A stretch of DNA of 64,000 bases from Candidatus Omnitrophota bacterium (GCA_013203315.1 JABMQJ010000020.1:82289-146288); one strand, 5' to 3'. Counted from the stretch's first letter, positions 1-64,000 are shown. The notes: generated by a model not told the origin, from the sequence alone. Numbers and translations: made by a program.

Positions 1-792
1 TAATAGCGCCCTGCAACCATGATACTGCACGGATAGAAAGACATGAAAGATTTTAAGCAAAGAGAGATGGGGGTTATTGGCATGCGGAAAAGTCATATAA
101 CAAACGGCATAAATCGCCGGCCCGATTGACAACAGTAAACCCGTCTTCATCGTCCTTTCTATGACACTGCGCCATTTAACGGATTCTTTCAAAGATAAAA
201 TCATTTCAAATACCGTTATTAAAATAATGCTTGATATAAATGAAGGGTGGCTTAAGCATACAAAAAATAGCAGAAAATTCAATGCTAAAATTGAAAAAAA
301 TCTGCTCCTAAAACATGTTTGCCGCCTAAAGTTAAGAAAAAGAAGACTTATAAGAAGAAAAAGCAGAAGATGTAACGGCTGTGAGAGCCCCACAATATAG
401 ATCGACTCATAGGTTATTGGCATAACCAAGAATACTGAAGCAATTAATATGGAAATACTATAAGGTATTTTTATCCTGTATAATAATATCCAGAAAAAGT
501 AGGCAGCCATGAAATGGAAAAACGCTATTATAAACTTGTGGAGAGGCGTTCCCAGTCTGTAAGCAAACCAGAGATAAACAGGGTCTAATGGGCGTGCAAA
601 ATATCCGATTCCAGTATGAAGCGACCTATCGAAAACAGTTTTTTTAAAAGCATCGGAAAAAGAATCGTTATCTAACATTTTATATGAATAGGGGATATCG
701 TCAGCAAAATAAGGGGTTTTGTAACTCCACATTCCCCAGGCACAAAACCATATAGCAAGCATTCCTATGAAAACTATAAAGCATTTCTTCAT
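1..792 (-). CDS. Polytopic membrane protein, probable GT-C-fold glycosyltransferase (partial, runs off the window)
   Basis: Not in the ORF track. Manual translation from ATG at 792 is open to position 1: MKKCFIVFIGMLAIWFCAWGMWSYKTPYFADDIPYSY...GYFARPLDPVYLW...MPITYESIY. First TM helix followed by an acidic DD pair, an RPL motif and many hydrophobic segments, as in GT-C enzymes. Confidence 0.65.
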   Translation of the reverse strand, partial: MKKCFIVFIGMLAIWFCAWGMWSYKTPYFADDIPYSYKMLDNDSFSDAFKKTVFDRSLHTGIGYFARPLDPVYLWFAYRLGTPLHKFIIAFFHFMAAYFFWILLYRIKIPYSISILIASVFLVMPITYESIYIVGLSQPLHLLLFLLISLLFLNFRRQTCFRSRFFSILALNFLLFFVCLSHPSFISSIILITVFEMILSLKESVKWRSVIERTMKTGLLLSIGPAIYAVCYMTFPHANNPHLSLLKIFHVFLSVQYHGCRALL

Positions 793-801
793 TTATTTAA
801 G

Positions 802-879
802 TGGTAGCCCCAACGGGATTCGAACCCGTGTCTTCAGAATGAGAATCTGATGTCCTAGACCGGACTAGACGATGGGGCC
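802..879 (-). tRNA. tRNA-Glu(CTC)
   Basis: Cloverleaf; anticodon arm TCAGA-TT CTC AT-TCTGA, T-arm GGTTCGAATCC, encoded CCA. Confidence 0.96.
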
Positions 880-890
880 ATGATTAAAAA

Positions 891-977
891 TGGTGCGAGG
901 AGGGGGATTCGAACCCCCAAGAGCTTGCGCCCACCAGCCCCTCAAGCTGGCGTGTCTGCCAGTTTCACCATCCTCGC
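891..977 (-). tRNA. tRNA-Leu(GAG)
   Basis: Anticodon arm CCAGC-TT GAG GG-GCTGG, long variable arm, encoded CCA. Confidence 0.96.
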
Positions 978-1005
978 ATGTAGCTTGTTATTCTATCCTA
1001 TTATT

Positions 1006-2676
1006 TTATTTTTTCAATAGAATTTTCTTCCACGTATCGCGCAAAGATACTATTCTATTAAATATTAGATTTTTATCGGAAGAGTCGACGCTGTCGACGC
1101 AAAAATAACCTTGTCGTTCGAATTGATAACGGCTGCCGGGTTTTGCATTTTTAAGACCAGGCTCCAATTGACACGATTGCAATACAATTAAAGAGTTTGG
1201 GTTTAAATTTGATATAAAATCTTTTCCTTCTTCTGCTTCCTCCGGATCCCGCTTTGTAAAAAGCGTATCGTATAAGCGTACTTCAGCACTTACGGCATCT
1301 TGCGCTGAAACCCAATGAAGCGTTGCTTTGACTTTACGGCCATCGGGGGAATTGCCGCCCTTTGTAGCGGGGTCATACGTACAATGCAACTCGGTTACCT
1401 TGCCTGTTTTTTTATCCTTGATTACTTTTTCGCACTTAATGAAATACGCGTATCGCAGGCGTACTTCCTTGCCCGGAGATAAGCGGTAGAACTTCTTCGG
1501 CGGATCTTCCCGGAAGTCATCTTCTTCAATATAAAGTTCTTTCGAAAAAGGAACTTTTCTCGTCGAGGCGGACGGGTCTTCCGGATTGTTTATAGCGTCC
1601 AGTTCTTCTTTTTTGTTTTCCGGATAATTTGTAATTACTACTTTTAGCGGTTTTAAAACTGCCATAACGCGCTGAGATTTTTTATTTAGTTCCTCACGTA
1701 TACTATTCTCGAGCACGACAAGATCTATAATGCTGTCAACTTTTGCGACACCTATGTGATCGCAGAAATTTCTTATGGATTCCGGGGTGTATCCGCGTCT
1801 TCGTAAGCCACCGAGCGTCGGCATTCGCGGGTCATCCCAGCCGCTCACGTATTTTTTCTTTATGAGATCCAGGAGTTTTCGTTTGCTCAAAATCGTATGG
1901 CTGATATTAAGCCTCGCGAACTCTATTTGCTGGGGATGATGCGCTCCGAGTTCATTAAGAATCCGGTCATACAGCGGCCTGTGCACGTCAAACTCTAAGG
2001 TACAAAGTGAATGCGTTATTCCTTCGATGGAGTCGGATAAACAATGCGTAAAATCATAAGTAGGATAAATGCACCATTTGTCGCCTGTTCTATAATGTGA
2101 TTTTTTTCTAATACGATAAAGAATCGGGTCGCGCATAAGCATGTTTGGAGACGCCATGTCGATTTTTGCGCGCAGTACCCGAGAACCGTTTTCAAATTCT
2201 CCTTTTTTCATGCGGCTAAATAAATCTAGATTTTCGTCGACCGTACGGTTCCGGTAGGGGCTATTTTTCCCGGGTTCTTTTACCGTACCGCGATATTTCC
2301 TGATTTCTTCAAGGTTTAGATCGCAAACATAGGCTTTTTCTTTGTTAATTAATTCGACTGCATAGCCGTAGAGTTTTTCGAAATAGTCGGATGCGAAGTA
2401 CAGGCGATTTCCCCAATCAAATCCAAGCCATTTTACGTCTTCTTGAATTGACTTTACATATTCTATATTCTCTGTTTCGGGGTTTGTGTCGTCGAAACGT
2501 AGGTTGCAAAGACCCTTATAGTCTTTTGCAATACCAAAACTAATGCAGATTGCCTTGGCGTGTCCTATGTGAAGATACCCGTTCGGTTCAGGCGGAAACC
2601 GGGTGTGAATCCGGCTTTCGTTTTTGTTAGCCTCTAAGTCTTTATCGATGATTTCACGAATGAAATTTGTGGTCAT
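1006..2676 (-). CDS. glnS: Glutamine--tRNA ligase
   Basis: [49 protein letters not shown] motifs; 556 aa. Confidence 0.96.
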
Positions 2677-2681
2677 ATGTT

Positions 2682-2755
2682 TGGTTGCCCAGCTAGGATT
2701 CGAACCTAGGCAAACTGCTCCAGAGGCAGTTGTGCTACCGTTACACCACCGGGCA
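2682..2755 (-). tRNA. tRNA-Gln(CTG)
   Basis: T1-A72 acceptor, anticodon arm ACTGC-CT CTG GA-GCAGT, encoded CCA. Confidence 0.95.
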
Positions 2756-2758
2756 CTA

Positions 2759-4048
2759 TTATTTCAAAACTTTTGTCAGTCTTTCAGTTACCTTACTCTT
2801 ACCAAGAAGTTCCATCATTTCGAATAGTCCGGCGCCGCGAGTCATTCCGCTTATCGCGACCCTTGTCGGATGAATGACAGCGGCCGGTTTCAGGCCGTAT
2901 TTCTCAGCGGTGCTTCTACAGAGTTTCTCAATTTCTTCTTTGTTATAATTTTGCAGTTTTTGAAGTTCGTCTTTAAATTCTGAAAGCGCTTTTTTTGTTT
3001 CGGTGTCTTTTAAGTGTTTATCGAGCTTCTTTTGCGCTTTTTCGTCCATAGGAAAATCATCCGTAAAGAAACATTTTGTAAGTTCTTCGAATTCATCGAA
3101 TGTGCGGAATCTTGTTTTATAAAGTTCCACTATCTTTTCAAGCTGTGCTGCACTGATGTCACTTTTTATTTTTCCCGCGTTTTTTAATAGGGCCAGTAAA
3201 TCCTTTGTGCTCTTATTTCTAATGTATTCGCCGTTAATCCATTTCAGTTTATCTACGTCAAATTTCGCTTGGACATTGCCGAGATCCTCTACTGTAAATA
3301 GTTTAGCGGCTTCCACGGAAGTTATAATTTCTTTGCCCTCGCCGGGGGACCAGCCAAGCAGCAAAAGATAGTTTGCCATGGCCTCGGGTAAAAAACCTTC
3401 ATTCCTATATTCGGAAACTGCCACGGCGCCGTGCCGCTTGGAAAGCTTGGATCCGTCTTTACCCATCATAAGGGGCATGTGCGCGAACTTTGGTAGTTCG
3501 AGATTTAAGGCCTTATAAAACAATACCTGTTTAGGGGTGTTTGATACGTGGTCATCGCCCCTTATTATATGCGTTATGCCCATTTCGTGGTCGTCTATAA
3601 CACACGCGAAATTGTATGCCGCGAGTCCGTTTGATTTTATTAAAACCTGGTCTTTTATTTCGTCGGTATTAAAAATTATTTCTCCGTGCACTATGTCGTC
3701 TATTTTAATCTCGTGTGATTTTTCGACTTTAAATATAATCGCCTCGCCTTCTTTGTAGGCAAGACCCTTATCGAGAAGTTTTAAGGCGTACTCTTTATAG
3801 GTAGAGACGCGCTGGGATTGATAAATCGGTCCTTCGTCCCAATTTATACCGAGCCATTTAAGGTCATCTAATATTTCGTCTAAAAATTCTTTTTTTGAGC
3901 GCTCTTTATCAGTATCCTCTATACGGAGTATGAGCTTTCCGCCGGTATGCCTGGCATAAAGCCAGTTAAATAGGGCAGTTCTCGCGCTTCCTAAGTGTAG
4001 AAAACCTGTAGGGCTTGGGGCGAATCGAACGCGAACTTGGTTTTTCAT
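2759..4048 (-). CDS. gltX: Glutamate--tRNA ligase (short form)
   Basis: [33 protein letters not shown] motifs plus helical anticodon-binding domain; 429 aa. Confidence 0.95.
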
Positions 4049-4587
4049 ACAGAATCGTAGCCTAATTTTATCGCTTTTTTATTAATGGCAATCAGGTCTT
4101 TTTTTGACGGCAGCATTTTTGGTAATTCATCCAACACGTTTTTTAAAGGAAATAGTTTTTTTAATTTAATAAAAGCACCTACGGCAATCATATTCGCGAC
4201 TTTAACGTTGCCTAGTTCGGAGGCAAGCTCCGTAAGCGGAATAGCTACGATTCTTACCGACCTTTTCTCTATAATCTGGTCTACCATGGAAGTGTTAACT
4301 ATCAAAAGCCCGCCTTTTTCTATTCTTTCCATGAATTTAATCAGTGACGGCTTGTTCATAACAATGCAGGTGGTGGGTTTTAAAATCGTGGGGGCAGCAA
4401 TTTTCCCGCAGCTTATGTGTACCATTGAATGAGCCGTTCCGCCTCTTACCTCGGCGCCATACGAAGGGAGCCACGTCACGGTATAGCCTTCCCTCATGCC
4501 GGCTTCCGCAAGGAGCTTGCCCATAAGCATTATTCCCTGCCCACCAAAACCGGCGCATATTATTTTTTCATGCATTTTTTTATTCAT
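4045..4587 (-). CDS. 2-oxoacid:ferredoxin oxidoreductase gamma subunit
   Basis: AGFGGQG and PSYGAEVRGG motifs. Confidence 0.93.
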   Translation of the reverse strand: MNKKMHEKIICAGFGGQGIMLMGKLLAEAGMREGYTVTWLPSYGAEVRGGTAHSMVHISCGKIAAPTILKPTTCIVMNKPSLIKFMERIEKGGLLIVNTSMVDQIIEKRSVRIVAIPLTELASELGNVKVANMIAVGAFIKLKKLFPLKNVLDELPKMLPSKKDLIAINKKAIKLGYDSV

Positions 4588-4616
4588 ATAACTCGCCTGA
4601 TACCGCTATTTGCGCA

Positions 4617-5351
4617 TTACCCCTTAAGAACGCCTAAAGGGTATACTTTCTGTATGTCTTTCTCTATCCTCTTGCACGAATCTTCAGGTGACATTCCCCA
4701 GTATGTAGGGCACATCGAAAGAACCTCAACCATGGAAAAGCCTTCGTTTTTAATTTGAATTTCGAACGCTTTTTTTATGGCTCTTTTTGTTCTTAAAATT
4801 TCTTTAGGGCTGGAGACCGCTGTTCGCTCGATATATTTCGCGCCTTCTAATATAGCAATCATTTCGGAAATTTTTAAAGGGAAGCCGTCTCTTTTCAGGT
4901 CTCTTCCTTTTTTTGTTGTAGTTGTCCTTTGCCCGACTATTGTCGTGGGCGCCATTTGGCCGCCCGTCATGCCGTAGACCCCGTTATTTACGAAAATTAC
5001 CGTAATGTTTTCTCCTCTGTTTGCTGCATGAATGGTCTCTGCGGTTCCTATCGCGGCTAAGTCTCCGTCGCCCTGGTAGGTAAAAACGACCTTTTCGGGG
5101 TAAACTCTTTTTATACCCGTTGCGACAGCCGGCGTTCTCCCGTGCGCAGCTTCTGTGGTATCAAAATTCCAGTAGTCATATGCGATAACAGCGCATCCTA
5201 CCGGCGCAACGGCGATTACTTTCTCTCTTATGCCGAGTTCGTCTATTACTTCGCACACTAACCTATGAATAATGCCGTGGCCGCATCCCGCGCAATAGTG
5301 CGTTAAGGCGTCTTTCATTGAATTTGGTTTTTTAAAAATTATTTTTTCCAT
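4617..5351 (-). CDS. 2-oxoacid:ferredoxin oxidoreductase beta subunit (ThDP-binding)
   Basis: HYCAGCGHG, APVGC, YQGDGD...NNGVYGMTGGQ, CPT motifs. Confidence 0.93.
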   Translation of the reverse strand: MEKIIFKKPNSMKDALTHYCAGCGHGIIHRLVCEVIDELGIREKVIAVAPVGCAVIAYDYWNFDTTEAAHGRTPAVATGIKRVYPEKVVFTYQGDGDLAAIGTAETIHAANRGENITVIFVNNGVYGMTGGQMAPTTIVGQRTTTTKKGRDLKRDGFPLKISEMIAILEGAKYIERTAVSSPKEILRTKRAIKKAFEIQIKNEGFSMVEVLSMCPTYWGMSPEDSCKRIEKDIQKVYPLGVLKG

Positions 5352-5353
5352 TT

Positions 5354-6412
5354 TTATTTAAGGCTTAAAGCTTTCTCCATAATTTCTTCTTCGCTCGGAA
5401 TGCCGCCGCCTGTCCTGCCGTAAAAAGATACTTTTTTATCGTTTTGCACGGCCAGCCGAACGTCTTCTACCATCTGGCCGGTGCTCATTTCAACGACCAA
5501 AAATTTTGTGCTGCCGGTACCGAGCTTTCTTAACGCTTTATACGGAAAAGGCCAAAGGCTTATGGGCCGGAATAATCCTGCTTTTATTTTCTTCTCTCTT
5601 AATCGATCCACACAGGCCTTGGCAATGCGACCTGATGTACCGTAAGCGGCGATTATTATTTTGGCATCCTCTGTTTTATATTGTTCCAATCGTGTTTCGT
5701 TCTTTTTTATTAATTCATATTTCTTTTGCAATCTCCTGTTAAGATCTTCTAATTCTCCGTCTTTCAAAAGTAAGGATCTTATCTTATTGGGCTTTCTTCC
5801 CTTACAACCTGTCAATGCCCAGGGTTTAGATTTTTGTTTTTTAGCTCTGGATTTTTGGTTTATTTCCACAGCTTCCATCATCTGCCCGAGTATTCCGTCG
5901 CCCAATATAATGACGGGGCTTCTGTACTTATCCGCTATATCAAAAGCTGTCCGGGTAAGATCCATCATTTCCTGGCATGAGGCGGGCGCCAAAACCGTGC
6001 AATGATAATCCCCGTGGCCTCCGCCCTTTGTGGCTTGAAAATAATCCGCTTGGCTTGGGGCAATGTTGCCGAGGCCGGGGCCCCCTCTCATAATATTGAC
6101 AATAACAGCTGGGAGTTCGCATCCTGCAAGGTAGGAAATGCCTTCCTGTTTCAGGCTTATCCCGGGGCTTGAAGACGTGGTAATTGCTCTTGCGCCCGCT
6201 ACCGATGCGCCAAAGACCATGTTTATGGCCGCAAGCTCACTTTCGGCCTGTATGAAAACACCTCCCGTTTCATCCATGCGCTTAGACATATAAGCGGTCA
6301 ATTCATTCTGCGGCGTAATCGGATACCCGGCATAAAATCGGCACCCGGCCTGGATGGCCCCTTCGCCGCAGGCTTCGTTACCGGTTATTAATATACGATT
6401 TTTTGTTTTCAT
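5354..6412 (-). CDS. 2-oxoacid:ferredoxin oxidoreductase alpha subunit (VorB-like, 3-methyl-2-oxobutanoate dehydrogenase type)
   Basis: GNEA, YAGYPITPQ, QAESE, SSSPGISLKQE, RGGPGLG motifs. Start moved to ATG 6412, which overlaps the upstream stop (ATGA). Confidence 0.92.
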   Translation of the reverse strand: MKTKNRILITGNEACGEGAIQAGCRFYAGYPITPQNELTAYMSKRMDETGGVFIQAESELAAINMVFGASVAGARAITTSSSPGISLKQEGISYLAGCELPAVIVNIMRGGPGLGNIAPSQADYFQATKGGGHGDYHCTVLAPASCQEMMDLTRTAFDIADKYRSPVIILGDGILGQMMEAVEINQKSRAKKQKSKPWALTGCKGRKPNKIRSLLLKDGELEDLNRRLQKKYELIKKNETRLEQYKTEDAKIIIAAYGTSGRIAKACVDRLREKKIKAGLFRPISLWPFPYKALRKLGTGSTKFLVVEMSTGQMVEDVRLAVQNDKKVSFYGRTGGGIPSEEEIMEKALSLK

Positions 6413-6615
6413 CTCCATACCTCGATGCATACGTCGGGACAAATTATTGCGCACATGGCGCAGCCCGTGCATTTTTTGTTCTTTTCTTTAAATTCCACGC
6501 AATGAATGCCGCGTTTGTTCAGTTTTTTAGAGCGGACGATAAGTCCATTCGAACAAACTGACAAGCAAAGCATGCATCCTTTACATTTTTCTTTATCTAT
6601 TTTTATTTTTGCCAT
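6409..6615 (-). CDS. 2x[4Fe-4S] ferredoxin, oxidoreductase delta subunit
   Basis: CKGCMLCLSVC and CTGCAMCAIICP motifs; first gene of the oxidoreductase cluster. Confidence 0.93.
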   Translation of the reverse strand: MAKIKIDKEKCKGCMLCLSVCSNGLIVRSKKLNKRGIHCVEFKEKNKKCTGCAMCAIICPDVCIEVWR

Positions 6616-8495
6616 GTTTTTTTCTCAAAGAATTCATTTTTTATCGTTTCGCAAATCTCATCCGCTGTAAGATGATATTCTTTTAGCAATTCTTCTCTTT
6701 TCCCGTGCGCGATAAACTGATCCGGAAGGCCGAGTCTCTCTATTTTTACATTTTCTATGTTTTCTCTCTCGAAAAACTCAAGGACCACACTGCCAAAACC
6801 TCCCGTTGCGACGCCCTCCTCAAGTGTTACTACTTTTTTTATCTCTTTTGTCAGGTTTTCGATTATTTCTTTATCCAGCGGTTTTACAAACCTTGCGTTT
6901 ACAACCGTAGCCTCTATTCCATCGGCAGATAAAAGATCTGCTGCTTTTACCGCAACTGAAACCATGCTGCCTATAGCAAAAATCGCTATGTCGCGCCCTT
7001 TTCTTAAGGTTTGTGATTTGCCTAATTCAATTTTTTCAAAACTTGACCCGGAAAGGTGCGACTGGGCGCTCCCTTTTGGATACCTGATCGCTACGGGTGA
7101 GTCTAAATTAACAGCGAACTCAAGCATTGCTCCTAGCTCAAGACCGTCCCTCGGCGCCATGACCACAAGGTTCGGAATGTGGCGCAGGTATGCGATATCA
7201 AACACGCCATGATGTGTCGGGCCGTCTTCTCCTGCCAACCCTGCCCGGTCAAGACAAAACACAACGGGTAAATTCTGCAGGCTCACGTCATGTATTATCT
7301 GATCGTAACCCCTCTGCAAAAATGTGGAATAAATGGCTACGATCGGTCTCAAGCCCTGATGCGCTAACCCGGCACTGAAAGCAACCGCGTGTTCTTCCGC
7401 TATGCCCACATCAAAGAATCTATTGGGGAATTCCCTGGAAAATTTTGCAAGCCCTGTTCCGTCCGGCATGGCGGCTGTTATCGCCACTATTCTTTTATCT
7501 TTCCTGGCAAGTTCTACTATTCTATCGGAAAATATCTCTGTAAAACTTTTCGGTCCCTCTTTAGCTAAGGCCTTGCCCGACTTGGCGTCGAAAGGTGGCG
7601 TACCATGAAAAAGACTGGGTTTTTCTTCGGAGAATTTGTAGCCCTTACCCTTTTTGGTAACTACGTGCACAACTATGGGCTCCCGCAAAGACGCAATATT
7701 GCGAAACATCGTGATTAATTCGTTTATGTCGTGGCCATTTATGGGGCCGAAATACCTGAAACCTAATCCCTCAAAAAACATTCCCGGAATCAGCAAATTC
7801 TTTAACGATTCTTCCAGCTTTCTCGCGGCCCTGAAAGTCTTAAAACCGAATATTGGAATCCGCTTAACCAGAATTTGCATCTGGCGCCGCACTTTGTTAT
7901 AGACTGGGTTTGCTAAAATCCTGTTTAAATGCCTGCTTAAAGCGCCCACGCTCCTTGAGATAGAAAGTTCGTTGTCGTTTAAGATAACTATGATATCCTT
8001 TTTCATATGCCCGGCGTGATTAAGCCCTTCCAGCGCCATACCGTTAGCCAGAGACGCGTCTCCTATAACTGCGATCGCCTTCCACGTTTCGTTTTTCAGG
8101 TCTCTGGCGCAGGCAAGGCCGAGCGCCGTAGATATGGAGGTTGAGCTGTGCCCGCAAGTAAATGTATCGTATTTACTCTCCGTGCGGGAAGGAAAACCGC
8201 TTATGCCGCCCAGCTGCCTTAGCGTATCGAAAGCCTTAGCCCTTCCTGTCAGTATCTTGTGGGGATAGGCTTGGTGTCCTACGTCCCAGATGATTTTGTC
8301 TTTTGGCATATTGAAACAATAATGCAGGGAAATAGCAAGTTCCACCGCCCCAAGGCTTGACGCGAGGTGGCCGCCTCTTTTAGAGACAACATCGATGATT
8401 TTTTCTCGTATCTCGCCGGCTAAAAGCGGTAAATCTTTGATCGGTACTTCTTTTAGGTCATCCGGTGAATTGATTTTGTTGATCAGATTTCCCAT
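6603..8495 (-). CDS. dxs: 1-deoxy-D-xylulose-5-phosphate synthase
   Basis: GGHLASSLG, WDVGHQAY, GHSSTSIS, DVGIAEEHA, DRAGLAGEDGPTH. Confidence 0.97.
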   Translation of the reverse strand: MGNLINKINSPDDLKEVPIKDLPLLAGEIREKIIDVVSKRGGHLASSLGAVELAISLHYCFNMPKDKIIWDVGHQAYPHKILTGRAKAFDTLRQLGGISGFPSRTESKYDTFTCGHSSTSISTALGLACARDLKNETWKAIAVIGDASLANGMALEGLNHAGHMKKDIIVILNDNELSISRSVGALSRHLNRILANPVYNKVRRQMQILVKRIPIFGFKTFRAARKLEESLKNLLIPGMFFEGLGFRYFGPINGHDINELITMFRNIASLREPIVVHVVTKKGKGYKFSEEKPSLFHGTPPFDAKSGKALAKEGPKSFTEIFSDRIVELARKDKRIVAITAAMPDGTGLAKFSREFPNRFFDVGIAEEHAVAFSAGLAHQGLRPIVAIYSTFLQRGYDQIIHDVSLQNLPVVFCLDRAGLAGEDGPTHHGVFDIAYLRHIPNLVVMAPRDGLELGAMLEFAVNLDSPVAIRYPKGSAQSHLSGSSFEKIELGKSQTLRKGRDIAIFAIGSMVSVAVKAADLLSADGIEATVVNARFVKPLDKEIIENLTKEIKKVVTLEEGVATGGFGSVVLEFFERENIENVKIERLGLPDQFIAHGKREELLKEYHLTADEICETIKNEFFEKKTWQK

Positions 8496-9313
8496 ATTTT
8501 TTCCAATACTCTATCTGCCATGTAGCTCAATGTAGCTGCCTTTTTCCCGAAAGGCGCGATATGACCTTTTGCTTTTGAAATAAAAAATTCCGTTTTCTTT
8601 TTCATTTTACCCAGCGCGTGGGAATTGTGTTGTAAATCTACGATGTCATCGGCAACCTGAAAAGCGAGCCCTAAACTTATACCGAATTCGTGTATTTTTT
8701 TCGTGTCTTTTGTTTTAGCCCCGGCTGCCAACGCCCCCACCTTACACGCGCATCCCATGAGCGCTGCTGTTTTCATGTTGTCAATTTTGGTTTTGAGCTT
8801 TTTATTTTTCTTGGGCCCGTTTTCATATTCCAAATCGAGCGCCTGGCCCCCTACCATGTTTCCTGCGCCTATGGCTTCTGAAACGAAAGAAGCTACTTTG
8901 AGGGCGCAATTTTCTTTTGATTCCGAGATTATCCCGAAAGCAAGGTTGAGAAGCGCATCCCCCGTTAGTATCGCCATGGCCTCTCCGAATCTTTTGTGGC
9001 ACGTAGGCTTTCCTCTTCTGAAATCGTCGTTATCCATGGCCGGCAGGTCATCATGAACAAGAGAGAAATTATGTATCAGCTCTATGGCGCAGGCAAACGG
9101 CAGGGCTTTTTTTAAATTGCCGCCTAAAGCCTTGCAGCTTTCTACCGTCAATACCGGCCTTAGTCTTTTACCGCCTGTAAAAACGGAATACTCCATGGCC
9201 TTTTTTAAAATACGCGGTCCTTTGAGCGCGCTCAAATATTTTTTTAAGGCGTGATCTATGAGCGCTTTATCGCGCTTATAGCCTTCTTTATTCTTTTTGC
9301 CCCTCGGCTTCAC
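8483..9313 (-). CDS. ispA: Farnesyl/geranyl diphosphate synthase
   Basis: GGKRLRP, HDDLPAMDNDDFRRG, FQVADD; xseB-ispA-dxs synteny. Start uncertain; GTG 9313 chosen for a GGGAG 6 nt upstream (alternative TTG 9343). Confidence 0.9.
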   Translation of the reverse strand: MKPRGKKNKEGYKRDKALIDHALKKYLSALKGPRILKKAMEYSVFTGGKRLRPVLTVESCKALGGNLKKALPFACAIELIHNFSLVHDDLPAMDNDDFRRGKPTCHKRFGEAMAILTGDALLNLAFGIISESKENCALKVASFVSEAIGAGNMVGGQALDLEYENGPKKNKKLKTKIDNMKTAALMGCACKVGALAAGAKTKDTKKIHEFGISLGLAFQVADDIVDLQHNSHALGKMKKKTEFFISKAKGHIAPFGKKAATLSYMADRVLEKIWEI

Positions 9314-9329
9314 CCGGAACTCCCTTCGA

Positions 9330-9566
9330 TCACTTTTTCGCAATTTCTTCTCCGAACGGTTCTGTTTTAATTTTTCCGTTTTTTGTTTTGACTAAGATCT
9401 CGATTTTTTTCTTGGCTTGTTCAAGCTTTTTCCTGCAAGTCACCAGAAGCCCGACACCTTCTTCGTATTTCGCCAGGGACTTATCGAGCGAGAGCTCTCC
9501 GCCTTCGAGTTCTTCGACAATATCTTCTAGTTTTTTAAGTGCTTCTTCAAATTTTATTTCTGCCAT
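9330..9566 (-). CDS. xseB: Exodeoxyribonuclease VII small subunit
   Basis: FEEALKKLEDIVEELEGGELSLD...YEEG pattern, next to xseA. Confidence 0.95.
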   Translation of the reverse strand: MAEIKFEEALKKLEDIVEELEGGELSLDKSLAKYEEGVGLLVTCRKKLEQAKKKIEILVKTKNGKIKTEPFGEEIAKK

Positions 9567-9579
9567 GGTTCCCCCACTA

Positions 9580-10800
9580 TTACTTCTTAAGGTTTTTTAT
9601 TTCCTCTACCATGCTAATTATTTCTCCCTTTGCGAATTTTGTTCTAATATAATCGTTCTTTTTCAAATTTTCCGCGTTTTTTATAACTTTTCCGTTTTTT
9701 TCGCTTTTCGTAATGCTGTAACCGCGGCCCAAGATTCCAAGCGGGCTTAGGGCTTCGAGTTTTGCGGCAAACGTATTTAAAGCCTCTTCTTTAAATTTTA
9801 CAAGCACTGCACTTTTTGAAGTAAGTTCCCGGGCAAGGTCATCGATTTCCTGCTCGCGCTGGGTAACGATATTAAAAGGCTCTCTGAACACGTATCTTTT
9901 TTTAAGTGCTTCTAGGCTTTCTTTCATAAAATTTATTTTGGATAAGAGCACATTTCCCATTCTTTCCGAAAACCCGTCTAACGCGCTGATGAGATCTTCT
10001 TTTTTGGGGATAACAAGTTCGGCTGCCGCCGAAGGTGTGGGCGCTCTAAAGTCACTTACAAAATCGCTTATGGTATAATCAACCTGGTGGCCTACGGCGC
10101 TTATGACAGGGATTCTCGAGCGGGAAATAGCCCTTGCGACTATCTCTTCGTTAAAAGGCCATAAATCTTCCGTGCTTCCGCCGCCACGGCTGAGTATTAT
10201 AAGGTCTACATTACCTAATACATTAAATAAATCGAGGGCCCGGACAATTTCTTCCTTTGCCATTTCGCCCTGGACCCTTGTAGGATTTACAATAATTTCT
10301 ATATTGGAAAATCTTCTCTTTGCAACGTTAAGTATGTCTTTTATAGCTGCCCCTGTCGGTGATGTCACGACGCCTACGCGTTGCGGCAGTGCCGGGATAG
10401 GCTTTTTGCGGCTTTCATCGAAGAGCCCTTCTTTCCTCAGCTTTTCTTTTAGCTGTTCAAACGCGATTTGAAGGGCACCTGCCCCTCGTGGCTCGATTTT
10501 TTCTACGATAAGCTGATATTGGCCCCTCTTGTCATAAACACTAATTTTACCGAAACATAAAACATGCATGCCGTTTTCTATTTTGAATCTCAAGCCATAA
10601 TTTACCCTTCTGAATAAAACCGAGGAGAGAACGCTATCTTCGTCTCTTACGCTAAAATACATATGGCCCGATTGGTGGCTGGTAAAATTAGATACCTCGC
10701 CTTCGACCCACACGGTACCGAGGCTATCTTCGAGAATCATGCGAATATTGCGCGTAAGTTCGCTTACCGTATATATTCTTTTTTCTTCTGCGGTTTTCAT
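9580..10800 (-). CDS. xseA: Exodeoxyribonuclease VII large subunit
   Basis: VWVEGEVSN, SGHMYF, RGGGSTEDL, SAVGHQVD, APTPSAAAE. Start moved to ATG 10800. Confidence 0.95.
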   Translation of the reverse strand: MKTAEEKRIYTVSELTRNIRMILEDSLGTVWVEGEVSNFTSHQSGHMYFSVRDEDSVLSSVLFRRVNYGLRFKIENGMHVLCFGKISVYDKRGQYQLIVEKIEPRGAGALQIAFEQLKEKLRKEGLFDESRKKPIPALPQRVGVVTSPTGAAIKDILNVAKRRFSNIEIIVNPTRVQGEMAKEEIVRALDLFNVLGNVDLIILSRGGGSTEDLWPFNEEIVARAISRSRIPVISAVGHQVDYTISDFVSDFRAPTPSAAAELVIPKKEDLISALDGFSERMGNVLLSKINFMKESLEALKKRYVFREPFNIVTQREQEIDDLARELTSKSAVLVKFKEEALNTFAAKLEALSPLGILGRGYSITKSEKNGKVIKNAENLKKNDYIRTKFAKGEIISMVEEIKNLKK

Positions 10801-10801
10801 T

Positions 10802-11584
10802 TTAAGAATATTTTTTTTGGATTCTTTCAATAGAATTCGCTTTTCCTTGCTTTTCGTCAAAGTCTATGATCACACCGTTTAGCCATATGTCGTCTTCCGC
10901 CATTTCGAACCTGGTAGGCCTCTGCGTAACGAATCTCGAAAGAATCTGTTCTTTTTTTCTGCCTATTACGGAATCGAAGGGGCCGGTCATGCCGGCATCT
11001 GTTATATAGGCTGTGCCTTTCGGGAGAATTTTTTCGTCAGCTGTCTGGACATGCGTATGCGTGCCCATGATACCCGTAACAAGCCCGTCCAAATACCAGC
11101 CTAATGCTATTTTTTCGCTTGTAGCTTCTGCATGTATATCAACGAAAATGTTCGGAGTGATTTTCTTTATTTTAACGACTTCTTCACGCGAAGCCCTGAA
11201 AGGGCATTCCACTGCCTGCATAAAAACGCGTCCGAGTAGATTTATAACGCCGATTTTTACGCCTGAGGATAATTCTATGATAGTGGAGCCTGACCCCGGA
11301 TTTTCTTTAGGGTAATTAAGGGGCCTTAAAACGCCTTCTCCGCCATCGAGAATCTCTATTACCTCTTTTCTCTTCCAGATGTGGTCACCGCTTGTAAGAA
11401 CGTGTATTCCGCAATTTTTAAGCTCTTCTGCTATAGAAGGCGTTATGCCGCTTCCGCCGGCGGCATTTTCCGCATTTGCAATAACGCATTCTATCGTATA
11501 TTTTTTGACAAGTTGCGGCACAAGCTTTTTTATAGCTTTTCTGCCGGGCTCACCTACTATATCGCCGATAAATAAAAGTTTCAT
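10802..11584 (-). CDS. ymdB: YmdB-family metallophosphoesterase (2',3'-cyclic nucleotide phosphodiesterase)
   Basis: GDIVGEPGR, NAENAAGG, DIHAEATSEK, GTHTHVQTAD; directly downstream of rny. Confidence 0.93.
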   Translation of the reverse strand: MKLLFIGDIVGEPGRKAIKKLVPQLVKKYTIECVIANAENAAGGSGITPSIAEELKNCGIHVLTSGDHIWKRKEVIEILDGGEGVLRPLNYPKENPGSGSTIIELSSGVKIGVINLLGRVFMQAVECPFRASREEVVKIKKITPNIFVDIHAEATSEKIALGWYLDGLVTGIMGTHTHVQTADEKILPKGTAYITDAGMTGPFDSVIGRKKEQILSRFVTQRPTRFEMAEDDIWLNGVIIDFDEKQGKANSIERIQKKYS

Positions 11585-11596
11585 CTGTTATCTCGC

Positions 11597-13165
11597 TTAC
11601 TTTGCATATTCGATTGCCCGCGTTTCACGTATTACCATTACCTTAATCTGGCCGGGGTATTCTAAGCCTTCCTCGATTTTCTTTTTGATATCCCTTGCCA
11701 AAACCGAGGCGTGAGCGTCGTCAAGCATTTCAGGCTTCACCATGATGCGTATTTCTCTTCCGGCCTGAATAGCAAATGCTTTTTCAACGCCTTTGAAGGA
11801 ATCCGCGATAGCTTCCAGCTTTTCCAGGCGCTTTATATATGTTTCTAGAGTTTCTCTTCTGGCGCCCGGCCTTGTGGCGCTTATCCCGTCTGCAGCCTGA
11901 ACGAGCACAGCCAAAAGCGTCCTTGCTTCTATGTCCTGGTGATGAGCCTCTACAGCATGGATAACAACTTCGGGTTCGTTATATTTCCTTGTGATATCGG
12001 CGCCTATTTTGGAGTGTGCGCCTTCTACTTCGTGGCTTACGGCCTTTCCAATATCATGCAACAAACCTATGCGTTTTGCAAGGGTAAAATCGAGTTTAAG
12101 TTCGCCGGCCATAACGCCCATGATATACGCAACTTCTTTTGAGTGCTGCAGTACATTCTGGCCGTAACTTGTTCTAAATCTTAGCCTTCCGAGAAGCTTA
12201 ATAATTTCCGGGTGCAGGCCGTGAAGCCCTACGTCAAAGACTGCTTTTTCCCCTTCTTCGCGTATTGTAGCTTCCATTTCTTTTTTTACTTTTTCGACTA
12301 CTTCTTCGATACGGGCAGGATGTATTCTTCCGTCTCCTATGAGCCTCTCCAGGGAAATTCTTGCGATCTCCCTTCTTACCATATCAAACCCTGAAAGAAT
12401 TACCGCTTCCGGGGTATCGTCGATAATAACATCTATTCCCGTTGCCATTTCCAGAGCACGGATATTCCTGCCTTCTCTTCCTATGATCCTGCCTTTCATG
12501 TCATCACTAGGTAGATTAACAACGCTTATTGTCGTTTCGACCGTATGATCCGTAGCGCATTTCTGGATCGCAAGGCCTATGATCTTGCGCGCTTCTTTAT
12601 CGGCCTTTTCCTTGGCCTCTTCTTCCATGCGCTTAAGCATGTAGGCTGATTCCTGCTTAACATCGTTTTCAAGCCGCTTTAGTAGTATGCGCTTGGCTTC
12701 GTCAACCGTCATGCCGGAAACCCTCTGCAACCTTTCTTTCTCTTCCTGGAGTAGCTGCGCTAATTCGTCGTTTTTCTTTTGTATGTCCTTTTCTTTGCCG
12801 TGTACTTGTTGGATTCTCGAGCTTATTTCTCTCTCTTTTTTATCGAGAACATCTATTCTCCTGTCCAAATTTTCCTCTCTTTGAAGCAGCCTTCTCTCAA
12901 GCTGCATAAGCTCTCTTCGTCTTTCTTTTGATTCTTTCTCGAAATCGGACCTTGTTTTCAGCAAAAGGTCTTTTGCTTCAAGCTGTGCCTCTCTTTTTCT
13001 GGACTCGGCTTCTTTCTTGGATTCCTCTACGATTATTTTTGATTTTTCTTCCGCGCGTTTTATCTTTATGCGTGCGGTGTATTTTCTTACGACATACCCG
13101 ATAAGAAAAAAGAAAAGGGCGCCCAAGATTCCGAACCCGATATAGATAAGCGTCATATTTCCCAT
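11597..13165 (-). CDS. rny: Ribonuclease Y
   Basis: N-terminal TM helix, coiled coil, KH ([13 protein letters not shown]), HD domain (LLHDIGK). Confidence 0.97.
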
Positions 13166-13226
13166 GTGAGTTACCTCCTCGTTATTAGAAAATCAAAGAT
13201 TACGCGTACTTTTTGATGTTTTAAGA

Positions 13227-13778
13227 TTAGTTGGTGATGATTTTTGAGACGGGAATGTCGTGCGAGTTTTTCGGTAGGCTTTCTACTATCTGAAAATCAA
13301 AGGCTAAACCGATGCTCAACCTGTCCTTGGGTAGTTTCTTCAAAAACCTGTCGTAGTAACCCTTGCCCCTGCCGAGGCGCCTATTCTTTTTATCAAACGC
13401 TACCCCCGGGACAATGATTAAGTCTAAATTTTCCGGTTGAACATCCTTTTGGCATTTTCGCGGTTCATATATTCCGTAGGTGCCTTTCTCCAGATCAGTA
13501 AGCCTATTAGTTATTTCTTTTGGAACGATTCTTTCCGAACTCGCCGAGAGCGGCAATGCCACTCTTTTTCCCGCCCTAAGCGCCTCATCGATCATTTCCT
13601 CGGTGTTTACTTCTTTGTCAGTGGAGGCGTAGAGCATCACAAACTTTGCTTTTTTAAACTCAAGGCAAGAAAAAAGCTTTTCTTTTATTACCCTACTCTT
13701 TCCTTCTGCTTCTTTCCTGTCCTGGTTATTTAGTTTTTCCAGTAGCTCCTTTCTGATTTGTTCCTTTGCTTCATGCAT
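13227..13778 (-). CDS. 5-formyltetrahydrofolate cyclo-ligase
   Basis: IIVPGVAFD...RLGRGKGYYDRFL, HDIPV motifs. Confidence 0.94.
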   Translation of the reverse strand: MHEAKEQIRKELLEKLNNQDRKEAEGKSRVIKEKLFSCLEFKKAKFVMLYASTDKEVNTEEMIDEALRAGKRVALPLSASSERIVPKEITNRLTDLEKGTYGIYEPRKCQKDVQPENLDLIIVPGVAFDKKNRRLGRGKGYYDRFLKKLPKDRLSIGLAFDFQIVESLPKNSHDIPVSKIITN

Positions 13779-13839
13779 TCTAAATTATACACCAAATTGC
13801 GTTGTTTTTCCAGCATTTTTTAACCGGTTTTTGCGCCGT

Positions 13840-14334
13840 TTATTCCAGGGCTTCGATATCGCTTACGAATACCTCTTTTGGCCTCATGCCGATGTATTTT
13901 TGGGCTATATTAAACTCTTTATCTATGATAATCGTAACGGGGATCGCGTTTATCGGGCCGTACAAACCGGCTATTTCGCTGCCATCGGCAATTATGCTGA
14001 AGGTCAGGTTATTGCGTTCGGCGAAACTCTTCACCTTTGGCAGGCCTTCCCTCCCGACGTTTACGCCGATTATCTCTACCTTTTGCTTGTATTCTCTCGC
14101 TATTTCGTTAAAATCAGGCATCTCTTTGCGGCACGGAGGGCACCATGTAGCGAAGAAATTCAGTAATATTACTTTGCCTGCATGGTCCGACAGTCTTACG
14201 GTGTTTCCGTTTATATCTTGCGCTTCGAAGTCCATTGCCTTGCCGTATTCGCCTCTTTCTGCGCGGGTATTTCCGCAGCCAATTACGAATACTATGAAAA
14301 ATAACGATAATAGAAAAATTATTCTTTTTTTCAC
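13840..14334 (-). CDS. TlpA/ResA-family thiol:disulfide oxidoreductase, probable lipoprotein
   Basis: LNFFATWCPPC motif, cis-Pro loop AIP, signal peptide ending VIGC. Confidence 0.9.
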   Translation of the reverse strand: MKKRIIFLLSLFFIVFVIGCGNTRAERGEYGKAMDFEAQDINGNTVRLSDHAGKVILLNFFATWCPPCRKEMPDFNEIAREYKQKVEIIGVNVGREGLPKVKSFAERNNLTFSIIADGSEIAGLYGPINAIPVTIIIDKEFNIAQKYIGMRPKEVFVSDIEALE

Positions 14335-14352
14335 ACCTTGTGCCTCCTTAGC

Positions 14353-15042
14353 CTATAATCGAATTCCTGTTAATAGAAGAATGCCGAAAATTATAAAAAC
14401 AGTGCCGGCTGTAATTGTAACCCAGCGTATGTATTTTCCGAATTTTTTGAAGTAAATTAAAAATGAATTTACCGCAAGGCCTGAGATAAAAAAGGGAAGT
14501 CCCAGCCCCAGCGAAAAGGCTATAAGCAGCTTAATGCCCATTTTTATGCTTGCCGTGCTTGATGCGTAGACGAGGATTGACCCTAAAATGGGGCCCACGC
14601 ACGGCGTCCACGCTACCGCAAAGGTCGCACCTACTAATATTGAACCCAAAATAGAAACCCCGTCTTTTTTATAGGAAAGTTTTTTTTGTTTTTGCAGAAA
14701 AGGTATTTTTATAACTCCTATAATAATTAGTCCAAAAAAGATTATAAATATTCCGCCTATTCTTTTTAGTATCGGCTGATACTCCAAAAGTAGCTTCCCA
14801 AGAAAAGTAACACTTACGCCTAAAAGAACAAAAACAATGGTAAAACCTAATATAAAGCTTAAGGCGTGGAGGGCTGTTGACAGCCTTATTTGATTTTTTC
14901 TTTCTTTAGTGGGTTCTTTGGTGTCCTGGAAGGATACGCCTGTGAGATATGATATATACGCAGGAATCAGGGGCAATACGCACGGTGACAAAAAACTAAA
15001 AACCCCTGCCGTAAACGCCATTATAAAAGAGACATTTTCCAT
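14353..15042 (-). CDS. ccdA: CcdA-family membrane disulfide reductase
   Basis: SFLSPCVLPLIP and WTPCVGPILG motifs, six TM segments. Start moved to ATG 15042. Confidence 0.92.
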   Translation of the reverse strand: MENVSFIMAFTAGVFSFLSPCVLPLIPAYISYLTGVSFQDTKEPTKERKNQIRLSTALHALSFILGFTIVFVLLGVSVTFLGKLLLEYQPILKRIGGIFIIFFGLIIIGVIKIPFLQKQKKLSYKKDGVSILGSILVGATFAVAWTPCVGPILGSILVYASSTASIKMGIKLLIAFSLGLGLPFFISGLAVNSFLIYFKKFGKYIRWVTITAGTVFIIFGILLLTGIRL

Positions 15043-15086
15043 GGCCTGGACCTTTTTAAGCGCTTTCAAGACGCGCTTATGGTTTA

Positions 15087-16298
15087 CTACTCTTTTACGG
15101 GGCGTTCTTTTAGGGGTTTAAAAGTTATTCCCGATTCTACCGAAGGCAATAGGGCTACCGGTTCAGTCAGTAAGAATTTCCCTTCTTTTATCCAATTTTT
15201 CAGTTCTTCGGATATTTCCCTTGCCTTGGCATAACTGGAAAGCGAGGCAGTGGGCACATCTTTGCCTCGCACTTTAATAGAGCCTGAACGTAACTCTTTA
15301 TAATTTACTTCCCCTAAAGAACGGGAGACCCCGTTCGGGTAGTCGTGAGAATAATCTACTATCTGAGCGAAAATTTCTTCGTCTTTTACCGTCGTGTATT
15401 TCAATATCTCTTCGTTAAGTATAGGTATTGGTATGCCGAGCCCGACTGTTAGCGTTACGCCGTATCCTTCGAAAGAGGTTCCGCGTAGCCATTTTGCCTT
15501 CATGCCCTTAAGGTCGCCTGTAACTGCGATTGTACCTGCCGGCGCCTGCGGGACACCGTTTGCTTTACGCTTGACCCCGGGATTGTGTTGCGTTCCCTGC
15601 CAGGTAATGTAGCCTGTTCCTCCGCCTAAAAATATCTTCGTTCCGATACCGATGGTCCTGTAAAAAGGATCATTCAAAAGCGGTGAAAGCTGCCCGGCAG
15701 AACAATAATTGGCGTTAGCCAATTCTGGTTTTAAAATCCCCATGTAGGTATATATGGTCTTTTCTTTGTTCAGATTTACCGCGACATTATAATTTTGGTA
15801 GCAGTTTCTCGGATTAAATAAAACCGCTTCATTTAAGTCTTTGATATTAATAAGTGTCGCTAATTTTTTTCTGGGGTAGCAGTCGGTTCCATACACATTG
15901 CCGACTAGCCTTACATCTTTACCGGCTACTAAATCCTCTATTACATGCGCCCCGCCATATTCAAATTTGCCCGGGAAAACCTTGTTGCGCGGATCATCTT
16001 CAGCCATCGCCGTGGCGCCGATATAAATATCTACGGCTGCGAATCCGGCATACGCAATAACGTCATTCAGCGTTACCTTGCTTCCGCCCAATTTTATCTT
16101 GGGTTTCGTATGGCCGGTATTAAAATATGCGCCGCTTGAGCACATAGGCCCAAAGGTGCCCGTTGTAACCACGTCGACTTTGCGAGCCGCATTTTGTGGG
16201 CCATCTTTCCGGACGATGTCAATAATTTCTTCGGCCGTAACTATTACGGCGGTACCGCTTTTTATCTTTTCGTTTATTTCTTTTATTGTTTTGGCCAT
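15087..16298 (-). CDS. DUF39 / homocysteine biosynthesis protein (L-aspartate semialdehyde sulfurtransferase-like), no CBS domains
   Basis: KTIKEINEKI, VDVVTTGTFGPMCSSGA, GTDCYPR, NPRNCYQNY, AGQLSPLLNDP, GTQHNP, recognised from the MJ0100/MA1821 family. Confidence 0.85.
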   Translation of the reverse strand: MAKTIKEINEKIKSGTAVIVTAEEIIDIVRKDGPQNAARKVDVVTTGTFGPMCSSGAYFNTGHTKPKIKLGGSKVTLNDVIAYAGFAAVDIYIGATAMAEDDPRNKVFPGKFEYGGAHVIEDLVAGKDVRLVGNVYGTDCYPRKKLATLINIKDLNEAVLFNPRNCYQNYNVAVNLNKEKTIYTYMGILKPELANANYCSAGQLSPLLNDPFYRTIGIGTKIFLGGGTGYITWQGTQHNPGVKRKANGVPQAPAGTIAVTGDLKGMKAKWLRGTSFEGYGVTLTVGLGIPIPILNEEILKYTTVKDEEIFAQIVDYSHDYPNGVSRSLGEVNYKELRSGSIKVRGKDVPTASLSSYAKAREISEELKNWIKEGKFLLTEPVALLPSVESGITFKPLKERPVKE

Positions 16299-16351
16299 TT
16301 TCTCTCCTAAAATGCTTATTTAACGCTGGGGTCGAATAGGTATTATATTAC

Positions 16352-17671
16352 TTATTTGCCTATGTTGTCAAGCTGTTCGAGCCAGGATTTTATCTTCTTT
16401 TCATATCCGATCGGTTGAGGCACATAGTACTTCTTTTTGTCGTATACGTAATCCTGTTTAACATAATGGCCTTCAAAATTGTGGGCGTACTTGTATCCTA
16501 CGCCATGCCCCAATTTTTTAGCACTGCGGTAAGAAGAGTCTTTCAGGTGATCCGGAACTTCCTTGGTTCTCTCATTCTCCGCATCTTCCATCGCGCTTGT
16601 AATGCCCATGTAAGCGGCATTTGATTTAGGGGCACATGCTATGTAAACGGTTGCCTGCGCAAGCGGAATGCGCGCCTCCGGGAGCCCTACGAACTCTGAT
16701 ATCTGTAACGCAGCATTAGCGAGAACGATCGCCTGGGGATCGGCATTGCCGACATCTTCTGCTGCGCAAATTACGATTCTTCGCGCAATAAAACGCGGGT
16801 CCTCGCCGGCCACAAGCATCTTCGCAAGCCAGTAAAGCGCCGCGTCAGGATCCGAACCGCGCATGCTTTTTATAAAGGCGCTCGCGGTATCGTAATGCGC
16901 GTCCTCATCTTTGTCATAAATAATGGCCTTGCGCTGAATGGATTCTCTTGCTACTTCCATTGTAAAATCAATAACCTTATCTTTCGCCGGTTTTGTCGTT
17001 AAGGCGCCCACCTCCAGCGCGTTAAGGGCCCTCCTTGCGTCACCGTCGGATGCTTTAGCTAAAAACGTAAGCGCTTTTTTATCCATATTGATTTTCATAT
17101 TGCCCAGCCCCCGCTCTTTATCATTAATGGCTTTTTCCAGGATTGCGACAATTTCTTCGGTTTTGTGCGGCTTAAATTGAAAAACCTGTGAGCGCGAAAG
17201 AAGCGCGGAATTTATGGCGAAAAACGGATTATGCGTAGTTGTCCCTATCAATACGGGGTTGCCCTTTTCGACATCGGGCATGAGAACGTCTTGTTGGGCC
17301 TTATTAAATCTGTGAATTTCATCTATAAAAAGTATTGTCTTTTTTCCTTGAAGTTCCATCCTTTTTTTTGCGCGGGTGATAACGTCGCGCACTTCGCTTA
17401 CATTGCTTGAGGTAGCATTTATGTTTTCAAAAGAAGATGCGGTCGCCACTGATATGACGTAGCCAAGCGCGGTTTTGCCGCAACCGGGCGGGCCGTAAAA
17501 AATAAGGGACGTAATCCTGTCGGCCTCTATGGCGCGCTTCAGGAGTTTTCCTTCGCCCAGAATGTGTTCTTGGCCGACGAATTCATTTAAATTGCGCGGC
17601 CGCATTTTTACGGACAGCGGTTCGATTTTCTTTGTAGCTATGGATTTTTTCTCGAAAAGGTCTTTTGGCAT
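16352..17671 (-). CDS. rarA: Replication-associated recombination protein A (RarA/MgsA)
   Basis: [50 protein letters not shown]. Confidence 0.96.
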
Positions 17672-17687
17672 GATTTTATTGAAAATT

Positions 17688-17843
17688 AACCCTGCATGCG
17701 CCGTTTCAAAATGAAAAACTTTGGTCCGTCTTTTGTATAAGTGGGTGCCCTCCTCTTATATCCAAGGACATAAGAGAGTTAGGCTCCCGAGACCATTTTG
17801 TTGGATCAAGTTTTATCATCCCAATCACGAGCGCCGCAGGGTT
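17688..17843 (-). ncRNA. ssrS: 6S RNA
   Basis: Closing stem AACCCTGC...GCAGGGTT, inner pairing CTTGATCC/GGACCAAAG, conserved GGGAGC...GGCACCCAC helix around an A-rich central bubble; position downstream of pheT is typical. Ends approximate. Confidence 0.85.
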
Positions 17844-17862
17844 GTAGTTTTTACCTATAAGT

Positions 17863-17890
17863 ATTATACTACCGGGTAAAATTAAAGCAA
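17863..17890 (-). promoter_or_regulatory. Sigma70-type promoter for 6S RNA / rarA
   Basis: TTGCTT-16 nt-TATAAT on the minus strand. Confidence 0.6.
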
Positions 17891-17910
17891 CAAAATAAAA
17901 TAAGCCGGAA

Positions 17911-19959
17911 TTAGCGGAAAGAAATATGGAGTTTTTCGGAAAGGGTAGTTTTTATATCGGAGTGCAGACGATCGACCTCGGAGTCTTCCAGGGTCTTCTC
18001 GTCGCTTCTGTATTCAATCCTGTAAAGAAGCGCTCTTTTATTCTCCGGTATCTGTTTTCCTTTATAGCAATCCGCAAGGGAAATATCTTTTACGAGGTCT
18101 TTGCCTATTTCCTTTATAATGTTCTCCAGTTCCTGCGAGGTAACGCTTTTGTCCATTACCATGGATACGTCTCTCACGATCGAGGGATATCTGCCGAAAG
18201 ACGCGTATTTTTTGCTAAGACTTATTTTTTTGAATAGTTTTGTTATGTAAATTTCAGCATAAAATACATCTTTTTCTATATCAAATTTCCCGCACTCGGC
18301 TTTGCTAACCTCTCCCAGATGCCCTACGATATCTCCGTTTTGCTCCACGATAGAGGTAATGTTTTTATTAAATCCGGGGATACTGCCTTTTTTGAATACA
18401 ACCCCTTTGAGCCCTGATTCATCTAATAGCTTTTCAAGTACTCCTTTTATGTCGAAAAAATCATACCCTTGCTTGTGGCTCCGCCAGTTGTCGCGTTTTA
18501 TTCCTGCAAGGCCAATCGATAAAACAGGTTCTTCGACATAAGAGTTCCCTTTTTCTTTATAGGTCTTTCCGATCTCAAAAAGAGAAAGCTGCTTGGCTCT
18601 TCTATTAAAGTTATAGGAGATAGTCTCAAGCATGCCCGGTAAAAGTGTCGGCCGCATGATTTCCTGGTCTATACTTAATGGATTTTTGATTGCCACGATC
18701 TGGTCCGGAGGCACGTCAAGGCCTTTTATTTTATTACGGTTAATCAGGGCATAGGTTATTATTTCATTTAAGCCTAAACGGATTAGGGCATGACTTAGTT
18801 TTTCCTGAAAAAGGCTTATGGGTTCTTTTATCGTTGTATTACCCACGATCCGCGGGATGGTAACGGGTATTCTTTCATACCCGTATATACGCGCTATTTC
18901 TTCAATAACGTTAATATCGTTTTTAACGTCTTCGCGGAAACCGGGAACTGCGATTTTTAGGAAATTATTTTTCCCGCTTACGGAAAACCCCAGGGCCTTT
19001 AGAATCTTTATTGCCTCGTTCTTCTTTATGGTTACGCCAAGAAGTGAATTTGTTTTTTTTATGGAAAGATTTATGTTTTTCGAATAAGATGTTTTTTTTC
19101 CGACGTCGAAAAATTCCCCCTTTTCGCCCTTAGCGATCTCTGTTATGAGCTCACAGGCTCTCTCGGAGGCTTTTACAACCATGCCATTGTTAATTTTTCT
19201 TTCGAACCTATAGCTGGATTCCGAAGCAATGCCCAGGGCGCGCGATGTGCGCCTTACCGAGATAGGATCGAAAAACGCGCTCTCAAGAAGAATATTTTTA
19301 GTCATGTTGCTAACTTCTGTCTTTAATCCGCCCATGACACCTGCTATTGCAATTGGTTCCGATCCGTCAGCTATAACAAGCGTGTCATTTGTCATCGTTC
19401 TTGGAATATTATCGATAGTTATGATTTTTTCGTCACTGGCCGCGCGCCTTATAATTATACCTTCTTTTATTCTATCCAGGTCGAAAGCATGCAGCGGCTG
19501 GCCTGTTTCGAAAAGAACGAAATTAGTTATGTCGACAATGTTGTTAACGGGTCTGAGCCCCACGGATATAATTCTATTCTTTAACCAATCCGGAGAGGGC
19601 CCTACCTCGACATCTTTTATAATCCTCGCGGTATAACGGAAACAAAGCTCCGGATTATTCAGTGTAATATTAAAAGAGGGTTTTTGTTTTTTGCTTTGCG
19701 CTTTTTGTTTTTTTCCGTCTCTAAGGTCTTTCGGCACCTTAAGGCTTTTCCCTAAAAGTGCGGCAAGTTCCCTGGCTACGCCCAAAACGCTTAGGCAGTC
19801 GGGGCGGTTGGCAGTTATTTCGAGCTCAAAAATATAGTCACCGCCCACGTTCTCGCAGGAGGCGACGTTAACGCCTGCCATCGTAAGAAGATGAGCGATT
19901 TTCTTCGGATCTATTTTCGTGTCTACGTAATCTTTTAACCAGCTGTAACTAACTTTCAT
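17911..19959 (-). CDS. pheT: Phenylalanine--tRNA ligase beta subunit (short form)
   Basis: MKVSYSWL, EITANRPDCLS, NNIVDITN, GQPLHAFD, EEIARIYGY, C-terminal FDX-ACB domain; 682 aa. Confidence 0.95.
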   Translation of the reverse strand: MKVSYSWLKDYVDTKIDPKKIAHLLTMAGVNVASCENVGGDYIFELEITANRPDCLSVLGVARELAALLGKSLKVPKDLRDGKKQKAQSKKQKPSFNITLNNPELCFRYTARIIKDVEVGPSPDWLKNRIISVGLRPVNNIVDITNFVLFETGQPLHAFDLDRIKEGIIIRRAASDEKIITIDNIPRTMTNDTLVIADGSEPIAIAGVMGGLKTEVSNMTKNILLESAFFDPISVRRTSRALGIASESSYRFERKINNGMVVKASERACELITEIAKGEKGEFFDVGKKTSYSKNINLSIKKTNSLLGVTIKKNEAIKILKALGFSVSGKNNFLKIAVPGFREDVKNDINVIEEIARIYGYERIPVTIPRIVGNTTIKEPISLFQEKLSHALIRLGLNEIITYALINRNKIKGLDVPPDQIVAIKNPLSIDQEIMRPTLLPGMLETISYNFNRRAKQLSLFEIGKTYKEKGNSYVEEPVLSIGLAGIKRDNWRSHKQGYDFFDIKGVLEKLLDESGLKGVVFKKGSIPGFNKNITSIVEQNGDIVGHLGEVSKAECGKFDIEKDVFYAEIYITKLFKKISLSKKYASFGRYPSIVRDVSMVMDKSVTSQELENIIKEIGKDLVKDISLADCYKGKQIPENKRALLYRIEYRSDEKTLEDSEVDRLHSDIKTTLSEKLHISFR

Positions 19960-19977
19960 TTCCTACCCCTAGACCGT

Positions 19978-20988
19978 CTAAAACTGCTTTAAAAACCTGA
20001 TATCGTTCTCGAAAAATAGCCTTATATCATCTATGCCGTATTTTAGCATTGCGATTCGCTCCACGCCCATTCCGAAAGCAAGTCCTGTAAACGCGCCGGA
20101 AGGGTAGCCTACGGCTTCGAAAACACGCGGATTCACCATGCCTGCGCCTAAGATCTCGAGCCAGCCCGTATGCGAGCAAACGCGGCAACCTTTACCCCGA
20201 CATATAATACAAGATATGTCCACCTCCGCAGATGGCTCCGTAAACGGGAAAAAGCTTGGTCTGAATCGCGTTTTTGTTTTTTCGCCGAACATACGTTTTG
20301 TAAAAAGATCTAAAAGGCCTTTTAAATCTGAAAATTTAATATCTTTATCCACCATAAGCCCTTCGACTTGATGAAACATAAACGAATGCGATGCGTCAAC
20401 TGCGTCGGGCCTATAAACCCTGCCCGGCATAATTGCCTGGATTGGCGGCTTGGTTTTTTCCATGATTCTTATCTGAACCGTTGATGTGTGACTTCTTAAA
20501 AGCACATCTTCCTTTATATAAAACGTATCGAATGCGTCCCTTGATGGGTGGTCAAGTGGAATATTAAGTGCTTCAAAATTATAAAATTCTTTTTCTATTT
20601 CCGGGCCTTCTACTATTTTAAACCCGAGAGAAATAAATATATCGTTTATTTCATTCAGGGTCTTCGTGATAGGGTGGAGTCGCCCTTCTCTGGGAAGGAT
20701 GCCCGGCATGGTAATGTCTACAAGGCGTTCTTTTACCGACGCACTTAAAGAAAGCTTCTCTTTTTTCTTCTCGAGTTCTTTTTGAATGTGTCCTTTTAAG
20801 AGGTTTAGCTCCTTGCCGATAACAGGCTTGGCCTTACTGTCAAGTGCAGGAAGCTTTCCCATTAATTCGGAAATAATACCTTTTCTGCCGAGATATTTGA
20901 CCCTTACATTTTCCAGTAATTTCGCGTCAGTTACCAGGGCAAGGTCTTTTTCAAACGCATTTCTTGTGTTATTAATTTCGTCTTGCAT
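19978..20988 (-). CDS. pheS: Phenylalanine--tRNA ligase alpha subunit
   Basis: LRSHTS, GRVYR, FHQVEG, FPFTEPS, AFGMGVER. Confidence 0.97.
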   Translation of the reverse strand: MQDEINNTRNAFEKDLALVTDAKLLENVRVKYLGRKGIISELMGKLPALDSKAKPVIGKELNLLKGHIQKELEKKKEKLSLSASVKERLVDITMPGILPREGRLHPITKTLNEINDIFISLGFKIVEGPEIEKEFYNFEALNIPLDHPSRDAFDTFYIKEDVLLRSHTSTVQIRIMEKTKPPIQAIMPGRVYRPDAVDASHSFMFHQVEGLMVDKDIKFSDLKGLLDLFTKRMFGEKTKTRFRPSFFPFTEPSAEVDISCIICRGKGCRVCSHTGWLEILGAGMVNPRVFEAVGYPSGAFTGLAFGMGVERIAMLKYGIDDIRLFFENDIRFLKQF

Positions 20989-21668
20989 TACTGTTTCTTT
21001 TTTAGCTTTTCTATATTTTCATTCGGTCCCAAAACTACGAGGATATCACCCTTTTTTATGGTGTCTTCGGCTTTTGGGGATACGTTTACAATTTCCTCTT
21101 CGCTTTTCTTGGATGCGGAAGGGATTTTTCTTTTTACCGCGATCACATTTACCCCGAACCTGGCGCGGACATCTATTTCCCTTAAAGATTTACCTATGAA
21201 ATCTTTCGGCGTGACGAGCTCTACAATGCTCGATTCGTCGGAAAGCTCCAGATGTTCAATGACGCTGGTGGAAATAAGGCTATTGGCGACGCGGGCGCCT
21301 ATTTCTTTTTCCGGCTGAATAACTTTTGATGCCCCGATTTTTTCCAATACCTTCTTGTGGTCCTCGCTTATGGCCTTGCATACGACTTCTTTTATGCCGA
21401 TTTCTTTCAGGTTAAGTGTGATCAGTATGCTTGCCTCGAGATTCGTACCCACGCCGACAATGGCTACGTCTACATTATCTATGCCGACGCTTCTTAGCGC
21501 TTTTTCGTCGGTCGCGTCCAGACAAACTGCCTGCGTTACTTCATCGGAAATATCCTGAGTTATGTGCTCACCTACGTCTATTGCAAGAACCTGATGCCCT
21601 TTTTCGGAAAGCGTTTTTGCCACGCTTCGGCCGAATCTGCCTAAGCCTATAACAGCGAATTGTCTCAT
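20988..21668 (-). CDS. ktrA: Ktr/Trk K+ uptake regulatory subunit (RCK_N + RCK_C)
   Basis: IGLGRFG nucleotide-binding motif; single RCK pair of 226 aa. Confidence 0.9.
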   Translation of the reverse strand: MRQFAVIGLGRFGRSVAKTLSEKGHQVLAIDVGEHITQDISDEVTQAVCLDATDEKALRSVGIDNVDVAIVGVGTNLEASILITLNLKEIGIKEVVCKAISEDHKKVLEKIGASKVIQPEKEIGARVANSLISTSVIEHLELSDESSIVELVTPKDFIGKSLREIDVRARFGVNVIAVKRKIPSASKKSEEEIVNVSPKAEDTIKKGDILVVLGPNENIEKLKKKQ

Positions 21669-21682
21669 TTTTACCCCCTTAT

Positions 21683-23032
21683 TTATCCGATCATAATTTT
21701 TTCTTCGGGATAGGCGTAGGCTACTCTTTCGCGCTGAAGCGCTATCGCCAGTGCTAAAGTTAAAGGCCCTATCCTTCCCGCAAACATCGTAAGTATTATA
21801 ATTAATTTTCCGGCCGCGCTTAGCGTAGGCGTGATCCCTGTCGAAAGCCCGACGGTTCCAAATGCGGATGTCACTTCGAATAGTATGCGTAAAAAGAAAT
21901 TATCGAATAATGCGGAATTTTTGCATTCTGTAAGTGCCAATAAAAATACGGCACCAAAAATCCACAAGAACGCCAGGAATACAACAACCAAAGATTTGCG
22001 TACAACTTCTTTTGGGATGGTTTTTTTGAATATCGACACCCTGTCTCTGTTTTTTATCATCGAAAATGCCGTGGCAAGAAGCACACCGAATGTGCATGTT
22101 TTAATGCCGCCCCCCGTCGAACCGGGCGAGGCTCCTATAAACATTAAGAATACGAAAAAGAATAAAGTGGGTACCGCGAGGCTGCCTATGTTAAGCGTGT
22201 TGAACCCGGCCGTCCTTGTCGTAACCGACTGAAAAAATGAACCCAGTATTTTTTCTTTCATGGAAAGGCCCGCCATCGTATTGTTGCTTTCGGTAAAGAA
22301 AAATAAAAGCGCGCCGAGCAAGATAAGGCCGAATGTAATTGTAATAGCGACTTTTGTCTGAATGCTTACGCGGTAGAATGGTTTTTTTTCGGTCAGGCGC
22401 GGTAATTCCAAAATAACTATGAATCCGATACCCCCGATTACTATGAGAGAAATCATAATTAGGTTTATGTAGGTATCTCCCGCGAACGCGGTAAAGCTTT
22501 TGGAGAATAACGAAAAACCGGCATTACAAAAGGCGCTTATAGCGTGAAATACGGAATTTATTAAAAGGCTTCCCATGGACCAATCCATGGTCTTGCTCCA
22601 GCGCAAGGCGAGGCAAATCGCTCCCAGGAATTCTATACCGAGAGTAATCAAAAGGATGTATTTTAGAAGGGAGGATAAGTTTTGCACCTTATTAGGCGCC
22701 ATTGTCCTCTGGATAACAACGTCGTGTTTTATCGTAAGTTTTCTGCCAAGTAGGACGGCAAAAAGCGTTGAGAATGTCATGATACCGAGCCCGCCCATCT
22801 GCACGAGGACAAGTATGACAGCTTTTCCGAAACCGGAAAAATAGGTCCCTGTATCTCTTACGATAAGCCCTGTCACGCAAGTCGCGCTCGTAGCTGTAAA
22901 GAGGCTGTCGATCAAAGAAAGCGACTTGCCGCTTTTGGAGGCGAACGGCATACTTAAAAGTACGGCGCCTATAAGTATCGCCACCAAAAAGCTAATAGCT
23001 ACGATTTGCGGCGGGTTCAGCTTTTTTAGCAT
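21683..23032 (-). CDS. ktrB: Ktr/Trk K+ uptake membrane subunit
   Basis: Four pore loops: SATCVTGL, SAFCNAGF, TTRTAGF, SAFGTVGL; MFIGASPGSTGGGIK. Confidence 0.92.
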   Translation of the reverse strand: MLKKLNPPQIVAISFLVAILIGAVLLSMPFASKSGKSLSLIDSLFTATSATCVTGLIVRDTGTYFSGFGKAVILVLVQMGGLGIMTFSTLFAVLLGRKLTIKHDVVIQRTMAPNKVQNLSSLLKYILLITLGIEFLGAICLALRWSKTMDWSMGSLLINSVFHAISAFCNAGFSLFSKSFTAFAGDTYINLIMISLIVIGGIGFIVILELPRLTEKKPFYRVSIQTKVAITITFGLILLGALLFFFTESNNTMAGLSMKEKILGSFFQSVTTRTAGFNTLNIGSLAVPTLFFFVFLMFIGASPGSTGGGIKTCTFGVLLATAFSMIKNRDRVSIFKKTIPKEVVRKSLVVVFLAFLWIFGAVFLLALTECKNSALFDNFFLRILFEVTSAFGTVGLSTGITPTLSAAGKLIIILTMFAGRIGPLTLALAIALQRERVAYAYPEEKIMIG

Positions 23033-23385
23033 TATTTTTTTGTTTTTGCAAGTTCCGTAAGTTTACTGAATGCTTTTTTATCGTTCATGGCTAAGTCTGC
23101 CAGAATTTTTCGATTTAGCGTGATTTTTGCTTTTTTAAGCCCATTCATGAATTTGCTGTAAGAAAGACCGTCCGCCTTGCAACCGGCATTTATTCTCACA
23201 ATCCATAGATTCCTGAAAAGACGCTTCTTCTGCTTTCTGTCCCGGTAGCTGTAATACATGCCTTTTTGGACGGACTCCTTGGCTGTTCTGTAGAGCTTGG
23301 ACCTTCCGCCAAATTGGCCTTTTGCTTTTTTTAAAACCTTTTTTCTTCTTTTTTTGCTCGCAACTTTGAATTTTACCTTAGTCAT
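23032..23385 (-). CDS. rplT: 50S ribosomal protein L20
   Basis: YSYRDRKQKKRLFRNLWIVRINA, LNRKILADLA. Confidence 0.97.
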   Translation of the reverse strand: MTKVKFKVASKKRRKKVLKKAKGQFGGRSKLYRTAKESVQKGMYYSYRDRKQKKRLFRNLWIVRINAGCKADGLSYSKFMNGLKKAKITLNRKILADLAMNDKKAFSKLTELAKTKK

Positions 23386-23393
23386 CTCGCCTC

Positions 23394-23591
23394 CTACCCA
23401 TATGGCATAAGTCTTTTAATCATTCTTGCTTCGCCCTTTGACACGATCCCCGATCTTCTCAGGGCCCTTTTACGCTTTCTTGATTTTCCCGTCAGCAAAT
23501 GGCCCTTGCAAGACCTTGACCTTTTAACCTTCCCTCTTCCGGTAAGTTTAAAACGTTTTTTTACTGATTTTTTTGTTTTTAATTTAGGCAT
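23394..23591 (-). CDS. rpmI: 50S ribosomal protein L35
   Basis: MPKLKTKKSVKKRFKLTG; infC-rpmI-rplT order. Confidence 0.97.
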   Translation of the reverse strand: MPKLKTKKSVKKRFKLTGRGKVKRSRSCKGHLLTGKSRKRKRALRRSGIVSKGEARMIKRLMPYG

Positions 23592-23682
23592 TTTTTACTC
23601 CCTGCCTGCTGGTCGGCAGGCTTTTTTATCGTTACACCTCCCGGACACTAGTGCCCGGGTGGCTATCTAATGGTTGACCCTA

Positions 23683-24192
23683 TTATTTTTTCGATCCGAA
23701 CGCCATTGTCATCACGCGGCCGTCAAGATATGGGCGTTTTTCCGCTTCGCCGAAGTCGGCTGCGTCTTTTATAAGCCGATTCAGGATATTTCTTCCCAGG
23801 TCGACGTGCTGCATTTGTCTTCCCCGAAAACGCATAGTAATTTTTACCTTGTCGCCCCTCTTTAAAAAGCGTTCCAATTGATGGAACTTCACCTGGTAAT
23901 CATGCTCTTCGATCTTGGGACCGATTTTCAGTTCCTTAAAGTGCGTTACGTGCTGCTTCTTCTTGGCTTCCCTTTCCCGTTTTTCCTGTTCATATTTAAA
24001 TTTGGGATAATCCATGATTCTGCAAACAGGCGGGGTCACGGTGGGCGCCACTTCTACTAAATCAAACCCGGATTCCTGGGCTATCTTCATGGCATCTCTT
24101 GTGTCCACTACGCCGTATTGCTTTCCGTCTTCGCCGATAAGCCGCACGCTTTGCGCTCTTATGAACCTGTTTACTCTGATAAACTTCTTCGT
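23683..24192 (-). CDS. infC: Translation initiation factor IF-3 (proposed ACG start)
   Basis: DLVEVAP...PPVCRIMDY, GDKVKITMRFRGR. The frame extends upstream through KKFIRVNRFIRAQSVRLI to ACG at 24192, 6 nt after AGGAGG. Confidence 0.93.
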   Translation of the reverse strand, partial: TKKFIRVNRFIRAQSVRLIGEDGKQYGVVDTRDAMKIAQESGFDLVEVAPTVTPPVCRIMDYPKFKYEQEKREREAKKKQHVTHFKELKIGPKIEEHDYQVKFHQLERFLKRGDKVKITMRFRGRQMQHVDLGRNILNRLIKDAADFGEAEKRPYLDGRVMTMAFGSKK

Positions 24193-24209
24193 AAAAAACC
24201 TCCTTTTTG

Positions 24210-25928
24210 TTACGTTTTTTTATTCTTTATTTCTTCTTCGATTATACTTAAAAATTTCTCCACCGGCATTTCGCCGATATTGCCCTTGGATTTAGAGCGC
24301 AGTGATACTTTATCGTCTTTTGCTTCTCTTTCGCCTACTATGGCAAGATACGGGATTTTTTCTAATTCGCGTTCCCGTATTTTTTTCTGCATTTTTTCGT
24401 CACGGGTATCCGTTATCGCGCGCATATCTTTCTCTGCCATGAGCCTTGTGAGATTTTCGGCGTAATCATTTTGTTTGCTTGTAATCGGAATTACCGCGAC
24501 CTGCACGGGTGCCAACCAAAGCGGAAAATTACCCGCGTAGTGCTCTATAAGCGCTCCGAGAAATCTTTCCATGCTTCCTAAGATAACCCTGTGGAGCATT
24601 ATCGGTTTTTCTTCTTTTCCGTCTTTTGAGGTATATTTTAGCTTAAACCTTTCCGGAAGCGCGAAATCACATTGAATCGTGGCGCATTGCCACTCGCGTC
24701 CGAGGGCGTCTTTTAGCTTTATATCTATCTTCGGGCCGTAAAAAGCGCCTTCTCCTTCGTTTATTTCAAATGGAATTTTTTTGTTCTTCAGTGTATTTTT
24801 TAGAGCCTCTGTCGCTTCTTTCCATTCTTCGTCTGCACCTATTGACTCCTTAGGCCTTGTGCTAAGTTCTACCGTATATTTATCAAATCCAAAAACTTTA
24901 AGCGTTTCCTTAACAAAATCTATAATACCTACGACTTCTTCTTCTATTTGTTCTTTAAGGCAAAATATATGCGCGTCGTCCTGCGTAAACCCCCTAACCC
25001 TGAGAAGTCCGTGCAAGACTCCGGATTTTTCGTGTCTGTAGACCGAGCCAAGCTCAAAAAGCCGGAAGGGCAGATCTCTGTAGCTTCTTTTATGAGATTT
25101 GTAAACCAAAATGTGGCCCGGGCAATTCATTGGTTTTACGGCAAATTCCTTGTTTTCTATTTTGAAAATATACATGTTTTCCTTGTAGTATTCGTAATGG
25201 CCCGATTGAACCCATATATCACTTTTTAAAATATGAGGGCTTATGACCGGTTGATACCCGCGCTTTATGTGTTCGCGCTTTATGTAGTCTTCGATGATTG
25301 TCCGTAAAATGGCTCCCTTAGGATGGTACAGAACCAGCCCTGCCCCCATTTCCGCATTAAAACTGAAAAGATCTAATTTCTTTCCGAGGATACGGTGATC
25401 CCGTTTTTTCGCTTCTTCTATTATTTTTAGAAACTTATCAAGTTCCGGTTTGTTTTCGAAAGCGGTTCCATAAATTCTCTGGAGCATTGGGTTTGTCTCG
25501 ATGCCGCGCCAGTAAGCCCCGGCTACCGAGAGAAGCTTGAAAACCTTAACATCGCCTGTGCGCGCGACATGGGGCCCTTTACATAAATCTACGAAATTTC
25601 CGTGCCTGTAAACAGAAACAGAGACGCCTTTTAGGCCTTCGATTAATTCAAGTTTATATTTTTCCCCGAGTTTAGTGAAAAGACTTTTGGCTTCTTTCTT
25701 CGGGATTTCTTGGCGTGCGAATTCGGAATTTTCTTTGACGATTTTTTTCATTTCCTGTTCAATTTTGGCAAGGTCCTCCGGCTTGATCGGCTCATCTATG
25801 TCAAAGTCATAGTAGAACCCGTCGCTAATAGCGGGGCCTATCCCTAACTTTGCCTTAGGGTAAAGCCTCTTAACCGCTTCAGCCATTATGTGCGATACGC
25901 TATGTCGTAATGCTTCTATTTTATCCAT
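24210..25928 (-). CDS. thrS: Threonine--tRNA ligase (no N-terminal TGS domain)
   Basis: LRHSVSH, DLCKGPH, KPMNCPGH, RVRGFTQDDAH, GAFYGPKID; 572 aa. Confidence 0.97.
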   Translation of the reverse strand: MDKIEALRHSVSHIMAEAVKRLYPKAKLGIGPAISDGFYYDFDIDEPIKPEDLAKIEQEMKKIVKENSEFARQEIPKKEAKSLFTKLGEKYKLELIEGLKGVSVSVYRHGNFVDLCKGPHVARTGDVKVFKLLSVAGAYWRGIETNPMLQRIYGTAFENKPELDKFLKIIEEAKKRDHRILGKKLDLFSFNAEMGAGLVLYHPKGAILRTIIEDYIKREHIKRGYQPVISPHILKSDIWVQSGHYEYYKENMYIFKIENKEFAVKPMNCPGHILVYKSHKRSYRDLPFRLFELGSVYRHEKSGVLHGLLRVRGFTQDDAHIFCLKEQIEEEVVGIIDFVKETLKVFGFDKYTVELSTRPKESIGADEEWKEATEALKNTLKNKKIPFEINEGEGAFYGPKIDIKLKDALGREWQCATIQCDFALPERFKLKYTSKDGKEEKPIMLHRVILGSMERFLGALIEHYAGNFPLWLAPVQVAVIPITSKQNDYAENLTRLMAEKDMRAITDTRDEKMQKKIRERELEKIPYLAIVGEREAKDDKVSLRSKSKGNIGEMPVEKFLSIIEEEIKNKKT

Positions 25929-25944
25929 ATCTCTCGTTTTAAAG

Positions 25945-26030
25945 TGCCGGAGGCCGGACTCGAACCGGCACGGCCCTTACGGACCACAAGATTTTAAGTC
26001 TTGGGCGTCTGCCAATTCCGCCACTCCGGC
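25945..26030 (-). tRNA. tRNA-Leu(TAA)
   Basis: Anticodon arm CAAGA-CT TAA AA-TCTTG, long variable arm, CCA not encoded. Confidence 0.95.
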
Positions 26031-26045
26031 AAAACAAATTGCTCT

Positions 26046-26138
26046 GCAGCAAAGTTAATCTGCCCCTCGGAATCGCAAATCCTCCCATAGGTAGGATTTG
26101 CGATATTCCTCGGGACAAATTTTGCTTCACAAAATCTG
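26046..26138 (-). repeat. Structured palindromic element, copy A (homologous to 63762-63854)
   Basis: Long hairpin CCC-GA-GGAAT-AT-CGCAAATCCT-ACCTATGGG-AGGATTTGCG-ATTCC-GA-GGG preceded by hairpin CAGATTTTGT-GAA-GCAAAATTTG; lies between two tRNA genes. Confidence 0.8.
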
Positions 26139-26213
26139 GTGGGCGCAATAGGAGTCGAACCTATGACCTCCACGATGTCAACGTGGCGCGCTAACCAACT
26201 GCGCCATGCGCCC
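26137..26213 (-). tRNA. tRNA-Val(GAC)
   Basis: Anticodon arm CCACG-TT GAC AT-CGTGG, encoded CCA. Confidence 0.96.
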
Positions 26214-26218
26214 GAAAG

Positions 26219-26289
26219 AGGCGCGAACCGGAATCGCACCGGTGTACAAGGTTTTGCAGACCTCTGCCTAACTACTCGGCCATCGCGCC
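26219..26289 (-). tRNA. tRNA-Cys(GCA)
   Basis: GGCGCGA acceptor, anticodon arm GAGGT-CT GCA AA-ACCTT, U73 discriminator, CCA not encoded. Confidence 0.94.
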
Positions 26290-26299
26290 AGTAACTTTT

Positions 26300-26734
26300 T
26301 TATTCCCAAACAACGTCGCCGCTTATATAAAGAACGTGTTTTCCGTTTTTGTGATTTTCCGTTTTGTCAAAGACGATTGTTTCACCGGACGGCGATGAAA
26401 TCGCATATCCCGTCGTATAGTGATAATCGGGTTCTTCGGCAGTTCCCGCGTGTTGGCCGGACGGGCAGTCCAAAATGCTTTCGTCCTCGACATACCCGCC
26501 CTCCACAAGCTCACCTAGAGCCGATGGAAAGCTTCCTTCGTGTTCGCTGGCGTATAGCTTGAGGCCTAATCCGATTTTTTCGAGATTTTCCTCACAGTTT
26601 ATGATTTTTGCCCGGGCCCTAATTTTCGCGATCACGGGCGTTAATAATGATATAAATATTGCTATGATTATAACAATAAATGCGAGTTCTGTAAGGGTAA
26701 ATCCCTTCTTATGCGCTTTTGAAATCATGAGCAT
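26300..26734 (-). CDS. Prepilin-type N-terminal cleavage protein (DUF1559 / H-X9-DG-like)
   Basis: KKG|FTLTE class III signal, hydrophobic helix, CEENLEKIGLGLKLY, CPS, and C-terminal H-KNGKHVLYI-SG. Confidence 0.8.
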   Translation of the reverse strand: MLMISKAHKKGFTLTELAFIVIIIAIFISLLTPVIAKIRARAKIINCEENLEKIGLGLKLYASEHEGSFPSALGELVEGGYVEDESILDCPSGQHAGTAEEPDYHYTTGYAISSPSGETIVFDKTENHKNGKHVLYISGDVVWE

Positions 26735-26735
26735 A

Positions 26736-27389
26736 TCAATTCGGAGTATAGCACAGCTCTTCTATCGTGTCAAGAATAGCACGTGCTATGCGTGTTTTTG
26801 ATCGTTTCTGTAACTTCTTTCTACGTCCGAGCTTATCTAATAGATATACGGTCTTAGCCCCCTTGCCAAATGGCATGTTTTTACTGTCGGATTTGTTGGC
26901 CACTATTAGGTCAAGGTGTTTTTTTCTTAGCTTAGCGAGCGCATTTGCTAAAAGATTCTCCGTTTCCAGAGAAAAACCGGTTATAATCTTATTTTTTCGT
27001 TCTTTTTTTGTAATAGACTTTAAAATGTCCGGATTTTTGATTAATTTAAGTGCAATTTTAGCTTTTGATTTGATTTTATTCCTTGAAGCTACTGGTGTTC
27101 TAAAATCCGAAACCGCGCTTGACATAATAAGAATGTCAGATTTTTTAAGTTCCGTGTGAACTTTTTTGCACAGTTGGCGCGTGGTTTCTATTTGAATAAA
27201 TTTTATACCGCTTGGGGCTTTAAAAATGCTCGGCCCGCTTATTAAAGTTACCTTATAGCCTCTTTTCCCGGCTTGCCTTGCCAATTCATAACCCATGTAT
27301 CCTGTGGAACGGTTAGATATAAAACGGACGGGATCGATAGGTTCGATAGTGGGGCCTGCTGTTATGAGTATCCGAGGGGATTTTCTCAC
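26736..27389 (-). CDS. coaB: Phosphopantothenate--cysteine ligase
   Basis: LITAGPTIEPIDPVRFISNRSTGYMG, AVSDF, KNPDIL, GFSLETE. Confidence 0.92.
   Translation of the reverse strand: MRKSPRILITAGPTIEPIDPVRFISNRSTGYMGYELARQAGKRGYKVTLISGPSIFKAPSGIKFIQIETTRQLCKKVHTELKKSDILIMSSAVSDFRTPVASRNKIKSKAKIALKLIKNPDILKSITKKERKNKIITGFSLETENLLANALAKLRKKHLDLIVANKSDSKNMPFGKGAKTVYLLDKLGRRKKLQKRSKTRIARAILDTIEELCYTPN
26745..26773 (-). promoter_or_regulatory. Consensus sigma70 promoter inside the 3' end of coaB
   Basis: TTGACA-17 nt-TATACT with a TG extension. Confidence 0.7.
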
Positions 27390-27925
27390 TTTAGGATCTT
27401 GTCTATCTCTTTTATTATCTGGCCAAGATCTGCGAGGTGGCCGATGCCCACGTAGCCGCAGGCGAGGTGGCCGCGTATTGGGTCTACGAATTTATAGCCT
27501 ATTTTTTTGAGCTCCCCAATATTTCTTTGCGTTATTTTGTGTTTATACATATTGTCATTCATGGCGGGAGCGATAAGAATAGGGCTTTCGGAAGAGATAA
27601 CGGTACTCGTAAGAAGGTCGTCGCATATGCCTGATGCAAGGCGCCCGATAATGTTTGCGGTCGCCGGTGAGATCACGATTAAATCAGCTTTCTTGGCCAA
27701 TGAAACATGGACTGCGTTACGTTTTTCGGGCAATTTGAACATGTCTCTATAGGTTTTATTTTCTGATAGTGTCTCAAGCGTAAGTGGCGTTATAAATTCT
27801 TCTGCCGCGCGCGTCATAACACATATAATATTGTGTCCTTTTTTCTTGAGGCGCGACACGAGGTCACATGCTTTATATGCGGCGATGCTGCCGGCGATCC
27901 CTACGATGATAGTCTTCTGTTTCAT
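27386..27925 (-). CDS. coaC: Phosphopantothenoylcysteine decarboxylase
   Basis: GSIAAYKA, HVSLA, PATAN, APAMN, GHLACG...GIGHL; ATGA overlap with coaB. Confidence 0.92.
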   Translation of the reverse strand: MKQKTIIVGIAGSIAAYKACDLVSRLKKKGHNIICVMTRAAEEFITPLTLETLSENKTYRDMFKLPEKRNAVHVSLAKKADLIVISPATANIIGRLASGICDDLLTSTVISSESPILIAPAMNDNMYKHKITQRNIGELKKIGYKFVDPIRGHLACGYVGIGHLADLGQIIKEIDKILK

Positions 27926-27928
27926 GAA

Positions 27929-28129
27929 TTATTTTTTCGTTTTATACTTTATTTTGTTTTCTATTATTTCCTTTAATGCTATGGATGTGAGCTTCGTATT
28001 CGGTTCAGCGTCAACGAGTTTTTCACTGCCGGCGCCTAATTCCAACGCCCTGCGGGCTGCGAGAATTACGAGCTTGTACACGCTTCCTTGTGAAACTTTC
28101 AGTAACTCTTCTATCGGCGTATAACTCAA
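27929..28129 (-). CDS. rpoZ: RNA polymerase omega subunit
   Basis: SVYKLVILAARRALEL...IALKEI; gmk-rpoZ-coaBC synteny. Confidence 0.92.
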   Translation of the reverse strand: MSYTPIEELLKVSQGSVYKLVILAARRALELGAGSEKLVDAEPNTKLTSIALKEIIENKIKYKTKK

Positions 28130-28149
28130 TTCATTCCTCCCTTGTTTTT

Positions 28150-28716
28150 TTATTCTGTTTTGCTTTCTTTTTTGATTATAGAGACCACTTTGAGAATAGC
28201 GTTTTCCAGCTTGTCGTTAGTAACTGCGTAGTTATATTTAGGCATAAATTTAAGTTCCGCTTTTGCTATTTTAAGACGCCTTGCGATTTCGCGGGGCTTA
28301 TCCGTATTTCTGGAGGTAAGCCGCCGAGAAAGTTCTTTAAAAGAAGGTGGTCTTATAAAAATAAGGGTGCTCTCGGGAAATTTCTTTTTGACCTGCATGG
28401 CGCCTTTTACGTCGATACTCAAAAGTAGATTTTTGCCTTTTTTTAATTCAGCTATAGCAAAGCGTTTCGGTGTACCATAAAAGTATCCGAAATTTTCTTC
28501 CCATTCAAGAAGCGATCCTTTTTTTATTTTTTCTTTAAAAGAACGCCGGGACACATAATAGTAATCCCTTTTATTTTTCTCACCCTTGCGCGGACGCCTG
28601 GTGGTCACGGAAACGGAAGGTGTCAGGCTTTTTACTTTTTTTAATACCTTTTTGCAGATGGTGGTTTTTCCGCTACCTGAAGGGGCTGAAATGACGAATA
28701 TCCGGCCGTTTTTCAT
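28150..28716 (-). CDS. gmk: Guanylate kinase
   Basis: SAPSGSGKTT, SVTTRRPR.GE...DY, YGTP, IDVKGA. Confidence 0.96.
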   Translation of the reverse strand: MKNGRIFVISAPSGSGKTTICKKVLKKVKSLTPSVSVTTRRPRKGEKNKRDYYYVSRRSFKEKIKKGSLLEWEENFGYFYGTPKRFAIAELKKGKNLLLSIDVKGAMQVKKKFPESTLIFIRPPSFKELSRRLTSRNTDKPREIARRLKIAKAELKFMPKYNYAVTNDKLENAILKVVSIIKKESKTE

Positions 28717-29591
28717 TCGATATTCTTGAGCTGCTCTCTTATTTTTTCTATTTCCGTTTTTATTTCAATTGCGCCTTTGGAAATATTAAAGCCGCTCGAC
28801 TTTGATCCTATAGTATTTATTTCTCTATGAAGTTCTTGAGCGATAAAATCCAGTTTTTTTCCGACTTCGCCCGGTTTTCTTATGGTTTTTGTAAAGTTGT
28901 GTAGGTGATTATCAAGCCTTGTTAACTCTTCGGTTATGTCGCTATTTTTTGCAAAAAGCGCCACCTCCACTTCAAGCCTGCCTTTGTCAATAACATACCC
29001 CCCGGAAAGCTCTTTTATCCTGTCCTTTAATCTTTTTTTGTAATTTCGTACATTATGGGTAGCGTTTCTTTTGATGTCTAAAATAATTTTCTTTATTTTT
29101 TTTACCCTGCTGGTTAAATCCGCAAAAAGAAAACTGCCTTCTCTTTCTCTGTCCTCGACCAGCTTCCCAAGCGCTTCCCATGTAACTTCCTTTACCAAAG
29201 GCCAGAGTTTTGTTACATTTTTTTCCGTCAATTTACTGTTTATCACCCCGGGAAACGAGATAATGTCGGCTAGTTTCGGCTCGCCTTCAACATCTAGTCT
29301 TTTTTTAAGGCCCCTTAATTTATTGCAGTAGGTTCTTGCCAGTTTCTCGTCTATAAGAATATCTGTATTTACTTCGTGCGGGGCATCGTGAACAAGGTTT
29401 AAATAAATTTTTCCTCTCCTGATTTTATTTTTAACGAGGGCCTTTACCCTGTCTTCAAAGACTCCCAGGCTATTGGGCAGTTTGGGGGTTATTTCCAAAA
29501 ATTTATGATTTAGCGTTCTCAGTTCGACTGCGAAGGCGTGTCCCTTTGTCTTGATCGCCGCTTTGCCGAAACCCGTCATTGATTTTATCAT
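28713..29591 (-). CDS. yicC: YicC/YloC-family endoribonuclease
   Basis: MIKSMTGFG, DITEELTRL, GKKLDFIAQELHREINTIGSK, EKIREQ. Start moved to ATG 29591. Confidence 0.93.
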   Translation of the reverse strand: MIKSMTGFGKAAIKTKGHAFAVELRTLNHKFLEITPKLPNSLGVFEDRVKALVKNKIRRGKIYLNLVHDAPHEVNTDILIDEKLARTYCNKLRGLKKRLDVEGEPKLADIISFPGVINSKLTEKNVTKLWPLVKEVTWEALGKLVEDREREGSFLFADLTSRVKKIKKIILDIKRNATHNVRNYKKRLKDRIKELSGGYVIDKGRLEVEVALFAKNSDITEELTRLDNHLHNFTKTIRKPGEVGKKLDFIAQELHREINTIGSKSSGFNISKGAIEIKTEIEKIREQLKNIE

Positions 29592-30085
29592 GCCCAGACC
29601 CACACTTCTTTGTCCGTCTTTGCCGTCTTCGTGGAATAGATATCCATTATTACTTCGTCGGGCTGGAACCAAAGCTTTATCTCCCGCTCCGCTTCTTTTC
29701 CGTTAGTAGAAGCGTGTATTACGTTTTCATAAACGCCTTTTGTCGTGATCCTGCCGTACTGGCCCCTTATGGAAACTGTGTCTGCCTCTTCGGGGTTGGT
29801 AGAACCGCAAATCTGGCGAACCTTTTTAATGGCATCCTCACCCCAATAAACAAGCGCCATGACCTTTTTCTTGTGGTAGTGGCCCATAATATACTTGATC
29901 AGCTCGTTAAAAAATGGCTTATCCTTCATCTCTTTGTAGTGCTCTTCGGCTAATTTCTTAGAAACACGCGCTATTTTAGCGGCAACTATGTCGAGCTTTG
30001 TCTCTGAAAGCCGCGTAAGAACGTTGCCGGTAAGCGATTTTTTAAGGCCGTCCGGTTTTATTAGAATTAGAGTTTGGTTTATCAT
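29588..30085 (-). CDS. ndk: Nucleoside-diphosphate kinase
   Basis: TLILIKPDG, EEHY, GSTNP, SIRG, NVIHAS, AEREI..WF. Confidence 0.94.
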   Translation of the reverse strand: MINQTLILIKPDGLKKSLTGNVLTRLSETKLDIVAAKIARVSKKLAEEHYKEMKDKPFFNELIKYIMGHYHKKKVMALVYWGEDAIKKVRQICGSTNPEEADTVSIRGQYGRITTKGVYENVIHASTNGKEAEREIKLWFQPDEVIMDIYSTKTAKTDKEVWVWA

Positions 30086-30121
30086 ATTATATTAATATAT
30101 GGGCTAATATATAGGCTCTTT

Positions 30122-32127
<2,006 letters not shown>

Positions 32128-32139
32128 GTTATGCCCCCA

Positions 32140-32805
32140 TTAAATTATTACTATGAATTCTCCGCGCGGTTTTGTGTCGGAGAAATGCCGAAGCAGCACG
32201 CTCGCTTTGGCTCTTTTTGTTTCTTCGAACTTTTTTGTAAGCTCCCTCGCAAGGGCTATTTCCCTATCGTCCATTACATCCGCTATGTCGCCTAAAAGCT
32301 TTGTGATCCTGTGGCACGATTCGTATATGATGATTGTTCTTTTTTCATCCTTTAGTTTTTCGAGCTGTTTTCTTCTTTTTGCAGATTTGTTTGAGAGAAA
32401 CCCTTCGAATATGAATTTATTAGTCGGCTTACCTGAAATTACTAGCGCCATAATAAGCGCTGCCGGGCCTGGAATCGCCGTAATGGTAATATTTTTTTCG
32501 ATCGCACTCTTTATTAACACGGCACCCGGATCGGAAATGCCGGGCGTGCCCGCGTCCGACACAAGCGCTATTTTCTTGCCTTCTTCCAGAAGCGCTATAA
32601 TTTTATCCTTTTTCTGCAATTTATTAAATGAGTAATAGCTGATGAGCGGCTTGTGGATATCATATCTATCCAAAAGAATTTTTGTGTGCCGCGTGTCTTC
32701 GGCTGCGATGGAATCAACTTCTTTTAGTATGCGCAGGGCGCGAAGAGTTATGTCTTCGAGATTACCTATAGGGGTGCTTACTATATACAGCGTGCCTTGT
32801 TTCAT
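32140..32805 (-). CDS. rsmI: 16S rRNA C1402 2'-O-methyltransferase
   Basis: TPIGNLEDIT.RA, AEDTR, VSDAGTPGISDPG, ARELTKKFE. Confidence 0.95.
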   Translation of the reverse strand: MKQGTLYIVSTPIGNLEDITLRALRILKEVDSIAAEDTRHTKILLDRYDIHKPLISYYSFNKLQKKDKIIALLEEGKKIALVSDAGTPGISDPGAVLIKSAIEKNITITAIPGPAALIMALVISGKPTNKFIFEGFLSNKSAKRRKQLEKLKDEKRTIIIYESCHRITKLLGDIADVMDDREIALARELTKKFEETKRAKASVLLRHFSDTKPRGEFIVII

Positions 32806-34661
32806 TCGACCGTAACGGACTTCGCGAGATTACGCGGTTGGTCTATATCATAGCCGAATTCCCGCGCAACATAATAAGCCAGAAGTTGTAGTGGAATGGC
32901 CACAAGTATCGGAGAGAAAAGCTCGCTAATCTCCGGGACCTTTACGACATAGTTTACGTTCTGGCTGGCGATTTCTTTATCGCCTTTGGTCGCGATAGCG
33001 ATGATTATCCCGCCGCGCGCTTTAATTTCCTGAATGTTGCTTAGCATTTTTTCGTAAATCTTCGCCTTGGTGGCAATGCACACAACCCAGGGGTTTTCGT
33101 CAATAAGGGCGATAGGCCCATGCTTCATCTCGCCGGCCGGATAGCCTTCAGCCGTTATGTAGGATATTTCTTTAAGCTTTAAGGCCCCTTCTAATGCGTT
33201 TGGATAATTTATGTTCCTGGCAAGATAAAGAAACGTGCTCTTATTGTGTTTTTCCAGATAATACTTTCTGAAGTTTTTCGCGTATTCCGCAATTTTATTT
33301 TTATTGCTTTTAAAATCATTGAGGGTGAGTTTTAGAAGTCTTGGGATTTTTTTAAATTCTTTTAGTAATTTCTTTTTCGTCTTACCTGATATAACGCCTC
33401 TTATTCGCCCGATATAAATTGTCAAAAGATAAAGTATTGCCAGTTGCGCCGTATAGGCTTTCGTGGATGCCACCGCGATTTCGGGGCCGGCGTGGGTGTA
33501 TATTACGCCGTCTGCTTCTCTCGCTATAGAGCTGCCGAGCACATTGCATACAGCAAGGGTTTTGGCCTTTCGTTTTTTTGCCTCGCGAAGAGCGTGAAGC
33601 GTATCCGCCGTTTCGCCCGATTGGGATATCAGGATGACGAGGGTATTTTTCCCGACGATGGGCTTTCTGTATCTGAATTCGCTCGAGGTATCCACCCAGA
33701 CAGGAATTTCTGCCAAGTCCTCCAGCATGTATTTGCCCGTTAAGGCTGCATGATAGGCGGTGCCGCACGCGACAATAGCCATATTTTTAATACCTTTGAA
33801 TACCTTTTCTTTTATCGCGAGTTCTTCGAAATGTATTTTGTTATTTTTTAGCCGCTCTTTTAGGATATCACCTACAACATTGGATTGTTCAAATATCTCT
33901 TTTAGCATAAAATGTTTAAAGCCTGATTTTTCTGCCTGGCTTATATTCCACTTTATGCGGGTGGGTTTTCTTGAAAGAGTTTTGCCGTTTATGTTGATTA
34001 TTTTTATCGTATTTTTTGAGATTTCCGCGATTTCATAATTATTTAGAAATATAACATTTTTTGTGTAATCTAAAATGGCAGGTGCGTCGCTTGCGAAGAA
34101 ATTTTCATTCTTGCCGGCACCGATAATAAGCGGGCTATCGCATCTTGCGCCTACCATTCTCTTGCGGTCTGAGGCGTGCAAACAGCAAATGGCATACGAG
34201 CCTTTTAGGAGTTTTACTGCCTGGCGAACGGCTTCCAGCAAGTACCCTTTATAATATTTTTCGATTAAATGGGGGATGACTTCCGTATCGGTGTCAGAGA
34301 CAAACTTATGCCCTTCTTTTATGAGCATAGTTTTTAGCGCCTGATAATTTTCTATGATGCCGTTATGAACAACGGCTATTTTGCCCGTGCAATCCAGGTG
34401 GGGATGTGCATTTACTTCGTTTGGTACACCGTGGGTAGCCCATCTGACATGGCCGGCACCTATATTTCCTTCCAGGGGGAAGCGTTTCAATTCGTCCGTA
34501 AGAACATGGAGTTTACCGGCTTTTTTGCTGAAATTAATCGAACCATCCTGTAAAACCGCTATACCGGCAGAGTCATATCCTCTATACTCGAGGCGCCTAA
34601 GGCTGTTTATCAGAACTTTTGCGGCGACTTTTTTACCTGCGTATCCTATTATACCGCACAT
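32802..34661 (-). CDS. glmS: Glutamine--fructose-6-phosphate transaminase
   Basis: MCGIIG start (34661), LEYRGYDSAG, RWATHG, SQSGETADT, QPRNLAKSVTVE. Confidence 0.97.
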   Translation of the reverse strand: MCGIIGYAGKKVAAKVLINSLRRLEYRGYDSAGIAVLQDGSINFSKKAGKLHVLTDELKRFPLEGNIGAGHVRWATHGVPNEVNAHPHLDCTGKIAVVHNGIIENYQALKTMLIKEGHKFVSDTDTEVIPHLIEKYYKGYLLEAVRQAVKLLKGSYAICCLHASDRKRMVGARCDSPLIIGAGKNENFFASDAPAILDYTKNVIFLNNYEIAEISKNTIKIININGKTLSRKPTRIKWNISQAEKSGFKHFMLKEIFEQSNVVGDILKERLKNNKIHFEELAIKEKVFKGIKNMAIVACGTAYHAALTGKYMLEDLAEIPVWVDTSSEFRYRKPIVGKNTLVILISQSGETADTLHALREAKKRKAKTLAVCNVLGSSIAREADGVIYTHAGPEIAVASTKAYTAQLAILYLLTIYIGRIRGVISGKTKKKLLKEFKKIPRLLKLTLNDFKSNKNKIAEYAKNFRKYYLEKHNKSTFLYLARNINYPNALEGALKLKEISYITAEGYPAGEMKHGPIALIDENPWVVCIATKAKIYEKMLSNIQEIKARGGIIIAIATKGDKEIASQNVNYVVKVPEISELFSPILVAIPLQLLAYYVAREFGYDIDQPRNLAKSVTVE

Positions 34662-34671
34662 ACTTGTCTCC

Positions 34672-35097
34672 CTACAGTTGAACAAACCAGATGCCAAGCA
34701 CTATAAAAACTGTTCCCGCCAAACGCAATGGCGTAACATGTTCGCCTAAAATGAGAACGCTCAGTATGGCCGTAACCAAGGGATAAGTAGCGGCTATCGG
34801 GACGATTTGTGAAGTAGCCCCCCATTTAAGAGCTGCAAAATAAGCAATCATGCCAAAAAGTCCTGCCATAATTCCCGTTACGGAAAAAATTGCGATTGTT
34901 TTTACGTCGGCCTGAAAAACCTGCCTTATCTTCCCGGTAAGAAGTAAGTATATAACAAGGGCGAGCGTAACAGCTATGCTTCTAATCGTAACAGCTGTTA
35001 GCGGGTCTACTTTCCCGAGGCCTATTTTTTCTAAAACAGGCGTTGTCCCCCACAAAAAAGCCGTAAGAATAAGGAGTAAGATAATTTCGATTTTCAT
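34672..35097 (-). CDS. Single-domain EamA/DMT-family transporter
   Basis: 141 aa, five hydrophobic helices, LWG...K.G and VPI...YPL...ILGE patterns. Confidence 0.85.
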   Translation of the reverse strand: MKIEIILLLILTAFLWGTTPVLEKIGLGKVDPLTAVTIRSIAVTLALVIYLLLTGKIRQVFQADVKTIAIFSVTGIMAGLFGMIAYFAALKWGATSQIVPIAATYPLVTAILSVLILGEHVTPLRLAGTVFIVLGIWFVQL

Positions 35098-36311
35098 TCT
35101 AGGCCCAAGACCTTTTTGTATATTTGAATATTGTTTGAGGCCATTATTTCTTTCGTAAATCTGAGTTCGGCAAACTTCCTGCCGGTTGCGCCTATTCTCT
35201 CCATCACGCTTGCGTTATCTAAAAGCATTATGGCTTTACTGGCTAAGGCTTCATAGTCTTTTATCGGAACGATATAACCGTTTATGCCGTCCTGTATGAT
35301 CTCGGGCATGCCGCCTGAATTGGTAACTATCATGGGTTTTCCGGAAGCAAGCGCCTCCAGCATTGTCAGGCCGAACGGCTCTCCTACCGTCGACGGATAA
35401 AAACAAAGTTCTGCGATAGCGTACAGCTTAACCATTTCATCCAGCGAAAACATTTCGATATATAATTTATTTTTTATGCCGAGATTATCTATCAAGTCTA
35501 CTATATAGGCAATGTCTTTTTGTTGGGTTGATCCCCAATCTACGATGTTTTTTGTCCCGGCTAAAACTAAAAGTGCATCCGGGAATTTCTCTGCGATCAA
35601 CCGCATTGCCTTTACGCTTACATCGCAGCCTTTGGCGATACCCATTCGCGCCGGGTGGAATATTACCCTTTTGTTTTTTAGGGGGGCGAGCCGTCCTTTA
35701 TATTCTTTTTTGTTTGACGGTTTAAATCTTGTAACATCGATGCCGTGGTGAATTGTTGTCACCCGACTCGACTCGCAACCTATTCCCATGAGCTCTTTTT
35801 TAATGTAAAAACTTACCGCTATTATATGATCCCAGGCGATATCCCTTGTAAGTTTTAAAAAAAGCATGTCATCCCAGGAATTGTGCGCCGTAAGAACCAA
35901 GGGAATGCCGCGCTTTTTCTTGATCTCTTCTTCCAGGATTTTGGCATGTATTCGGCTAAAGTAATTCATGTTGTGTACATGTACAACGTTGGGTTTTGTT
36001 TTATTTAAAAAAGAGGAGATTACCTCTCTTACTTCATCTTCGATACCGACTAGGCCCCTTTTGTTCAGCCAGTTCAGGTTCATAATTGGCGCGCGCATTA
36101 TTTTTACGCCCTTGTAGGTGTCGTTGGCTTTTTTACCCTCCGCAGAACCGGTGAGCAGACTCACTTCGTGGCCACTCTTCACGAGCTCCGGGAGAAGCAT
36201 TACAAGATGCGTTTCCACGCCGCCTATTATAGGTGGAAATGCCCAATGCATATGCGCGATTTTAAGTTTTTTGTTAGCTTTTCTACTTTTCTTCATTTTT
36301 TTTGTTACCAT
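35094..36311 (-). CDS. Glycosyltransferase family 4 (GT-B, retaining)
   Basis: PPIIGGVETH, EPFGLTMLEALASGKP, GGMPEII..G.NG. Start moved to ATG 36311 because the longer ORF overlaps the tRNA. Confidence 0.9.
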   Translation of the reverse strand: MVTKKMKKSRKANKKLKIAHMHWAFPPIIGGVETHLVMLLPELVKSGHEVSLLTGSAEGKKANDTYKGVKIMRAPIMNLNWLNKRGLVGIEDEVREVISSFLNKTKPNVVHVHNMNYFSRIHAKILEEEIKKKRGIPLVLTAHNSWDDMLFLKLTRDIAWDHIIAVSFYIKKELMGIGCESSRVTTIHHGIDVTRFKPSNKKEYKGRLAPLKNKRVIFHPARMGIAKGCDVSVKAMRLIAEKFPDALLVLAGTKNIVDWGSTQQKDIAYIVDLIDNLGIKNKLYIEMFSLDEMVKLYAIAELCFYPSTVGEPFGLTMLEALASGKPMIVTNSGGMPEIIQDGINGYIVPIKDYEALASKAIMLLDNASVMERIGATGRKFAELRFTKEIMASNNIQIYKKVLGLE

Positions 36312-36337
36312 ATTTGATCTCCACTTCTTATCAAGAG

Positions 36338-36409
36338 CGACCCCAACGGGGGTCGAACCCGTGTTGCCAGATCGAAAATCTGGAGTCCTAACCACTGGAC
36401 GATGGGGTC
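36338..36409 (-). tRNA. tRNA-Glu(TTC)
   Basis: GACCCCA/TGGGGTC acceptor, anticodon arm CCAGA-TT TTC GA-TCTGG, CCA not encoded. Confidence 0.94.
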
Positions 36410-36417
36410 AAATTTTC

Positions 36418-38850
36418 TTAGTCTTCTTCTTTAATTACTCGCGCGACAGAGGCAGCTTTATCGTCTTTTCCTACCCTAATGATGCGCACGCCTTGCGCGC
36501 CACGGCCGGTAGCGCGTATATCTTTTACGGCGCAGCGTTCGATCATGCCCTTGGCGGTTATAATCATTATGTCGTCACCGTCCGAAACCATCTTAAGGCC
36601 GATAACAGGGCCGTTTTTCTCTGTTACCTTTATATTGATGATGCCTTTGCCGCCCCTTGACTGGACGCGGTAGGCTTGCGCTTCTGTTCTTTTACTGAAC
36701 CCGTTTTCCGTAACGCTCAAAAGTGTTGCTTTTTTATCCGCGATAACCTGCACGCCGACAACTATGTCTTTTTTGCCTAATTTTATGGCCCGCACCCCGG
36801 CAGCAGCCCTTCCCATGTCGCGTATGTCTGATTCGTTAAATCTTATAGCTTTTCCCTCTCTTGTCACTATAAATACCTCGTCTTTGCCCGAGGTAAGCTG
36901 CGCGGATATTAGCCTATCGTCCCCGGAAAGAGAGATGGATATTATACCACTTTTCCTTATATTTGCAAACGCGGAAAGGGCGGTTTTTTTCATCTTGCCC
37001 ATGCGCGTTGTCATCATTAAAAATTTTCCTTCCTCGAACTTTTTAACCGGGATGCTAGAGGTAATACCCTCGCCGCCTGAGAGAGACAACATGTTTACTA
37101 TGGCCCTCCCCTTTGCTGTACGGCCGGCCTGTGGGATGTCGTAAACTTTTACCACATAGGCCTTACCTTTGTCCGTAAAGAAAAGGAGGTTATCGTGTGT
37201 TGAGGCGACAAACAGATCCTCGACAAAATCTTCGTCTTTCACCCCGGCGCCGGAAACGCCTTTTCCGCCGCGGCGTTGTTTTTTGTAAGCGCTTACGGGA
37301 AGTCTTTTTATGTACCCTGCGTGGCTTATGGTTATTACAACGTCTTCTTCCTGGATAAGGTCTTCCATTTCGACTTCTTCGACCGCTCCTATAAGCTCTG
37401 TTCTTCTTTCGTCTCCGAACTTTTTGTTGAGCTCAGTTAATTCTTCTTTTATTATACCCTGCACTTTTTTCTCGCTGGCCAGGATAGCGTTAAGTAGTTC
37501 GATTTTCTTGAGCAGCTCCTTATATTCCTTGTCTATTTTTTCCCGTTCCAGATTTGTAAGCCGCTGCAATTGCATTTCGAGAATGGCCTGAGCTTGTCTT
37601 TCGCTTAATTTGAACTTTTTTATAAGTTCTTTTTTAGCGTCTGCCGGGTCTTTTGATTTTTTTATAATTCTAATTATTCTGTCTAGGTTTTTGAGCGCTA
37701 TTTTCAGCCCTTCCAGTATGTGCGCCCTTGCTTCGGCTTTTTCTTTGTCAAAAATCGTTCTTTTTACTATTATTTCTTTCCGGTGCTCGACATAATACGA
37801 GAGCATCTCTTTTAGGTTCAGCACCCTCGGGCGGTTGTTGACAAGGGCGAGCATTATAACGCCGTATGTGGTCTTCATTTGCGTGCGCTTGTAAAGCTGG
37901 TTTAAGGTTACCTGGGCATTCTGCCCGCGCCTTAATTCGACAACAACCCTCATGCCGTCTTTATCTGATTCATCTCTTAAGTCGGTGATCCCTTCGACTT
38001 TCTTATCCTGAACAAGGTTGGCTATGGAAGAAATGAGATTGTTTTTATTAACCTGGTAAGGAATCTCGGTAATAACTATACTTTCCTTGCCGCCCTTATG
38101 GCTTTCGACGGAGGCCTTGGCGTGAACAAGGAGCCTGCCCCTTCCTGTTTCATAGGCTTTCTTTATGCCGTCTTTACCGCATATCATGCCGCCTGTAGGA
38201 AAATCCGGGCCTTTTATTTTTTTCATTAAATCCTTGATCTCACAGCCAGGGTGGTCAATTAAATGTATTATGCCTTCGACAACTTCGGTTAAATTGTGCG
38301 AGGGTATGTTTGTTGCCATGCCAACGGCGATACCACTTGACCCGTTTAGCATCAGATTGGGCGCTGCAGATGGTAAAACGCTGGGTTCTTTAAGGGAGTT
38401 GTCAAAGTTGGGAACGAATTTAACTGTGTTCTTTTCTATGTCCTGCAGGAGCCAAGCTGTAATACGCTGTAGGCGCGCTTCCGTGTATCGCATCGCTGCC
38501 GGGGAGTCGCCGTCGATTGACCCGAAGTTACCTTGGCCGTCAACCAGCGGGTACCGCAAGGAGAAGTCCTGCACCATTCTCACCAGGGCGTCATAAACCG
38601 CCATGTCTCCGTGCGGATGGAATTTTCCCAAAACTTCGCCGGTGATCCTGGCGCTTTTCTTATACGTCTTGCTGTGTTCGAGATTCAGCTCTTTCATGGC
38701 GAAAAGAATTCTTCTGTGAACAGGTTTCAAGCCGTCCCTTACGTCCGGAAGGGCCCTTCCCACAATTACGCTCATGGCATAATTGATGTAGGAATCTTTC
38801 ATTTCATCTTCTATGTGGATCGGAACTATTTTCTCGTTTCTGGTATACAT
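36418..38850 (-). CDS. gyrA: DNA gyrase subunit A
   Basis: [28 protein letters not shown], GyrA-box QRRGGKG. Confidence 0.98.
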
Positions 38851-38860
38851 ATTACTCCTT

Positions 38861-41335
<2,475 letters not shown>

Positions 41336-41638
41336 TTATTCTTTTATATCCCCTATCCTGAACTGCAATTGTTTTATTTTATTACGATTTTTTAAATTCT
41401 TATTAAATTCTTGTATAAGTTTGGTTTTTTCCGTAGTAAGCTTGTAAAGCCAGGATGAATTACTTACATTTACGACAAGTTTTTTTGATTTAAGGAAAGC
41501 TGGTTTTGTTTGTTTAGCACCTTTTTTTCCAACTGTTTTTCCCCATGTTTTTAAAATATCGGTTTCTTCTTTTTCTTTTTCTCCCAGGTTAGAGAGAAGT
41601 TCTTTAATTATGCTTTTTAACGGCGTTCCTTCGCTCAT
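41336..41638 (-). CDS. dciA: DciA / DUF721 helicase-operating protein
   Basis: W..TVG...A..T.P......LVV.V..SSW...L pattern; position between dnaN and gyrB. Confidence 0.82.
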   Translation of the reverse strand: MSEGTPLKSIIKELLSNLGEKEKEETDILKTWGKTVGKKGAKQTKPAFLKSKKLVVNVSNSSWLYKLTTEKTKLIQEFNKNLKNRNKIKQLQFRIGDIKE

Positions 41639-42732
41639 GTAACTTGCATCGGCAAGACTACGTATACATATTCGTTGCCCAGCCTTATTACACCCGGTTT
41701 GTCGGTATCACCCAATTCAAGCCCTATTTGTTTTTCGTCTATATTTTTTAGCGCTTCGATAATATAGTTAGGATTAAACCCCACAGACACGTTTTTACCT
41801 TTATAAAGCACACCCAACTCTTCTCTCACCTCTCCCGTGTACTGGGTATTTTTTGAAACAGCCATTCTGTCTTTTGATATATCGAGTTTAATCGCCATAG
41901 AATCCGGGTTTGTGAGAATTGAGGCTCTTTTTGCGGCTGCCAGTAAAGCATTTTTATCTATTATAATTTTTTCTTTAACCTCTTTCGGTATAACCTGTTC
42001 ATAATTAGGGAAGTCACCTTCTATAAGCCTGGAAATAACGAAAGTGTCTTTTAAATCAAATAAAATTTGGTTTTCGCCGAATGATATCGTAACATCGCCC
42101 TCTTCTTGTAGTAACCTACTTAGCTCCTGAATGGTTTTTGTAGGTACAATGATTTTTTTATCTATAATGGTTTCGTTTGGAAGGGTTTTTTCAATAACTG
42201 CAAGCCTGCGTCCATCTGTGGCCACGAGTTTAATGGTTTTTTTCTTTGTAATAAGGAGCACACCGTTTAAAACATATCTTGTCTCGTCTTTGCTTACCGC
42301 GAAAGATGTCATAGATATCATGTTTTTTAGAAAGTTTTGTGGAAGGGTTATGGTATCTTTGTTTTTGAAATTAGGTGGGGGTGGGAATTCGTCTTTTGGT
42401 AATCCTACGATTTTAAAAATTATTTTTTCGCACTCAATTATAACAGTATTATTCTTTTTTGTTGTGATAGATATATCACCGGTGTCCGGGAGTTCTTTTA
42501 TAATATCAAGAAATTTCTTAGCCGGTAGTGTAATGGCACCCTCTATTTCCGGTTTTACTGGTATTATTGAAGATATACCTATGTCTAGGTCCGTAGCGGT
42601 TATTTTTATAGAATTTTTGCTTGCTTCCAGTAATATATTAGCTAATATAGGTAGAGTGGTTTTGGAGGATATCGCGTTTTGTACTTTTTGAATTATTTTA
42701 AAAATATCTCCCTTACTGGCTTTAAATTTCAT
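41635..42732 (-). CDS. dnaN: DNA polymerase III beta clamp
   Basis: LPILAN, ATDLD, ETRYVLNG, VATDGRRL, SRLIEGDFPNY, VVLPM. Confidence 0.97.
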   Translation of the reverse strand: MKFKASKGDIFKIIQKVQNAISSKTTLPILANILLEASKNSIKITATDLDIGISSIIPVKPEIEGAITLPAKKFLDIIKELPDTGDISITTKKNNTVIIECEKIIFKIVGLPKDEFPPPPNFKNKDTITLPQNFLKNMISMTSFAVSKDETRYVLNGVLLITKKKTIKLVATDGRRLAVIEKTLPNETIIDKKIIVPTKTIQELSRLLQEEGDVTISFGENQILFDLKDTFVISRLIEGDFPNYEQVIPKEVKEKIIIDKNALLAAAKRASILTNPDSMAIKLDISKDRMAVSKNTQYTGEVREELGVLYKGKNVSVGFNPNYIIEALKNIDEKQIGLELGDTDKPGVIRLGNEYVYVVLPMQVT

Positions 42733-42914
42733 ATTACACTATCCCTCCTTTTTACTACTCTCTACTATTATATTTAATATAAAAGATAGTCGTACTCATA
42801 GTAGGGGTTGTGGATTGTTGATGGTTGTTGTAACATGCTCACATAAAACAACTTACAACCAAAAAACAGTACACAAGTTATCCACATATCCACAATCCAT
42901 ATATAATACAAAAA
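42733..42914. promoter_or_regulatory. oriC, unwinding sub-region (dnaA-dnaN intergenic)
   Basis: TTATCCACA 42878-86, ATATCCACA 42886-94, opposite-orientation boxes 42809-17 and 42816-24, CCCC spacer, DnaA-trios 42786-42803, AT-rich tract about 42766-85. Confidence 0.88.
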
Positions 42915-44312
42915 CTACCCTTTAATATTCAGAACCAACTTATCTATAACCCAGCGCACTTTTTCGTCAGTTTTTAAAGCTCTCTCAAGTTTATCACAAG
43001 CATGAAGAACTGTTGTGTGGTCTCTACCACCAAAAGAATGCCCTATCTCAGGCAAAGAAAGGTCGGTGAGGTTCCTACTTAAATACATAGCGATCTGTCT
43101 CGGGTAAGCCACCTGCCGGGTTCTTTTTTTTGCCTTCATATCCCCAATGCCGATATCAAAATATTGAGCAACCTTTTTTTGTATTAACTCAACACCAATT
43201 TTCCTCTCACCCTCAATAATCATTTCTTTCAATACTTCCTTGGCAAGATCTACGGTTATGGTCTTGTTCATTAATTTGGCGTAAGCAACCACACGAATGA
43301 GGGCGCCCTCGAGTTCGCGTATATTTGTTTTTACTTTTTCAGCCAAGAAAAAGAAAAGATCATCCGGAAGATACATGGTCTCTTTTTGGCTTTTTGTTTT
43401 TAGAATAGCTATTCTTGTTTCAAAATCCGGCGGTTGTATATCTGTAATTAAACCCCACTCAAATCGCGAGACCAATCTTTCCTCTAATGTACGGATCTCT
43501 TTAGGTGATCGGTCGCTTGACATCACTATTTGTTTGTGGGCATCATAAAGAGAATTAAATGTATGGAAAAATTCTTCCTGCGTGGACTCTTTCCCGCCTA
43601 TAAAATGTATATCATCTATCAGGAGAACATCAACGTATCTGAATTTCTGGCGGAATTTATGCGTAGTTCGGGTTTGTATGGCGCTTATCAACTGGTTTGT
43701 GAAGTCTTCACTGGATATGTAAAGGATTTTTGTCTTTGGGGATCTCTTAATAAGGTCGTTACCCATTGCGTGCATGAGATGTGTTTTTCCAAGCCCAACC
43801 CCGCCGTAAATAAAAAGAGGATTATATGCTTTGGCCGGGGATTCTGCAATAGCCACGGAAGCCGCGTGAGCAAATCGGTTACTCGACCCTATAACAAAAT
43901 TATCAAACGTATATTTTCCATTTAAACGCGTCTCCTTAGGGGGCGCTTCGTCTGCTTGTCCTTGTTTTGGGAAAACAGCCCTAAACCAGCCTTTTTTCTC
44001 TTTCGGCGCGGATTTTTTATCAGTATCTTTTTGGGGCACATGATTTCCCGCAGTAGGAGAAATAGAAAACTCAACAACAAGCTTTTTATTGGCGACATGG
44101 CTAAGGTGGGAACTAAGAAGGCCGGCGTATCTTTCACTGACCCATTCTTTGAAGAATTCATTCGGGACACCTAAAACCAGCCTGTCATCAGAAAGCGCAA
44201 GCGGCACCATCTGCATAAACCAGTTATTGAAGACCTGGTCGCTCACCTCATTTTTAAGGTGACTTAGGAGGTTATTCCACAGTTCGATATGGGTGATAGA
44301 AGCATTTGGCAT
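42915..44312 (-). CDS. dnaA: Chromosomal replication initiator DnaA
   Basis: YNPLFIYGGVGLGKTHL, LLIDDI, TQEEFFHTFN, SRFEWGL, FGGRDHTTVLHA. Confidence 0.98.
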   Translation of the reverse strand: MPNASITHIELWNNLLSHLKNEVSDQVFNNWFMQMVPLALSDDRLVLGVPNEFFKEWVSERYAGLLSSHLSHVANKKLVVEFSISPTAGNHVPQKDTDKKSAPKEKKGWFRAVFPKQGQADEAPPKETRLNGKYTFDNFVIGSSNRFAHAASVAIAESPAKAYNPLFIYGGVGLGKTHLMHAMGNDLIKRSPKTKILYISSEDFTNQLISAIQTRTTHKFRQKFRYVDVLLIDDIHFIGGKESTQEEFFHTFNSLYDAHKQIVMSSDRSPKEIRTLEERLVSRFEWGLITDIQPPDFETRIAILKTKSQKETMYLPDDLFFFLAEKVKTNIRELEGALIRVVAYAKLMNKTITVDLAKEVLKEMIIEGERKIGVELIQKKVAQYFDIGIGDMKAKKRTRQVAYPRQIAMYLSRNLTDLSLPEIGHSFGGRDHTTVLHACDKLERALKTDEKVRWVIDKLVLNIKG

Positions 44313-44315
44313 AAG

Positions 44316-44379
44316 TTATCCACACCTATGTACACAACAATCCAATACAGATATACAACTTATTCACAAGTTACCCACA
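44316..44379. promoter_or_regulatory. DnaA-box cluster upstream of dnaA
   Basis: TTATCCACA 44316-24, TTATTCACA 44360-68, TTACCCACA 44371-79, all in the same orientation. Confidence 0.85.
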
Positions 44380-44491
44380 GGGTTTTTAGGCCCACAGGCA
44401 AGAACACCCGGCATGGCCTACTCCGGAAAATGGGCACATTAAAGAAGACCGCCTATGCGCGAGGCCGCTAATCAAAAAACCGGGTGCAACA

Positions 44492-44519
44492 ATTATATCA
44501 AAAGAATATTTTTTTGCAA
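44492..44519 (-). promoter_or_regulatory. dnaA promoter
   Basis: TTGCAA-16 nt-TATAAT with a TG-n extended -10. Confidence 0.65.
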
Positions 44520-44555
44520 GAGTTTTTTTATATAAACACCAAGATACTTTTCTTC

Positions 44556-44583
44556 TTGACTAGATTAGAAAGTATGTTATAAT
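44556..44583 (+). promoter_or_regulatory. rpmH promoter
   Basis: TTGACT-16 nt-TATAAT with a TG-n extended -10. Confidence 0.7.
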
Positions 44584-44592
44584 CTACCACCT

Positions 44593-44730
44593 ATGAAAAA
44601 AAATCTCAAAGCAAAGTCTAACCGAAAACGCCGACGAAAACACGGATTCCGACGGCGCATGCGCACAAAAAACGGCCAGGCAGTGCTAAGAAGGCGAAGA
44701 AAAAAAGGACGTAAGCGGTTAACGGTATAA
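44593..44730 (+). CDS. rpmH: 50S ribosomal protein L34
   Basis: Below the ORF-track cutoff. Manual translation [45 protein letters not shown]. Confidence 0.97.
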
Positions 44731-44772
44731 TACCGCCAAATACGCAGTTTACGAAAAAACTTCGCTACGACA

Positions 44773-45105
44773 ATGACAAAAGAAAAAAGCCTCCGGAAAC
44801 CGGCGGATTTTAAGAAAGTATTTAAAGAAGGCAAAAGGCTCCTAAGTCCTCGTTTCGTTCTGTATGTGCGGGACAATGCCCTACCCCAGGCGCGGGTAGG
44901 TATCTCTATCGCAAAAATTCATTTTAAACTTGCTACCCGCAGGAATCAATTAAGGAGGGCGGCTAAGGAAACAATCAGGCAAGAAGCCGGAAGGTTTATC
45001 AAGGGATGCGATCTTGTCGTTACATCCAGGGCGAGCACCTTGAAGCCAGACATCAATGAAAGCATTGTTGAATTAAAAGAGCTGATCCGGAAATTAAAGA
45101 AATAA
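44773..45105 (+). CDS. rnpA: Ribonuclease P protein component
   Basis: LRK..DFKKVF..G, RVGISI.K, A.RRN.LRR; rpmH-rnpA-yidD-yidC synteny. Confidence 0.92.
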   Translation: MTKEKSLRKPADFKKVFKEGKRLLSPRFVLYVRDNALPQARVGISIAKIHFKLATRRNQLRRAAKETIRQEAGRFIKGCDLVVTSRASTLKPDINESIVELKELIRKLKK

Positions 45106-45109
45106 AAAT

Positions 45110-45331
45110 ATGCGCAAAATCATTCAAGACACATTGATTTTCACGATAAATTTTTATCGTAAGTATTTATCAACATTGAAGTTACAATCATGCAGATTTC
45201 ATCCAACATGTTCTGAATATGCGGCAGAATGTCTTAAGGAATTCGGTGTTACAAAAGGTATTTTTAAAAGCGCCAGGAGAATTCTAAAATGCCACCCCTT
45301 TCATCCGGGTGGCCACGATCCGGTAAAATAA
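45110..45331 (+). CDS. yidD: Membrane protein insertion efficiency factor
   Basis: CRFHPTCSEY...RILKCHPFHPGGHDPV. Confidence 0.95.
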   Translation: MRKIIQDTLIFTINFYRKYLSTLKLQSCRFHPTCSEYAAECLKEFGVTKGIFKSARRILKCHPFHPGGHDPVK

Positions 45332-45332
45332 T

Positions 45333-46961
45333 ATGGACAAAAAACTCATTATAGCTATAGCGTTGTCAGCTTTGATTATACTCTCATTTCAGGCGCTTTT
45401 CCCGCGTCAAAGAAGCACAAAACCCGCAGTAACGCAACCGGTAACGCAACCCCTCCCCAGGGAAGCCCGGGCATTATCTCACGAACAAAGCTCTAGAGGG
45501 AATCTGCCAACAGAGCCTTCCCGGGAACTTAAGACCAAAGAAAAAGAAACCATTATAGAAACCGATAGGTATATATTAACCTTTACAAATATTGGCGGCT
45601 CTCTAAAAAACATTAAACTAAAAGAATATTCGGCCCCCAAAAGCGATACCCCAATGACCCTGGTCCGGGACGCAGAAGGAAACAGGGCCATTTTTTCCAT
45701 GGAGAGCAATGCGCTAACACCCGACCTTGAAAAGCGTGAATTTACATTAACCAAAAGCCTCAATAACAAAATTACATACCAATATTCAGCCCCCGGAAAA
45801 TTTAACATTATTAAGGAATACTATTTCTATAACACCAATGACTATATAGAGTTGCGCATATTGTTACAAAATATAGGTAGTGATACAATTTATAAAGATT
45901 ACGATATATTAGGAGCTTCCAGCCTTCAATCCCCCGGAAAGATGATGGGCCGCAGATTCGTAGAAATAGATTCGATGCTGGACGGAAAGATCTTAAAAAA
46001 TGGCAAAGTAAAAAACAGCGAAGAATTTGTAAAAGGAATTATTTCTTGGACAGGCGTAAAAGAGCGATATTTCTGTATAATTCTAAAACCGCAACAGGAT
46101 TCAGAGGGTGTTATATTAAGGCAGTTTGGCAAAACAGCCATGGCCAGCGGTGTGAGAACGAAAAGAGCCCCGATTTATTCCGGGGCGGCAACAGAAGATT
46201 CCTATATTCTCTACATAGGGCCTAATGATGCCGCACGGTTAAGCAAGCTGGGTTTTGGTTTGGAGAAAATAATAAACTATGGCTTTTTCGGCGGAATAAG
46301 CAAATTTTTACTTGTAATATTACGAGCATTTCATAAGGTAACGAGGAATTGGGGAGTTGCGATCATACTGTTAACATTTCTGATTAACATGGTTCTCTTC
46401 CCCTTGACGCGCAAAAGTTTCCACTCGATGCGTAAGATACAGGATGTCCAGCCCCACATCGAAAAACTAAGAAAAGTTCATAAAGACAATCCGCAAAAAC
46501 TCAACAAAGAACTAGCAGAACTTTATAGGCAATACAACATAAATCCGTTCGGTGGTTGCTTGCCGCTCTTATTACAGATGCCGATTTTTATTGCACTCTA
46601 CCAAGGACTAATGCGATCTATCGAATTAAAAGGCGCTAACTTCTTATGGATTAAGGACTTATCGAGTCCGGATTTTGTTAGTTTGCCGTTCAGTTTACCG
46701 TTTATTGGTAACCAAATTCACGTGCTGCCGCTTCTTATGGTAGTTGCGATGTTCTTTCAGCAAAAAATTTCTACTAAAGGCAATGCGTCCACAAGCCCGG
46801 AACAAATGCAGCAACAGAAGTTTATGCTGATTTTCTTCCCAATATTTTTCGGATTTTTATTTTATAATTTCCCATCAGGATTAGTGCTTTACTGGTTGAC
46901 AAACACAGTGCTAATGGTTATAGAGCATTCCAGCATGCGAAAAACAGCCAGCGCAGGATAA
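45333..46961 (+). CDS. yidC: Membrane protein insertase YidC
   Basis: N-terminal TM, large periplasmic domain, NWGVAIILLT, NPFGGCLPLLLQMPIF, PSGLVLYW. Confidence 0.96.
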   Translation: MDKKLIIAIALSALIILSFQALFPRQRSTKPAVTQPVTQPLPREARALSHEQSSRGNLPTEPSRELKTKEKETIIETDRYILTFTNIGGSLKNIKLKEYSAPKSDTPMTLVRDAEGNRAIFSMESNALTPDLEKREFTLTKSLNNKITYQYSAPGKFNIIKEYYFYNTNDYIELRILLQNIGSDTIYKDYDILGASSLQSPGKMMGRRFVEIDSMLDGKILKNGKVKNSEEFVKGIISWTGVKERYFCIILKPQQDSEGVILRQFGKTAMASGVRTKRAPIYSGAATEDSYILYIGPNDAARLSKLGFGLEKIINYGFFGGISKFLLVILRAFHKVTRNWGVAIILLTFLINMVLFPLTRKSFHSMRKIQDVQPHIEKLRKVHKDNPQKLNKELAELYRQYNINPFGGCLPLLLQMPIFIALYQGLMRSIELKGANFLWIKDLSSPDFVSLPFSLPFIGNQIHVLPLLMVVAMFFQQKISTKGNASTSPEQMQQQKFMLIFFPIFFGFLFYNFPSGLVLYWLTNTVLMVIEHSSMRKTASAG

Positions 46962-46968
46962 TAAGAAG

Positions 46969-47178
46969 ATGAAGAAAAAATTTATAGAAGTAGAAGCAAA
47001 AACAACGCAAGAAGCTATAAGAATAGCACTTGAAAAGCTAAAAGTAAAAAAAGAAGACGTCGAAATTAAAATATTACGCGAAGAAAACAAAGGTCTATTC
47101 GGAATGGACGGAGCAGAACCTGCCAAGATAAAGGTTATCATTAAGAAGAAGCCGGATGACTGCAAACCCAAATCCTGA
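46969..47178 (+). CDS. Jag N-terminal-domain-only protein
   Basis: EAKTTQEAI..ALEKL......V.I.IL.E..KGLFG......AKIKV matches Jag_N; located after yidC; stop follows immediately. Confidence 0.82.
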   Translation: MKKKFIEVEAKTTQEAIRIALEKLKVKKEDVEIKILREENKGLFGMDGAEPAKIKVIIKKKPDDCKPKS

Positions 47179-47195
47179 TAATTTTATCCGTAACC

Positions 47196-47224
47196 TTGAC
47201 ATTTTACTATATATTAGGTAAACT
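47196..47224 (+). promoter_or_regulatory. parAB promoter
   Basis: TTGACA-17 nt-TAAACT. Confidence 0.65.
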
Positions 47225-47254
47225 AATTACAACGTGACTGAAACTTAGGCAAAA

Positions 47255-47270
47255 GTTTCCACGTGGAAAC
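47255..47270. promoter_or_regulatory. parS-like centromere site (variant)
   Basis: Perfect palindrome GTTTCCACGTGGAAAC (18 bp with flanks) just upstream of parA; the central 12 bp match TGTTCCACGTGGAACA. Confidence 0.78.
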
Positions 47271-47343
47271 TACTCTTCTATGAATTTCTACTACAGTGGT
47301 TCCCCGAGCGAAGCGAAGAGAAACTACTACACAAGAGGCATAA

Positions 47344-48171
47344 TTGGCAAAAATTATAGCCATCTGTAACCAAAAAGGCGGTGTGTCAAAAACAACTACC
47401 GCCATCAATCTCTCTTCGTATCTCGCTATCGCCAACAAGAAAACTCTCCTTATTGATCTTGACCCGCAATCTAACGCAACCAGTGGTATTGGTATAAACA
47501 AGCATTCGATTAACTCTAGCATTTACAATGTATTACACGAACAATCCTCGTTAGCGGGCATAATAAAACAAACCCAAATAGAAAATCTACACCTGGCGCC
47601 ATCCAGCCTTGATCTTACAGGCGCCGAGGTAGAGCTTGTTAACGCCATGAGCCGGGAGTACCGGCTAAAGAAAGCCATCGATGCTGTAGACGGACAATAT
47701 GATTATATTCTTATCGATTGCCCGCCGTCATTAGGGCTTTTAACCATCAACGCACTTGCTGCCGCGAAATCTGTTATCATACCTATCCAATGTGAATACT
47801 ACGCCCTGGAAGGCTTATCTCAACTTACAAACACAATTAACTTAATCAAAGGCAACCTTAATAGCGAACTTCAAATTGAGGGTGTGCTACTGGCTATGGC
47901 GGACTACAGAACAAATCTTACAAAGGAAGTCATTGAGGAAGTCAAGAAATTTTTTGGCGACAAAGTTTATACGACAGTGATCCCGAGATCGATACGTCTT
48001 ACCGAAGCTCCGGGTTTCGGAAAACCGATTGCGCTTTACGACAATCATTCCGTAGGGGCTCAAGCATATCAAAATTTAGCCAAAGAAGTTATAGGAAAAT
48101 CGACACAACACATTGAAAACAAAGAACTTGTAGCAGAAACGGAGGAGCAAGATGGAAAAGAAGTTGGGTAA
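47344..48171 (+). CDS. parA: Chromosome partitioning ATPase ParA/Soj
   Basis: NQKGGVSKTTT, IDLDPQSNAT, IDCPPSLG, QCEYYALEG, EAPGFG; TTG start after GAGG. Confidence 0.96.
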   Translation: MAKIIAICNQKGGVSKTTTAINLSSYLAIANKKTLLIDLDPQSNATSGIGINKHSINSSIYNVLHEQSSLAGIIKQTQIENLHLAPSSLDLTGAEVELVNAMSREYRLKKAIDAVDGQYDYILIDCPPSLGLLTINALAAAKSVIIPIQCEYYALEGLSQLTNTINLIKGNLNSELQIEGVLLAMADYRTNLTKEVIEEVKKFFGDKVYTTVIPRSIRLTEAPGFGKPIALYDNHSVGAQAYQNLAKEVIGKSTQHIENKELVAETEEQDGKEVG

Positions 48172-48994
48172 AGGTTTAGGTGCTTTAATTCCCAAAAAAG
48201 TGGCAGATTCTGTCACTTCCGAGAAGATAGGGAAAATAAAAGTAAACGCAATTAAGCCCAACCGATTGCAACCCCGGAAAAAATTCAATCCAGAAAAACT
48301 AAAAGAATTAAAAGATTCAATAAAAGAAAAAGGGGTTATTCAACCTATCATCGTAAGACCTGCTGAAGATGGCTACGAATTAATAGCAGGCGAGCGTAGG
48401 TTCAGGGCAGTGAAAGAGCTGGGCTACGAAGAAATCCCGACAATTATTAAAGAGGTAAGCGATGCCGACAGCCTGGAATTAGCCCTAATTGAAAACATCC
48501 AAAGAGAGGAATTAAATCCGGTCGAAGAGGCGCACGCATATATGGATCTAACAGAGAAATTCAACTTTACACAAGACGAAATCTCAAAAGCTGTTGGAAA
48601 AGATAAGTCCACTATTTCAAATACGTTACGTCTTCTTACGCTACCGCAACTAATCCAGGATTATATCTCCGAAAACATGATCACGATGGGCCATGCCAAG
48701 GCCATTCTCTCGCTTCCTACGGAGAGATCCAGGATCAGGTTCGCTAAGAGGGTGACAAGGAACAGCCTTTCTGTGCGGCAAGCAGAAGAAATCATAAGAC
48801 AAAGATTGCAGAAGCCGGCCCGCAAGACACGCGACAAAGATGAGCACCTGGCGCGCATTGAAGAGGAGCTGCAGCACTATCTTGGAACGCGCGTCAAGGT
48901 TGTACATGGCAAAAAACGCGGCCGAGTCGAAATCTTCTATTACTCAAATGAGGACCTTGATCGCGTACTGGAGCTGATCCGAAAAAAATCTTGA
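48152..48994 (+). CDS. parB: Chromosome partitioning CTPase ParB/Spo0J
   Basis: LGKGLGAL, QPRK.F, IAGERRFRA, ENIQREELN, HTH domain. Confidence 0.96.
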   Translation: MEKKLGKGLGALIPKKVADSVTSEKIGKIKVNAIKPNRLQPRKKFNPEKLKELKDSIKEKGVIQPIIVRPAEDGYELIAGERRFRAVKELGYEEIPTIIKEVSDADSLELALIENIQREELNPVEEAHAYMDLTEKFNFTQDEISKAVGKDKSTISNTLRLLTLPQLIQDYISENMITMGHAKAILSLPTERSRIRFAKRVTRNSLSVRQAEEIIRQRLQKPARKTRDKDEHLARIEEELQHYLGTRVKVVHGKKRGRVEIFYYSNEDLDRVLELIRKKS

Positions 48995-49019
48995 CAAAGC
49001 ACGCAAAAAGTGCTATAGT
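48991..49019 (+). promoter_or_regulatory. pyr operon promoter
   Basis: TTGACA-17 nt-TATAGT with a TG extension. Confidence 0.75.
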
Positions 49020-49032
49020 GCGTTCACAGTAA

Positions 49033-49066
49033 CCTTTTAAACCCGGTCCTGCGAGGCCGGAAAAGG
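49033..49066 (+). promoter_or_regulatory. PyrR-binding RNA element
   Basis: CCTTTT-AAAC-CCGG-TCCTGCGAGG-CCGG-AAAAGG fits the RUCCnGnGAGGY loop consensus; upstream of pyrR. Confidence 0.88.
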
Positions 49067-49092
49067 AGCACAATGAAACAAAAAAGAGATGA

Positions 49093-49123
49093 CCTACCCA
49101 AACACATGGGTAGGATTTTTTTT
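49093..49123 (+). terminator. Attenuator terminator of the pyr leader
   Basis: CCTACCCA-aacaca-TGGGTAGG followed by A and T8. Confidence 0.82.
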
Positions 49124-49139
49124 ACCCAAAAAAGGGCAT

Positions 49140-49712
49140 ATGAAGGTTAAATCCAAAATCTTGGACAAAAAAAGCATAGAGAAAGCCATAACCCGAATCT
49201 CACATGAGATATTGGAAAGGAACAAAGAGGCCGGGGAGCTGGTGATTGTCGGCATAAGGAACAGGGGCGAGTATCTGGGGAACAGAATAGTCGAATCCAT
49301 AGAAAAAATACAGGGTATAAAAGTACCTTTCGGCATTCTGGACATTACTCTTTATCGAGATGATCTTACAGAAGTCGCCGAACAGCCTATTTTAAAAGAG
49401 ACAAAAATAAACTTTGATATAACACATAAAAAAGTAGTGTTAGTAGATGATGTTTTATTTACGGGGCGCACGATAAGGTGCGCTATGGACCAGCTGATCG
49501 ATTTTGGGAGGCCCTCTGTAATACAGCTGGCAGTGCTTATAGACAGGGGCCATAGGGAGCTTCCGATAAAAGCAGATTACGTCGGGAAAAATGTGCCGAC
49601 AGCACTAAACGAAATTGTAGAAGTAAAATTAACGGAGGTTGACGATACCGATGAAGTTGTCGTATGTGAAAAGCCCGGAAGAAAAAACCAAAATCTCCCC
49701 GAAAGGGAATAA
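49140..49712 (+). CDS. pyrR: Pyrimidine operon regulator / uracil phosphoribosyltransferase
   Basis: RISHEILERN, LDITLYRDD, LVDDVLFTGRTIR, DRGHRELPI.ADYVGKN. Start moved to ATG 49140. Confidence 0.96.
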   Translation: MKVKSKILDKKSIEKAITRISHEILERNKEAGELVIVGIRNRGEYLGNRIVESIEKIQGIKVPFGILDITLYRDDLTEVAEQPILKETKINFDITHKKVVLVDDVLFTGRTIRCAMDQLIDFGRPSVIQLAVLIDRGHRELPIKADYVGKNVPTALNEIVEVKLTEVDDTDEVVVCEKPGRKNQNLPERE

Positions 49713-49713
49713 A

Positions 49714-50664
49714 GTGGTTACCAAAAAAACGGCTATATGGACAAAAAAAGACCTATTGGGACTGGAATATTTAAGTAAAGAAGAAATAGGTCTTATACTG
49801 GATAACGCAAAGTCCTTTAAGGAAGTCCTTGCCAGGCCGCTCAGAAAGGTTCCGACCCTGCGCGGGAAAACAGTCGTGAACCTCTTTTATGAACCATCCA
49901 CCAGGACGCGCATTTCTTTTGAGCTTGCGGCAAAAAGATTATCCGCAGACGTTATAAACATGGTAAAAGAGGGCTCCAGCATACAAAAAGGGGAAACCCT
50001 TATTGATACCGGCAGGAACCTGGAAGCGCTTAAAACAGACGTAATTGTTGTAAGGCATAACTGTTCCGGCGCAGCAGCGATGTTATCGCGAGCTGTCAAC
50101 ATAAGTGTTGTTAATGCCGGGGACGGTTGGCATGAACATCCGACTCAAGCACTTCTAGACATTTTTACTCTTAACGAAAAACTGGGAAACGTTAAAGGAC
50201 TAAACATAAGCATTATCGGCGATATTGCGCACTCAAGGGTTGCGCGTTCTAACATATGGGGCCTTACCAAGCTAGGCGCAAACGTTACAGTCTGCGCGCC
50301 CGGAAAACTAATACCCGCAGGGATTGAAAAGCTAGGTGTTAAGGTTACAAGCAATATTGACGAAGCGATCAAAAAAGCTGACGCCATAAACGTTCTTCGT
50401 ATGCAGTTTGAAAGAGATGCAGCAGGCGCGTTTCCCTCACGAATAGAATATTTCAAGACTTTCGGCATAACAGAAGAAAGGCTAAAAAAAGCAAAAAAAG
50501 ACATTGTTGTTATGCACCCCGGGCCCATCAACCGTGGTGTCGAGATGTCGGCAGAAGTAGCGGATGGCGCGAACTCAGTTATCCTGGAACAGGTTACAAA
50601 CGGCATCGCGATTCGGATGGCAGTACTCTATCTGGTTACGCATGCAAAAAGAGAAAATGCTTAA
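49714..50664 (+). CDS. pyrB: Aspartate carbamoyltransferase catalytic subunit
   Basis: FYEPSTRT, NAGDG.HEHPTQALLD, HSRVARSN, HPGPINRG. Start GTG 49714 is approximate. Confidence 0.96.
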   Translation: MVTKKTAIWTKKDLLGLEYLSKEEIGLILDNAKSFKEVLARPLRKVPTLRGKTVVNLFYEPSTRTRISFELAAKRLSADVINMVKEGSSIQKGETLIDTGRNLEALKTDVIVVRHNCSGAAAMLSRAVNISVVNAGDGWHEHPTQALLDIFTLNEKLGNVKGLNISIIGDIAHSRVARSNIWGLTKLGANVTVCAPGKLIPAGIEKLGVKVTSNIDEAIKKADAINVLRMQFERDAAGAFPSRIEYFKTFGITEERLKKAKKDIVVMHPGPINRGVEMSAEVADGANSVILEQVTNGIAIRMAVLYLVTHAKRENA

Positions 50665-51949
50665 AATGATTATCAAAAACGGATACATTATAGACCCTTT
50701 AAATAAAAGAGAAGGCGTATTCGACATACTTATAAGTGGTTCGAAAATAAAAAAAGTAGCCAAAAACATACAGGAAAAAGGCGAAGAAATCATCGATGCT
50801 AAAAATAAAATTGTAGCACCGGGCCTTATCGACATGCATGTACACTTAAGAGAACCGGGCAGGGAAGACATAGAGACAGTGGCCCGAGGAACGCGCGCGG
50901 CAATATCAGGCGGTATAACGAGCGTGTGCTCGATGCCCAATACCCTGCCCCCGATAGACGATGCTAAAATCGTAAAACACTTAAACAATATTATAAAAAA
51001 AGAAGCCCTCGCCAATGTTTTCGTTGTGGGCGCCATTACAAGCGGAAGAAGCGGCAGGAAGCTTGTCGATATGGCAAATATGAAAAAAGAAGGCGCAATT
51101 GCCTTGTCCGACGACGGAAGCTCTGTGCAGGACGAACATGTTATGTTCGAGGCCGTTAAAAAAGCCAAAGAAAACGACATCCTTTTAATATCGCATTGTG
51201 AGAATAAAAACATCTCGAAAAATGGCGTTGTAAACGAGGGAATGATAGCAACAAAGCTTGGCTTACGGGGCATACCGAAGAGAGCGGAATACGAATTTAT
51301 AGAGCGCGACATAAATCTTGCTAAAAAGGCAAAAACCAAAATCCATATTGCGCACGTAAGCTGCAAAGAATCGGTAAATATAATAAGAAAAGCAAAAAAA
51401 GATGGTATTAATATTACAACGGAAAGTGCCCCGCACTATTTTAGTTTAGATGAAAGCGCCTGCGTTACTTATGATACGCGCACAAAGATGAACCCGCCAC
51501 TGCGCTCAGTCGAAGATATCGAGGCCATAAAAGAAGGCTTAAAAGACGGTACGCTGGATGCCATAGCCTCTGACCACGCCCCGCACGGGAAGCACGAAAA
51601 AGAGATAGAGTTTGATTTTGCAGCGTTTGGGATTATCGGCCTTGAAACGTCACTATCCCTGGCTATCATGAACCTAATCGACGGGAAGAAAATTCCGTGG
51701 AAAAAGCTAATTGAACTTATGTCAACTAACCCGGCCGGGATTTTAGGATTAAAACAAAAAGGCAATCTCTCCGAAGAAAGCGATGCCGACATAGTAATAA
51801 TCGATCCTGAGAAAAAATGGACTTATACGAAAGATTCAATCCTATCAAAAAGCAAAAACTCTCCCTTTATAGGGTGGACGCTAAAAGGCCTGGCAACGGA
51901 CGCAGTCGTGGGCGGCAAAATTGTAATGAAAAATAGGAAAATCATATAA
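50657..51949 (+). CDS. pyrC: Dihydroorotase
   Basis: PGLIDMHVHLREPG, MPNT.P, KMNPPLR, IASDHAPH. Start moved to ATG 50657. Confidence 0.95.
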   Translation: MLKMIIKNGYIIDPLNKREGVFDILISGSKIKKVAKNIQEKGEEIIDAKNKIVAPGLIDMHVHLREPGREDIETVARGTRAAISGGITSVCSMPNTLPPIDDAKIVKHLNNIIKKEALANVFVVGAITSGRSGRKLVDMANMKKEGAIALSDDGSSVQDEHVMFEAVKKAKENDILLISHCENKNISKNGVVNEGMIATKLGLRGIPKRAEYEFIERDINLAKKAKTKIHIAHVSCKESVNIIRKAKKDGINITTESAPHYFSLDESACVTYDTRTKMNPPLRSVEDIEAIKEGLKDGTLDAIASDHAPHGKHEKEIEFDFAAFGIIGLETSLSLAIMNLIDGKKIPWKKLIELMSTNPAGILGLKQKGNLSEESDADIVIIDPEKKWTYTKDSILSKSKNSPFIGWTLKGLATDAVVGGKIVMKNRKII

Positions 51950-51950
51950 A

Positions 51951-53180
51951 ATGTTTACGGCAGATTTCCATATTCACTCAAAATATTCCCGCGCTACCAG
52001 TAAAAACATGGACATGGACAATCTTTCCAGCTGGGCCAAGGTAAAGGGTGTAAATCTCCTGGGCACAGGGGATTTTACGCACCCGGACTGGTCAAGAGAG
52101 CTAAAAAATAAACTCGAGAAAGTAGAATATGGTATTTATAAACACAAAGGCATCTTTTATATCTTGACGTGCGAGGTATCCAATATCTATTTTAAACACG
52201 GGAAAACGCGAAAGATTCATAATATTATTTTTGCCCCTTCACTTGAAGCCGTAGGCGAAATTAATAAATTTTTATCGCAACATGGCAGCCTCCATTCTGA
52301 CGGGAGGCCCATGTTAAGCATAGAACCCGATAAAATGGCAAAGGGTATTAGAAAAATTAGCGAAGATATATTTATCGTACCCGCCCATGTCTGGACACCG
52401 CACTTTAGCCTCTTTGGCGCCAACTCCGGGTTCGATTCCATAGAAGAATGCTTCGAGGATTTTACCCCAAATATATATTCGCTTGAAACGGGGCTCTCCA
52501 GCGACCCGCCCATGAACTGGAGATGGTCGGATCTAGACAGGTTCTGCCTTATGTCAAACTCTGACGCGCACTCACCGGCCAAGATCGGACGTGAAGCAAA
52601 TGTTTTCAAAGAAAAATTTGGCTACAAAGAACTTATAGAAATTTTGAAAACAAAAGACAAAGAAAAATTCTTGTTTACGGTTGAATTCTACCCGCAGGAA
52701 GGGAAGTACCACTGGGATGGCCATAGAAAGTGCGACGTGAATATCCCACCCAAAGAAACACGCACCTTAAACGGCCGGTGCCCCAAATGCGGAGGCAAGA
52801 TAACAGTCGGCGTCATGCATAGGGTAGAGGCACTTTGCAACAGAAAAGAGGGTTTTACGCTGAAAGATGTTCCGTCTTACAGGAGTATGATCCCCTTAAT
52901 CGAGATTATTTCCGCATCTTTGGGCGTCGGAAGCGAAACTAAAGGTGCGCAAAGAGAATACAATGCTTTAATAAACAAGCTTGGAAGTGAATTTGAAATA
53001 CTTTTAGAAGCGCCGGAAAGAAGGATACAAAAAGAATGCCCGCCGGGCATTGCCGATGGAATATTGAACGCGCGAAAAGGAGATATTCACATCATCCCGG
53101 GATCAGACGGTACCTATGGCAAGATCAGCGTAAGTAAAGGCCCCAAAGAGAAGAAGGAAAAGCAGCTTGAACTTTTTTGA
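51951..53180 (+). CDS. Endonuclease Q family protein (PHP domain + Zn finger)
   Basis: ADFHIHSKYSRATS, GTGDFTHP, PAHVWTP.FS, ETGLSSD, SNSDAHS, GKYH.DGHRKC...CPKCG, PG.DG.YG. Confidence 0.88.
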   Translation: MFTADFHIHSKYSRATSKNMDMDNLSSWAKVKGVNLLGTGDFTHPDWSRELKNKLEKVEYGIYKHKGIFYILTCEVSNIYFKHGKTRKIHNIIFAPSLEAVGEINKFLSQHGSLHSDGRPMLSIEPDKMAKGIRKISEDIFIVPAHVWTPHFSLFGANSGFDSIEECFEDFTPNIYSLETGLSSDPPMNWRWSDLDRFCLMSNSDAHSPAKIGREANVFKEKFGYKELIEILKTKDKEKFLFTVEFYPQEGKYHWDGHRKCDVNIPPKETRTLNGRCPKCGGKITVGVMHRVEALCNRKEGFTLKDVPSYRSMIPLIEIISASLGVGSETKGAQREYNALINKLGSEFEILLEAPERRIQKECPPGIADGILNARKGDIHIIPGSDGTYGKISVSKGPKEKKEKQLELF

Positions 53181-53234
53181 ACTAGGTAGATATTGTATTT
53201 TCGTTTCTACCTGGTTCAAAAGTGAGGATAAGAG

Positions 53235-54008
53235 ATGAAGCAGTTTTACGCCAAAGTAATTTCGAATCAAAGAATAGCGCCGGATCACTTTATATTATCT
53301 TTTAAGACACCACATGCTATGGCGAAAAAAGTAAAGCCCGGACAGTTTTTTAAAATCAAAGTAAATAATTCAAGTAAGCCCCTACTCGGAAGGCCTTTTA
53401 GCGTTCATAAAGCAGGAAATAATAAGATCGAGATCTTATATAAAATCGTAGGAGAAGCTACAAGGATTCTTTCCACAAAAAAAAGTGGCAATATACTAGA
53501 TATCCTTGGCCCTTTGGGTAATGGGTTTGATACAGGCTTATCCGGGCCGGCTATTCTGGTGGGAGGAGGACATGGGGTGGCGCCGCTTGTTGAATTGGCC
53601 AAAAAATTCGCAAACCACAACATAAAACCCGTGGTTTTTATCGGTGCGCGAACTAAAAAACATATTGTGTGCGACAAAGATCTTAGAAAACTAGGCGCGC
53701 AAGTACACGTTGTTACCGAAGACGGGTCAAAAGGCCGGAAGGGACTAGTGACGGAGCTATTAAAGAATAAAATAACCGGCAAAAATCTGAAAAAACCCGT
53801 AACAATTTACGCCTGCGGCCCGAAGCCGATGCTAATGGCCGTCGGGAAACTCGCAAAAGATTACAAAATACCTTGTAGGATTTCACTGGAGGAATATATG
53901 GCCTGCGGCATAGGAACATGCCTCGGGTGCGCCGTAAAAACGCGCGGCGGCTACAAAATGGTATGCAAAGACGGGCCGGTTTTTGACGCAAAGGAGATAG
54001 TATGGTAA
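53235..54008 (+). CDS. pyrK: Dihydroorotate dehydrogenase B electron transfer subunit
   Basis: PGQF, RPFS, GPLGNGF, ACGP.PM, MACGIGTCLGC...VCKDGPVF. Confidence 0.95.
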   Translation: MKQFYAKVISNQRIAPDHFILSFKTPHAMAKKVKPGQFFKIKVNNSSKPLLGRPFSVHKAGNNKIEILYKIVGEATRILSTKKSGNILDILGPLGNGFDTGLSGPAILVGGGHGVAPLVELAKKFANHNIKPVVFIGARTKKHIVCDKDLRKLGAQVHVVTEDGSKGRKGLVTELLKNKITGKNLKKPVTIYACGPKPMLMAVGKLAKDYKIPCRISLEEYMACGIGTCLGCAVKTRGGYKMVCKDGPVFDAKEIVW

Positions 54009-54931
54009 GCTTGAAAACTACAATCGGGAAATTAGAACTAAAAAATCCGGTAATTCTTGCTTCAGGAACCTGTGGGTTTGGTAAAGAGATAAAAAGCCTT
54101 ATCGATGTAAACAAGCTTGGAGCTATTGTTACCAAAACCATCACGCTAAACAAAAAAGAAGGCAATCCACCACCCCGTATCGCGGAAACGGCAAGCGGAT
54201 TACTGAATTCCATAGGCCTGGATAATGACGGGCTCAAAGATTTTCTCTTTGAAAAAATCTCATACCTTGGAAAGCTGAAAATACCCGTTATCGTGAGCAT
54301 AGCCGGTAATACCACAGAGGAATTTACAAAATTAACAAAAGAAATATCGAAAATACCATGCATAAAAGGTATAGAAATTAACCTTTCATGCCCAAACGTA
54401 ATTCATAAGGGCACAAAATTTCCGTTATTAGCGCAAGATAAAAAAGCCACCGAAGCAATAATTGCAAAGCTAAGAAAAGTTACAAAAAAAACCCTGATAG
54501 CGAAACTTTCGCCCAGCGTAACGGACATAAAAGAAATCGCAAAAGCCGCAGAGTCCGGCGGAGCGGACGCAATTTCCCTGGTGAACACATACCCCGGTAT
54601 GCTAGTCGATATTTATACCATGAAACCAAAGCTCGGCGCGGTAACAGGCGGATTAAGTGGGCCCTGCATTAAGCCGCTGGCACTAAAATGCGTCTGGGAC
54701 GCCTACAATACCGTTAATATACCTATCATAGGCATGGGCGGGATAATGACCTCAGGCGACGCGATTGAGTTTATCCTATGCGGGGCAAGCGCGATTCAGG
54801 TGGGAACGGCGAATTTCGTAAACCCAAAAGCACCGCTTGAAATTTTGGAAGGAATAAAGCAATATCTAAAGGAAAAGAAAGTAAATAGCATAAAATCACT
54901 AATAGGAAAACTAAAAAATAATGAAAAATAA
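54002..54931 (+). CDS. pyrD: Dihydroorotate dehydrogenase B catalytic subunit
   Basis: KNPVILASGT, GNPPPRIAET, EINLSCPN, AKLSP, GGLSGP.IKP. Confidence 0.95.
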   Translation: MVSLKTTIGKLELKNPVILASGTCGFGKEIKSLIDVNKLGAIVTKTITLNKKEGNPPPRIAETASGLLNSIGLDNDGLKDFLFEKISYLGKLKIPVIVSIAGNTTEEFTKLTKEISKIPCIKGIEINLSCPNVIHKGTKFPLLAQDKKATEAIIAKLRKVTKKTLIAKLSPSVTDIKEIAKAAESGGADAISLVNTYPGMLVDIYTMKPKLGAVTGGLSGPCIKPLALKCVWDAYNTVNIPIIGMGGIMTSGDAIEFILCGASAIQVGTANFVNPKAPLEILEGIKQYLKEKKVNSIKSLIGKLKNNEK

Positions 54932-55583
54932 ACTAATCGTCGCTTTGGATGTAAATTCGTTTAAAAAAGCCAAGAAGCTAATTGATGAATTGTCGCCTTA
55001 TGTTAGTGTTTTTAAAGTAGGGAACGAGCTTTTTACAACCTGCGGTCCGAAAATAGTTAATTATATAAACAATAAGAAAAAAAAGGTTTTTCTCGACCTT
55101 AAGCTATTTGATATCCCCAATACCGTAAAAGGCGCGACTCTCGCAGCGGCGCAGCATGGCGCATTTATGTTAACACTTCACGTAATAGGCGGCGCCGACA
55201 TGATGAAAGAAGCAAGAGAGGTTTTAAAAGGCAGGAAAAGAAAGCCGCTTCTTCTGGGGGTCACGGTTTTGACAAGCGCAGCCGGAAAGGGCGCCACGAA
55301 ATGGGTAGGAAAGCTCGCGCTTGTCGCGAAAAAATCCGGTCTCAATGGAATTGTTTGCTCTGCTAAGGAAACCAAGGCTATCAAGAAAGCCTGCGGGAAG
55401 GATTTTCTTGTTATAAACCCAGGTATACGACCGGCGTGGGCCGCGAAAAATGATCAAAAAAGAGTGGCAACACCGGCTGAGGCAGTAAAAAGCGGCGCGA
55501 ATTTTATTGTTGTTGGAAGGCCTATCACGCAGGCAAAAAATGTCATTACCGCGGCAAAGAGAATTTTGAGAGAACTAAAATGA
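54921..55583 (+). CDS. pyrF: Orotidine-5'-phosphate decarboxylase
   Basis: LIVALD, FLDLKLFDIPNTV, GVTVLTS, PGIR, DQKR, VVGRPI. Confidence 0.95.
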   Translation: MKNKLIVALDVNSFKKAKKLIDELSPYVSVFKVGNELFTTCGPKIVNYINNKKKKVFLDLKLFDIPNTVKGATLAAAQHGAFMLTLHVIGGADMMKEAREVLKGRKRKPLLLGVTVLTSAAGKGATKWVGKLALVAKKSGLNGIVCSAKETKAIKKACGKDFLVINPGIRPAWAAKNDQKRVATPAEAVKSGANFIVVGRPITQAKNVITAAKRILRELK

Positions 55584-56149
55584 CTGAAAAAGAAATATTA
55601 AACATTTTTAAAGAAACGGGCGCGATTTTGCAAGGCCATTTTAAGCTTTCAAGCGGCCTCCACAGCAGCCAATATCTTCAATGCGCGCGCGTTTTACAAT
55701 ATCCCGAACACGCCGAAAAACTATGTAGAGCGCTTGCCGATAAGTTCAAGAACAATAAACCGGACGTTGTTATTGCCCCCGCGCTGGGAGGCATTGTAGT
55801 TTCATGCGAAGTTGCCCGGGCGCTAGGCGCAAAAAGCCTATTTACAGAACGTAAAGACGGCAAAATGGTCCTTCGCCGCGGATTCGAACTAACCCCTAAA
55901 GACAAAGTTTTGGTCGTAGAGGACGTTATAACGACAGGCCTTTCCACAAAAGAGGTCATAGAAGTCGTAAAATCGTTCGATTCAAACGTTGTCGGTGTTG
56001 GCTCTCTCATAGATCGCTCCAAAGGCGACATAGATTTCGGCGTGCGTTTCGAGTCCTTGCTAAAACTCGACGTACCCACCTTCAAGCCTGAAACCTGCCT
56101 TTTATGCAAGGACAAAATCCCGGTTACAAAGCCCGGATCCAGAAAATAG
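55580..56149 (+). CDS. pyrE: Orotate phosphoribosyltransferase
   Basis: GHFKLSSGLHS..YLQCA, VVEDVITTG.S, KPGSR. Confidence 0.95.
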   Translation: MTEKEILNIFKETGAILQGHFKLSSGLHSSQYLQCARVLQYPEHAEKLCRALADKFKNNKPDVVIAPALGGIVVSCEVARALGAKSLFTERKDGKMVLRRGFELTPKDKVLVVEDVITTGLSTKEVIEVVKSFDSNVVGVGSLIDRSKGDIDFGVRFESLLKLDVPTFKPETCLLCKDKIPVTKPGSRK

Positions 56150-56150
56150 G

Positions 56151-56179
56151 TTGCAATCCCGAGCGGAATAACATATAAT
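56151..56179 (+). promoter_or_regulatory. V-ATPase operon promoter
   Basis: TTGCAA-17 nt-TATAAT. Confidence 0.65.
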
Positions 56180-56223
56180 TTAACAAGGTATATTAATATT
56201 ACCGTATTAAAGTGAGGAAAGTC

Positions 56224-56859
56224 ATGGCAGAAGAACTAAAAGGCCTTATAGAAAAAATACAGGAAGAAGGCGTTAAAGCCGCCGAAGACAAGGCGCGCTT
56301 TATACAGGATAACGCGAAAGAAAAGGCCAAAGACATTATAGAATCAGCCGAAAAACAAGCCGAAAACCTTATTTCAGAAGCTAAAGTCAGGATCGCCAAG
56401 ATGGAATCAGGCGGTAAGGATTCGCTGAAGCAAGCCGGCCGGGATCTCATACTTACCCTACACAAGGAAATCAACACCACGCTCGATAAAATTATCGTAT
56501 CCCAAATCCGCCAGGCGCTGGGCCCGGTAGAGCTCGCCAAAATAATCACTACAGCCGTCAAGGAATCCGGCGGCAAAGAAAAAAGAGACATAACAATCTC
56601 GCTTAAAAGTGAAGATCTTGAAAAGATAGAAAAAAGCCTATTAAGCCAGCTTACAGCGGAAGCGAAAAATGACATAACCCTCAAAGGCTCAGGAGATATT
56701 CGGGGAGGTTTTATTATAAGCTACGACAAGGGGAAGTCTTATTATGATTTTACCGACCAGGCCCTTGCCGAATATATATCCGGTTATCTTAAACCGAAAC
56801 TTGCGGAAATGCTGAAAGAAGTATCCCCCGCAGGCAAAAAAACAAAGAAAAGTGATTAA
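56224..56859 (+). CDS. V-type ATP synthase subunit E
   Basis: LIEKIQEEGV..A coiled coil, GGF.I......YDFTD.AL; first gene of the operon. Confidence 0.88.
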   Translation: MAEELKGLIEKIQEEGVKAAEDKARFIQDNAKEKAKDIIESAEKQAENLISEAKVRIAKMESGGKDSLKQAGRDLILTLHKEINTTLDKIIVSQIRQALGPVELAKIITTAVKESGGKEKRDITISLKSEDLEKIEKSLLSQLTAEAKNDITLKGSGDIRGGFIISYDKGKSYYDFTDQALAEYISGYLKPKLAEMLKEVSPAGKKTKKSD

Positions 56860-57394
56860 TACATCCGGTTATTACACATATCTCCTATCAAGCCTTCCCG
56901 GGCTTCAGTTCGAAATGAAGCCGCCTTTTTCTTTCAATACATTTTTAGAAACCGTAAGTGGATCGATATCTGCAAACGATGTCGAAGTCATCAAAACGAG
57001 TCTTGATCCGGCCGCATCCGCGCAAAACACCTCTCAGGCCATGTTAAAAAAGTGGCGCGCCTTCGATAACGCATTGCGAAACGAACTGGTTAAGATAAGG
57101 GCTGCGCGAAAACATCAAGACCCCGACAAATATTTGCGGGAGAACGAATACAGCGACCCACGCATAACTAATCTCGCGATGAACGCGTACAAAAATCCAT
57201 CAATTCTAGAATCAGAAAAGATATTGGACAAAGAAAAATGGGCCGCGCTGGATGAACTTATGGTGGGGCATTATTATGATCTAGATTCCTTGATCATTTA
57301 CGCGCAGAAGCTTTTGATACTGGAAAAATGGGAACGCATCCGAACCGGCGACGCGCGTGCCTTGACGGAAAAAACATTACAAGCTACGGGTTAA
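56852..57394 (+). CDS. DUF2764-family V-ATPase component (subunit C-like)
   Basis: YYTYLLSSLP.L, F...LRNEL...RA, Y..KL.ILE.W pattern; between subunits E and A. Confidence 0.78.
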   Translation: MINTSGYYTYLLSSLPGLQFEMKPPFSFNTFLETVSGSISANDVEVIKTSLDPAASAQNTSQAMLKKWRAFDNALRNELVKIRAARKHQDPDKYLRENEYSDPRITNLAMNAYKNPSILESEKILDKEKWAALDELMVGHYYDLDSLIIYAQKLLILEKWERIRTGDARALTEKTLQATG

Positions 57395-57400
57395 AAAAAT

Positions 57401-59143
57401 ATGGCATCGAAAAGAATAGGACGCATAGTAAAAATTAACGGCAACATGGTTACGGCCGAATTCTATACGTTCTGCGTGCAGAACGAGGTCGCTTATATTC
57501 TGCATGGCCAAGAACGTTTAAAAGCCGAAGTAATACGTATAAAGGGAAAAGCCGCTGAGATGCAGGTTTACGAAAATACAGGCGGCATCAAAATCGGGGA
57601 AAAAGTTGAATTTACCGACGAACTTCTCTCTGTCGAACTTGGTCCGGGCCTCCTGGGGCAGATATTTGACGGGCTGCAAAATCCGCTTCCGGCACTCGCA
57701 GAAAAAAGCGGTTTCTTTTTAAAGCGCGGTATCTATCTCGAGGCGCTTCCGGATAACGCCAAATGGGACTTTACCCCGATCGCTAAAAAAGGTGACTCAG
57801 TGCGTGCCGGGGATAAACTAGGGTTTGTCCCGGAGAAAAGATTTAAACATTATATCATGGCCCCGTTTGACCTCCGCGGCAATCTGGAAATAACTAAAAT
57901 AGCAAAAAAAGGAACGTATAATTTAAAGGAACCCATCACCGAGCTAAAAGACGAAGACGGAAAATTGCATGAAGTATTCATGCAACAGATATGGCCGGTT
58001 AAAATACCCATAACAGCTTACAGCGAGAAATTAAAACCGAAAAAACCACTTGTTACAAAAATGCGCGTAATCGATTCGCTCTTTCCAGTCTCGCGCGGAG
58101 GTACTTACTGCATACCGGGGCCGTTCGGAGCGGGTAAAACGGTATTGCAGCAATTGACAAGCCAGCACGCTGAAGCCGACATTGTCGTCATAGCTGCTTG
58201 TGGGGAGAGGGCAGGAGAAGTCGTAGAAACGCTAAAAACCTTTCCCAAAATTAAGGACCCGAAAACCGGAAAACCATTGAGCGATCGAACGGTTATAATT
58301 TGTAACACAAGTTCCATGCCTGTCGCGGCAAGAGAATCAAGTGTTTATACGGCAGTTACGATTGCGGAATATTACCGCCAGATGGGATTGAACGTATTGC
58401 TTCTGGCGGATTCTACGTCGAGATGGGCGCAGGCCATGAGAGAGATGTCCGGTCGCTTGGAAGAAATACCCGGCGAGGAAGCGTTCCCGGCGTATCTTGA
58501 ATCACGAATAGCCTCGTTTTACGAAAGGGCGGGCGAGGTGAGGCTTCACGACGGAACCTTCGGCTCTGTTACTATCGGAGGGACAGTGAGCCCGGCAGGC
58601 GGGAACTTCGAAGAACCGGTTACGCAGGCTACCCTGAAAGTTGTCGGCGCTTTCCACGGCCTTTCGAGGGAGCGATCAGACGCAAGAAAATACCCTGCCA
58701 TCGATCCTTTGATAAGCTGGTCAAAATACAAAAGCTTTATCAACGATGCCGAGCTTCGCAAGGGCCACCAGATCTTGCGAAAAAGCCACGATGTCGCGCA
58801 GATGATGAAGGTTATAGGAGAAGAAGGGACGTCGCTTTCAGATTACACCGATTTCTTGAAGGGGGACTTTTTTGATTTCGTATACGTACAACAAAACGCC
58901 TTTGACAAAGTAGATGAATCAACAATAGAAGAGCGGCAAAAGTATATATTTAATTCTATTTACAATATTCTCGAAACAGAATTTGATTTTACCGATAAAG
59001 ATGACGCGATGCATTTTTTCCAGAAATTAAAACAGGAATTCCGCGGATGGAATTCTGCAGCCTGGGAAAGCGCGGAATTTAAAAAAACAGAAAAAGACAT
59101 AACTTCTCTGATAAGCGGGAAACGATCGGCGCAACTGAAATAA
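57401..59143 (+). CDS. V-type ATP synthase subunit A
   Basis: [51 protein letters not shown]. Confidence 0.96.
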
Positions 59144-59150
59144 AAAAATT

Positions 59151-60446
59151 ATGCGAAAAGTTTATACGGATATAATTCAAATAGCAGGCGACGTCATAAC
59201 CGTCGAAGCCGAAGGCGTAGGTTATAACGATATAGCGGAAATAAACACGAGCCGCGGCGCATCGCTCGCGCAGGTAATACGCCTCGACGGGAAAAGGGTG
59301 TCTTTGCAGGTTTTTGCCGGAAGCCGCGGGATATCAACCGAAGATAAAGTAAGCTTTCTTGGGCATCCGATGCGCATAGCAAGCGGCAAAAATCTTTTAG
59401 GGCGCATTTTTAACGGAAGCGGCGTGCCACTGGATAAAGGGCCCACGCTTTCGGAGAATGTGGTTGATATAGGAGGGCCGCCGGTTAATCCGGTAAAGAG
59501 AATAATACCCGACAAGATGATACGAACCGGTATACCTATGATCGACGTGTTTAATTCTTTAGTCGTATCGCAGAAGTTACCGATATTTTCAATAGCGGGA
59601 GAGCCATATAATGATCTTTTAGCGAGAATCGCCATACAGGCCGAAGTTGACATTATTATTTTAGGAGGCATGGGACTAAAATACGACGATTACCTATTTT
59701 TCAGGGATACGCTTGAAGACCAGGGCGCCTTGTCGCGGTCAATATTTTTTATCCACACCGCAGCAGACCCTACGGTAGAATGCCTGCTCGTGCCCGACAT
59801 AAGCCTTGCCGTCGCCGAACAATTTGCCCTTCAAGGCAAGCGCGTTTTGGTGCTACTTACGGATATGACAAATTTTGCCGATGCGCTTAAGGAAATATCA
59901 ATAACCATGGAACAGGTTCCATCAAACAGGGGCTACCCGGGAGATCTTTACAGCCAATTAGCGGCAAGGTACGAAAAAGCAGTTGATTTTGATACGGCAG
60001 GCTCAATTACGATATTGTCCGCCACGACTATGCCGGGCGACGACGTTACGCATCCGGTGCCGGATAACACAGGTTATATCACCGAGGGCCAGTTCTATCT
60101 TAAAAACGGCGTAATAGAGCCGTTCGGATCGCTTAGCCGATTAAAACAGCAGGTAAACGGAAACACACGCGATGACCATAGGACGATAATGAATACGATG
60201 ATTCAGCTTTTTGCGAATTATCGCGAAACAGTAGAAAAACAAGCCATGGGATTCCAGATGAGCCCGTGGGATAATAAGTTATTAAAATACGGGAAAATTT
60301 TCGAAAAAGACATCATGTCATTGGAAGTAAACATACCCCTTGAAAAAGCGCTTGACCGCGGTTGGCAGATCATGGCGGAGTGTTTTACTTCGGAAGAGAC
60401 CGCGATCAAGAAATCCATGATAGAAAAGTACTGGCCGAAGAAGTAA
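59151..60446 (+). CDS. V-type ATP synthase subunit B
   Basis: [41 protein letters not shown]. Confidence 0.96.
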
Positions 60447-60465
60447 TTGCACGTCGGAAATTTTA

Positions 60466-61083
60466 ATGGCAAAAATTAAGCTTACAAAAGGCGAATTAAA
60501 AAGACAAAGAGACGCGTTAAAGCAGTACAAGAGATATTTACCGACACTTCAGCTTAAAAAGCAACAGTTGCAGCTGGAAATCCTTCATCAGGGGCACACC
60601 TTAGAAGAAAAGAAAAGCGCCGCCGCCGCAAAAAAAGAAGTCGTAGAAACCTGGGCAGGACTTTTAAGCGATCCCGCAATCGATATGCGCGCGTGGGTTA
60701 CATCAAAGGAAGTAATAACGGGCGTAAAGAACATAGCGGGCGTGGATCTGCCTCTTTTTTCTGAAGTTCATTTTAAACCTGTCGAATACGACCTTTTTAC
60801 AATGCCTTTGTGGGTTGACGGGGCTATCCTGGAATTGCGGGCGCTTTTTTCCATGCATGCGGAAATAGAAGTGTTGGAAAAAGCCATGAAAATCCTGAAA
60901 CAGGAACTTCGCATTACGACACAACGCGTTAACCTGTTCGAAAAAGTAAAAATTCCCGAAGCTGAAGAAATTATACGCCTTATCAAGATTTACATGGGCG
61001 ATCAAATGACAAATGCCGTGGGCAGAAGCAAGATAGCCAAGCGAAAAATAGAGCTATCCGTCTTAGAAGGGGTGGGTGCATGA
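60466..61083 (+). CDS. V-type ATP synthase subunit D
   Basis: LTK.EL, LPTLQLKK, KNIAGV, TTQRVNLFEKVKIP. Confidence 0.94.
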   Translation: MAKIKLTKGELKRQRDALKQYKRYLPTLQLKKQQLQLEILHQGHTLEEKKSAAAAKKEVVETWAGLLSDPAIDMRAWVTSKEVITGVKNIAGVDLPLFSEVHFKPVEYDLFTMPLWVDGAILELRALFSMHAEIEVLEKAMKILKQELRITTQRVNLFEKVKIPEAEEIIRLIKIYMGDQMTNAVGRSKIAKRKIELSVLEGVGA

Positions 61084-62861
61084 TCGTCCCAATGAAAAAA
61101 ATTGCAGTGCTTGTCCAGTCAAAAGATGCCGACTCCACGTTAAAGACACTTGGTTCCCTCGGGGTTTTGCACATTATCCACCGGAAACCTCCCCATGGAA
61201 AAGACATAAGCGCCTTAGAAGACGACATAGATCTTACCGATAAAGCCATAAATATCTTAAAAACAGTTGAACCGGACAAGAGAAAAGATAAGCCGGGCCC
61301 AACTGAGAGGAAAGCGGATAATTGGAAACTCAAAGCTCAGCACGTGATCGATCTGCAGGATAGATTAAGCCGGCTCGAGGAATATGGAAGAATAGCCAAA
61401 AACGAAATCACCGAATGGCAAACGTGGGGAGATTTTAATCCGGGAGAAATAAAAACCCTTGCCGAAAAAAACATTAACATACACCTTTATCGAATTCCGA
61501 TTAAAAAAATAAAAGATTTTCCAGCCTCCGCAATCGTAAAAAAGCTACAGGTTAAAAAAGGTATCGCAAATTGCGCGGTAATTTCACGCGATAAAATTGA
61601 AACGTCTTTTAAAGAGATCCCGCTACCGAAAATGGGAATCAAAAGAATACAAACGCGTTTATCTGAGGACCAAAAGGTTATCGAATCTATAAAAAACGAT
61701 ATGCAAAAACATCTTGGTTGTATTGATGACTTTAGCGCGGCAAAAAAAATGCTGCAAAAGGAGCTGGAGTTTCAAGAGGCATTAAGTGGCATGGGTGAGT
61801 CCGGTAGCATTGCGTATTTAACTGGGTTTGCTCCCGACGATAAAGTTGAAACGCTTTTAAAAATGTCAAAAAAAGAAAAATGGGGGATAGCTGCAAGCGA
61901 CCCTTCTCCGGAAGAGAGAGTGCCTACCCTTATTCGCAATCCAAAATGGATTTCCATAATAGCCCCTGTGTTTAAGGTATTAGAAATAGTGCCGGGATAC
62001 AAAGAGCTCGATATCAGCCTTTGGTTTCTTGTGTTTCTGTCCATTTTTTTCGGTATGCTTATAGGAGACGCAGCTTACGGAATCATATTTTTTGCATTAA
62101 CGCTAGTAGCGCAAAAAAAGTTTGGTAAAAAAGTACCAAACAAAGCCGGCTTCATTCTACTCTACGTTTTTAGTTCTTGTGCCATTATCTGGGGCGTTTT
62201 AACGGGAACATTTTTCGGCCAGGCGTGGCTACCGGAGTCAATAAAGCCCCTTATGCCAGCTTTGAGAAACAGCAAAAACGTGCAATCTCTTTGTTTCTTA
62301 ATAGGAACAATTCATCTAACCATTGGGCATCTGTGGCGCGCTATTTTAAAATCCCCCTCGCCAAAAGCACTTTCCGACATAGGATGGGTATCGGTATTGT
62401 GGGGCGCTTTTTTTCTTGCCAAAACCCTGATTTTAGGAGAAAGCTTTCCGCAATTTGCCAAATGGTTCTTTATTGCAGGCCCTGTTCTTGTAGTGTTTTT
62501 TACAGACCTCAATTTAAACAGATACATACTTAAAGGTATCGGTTCCGGCCTCGGAAACCTGCTTTTAAATTTTGTAAATAGCTTTACGGATGTAGTTTCT
62601 TATATCCGTCTTTTTGCGGTAGGCCTGGCGACAGTAGCCATTGCCGACGCATTTAATAAAATGGCGCTTGGAATAGGTTTTAACAGTATCTTAACGGGCC
62701 TGGCCACGGCCATAATCCTGCTTTTAGGGCATACACTTAACATTATCCTGGGCCCTTTGGCGGTCCTTGTCCATGGGGTAAGGCTTAACGTTTTAGAGTT
62801 TTGTAATCATGTTGATATTAGATGGAGCGGTTTTTCATATAAACCTTTAAGGGAGGAGTAA
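61080..62861 (+). CDS. V-type ATP synthase subunit I (a)
   Basis: MIVPMKK, PGY.E.D, FFGMLIGDA.YG, DVVSYIRLFA, HGVRLN.LEF. Confidence 0.93.
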   Translation: MIVPMKKIAVLVQSKDADSTLKTLGSLGVLHIIHRKPPHGKDISALEDDIDLTDKAINILKTVEPDKRKDKPGPTERKADNWKLKAQHVIDLQDRLSRLEEYGRIAKNEITEWQTWGDFNPGEIKTLAEKNINIHLYRIPIKKIKDFPASAIVKKLQVKKGIANCAVISRDKIETSFKEIPLPKMGIKRIQTRLSEDQKVIESIKNDMQKHLGCIDDFSAAKKMLQKELEFQEALSGMGESGSIAYLTGFAPDDKVETLLKMSKKEKWGIAASDPSPEERVPTLIRNPKWISIIAPVFKVLEIVPGYKELDISLWFLVFLSIFFGMLIGDAAYGIIFFALTLVAQKKFGKKVPNKAGFILLYVFSSCAIIWGVLTGTFFGQAWLPESIKPLMPALRNSKNVQSLCFLIGTIHLTIGHLWRAILKSPSPKALSDIGWVSVLWGAFFLAKTLILGESFPQFAKWFFIAGPVLVVFFTDLNLNRYILKGIGSGLGNLLLNFVNSFTDVVSYIRLFAVGLATVAIADAFNKMALGIGFNSILTGLATAIILLLGHTLNIILGPLAVLVHGVRLNVLEFCNHVDIRWSGFSYKPLREE

Positions 62862-62868
62862 TTATATT

Positions 62869-63333
62869 ATGGGAAATGAATTAATAATACAGTTTAAAGA
62901 TTTTATGGGCGTAGGCGCAGGAGCGGTTTTAGCATTTGCCGCGATAGGTTCGGCCCTGGGCACTGGGGTTGCGGGCATGGCAGCTATTGGCGCGTGGAAA
63001 AAAGCATTCGCGCAAAATAAACAGGCTTCCTTTATGCTCCTGGCTTTTGTAGGCGCGCCTTTAACCCAGACAATTTACGGGATGATCGTCATGAATAAAA
63101 TGGCAGGGTTTGTCTCAAAGGGCACGTATCTCTGGGGCATAGGTATATTCTGCGGTATGGCGATGGGAATGTCTGCCTTTATGCAGGGAAAAGCCGGCGC
63201 TGTAGCGTCGGATGCAATGGGCGAAACAGGCAAGGGCTTTGGTAACTACATCGTTGTTTTAGGCGTCATAGAAACTGTTGCTCTTTTCGTCATGGCATTT
63301 TGTCTCGGGTTATTAGACAAGCTAGCTAGTTAG
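62869..63333 (+). CDS. V-type ATP synthase subunit K (c), four-TM proteolipid
   Basis: GSALG.G.AG, PLTQTIYG, SAFMQG, IETVAL. Confidence 0.93.
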   Translation: MGNELIIQFKDFMGVGAGAVLAFAAIGSALGTGVAGMAAIGAWKKAFAQNKQASFMLLAFVGAPLTQTIYGMIVMNKMAGFVSKGTYLWGIGIFCGMAMGMSAFMQGKAGAVASDAMGETGKGFGNYIVVLGVIETVALFVMAFCLGLLDKLAS

Positions 63334-63338
63334 CATGA

Positions 63339-63367
63339 TTGACATAAAACTCGTTCTGTGATAATAT
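63339..63367 (+). promoter_or_regulatory. Promoter for the tRNA-Val / tRNA-Asp unit
   Basis: TTGACA-17 nt-TAATAT with a TG-n extension. Confidence 0.6.
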
Positions 63368-63391
63368 GCCGACTGTATTTTCAATCAACAT

Positions 63392-63464
63392 GGGCGGTTG
63401 GCGCAGTTGGTAGCGCGTCTCGTTTACACCGAGAAGGTCGCAGGTTCGAGCCCTGCACCGCCCA
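63392..63464 (+). tRNA. tRNA-Val(TAC)
   Basis: GGGCGGT/ACCGCCC acceptor, anticodon arm TCTCG-TT TAC AC-CGAGA, CCA not encoded. Confidence 0.95.
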
Positions 63465-63485
63465 CGTTCGCCGGAGGCGAACGTG
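63463..63485 (+). repeat. Perfect 10-bp hairpin with GGA triloop at the tRNA-Val 3' end
   Basis: CACGTTCGCC-GGA-GGCGAACGTG; no U tract follows. Confidence 0.75.
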
Positions 63486-63510
63486 ATCCTGAAACAACAC
63501 AAAAAATGCG

Positions 63511-63762
63511 ATGAAAAAATGGTTTTTGTATATCGTAAAATGCAAAGACAGCTCTTTATATACCGGTATTACAACTAATCTCGAAAAACGAGTGAAGCGA
63601 CACAACGAAGGTATGGCAACTAAGTATACAAGAGGCAGAAAACCTGTAAAACTTGTATATAGTAAAGCTTGCAGCAATGAGTCTTCAGCGAGAAAAAAAG
63701 AGATAGAGCTAAAAAAGTTGCCGCGAAAGAAGAAGTTGGAATTGATAAATAAAGTTCTTTAG
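63511..63762 (+). CDS. Stand-alone GIY-YIG nuclease (UPF0213 / YhbQ-YazA type)
   Basis: FLYIVKC.D.SLYTGIT.NL.KR...HN.G...KYTR.R.P..LVY...A.K.E..LK. Confidence 0.92.
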   Translation: MKKWFLYIVKCKDSSLYTGITTNLEKRVKRHNEGMATKYTRGRKPVKLVYSKACSNESSARKKEIELKKLPRKKKLELINKVL

Positions 63763-63854
63763 CAGCAGAAATTAAGGTACTTCGGAAATAATCAATCTTT
63801 CCATAGGTCGGATTGATAACATTTCCTCAGTATCAAGTTTTCTTCGAAAACTTG
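63762..63854 (-). repeat. Structured palindromic element, copy B (homologous to 26046-26138)
   Basis: Plus strand TACT-TC-GGAAAT-A-ATCAATC-TTTCCATAGGTCG-GATTGAT-AAC-ATTTCC-TC-AGTA, then CAAGTTTTC-TTC-GAAAACTTG. Confidence 0.75.
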
Positions 63855-63931
63855 GGGACGTGGCGTAGCTGGTTTAACGCGTCAGACTGTCGATCTGAAG
63901 ATCGCGGGTTCGAATCCCGTCGTCCCCGCCA
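63854..63931 (+). tRNA. tRNA-Asp(GTC)
   Basis: GGGGACG/CGTCCCC acceptor, anticodon arm TCAGA-CT GTC GA-TCTGA, G73, encoded CCA. Confidence 0.95.
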
Positions 63932-63968
63932 CTGTTTTAAGGTAGCTTAAAAACTACCGACGAGAACC

Positions 63969-64000
63969 CTATTTATCGTCGAGAAATCGATGATAAATAG
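63969..64000 (+). terminator. Hairpin after tRNA-Asp, possible terminator (cut by the window edge)
   Basis: CTATTTATCGTCGA-GAAA-TCGATGATAAATAG, 14-bp stem; any U tract would lie beyond the window. Confidence 0.45.

Follow-up and report, generated by a model that had tools for sequence, protein, structure and literature searches.

A two-hairpin repeat family at tRNA gene ends of Omnitrophota and its putative association with a single-domain GIY-YIG nuclease

Two homologous modules next to tRNA genes

The window analysed here is a stretch of 64,000 nucleotides from the genome of a Candidatus Omnitrophota bacterium. It carries two homologous two-hairpin modules, copy A and copy B, both of which are read most clearly on the minus strand. 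Copy A occupies a 106-nt spacer between tRNA-Leu(TAA) and tRNA-Val(GAC), both encoded on the minus strand. Copy B is located between an 83-codon open reading frame (ORF) for a GIY-YIG nuclease and tRNA-Asp(GTC), both encoded on the plus strand. The coordinates of these features are collected in Table 1.

Table 1. Features of the window that are discussed in the text
Feature	Position	Strand	Remarks
Empty site, 11-nt spacer	880..890	.	between tRNA-Glu(CTC), 802-879, and tRNA-Leu(GAG), 891-977
tRNA-Leu(TAA)	25944..26030	-	12 nt past the copy A tail
Copy A, solo module	26043..26140	-	covariance model 110.7 bits
Copy A tail	26062-26043	-	beyond hairpin 2
Copy A hairpin 2	about 26114-26063	-	two GA/GA loops
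Copy A hairpin 1	26138-26116	-	stem CAGATTTTGT/GCAAAATTTG, loop GAA; first two bases are the CA of CCA
A73-CCA of tRNA-Val(GAC)	26140-26137	-	5′ border of copy A
tRNA-Val(GAC)	26137..26213	-	encoded CCA is the copy A 5′ border
tRNA-Val(TAC)	63392..63465	+	left border of the cassette
Degenerate left-end module	63463..63500	+	15.5 bits; 21.1 bits, E 0.014
Left-end hairpin 1	63463-63485	+	CACGTTCGCC GGA GGCGAACGTG; begins at the CCCA end of tRNA-Val(TAC)
GIY-YIG nuclease gene	63511..63762	+	83 aa, single domain; PF01541, E 4.9e-20, residues 3-75
Copy B, right-end module of the GIY-YIG cassette	63759..63857	-	covariance model 111.3 bits
Copy B tail	63777-63759	-	includes the complement of the ORF TAG stop (63760-63762)
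Copy B hairpin 2	about 63832-63778	-	second hairpin
Copy B hairpin 1	63854-63834	-	loop GAA
Complement of tRNA-Asp G1-G4	63857-63854	-	outer edge of copy B
tRNA-Asp(GTC)	63854..63931	+	right border of the cassette; first base paired inside copy B hairpin 1

The original prediction, which was made from the sequence of the window alone, had proposed that the intervals 26046-26138 and 63762-63854 are homologues with conserved pairing. This homology was borne out. All sequence blocks quoted for it are present, and 58 of 99 columns are identical when the minus strands of both copies are aligned. The proposed element was placed correctly, but its interval was slightly short, as a tail of 15-20 nt past hairpin 2 (26043-26062 in copy A, 63759-63777 in copy B) had been omitted. 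The exchange of stem sequences with retention of pairing was observed as described, with CCC/GGG in place of TACT/AGTA and CGCAAATCC/GGATTTGCG in place of ATCAATC/GATTGAT. On the minus strand, both copies carry the GAA triloop and the GA/GA internal loop that had been noticed, and both also have the CCA that had been reported at their 5′ ends. In copy A (ACCAGA) this CCA forms the 3′ terminus of tRNA-Val(GAC); in copy B (CCCAAG) the C's are the complement of the 5′ end of tRNA-Asp. That the two copies face opposite ways relative to tRNA transcription was likewise seen correctly. A consensus fold of both copies calculated with RNAalifold contains 26 pairs, eight of which are changed on both sides. 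Compared to their own shuffles, copies A and B fold much more strongly on both strands (z -3.75 to -7.53).

A repeat family with a conserved fold at the ends of RNA genes

A BLAST search with copy A against its own genome missed copy B and gave two weak partial matches elsewhere, so that a covariance model was required. A first model was built from copies A and B only. Scanning the same genome (1.5 Mb, 32 contigs) with this model revealed five further strong copies (E 1e-6 to 1e-14) and one weak copy, giving a total of eight. A second model, built from the seven strong copies, was used on related genomes and on a phylum sample. At E<=1e-3 the family is present in 27 of 61 related genomes, including the one under study, with up to 35 copies per genome, and 12 of the 13 genomes of the same family carry the module at this threshold. 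In an even phylum-wide sample, 15 of 151 genomes contain it at E<=1e-5, including four from outside the class. The further copies anticipated by the original prediction thus exist in this genome and in its relatives. Neither copy A nor copy B matches an Rfam family at the gathering score, and nothing credible was found at E values up to 10; the family therefore does not coincide with one described in Rfam, an outcome that favours the original prediction. Over the whole window, the gathering threshold of Rfam is passed by tRNAs and one 6S RNA only. The genomes of these bacteria measure 1-2 Mb and have little DNA to spare.

The module comprises 85-105 nt and is read on one strand, which is the minus strand in the window. 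Hairpin 1 has a stem of 9-10 bp and a GAA triloop, usually in the form CAAATTTGC-GAA-GCAAATTTG, and its outermost C-A/T-G pairs take the CA from the CCA of the target. In hairpin 2, a tandem GA/GA loop separates the outer from the inner stem, and the inner stem is topped by another GA/GA loop and a small, variable apical loop. The inner stem is variable through compensatory changes. The module ends in a short tail that resembles GAAGGACCTTA.

To describe the covariation, we used the seven strong copies of this genome. In these, 95.6% of the cells pair, and 15 of 26 pairs are changed on both sides. None of 500 shuffles matched the observed score, and slid controls pair at 28-53%. The proposal that the element is selected for its structure is borne out by this covariation, and the comparison with shuffled sequences also came out in its favour. 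Since both hairpins and both GA/GA loops are kept by compensatory changes over family- to class-level divergence, selection must act on the fold itself. G-A pairs and mini-hairpins of the GAA type are unusually stable in DNA. Among 45 copies, the loop of hairpin 1 is GAA in 32 and is closed as C-GAA-G in 27; in 31 the hairpin 1 stem is preceded by C, and CA...TG, seen in 18 copies, is the most frequent pair of stem ends. Calculated DNA fold energies are better for the strand of the model by 0.2-2.8 kcal/mol in all seven copies, a gap too small to choose the strand.

Modules are positioned at gene ends with single-base precision. In this genome, the hairpin 1 end overlaps the tRNA end assigned by ARAGORN by 3-6 bases in six of the eight best copies; for random placement, six of eight copies at intact tRNA ends correspond to a P of about 2e-20. 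Three copies follow the 3′ end of a tRNA on the same strand (Val-GAC, Tyr-GTA and Ala-CGC), and three are the complement of the DNA just 5′ of a tRNA (Asp-GTC, Arg-TCT and Ala-GGC). Of the two remaining best copies, one adjoins no RNA gene and the other adjoins a 44-nt tRNA stump. This stump, the third locus with a CAT anticodon (G000:C2:6005), was rejected as an intact tRNA gene: it consists of the 5′ part only, no 3′ half was found within 900 nt, and the stump is recognised neither by ARAGORN nor by Rfam. A hairpin scan of the flanks of all 40 tRNA genes revealed shorter variants at Ser-TGA, Ser-CGA, Pro-TGG, Val-CAC and Val-TAC. Altogether, 11 of the 40 tRNA genes have a module or a short variant at one end.

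In the relatives, we examined the positions of 37 of 38 hits on 28 loci, the omitted one being cut by a contig end. Nineteen of the 37 copies abut a tRNA, 13 in sense and six in antisense orientation. Of the 18 remaining copies, three border on a 5′ end (5S rRNA, tmRNA and TPP riboswitch), and three abut tRNA-like ends that were masked or missed by the programs. In six more, the complement of the first bases (CTCCA-like) is the ribosome-binding site GGAG before an ATG. The hairpin 1 end thus faces a gene boundary to the base, in either orientation, with six of the 37 copies in the relatives left without an explained position. The notion of an element that targets tRNA ends consequently holds for most of the best copies here and for about half of those in the relatives, but the target is wider and includes 5′ ends of 5S rRNA, tmRNA and riboswitch as well as ribosome-binding sites. 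Where a tRNA encodes CCA, its CA provides the first two bases of the hairpin 1 stem. CCA is present at empty sites as well, so it belongs to the target and not to the module.

The GIY-YIG cassette and differences in occupancy among relatives

The spacer between tRNA-Val(TAC) and tRNA-Asp(GTC) is exactly filled by a module, the GIY-YIG ORF and an inverted module, with hairpin 1 pointing outward at both sides. In the degenerate left-end module, hairpin 1 is followed by ATCCTGAAAC, which is the opening of hairpin 2, and the remainder is absent before the ORF start. At the other side, the stop codon of the ORF lies inside the tail of copy B. Because the cassette is located between two tRNA genes and on their strand, it is probably transcribed with them. 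The 83-aa protein has no domain besides GIY-YIG, and no NCBIfam model matched it. Its closest solved relatives are the UPF0213 proteins 1zg2 and 1ywl (96-107 aa), and it retains Tyr, Tyr, Arg, His and Glu at the aligned positions. It is encoded by the sole stand-alone GIY-YIG gene of the genome; the other match is UvrC-like.

To compare this arrangement with that in related genomes, we surveyed the best 30 GIY-YIG loci. A tRNA gene lies within 400 nt in 22 of these 30 loci, and in all 22 it is on the same strand as the ORF. The gene comes after tRNA-Val(TAC) in all five closest homologues (59-100% identity) and before tRNA-Asp in three of these. For other clades of GIY-YIG genes, the sites are Leu(GAG)/Glu(CTC), Lys(TTT) or Tyr(GTA). 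Strong modules on both sides of the GIY-YIG ORF, again with hairpin 1 outward, were found in G001, G005, G007 and G031, and on one side in G012; inverted pairs flank the ORF in five genera. The link to GIY-YIG genes suggested in the original prediction was thus found, both in the window and in relatives. Strong module matches (>40 bits) flank six of the 30 best GIY-YIG loci, and a GIY-YIG gene is present in three of the 28 best-module loci. The relatives G006 and G008 have 13 and 12 modules, respectively, none of which is beside a GIY-YIG gene. By rough arithmetic, which is not a formal test, the coincidence of modules and GIY-YIG genes amounts to about a five-fold excess over a null that assumes shared tRNA spacers. 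Part of the link could stem from a shared preference for such spacers. As GIY-YIG genes occur in 58 and Y1 transposase genes in 52 of the 61 relatives, both are too common for a correlation test to be informative. At the sequence level, an inverted repeat around the 30 GIY-YIG genes reached z>=5 in one case, and two more showed z values of 4.7-4.9. It is mainly by the structure model that the inverted layout can be recognised.

Differences in presence and absence among relatives, together with the recent duplication of a solo copy, point to mobility of the family. In G001, a genome of the same genus, the whole module-GIY-YIG-module cassette stands in place of the 11-nt spacer between tRNA-Glu(CTC) and tRNA-Leu(GAG) of the window. 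It replaces the spacer from CCA to TGG and is not a simple insertion. In G008, a solo module is located between tRNA-Ser(CGA) and tRNA-Ser(GGA), where this genome has 14 nt. Empty sites, for which the original prediction had recommended a search, are thus found for a cassette and for a solo module. On contig C19 of this genome, two solo copies at tRNA-Arg(TCT) and tRNA-Ala(GGC) are about 95% identical, with five differences over about 104 nt. Each of them begins immediately behind the tRNA border and runs as far as ACCTTA; the sequences on either side show no relationship. Solo copies that lack an ORF, including these two at different tRNAs, fit the description of the element as non-autonomous. 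The Cys/Leu/Val tRNA cluster that holds copy A differs in occupancy in each of five genomes compared, and differs in gene order, too. No target-site duplication was found at the filled and empty pairs (G001, G008) or at the two recent copies on C19. Accordingly, we rejected a classical MITE of a DDE transposon, as there is no target-site duplication and the solo module corresponds to one end, not to a pair of ends. Signs of decay were also observed. The closest homologue of the nuclease gene, which occupies the same tRNA site in G003 (78% identity), retains just hairpin 1 at its right end, and in G012 the left end is deleted between two GAAG words.

Proposed mode of action and relation to known systems

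The closest known system consists of the Ssn nucleases with their NTS/dRS3 and SRM hairpin repeats (Chenal et al. 2025, Nat Commun, PMC11893778). That study gave the first description of hairpin repeats with tiny GIY-YIG proteins, in Neisseria and mostly Proteobacteria. Ssn proteins are described there as single-domain GIY-YIG proteins of about 94 aa. Their binding to the hairpin repeat (NTS or SRM) requires single-stranded DNA and is limited to one of the two strands, and the cut is made upstream of the hairpin. The genes often occur in an NTS-ssnA-NTS layout (PMC11893778). The main text and the examined supplements of that study contain no link to tRNA and no Omnitrophota, and a search of open-access literature and bioRxiv found no description of GIY-YIG hairpin modules at tRNA ends in bacteria.

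Several likenesses connect the modules to this system. The 83-aa protein resembles Ssn proteins in consisting of a single GIY-YIG domain and in its size (about 85-95 aa); one or few nuclease genes per genome accompany many dispersed hairpin repeats, almost all of which are intergenic; and the direction of the repeat is set by its non-palindromic parts. Moreover, the gene is enclosed by repeats in inverted orientation, 5′ ends outermost, an arrangement that we also see for the SRM repeats around an Ssn-type gene of Sphingopyxis. By analogy, the modules plausibly work alike, as folded single-stranded DNA that is cut at its outer border.

On the other hand, the module has 85-105 nt, two unlike hairpins and GA/GA loops, whereas the Ssn repeat, as given in the same source, is a single hairpin of 28 nt. 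The SRM motif HGTCWYN(0-2)YYVSBRHN(0-5)WNVSBRGN(0-2)RNCYNB matches none of 15 modules, and its nine hits in the genome compare with 4-9 in five shuffles, so the modules do not fall into this described repeat motif either. A further difference is the position of the Omnitrophota modules exactly at the ends of tRNA and other RNA genes. In sequence comparisons, the 83-aa protein shares 37% identity (60 bits) with a small GIY-YIG protein of the UPF0213 type from Neisseria lactamica and 31% (47 bits) with the SRM-flanked Ssn-type protein of Sphingopyxis, and it leans towards the UPF0213 side rather than the Ssn type, whose clade is cd10448. The Neisseria lactamica protein was rejected as SsnA and used as a UPF0213-type comparator, because it begins with MNASNW, whereas the SsnA primers encode MQPAV, and it has no flanking NTS. 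A scan of genome contigs for the NTS motif gave 80 loci, and no GIY-YIG ORF was found in these loci and their 700-nt flanks by tblastn and motif search. In sum, four differences separate the element from the systems of 2025: a repeat that is three times longer and has two hairpins, a neighbouring uncharacterised subfamily of nucleases, a tie to tRNA ends at single-base level, and genomes of 1-2 Mb. By this comparison, the element would be a variant beside the GIY-YIG/hairpin-repeat systems of 2025 and not a simple member of them, with a mechanism that we propose.

We consider it moderately probable that the module is a non-autonomous single-stranded-DNA repeat that is served by the GIY-YIG nuclease and works like the Ssn/NTS systems. 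The repeat family looks like a small, undescribed kind of selfish DNA. In the proposed mechanism, modules would act as folded single-stranded DNA, and the GIY-YIG nuclease would recognise them strand-specifically. It may nick at or near the junction of CCA and hairpin 1, much as NTS hairpins are cut on their upstream side by Ssn nucleases. New copies of modules or of entire cassettes would then arise beside other exposed CCA sites through repair or recombination by the host. Solo modules lack the gene and are dispersed over other tRNA ends, and in the cassette two inverted modules surround it. Insertions in tRNA leaders, trailers and spacers would persist, as they are removed from the tRNA by RNase P and the enzymes of 3′ processing, and the position of the modules may reflect either active targeting or the survival of tolerated insertions. 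GIY-YIG enzymes hydrolyse DNA, and we know of none that joins strands, so the spreading step would lack a known chemistry.

Action as DNA rather than as RNA is argued from the orientation of the copies. The main argument is that the strand-specific features (GAA, C-GAA-G and both GA/GA loops) are kept in sense and antisense copies, which number three and three here and 13 and six in the relatives among copies that abut a tRNA. Alternatively, the hairpins could be signals for processing or stability in the transcript of a tRNA operon, guiding or blocking RNases after CCA or before +1, with terminal hairpins that protect both ends of a nuclease mRNA cut from the tRNA precursor. Such an RNA-level element would account for the exact borders and for the shared orientation of ORF and tRNA at all 22 loci with a nearby tRNA. 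The modules are confined to regions that are transcribed and processed (tRNA leaders, trailers and spacers, the 23S-5S spacer and 5′ UTRs), and hairpin 1 would be located at the extreme end of the mRNA after cleavage by RNase P and 3′ processing. A promoter resembling those of sigma-70 can be read by eye in the flank just past the module upstream of tRNA-Ala(GGC), and RNA folding is good on both strands. Yet the RNA of half of the copies would present UUC and UC/UC in place of GAA and GA/GA, and no Rfam family was matched. Furthermore, occupancy at a given tRNA varies among close relatives, 29 of the 40 tRNAs here have no module, and near-identical copies at unrelated tRNAs point to spread at the DNA level. 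We therefore regard an RNA-level role as unlikely.

It also seems improbable to us that the modules are passive spacer structures without a nuclease partner. Here, gene conversion or illegitimate recombination would have carried an old palindrome, prone to recombination, from one tRNA spacer to another and homogenised its copies, and GIY-YIG genes would merely share the niche. The low overlap of the two sets of loci is in agreement with this, as most modules are far from GIY-YIG genes and most GIY-YIG genes are without modules. The clades of GIY-YIG genes track tRNA sites across families, as seen for the five closest homologues, which resembles long vertical residence; in addition, modules decay through deletions between short repeats, and the order of tRNA genes differs around them. 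A passive structure is difficult to reconcile with a base-exact border at many unrelated genes, with inverted pairs around the ORF in five genera, and with compensatory changes that preserve both hairpins and the GA/GA loops over such divergence.

The modules share features with the REP/BIME-RAYT systems of Proteobacteria, in which short extragenic palindromes with conserved structure occur in many copies, a single-copy enzyme gene is flanked by inverted repeats, and the copies are regarded as non-autonomous and as working in the form of single-stranded DNA. They differ in that the partner here would be a GIY-YIG hydrolase and not a Y1/HUH transposase. The Y1 genes of this genome carry other repeats, and no GTAG-type head was seen in the modules, which are also longer, have two hairpins and are located exactly at the ends of RNA genes. 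With IS200/IS605 elements and PATEs, the modules have in common a border directly 3′ of a short target, the lack of a target duplication, subterminal hairpins and a possible pairing of the target CA with TG of the element at the hairpin foot. In contrast to these elements, they have no associated TnpA or TnpB, the cassette ends are inverted copies on opposite strands rather than two hairpins on one strand, and the pairing with the target comprises 2 bp inside a stem and not a 4-nt guide.

The substrates of Y1 enzymes are hairpins in single-stranded DNA; insertion takes place on the 3′ side of a short target, which is not duplicated. This matches the border after CCA and the absence of a duplication. 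This genome contains two Y1_Tnp genes, one at G000:C18:80318-80653, 1.6 kb before the start of the window, and one on contig C25, and the frequency of Y1 genes among the relatives (52 of 61) would also suit a REP-like or IS200/IS605-like element moved by such a transposase. We nevertheless hold this to be very unlikely. The proximity to Y1 genes that the original prediction had raised was not seen, as a model scan with filters off within 1 kb of both Y1 genes gave a best score of 8.8 bits (E 0.47), and the Y1 gene on C18 has its own unrelated inverted repeats of 19-22 nt. No Y1 gene was found in G007, G008, G016 and G028, which have six, 12, four and nine modules, respectively, in assemblies that are 80-94% complete. 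Finally, IS200/IS605 ends carry similar hairpins on one strand, whereas the two hairpins of the module are unlike each other.

The T4 SegB gene, which encodes a free-standing GIY-YIG homing endonuclease, resides in a phage tRNA cluster and offers another comparison, since here, too, a GIY-YIG gene is lodged between tRNA genes and would be transcribed with them. Enzymes of the SegB type are much longer, have a DNA-binding domain, cut the double-stranded allele that lacks the gene, and are not known to be accompanied by a family of hairpin repeats. A SegB-like homing endonuclease was rejected, as the 83-aa protein has one domain and no added DNA-binding domain.

If the nuclease cuts the modules, as the preferred reading of a nuclease-served single-stranded-DNA repeat supposes, a testable route for the spread of such repeats would be available, a third of the tRNA flanks of this genome would be explained, and new cutters of single-stranded DNA with specificity for both sequence and structure would be at hand. 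We tentatively put forward a broader possibility, to which we give clearly less credence, namely that the family represents a new class of bacterial mobile DNA. It would consist of a hairpin-ended cassette and non-autonomous single ends, spread via single-stranded DNA and land exactly 3′ of CCA at the ends of stable-RNA genes. It would be driven by a single-domain GIY-YIG hydrolase of the UPF0213 type instead of a DDE, HUH or serine/tyrosine recombinase, and two bases of the target would be recognised through the pairs that they form at the foot of the terminal hairpin. Such a class would provide the first biological role for the large UPF0213/YhbQ-like family and would add nucleases with long two-hairpin recognition sites to those that are specific for structures in single-stranded DNA.

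For genome annotation, we suggest that the modules be masked, as they resemble structured RNAs and contain stop codons as well as ribosome-binding-site borders that belong to the genes beside them. In the public RNA run that we examined, the tRNA parts alone are covered, with a likeness of 85%, and these reads probably derive from other organisms. Among public DNA reads, one run yields a contig that spans copy A and is identical to the window over 25962-26166.

GIY-YIG genes and their tRNA sites
Across families, particular tRNA sites were found to be tied to clades of the GIY-YIG genes: Val(TAC)/Asp, Leu(GAG)/Glu(CTC), Lys(TTT) and Tyr(GTA) (loci L041-L070). This match between clade and site points to lineages that are each specific for one site, or else to residence of great age. 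One such gene, at locus L059 of the related genome G008, has spacers that measure just 34 and 14 nt and hence lacks modules. All 12 modules of that genome lie away from it.

Modules at tRNA clusters and other RNA genes
The order of the tRNA genes in the Cys/Leu/Val cluster is Cys-Val-Leu in the window (25944-26289) and Cys-Leu-Val in four relatives (L030, L032, L038 and L040). Among these five clusters, the ends that carry a module vary from genome to genome, and the difference in gene order may stem from recombination between modules.

In relatives, modules were also observed at RNA genes other than canonical tRNAs (see table). The tRNA-like element of G013 was called by neither ARAGORN nor Rfam, and it may be a tRNA carrying an insertion or intron. 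In the genome under study, a module on contig C2 abuts a tRNA stump comprising the acceptor strand, the D arm and the anticodon loop. No 3′ half was detected within 900 nt. The stump does not duplicate either of the two tRNA-Met genes. With ARAGORN, no tRNA-Ile was found in the assembly. Separately, the window carries a 6S RNA gene (17685-17845, minus strand; Rfam RF00013, 63.8 bits).

Features in the genome under study (G000) and its relatives
Feature	Location	Remarks
Y1/HUH transposase-like gene (PF01797)	G000:C18:80273-80767	164 aa; ~1.6 kb ahead of window start
Second Y1/HUH transposase-like gene (PF01797)	G000:C25:111375-111776	
CAT-anticodon tRNA 5′ stump	G000:C2:about 5962-6008 (L008:1458-1504)	44 nt; minus strand
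GIY-YIG gene	L059 (G008:C19:20534-20773)	between tRNA-Leu(GAG) and tRNA-Glu(CTC)
Hairpin-1 end at 5S rRNA 5′ end	L027:1390-1597	relative; inside 23S-5S spacer
Hairpin-1 end at tmRNA 5′ end	L018:288-770	relative
Hairpin-1 end at TPP riboswitch 5′ end	L029:1403-1598	relative
Module abutting tRNA-like 5′ part	L019:1605-1674	G013; long hairpin follows

Y1/HUH transposase-like genes
Genes of this type (PF01797) are present in 52 of the 61 relatives. The copy on C18 is bordered on both sides by inverted repeats of its own (19-22 nt), which bear no relation to the modules.
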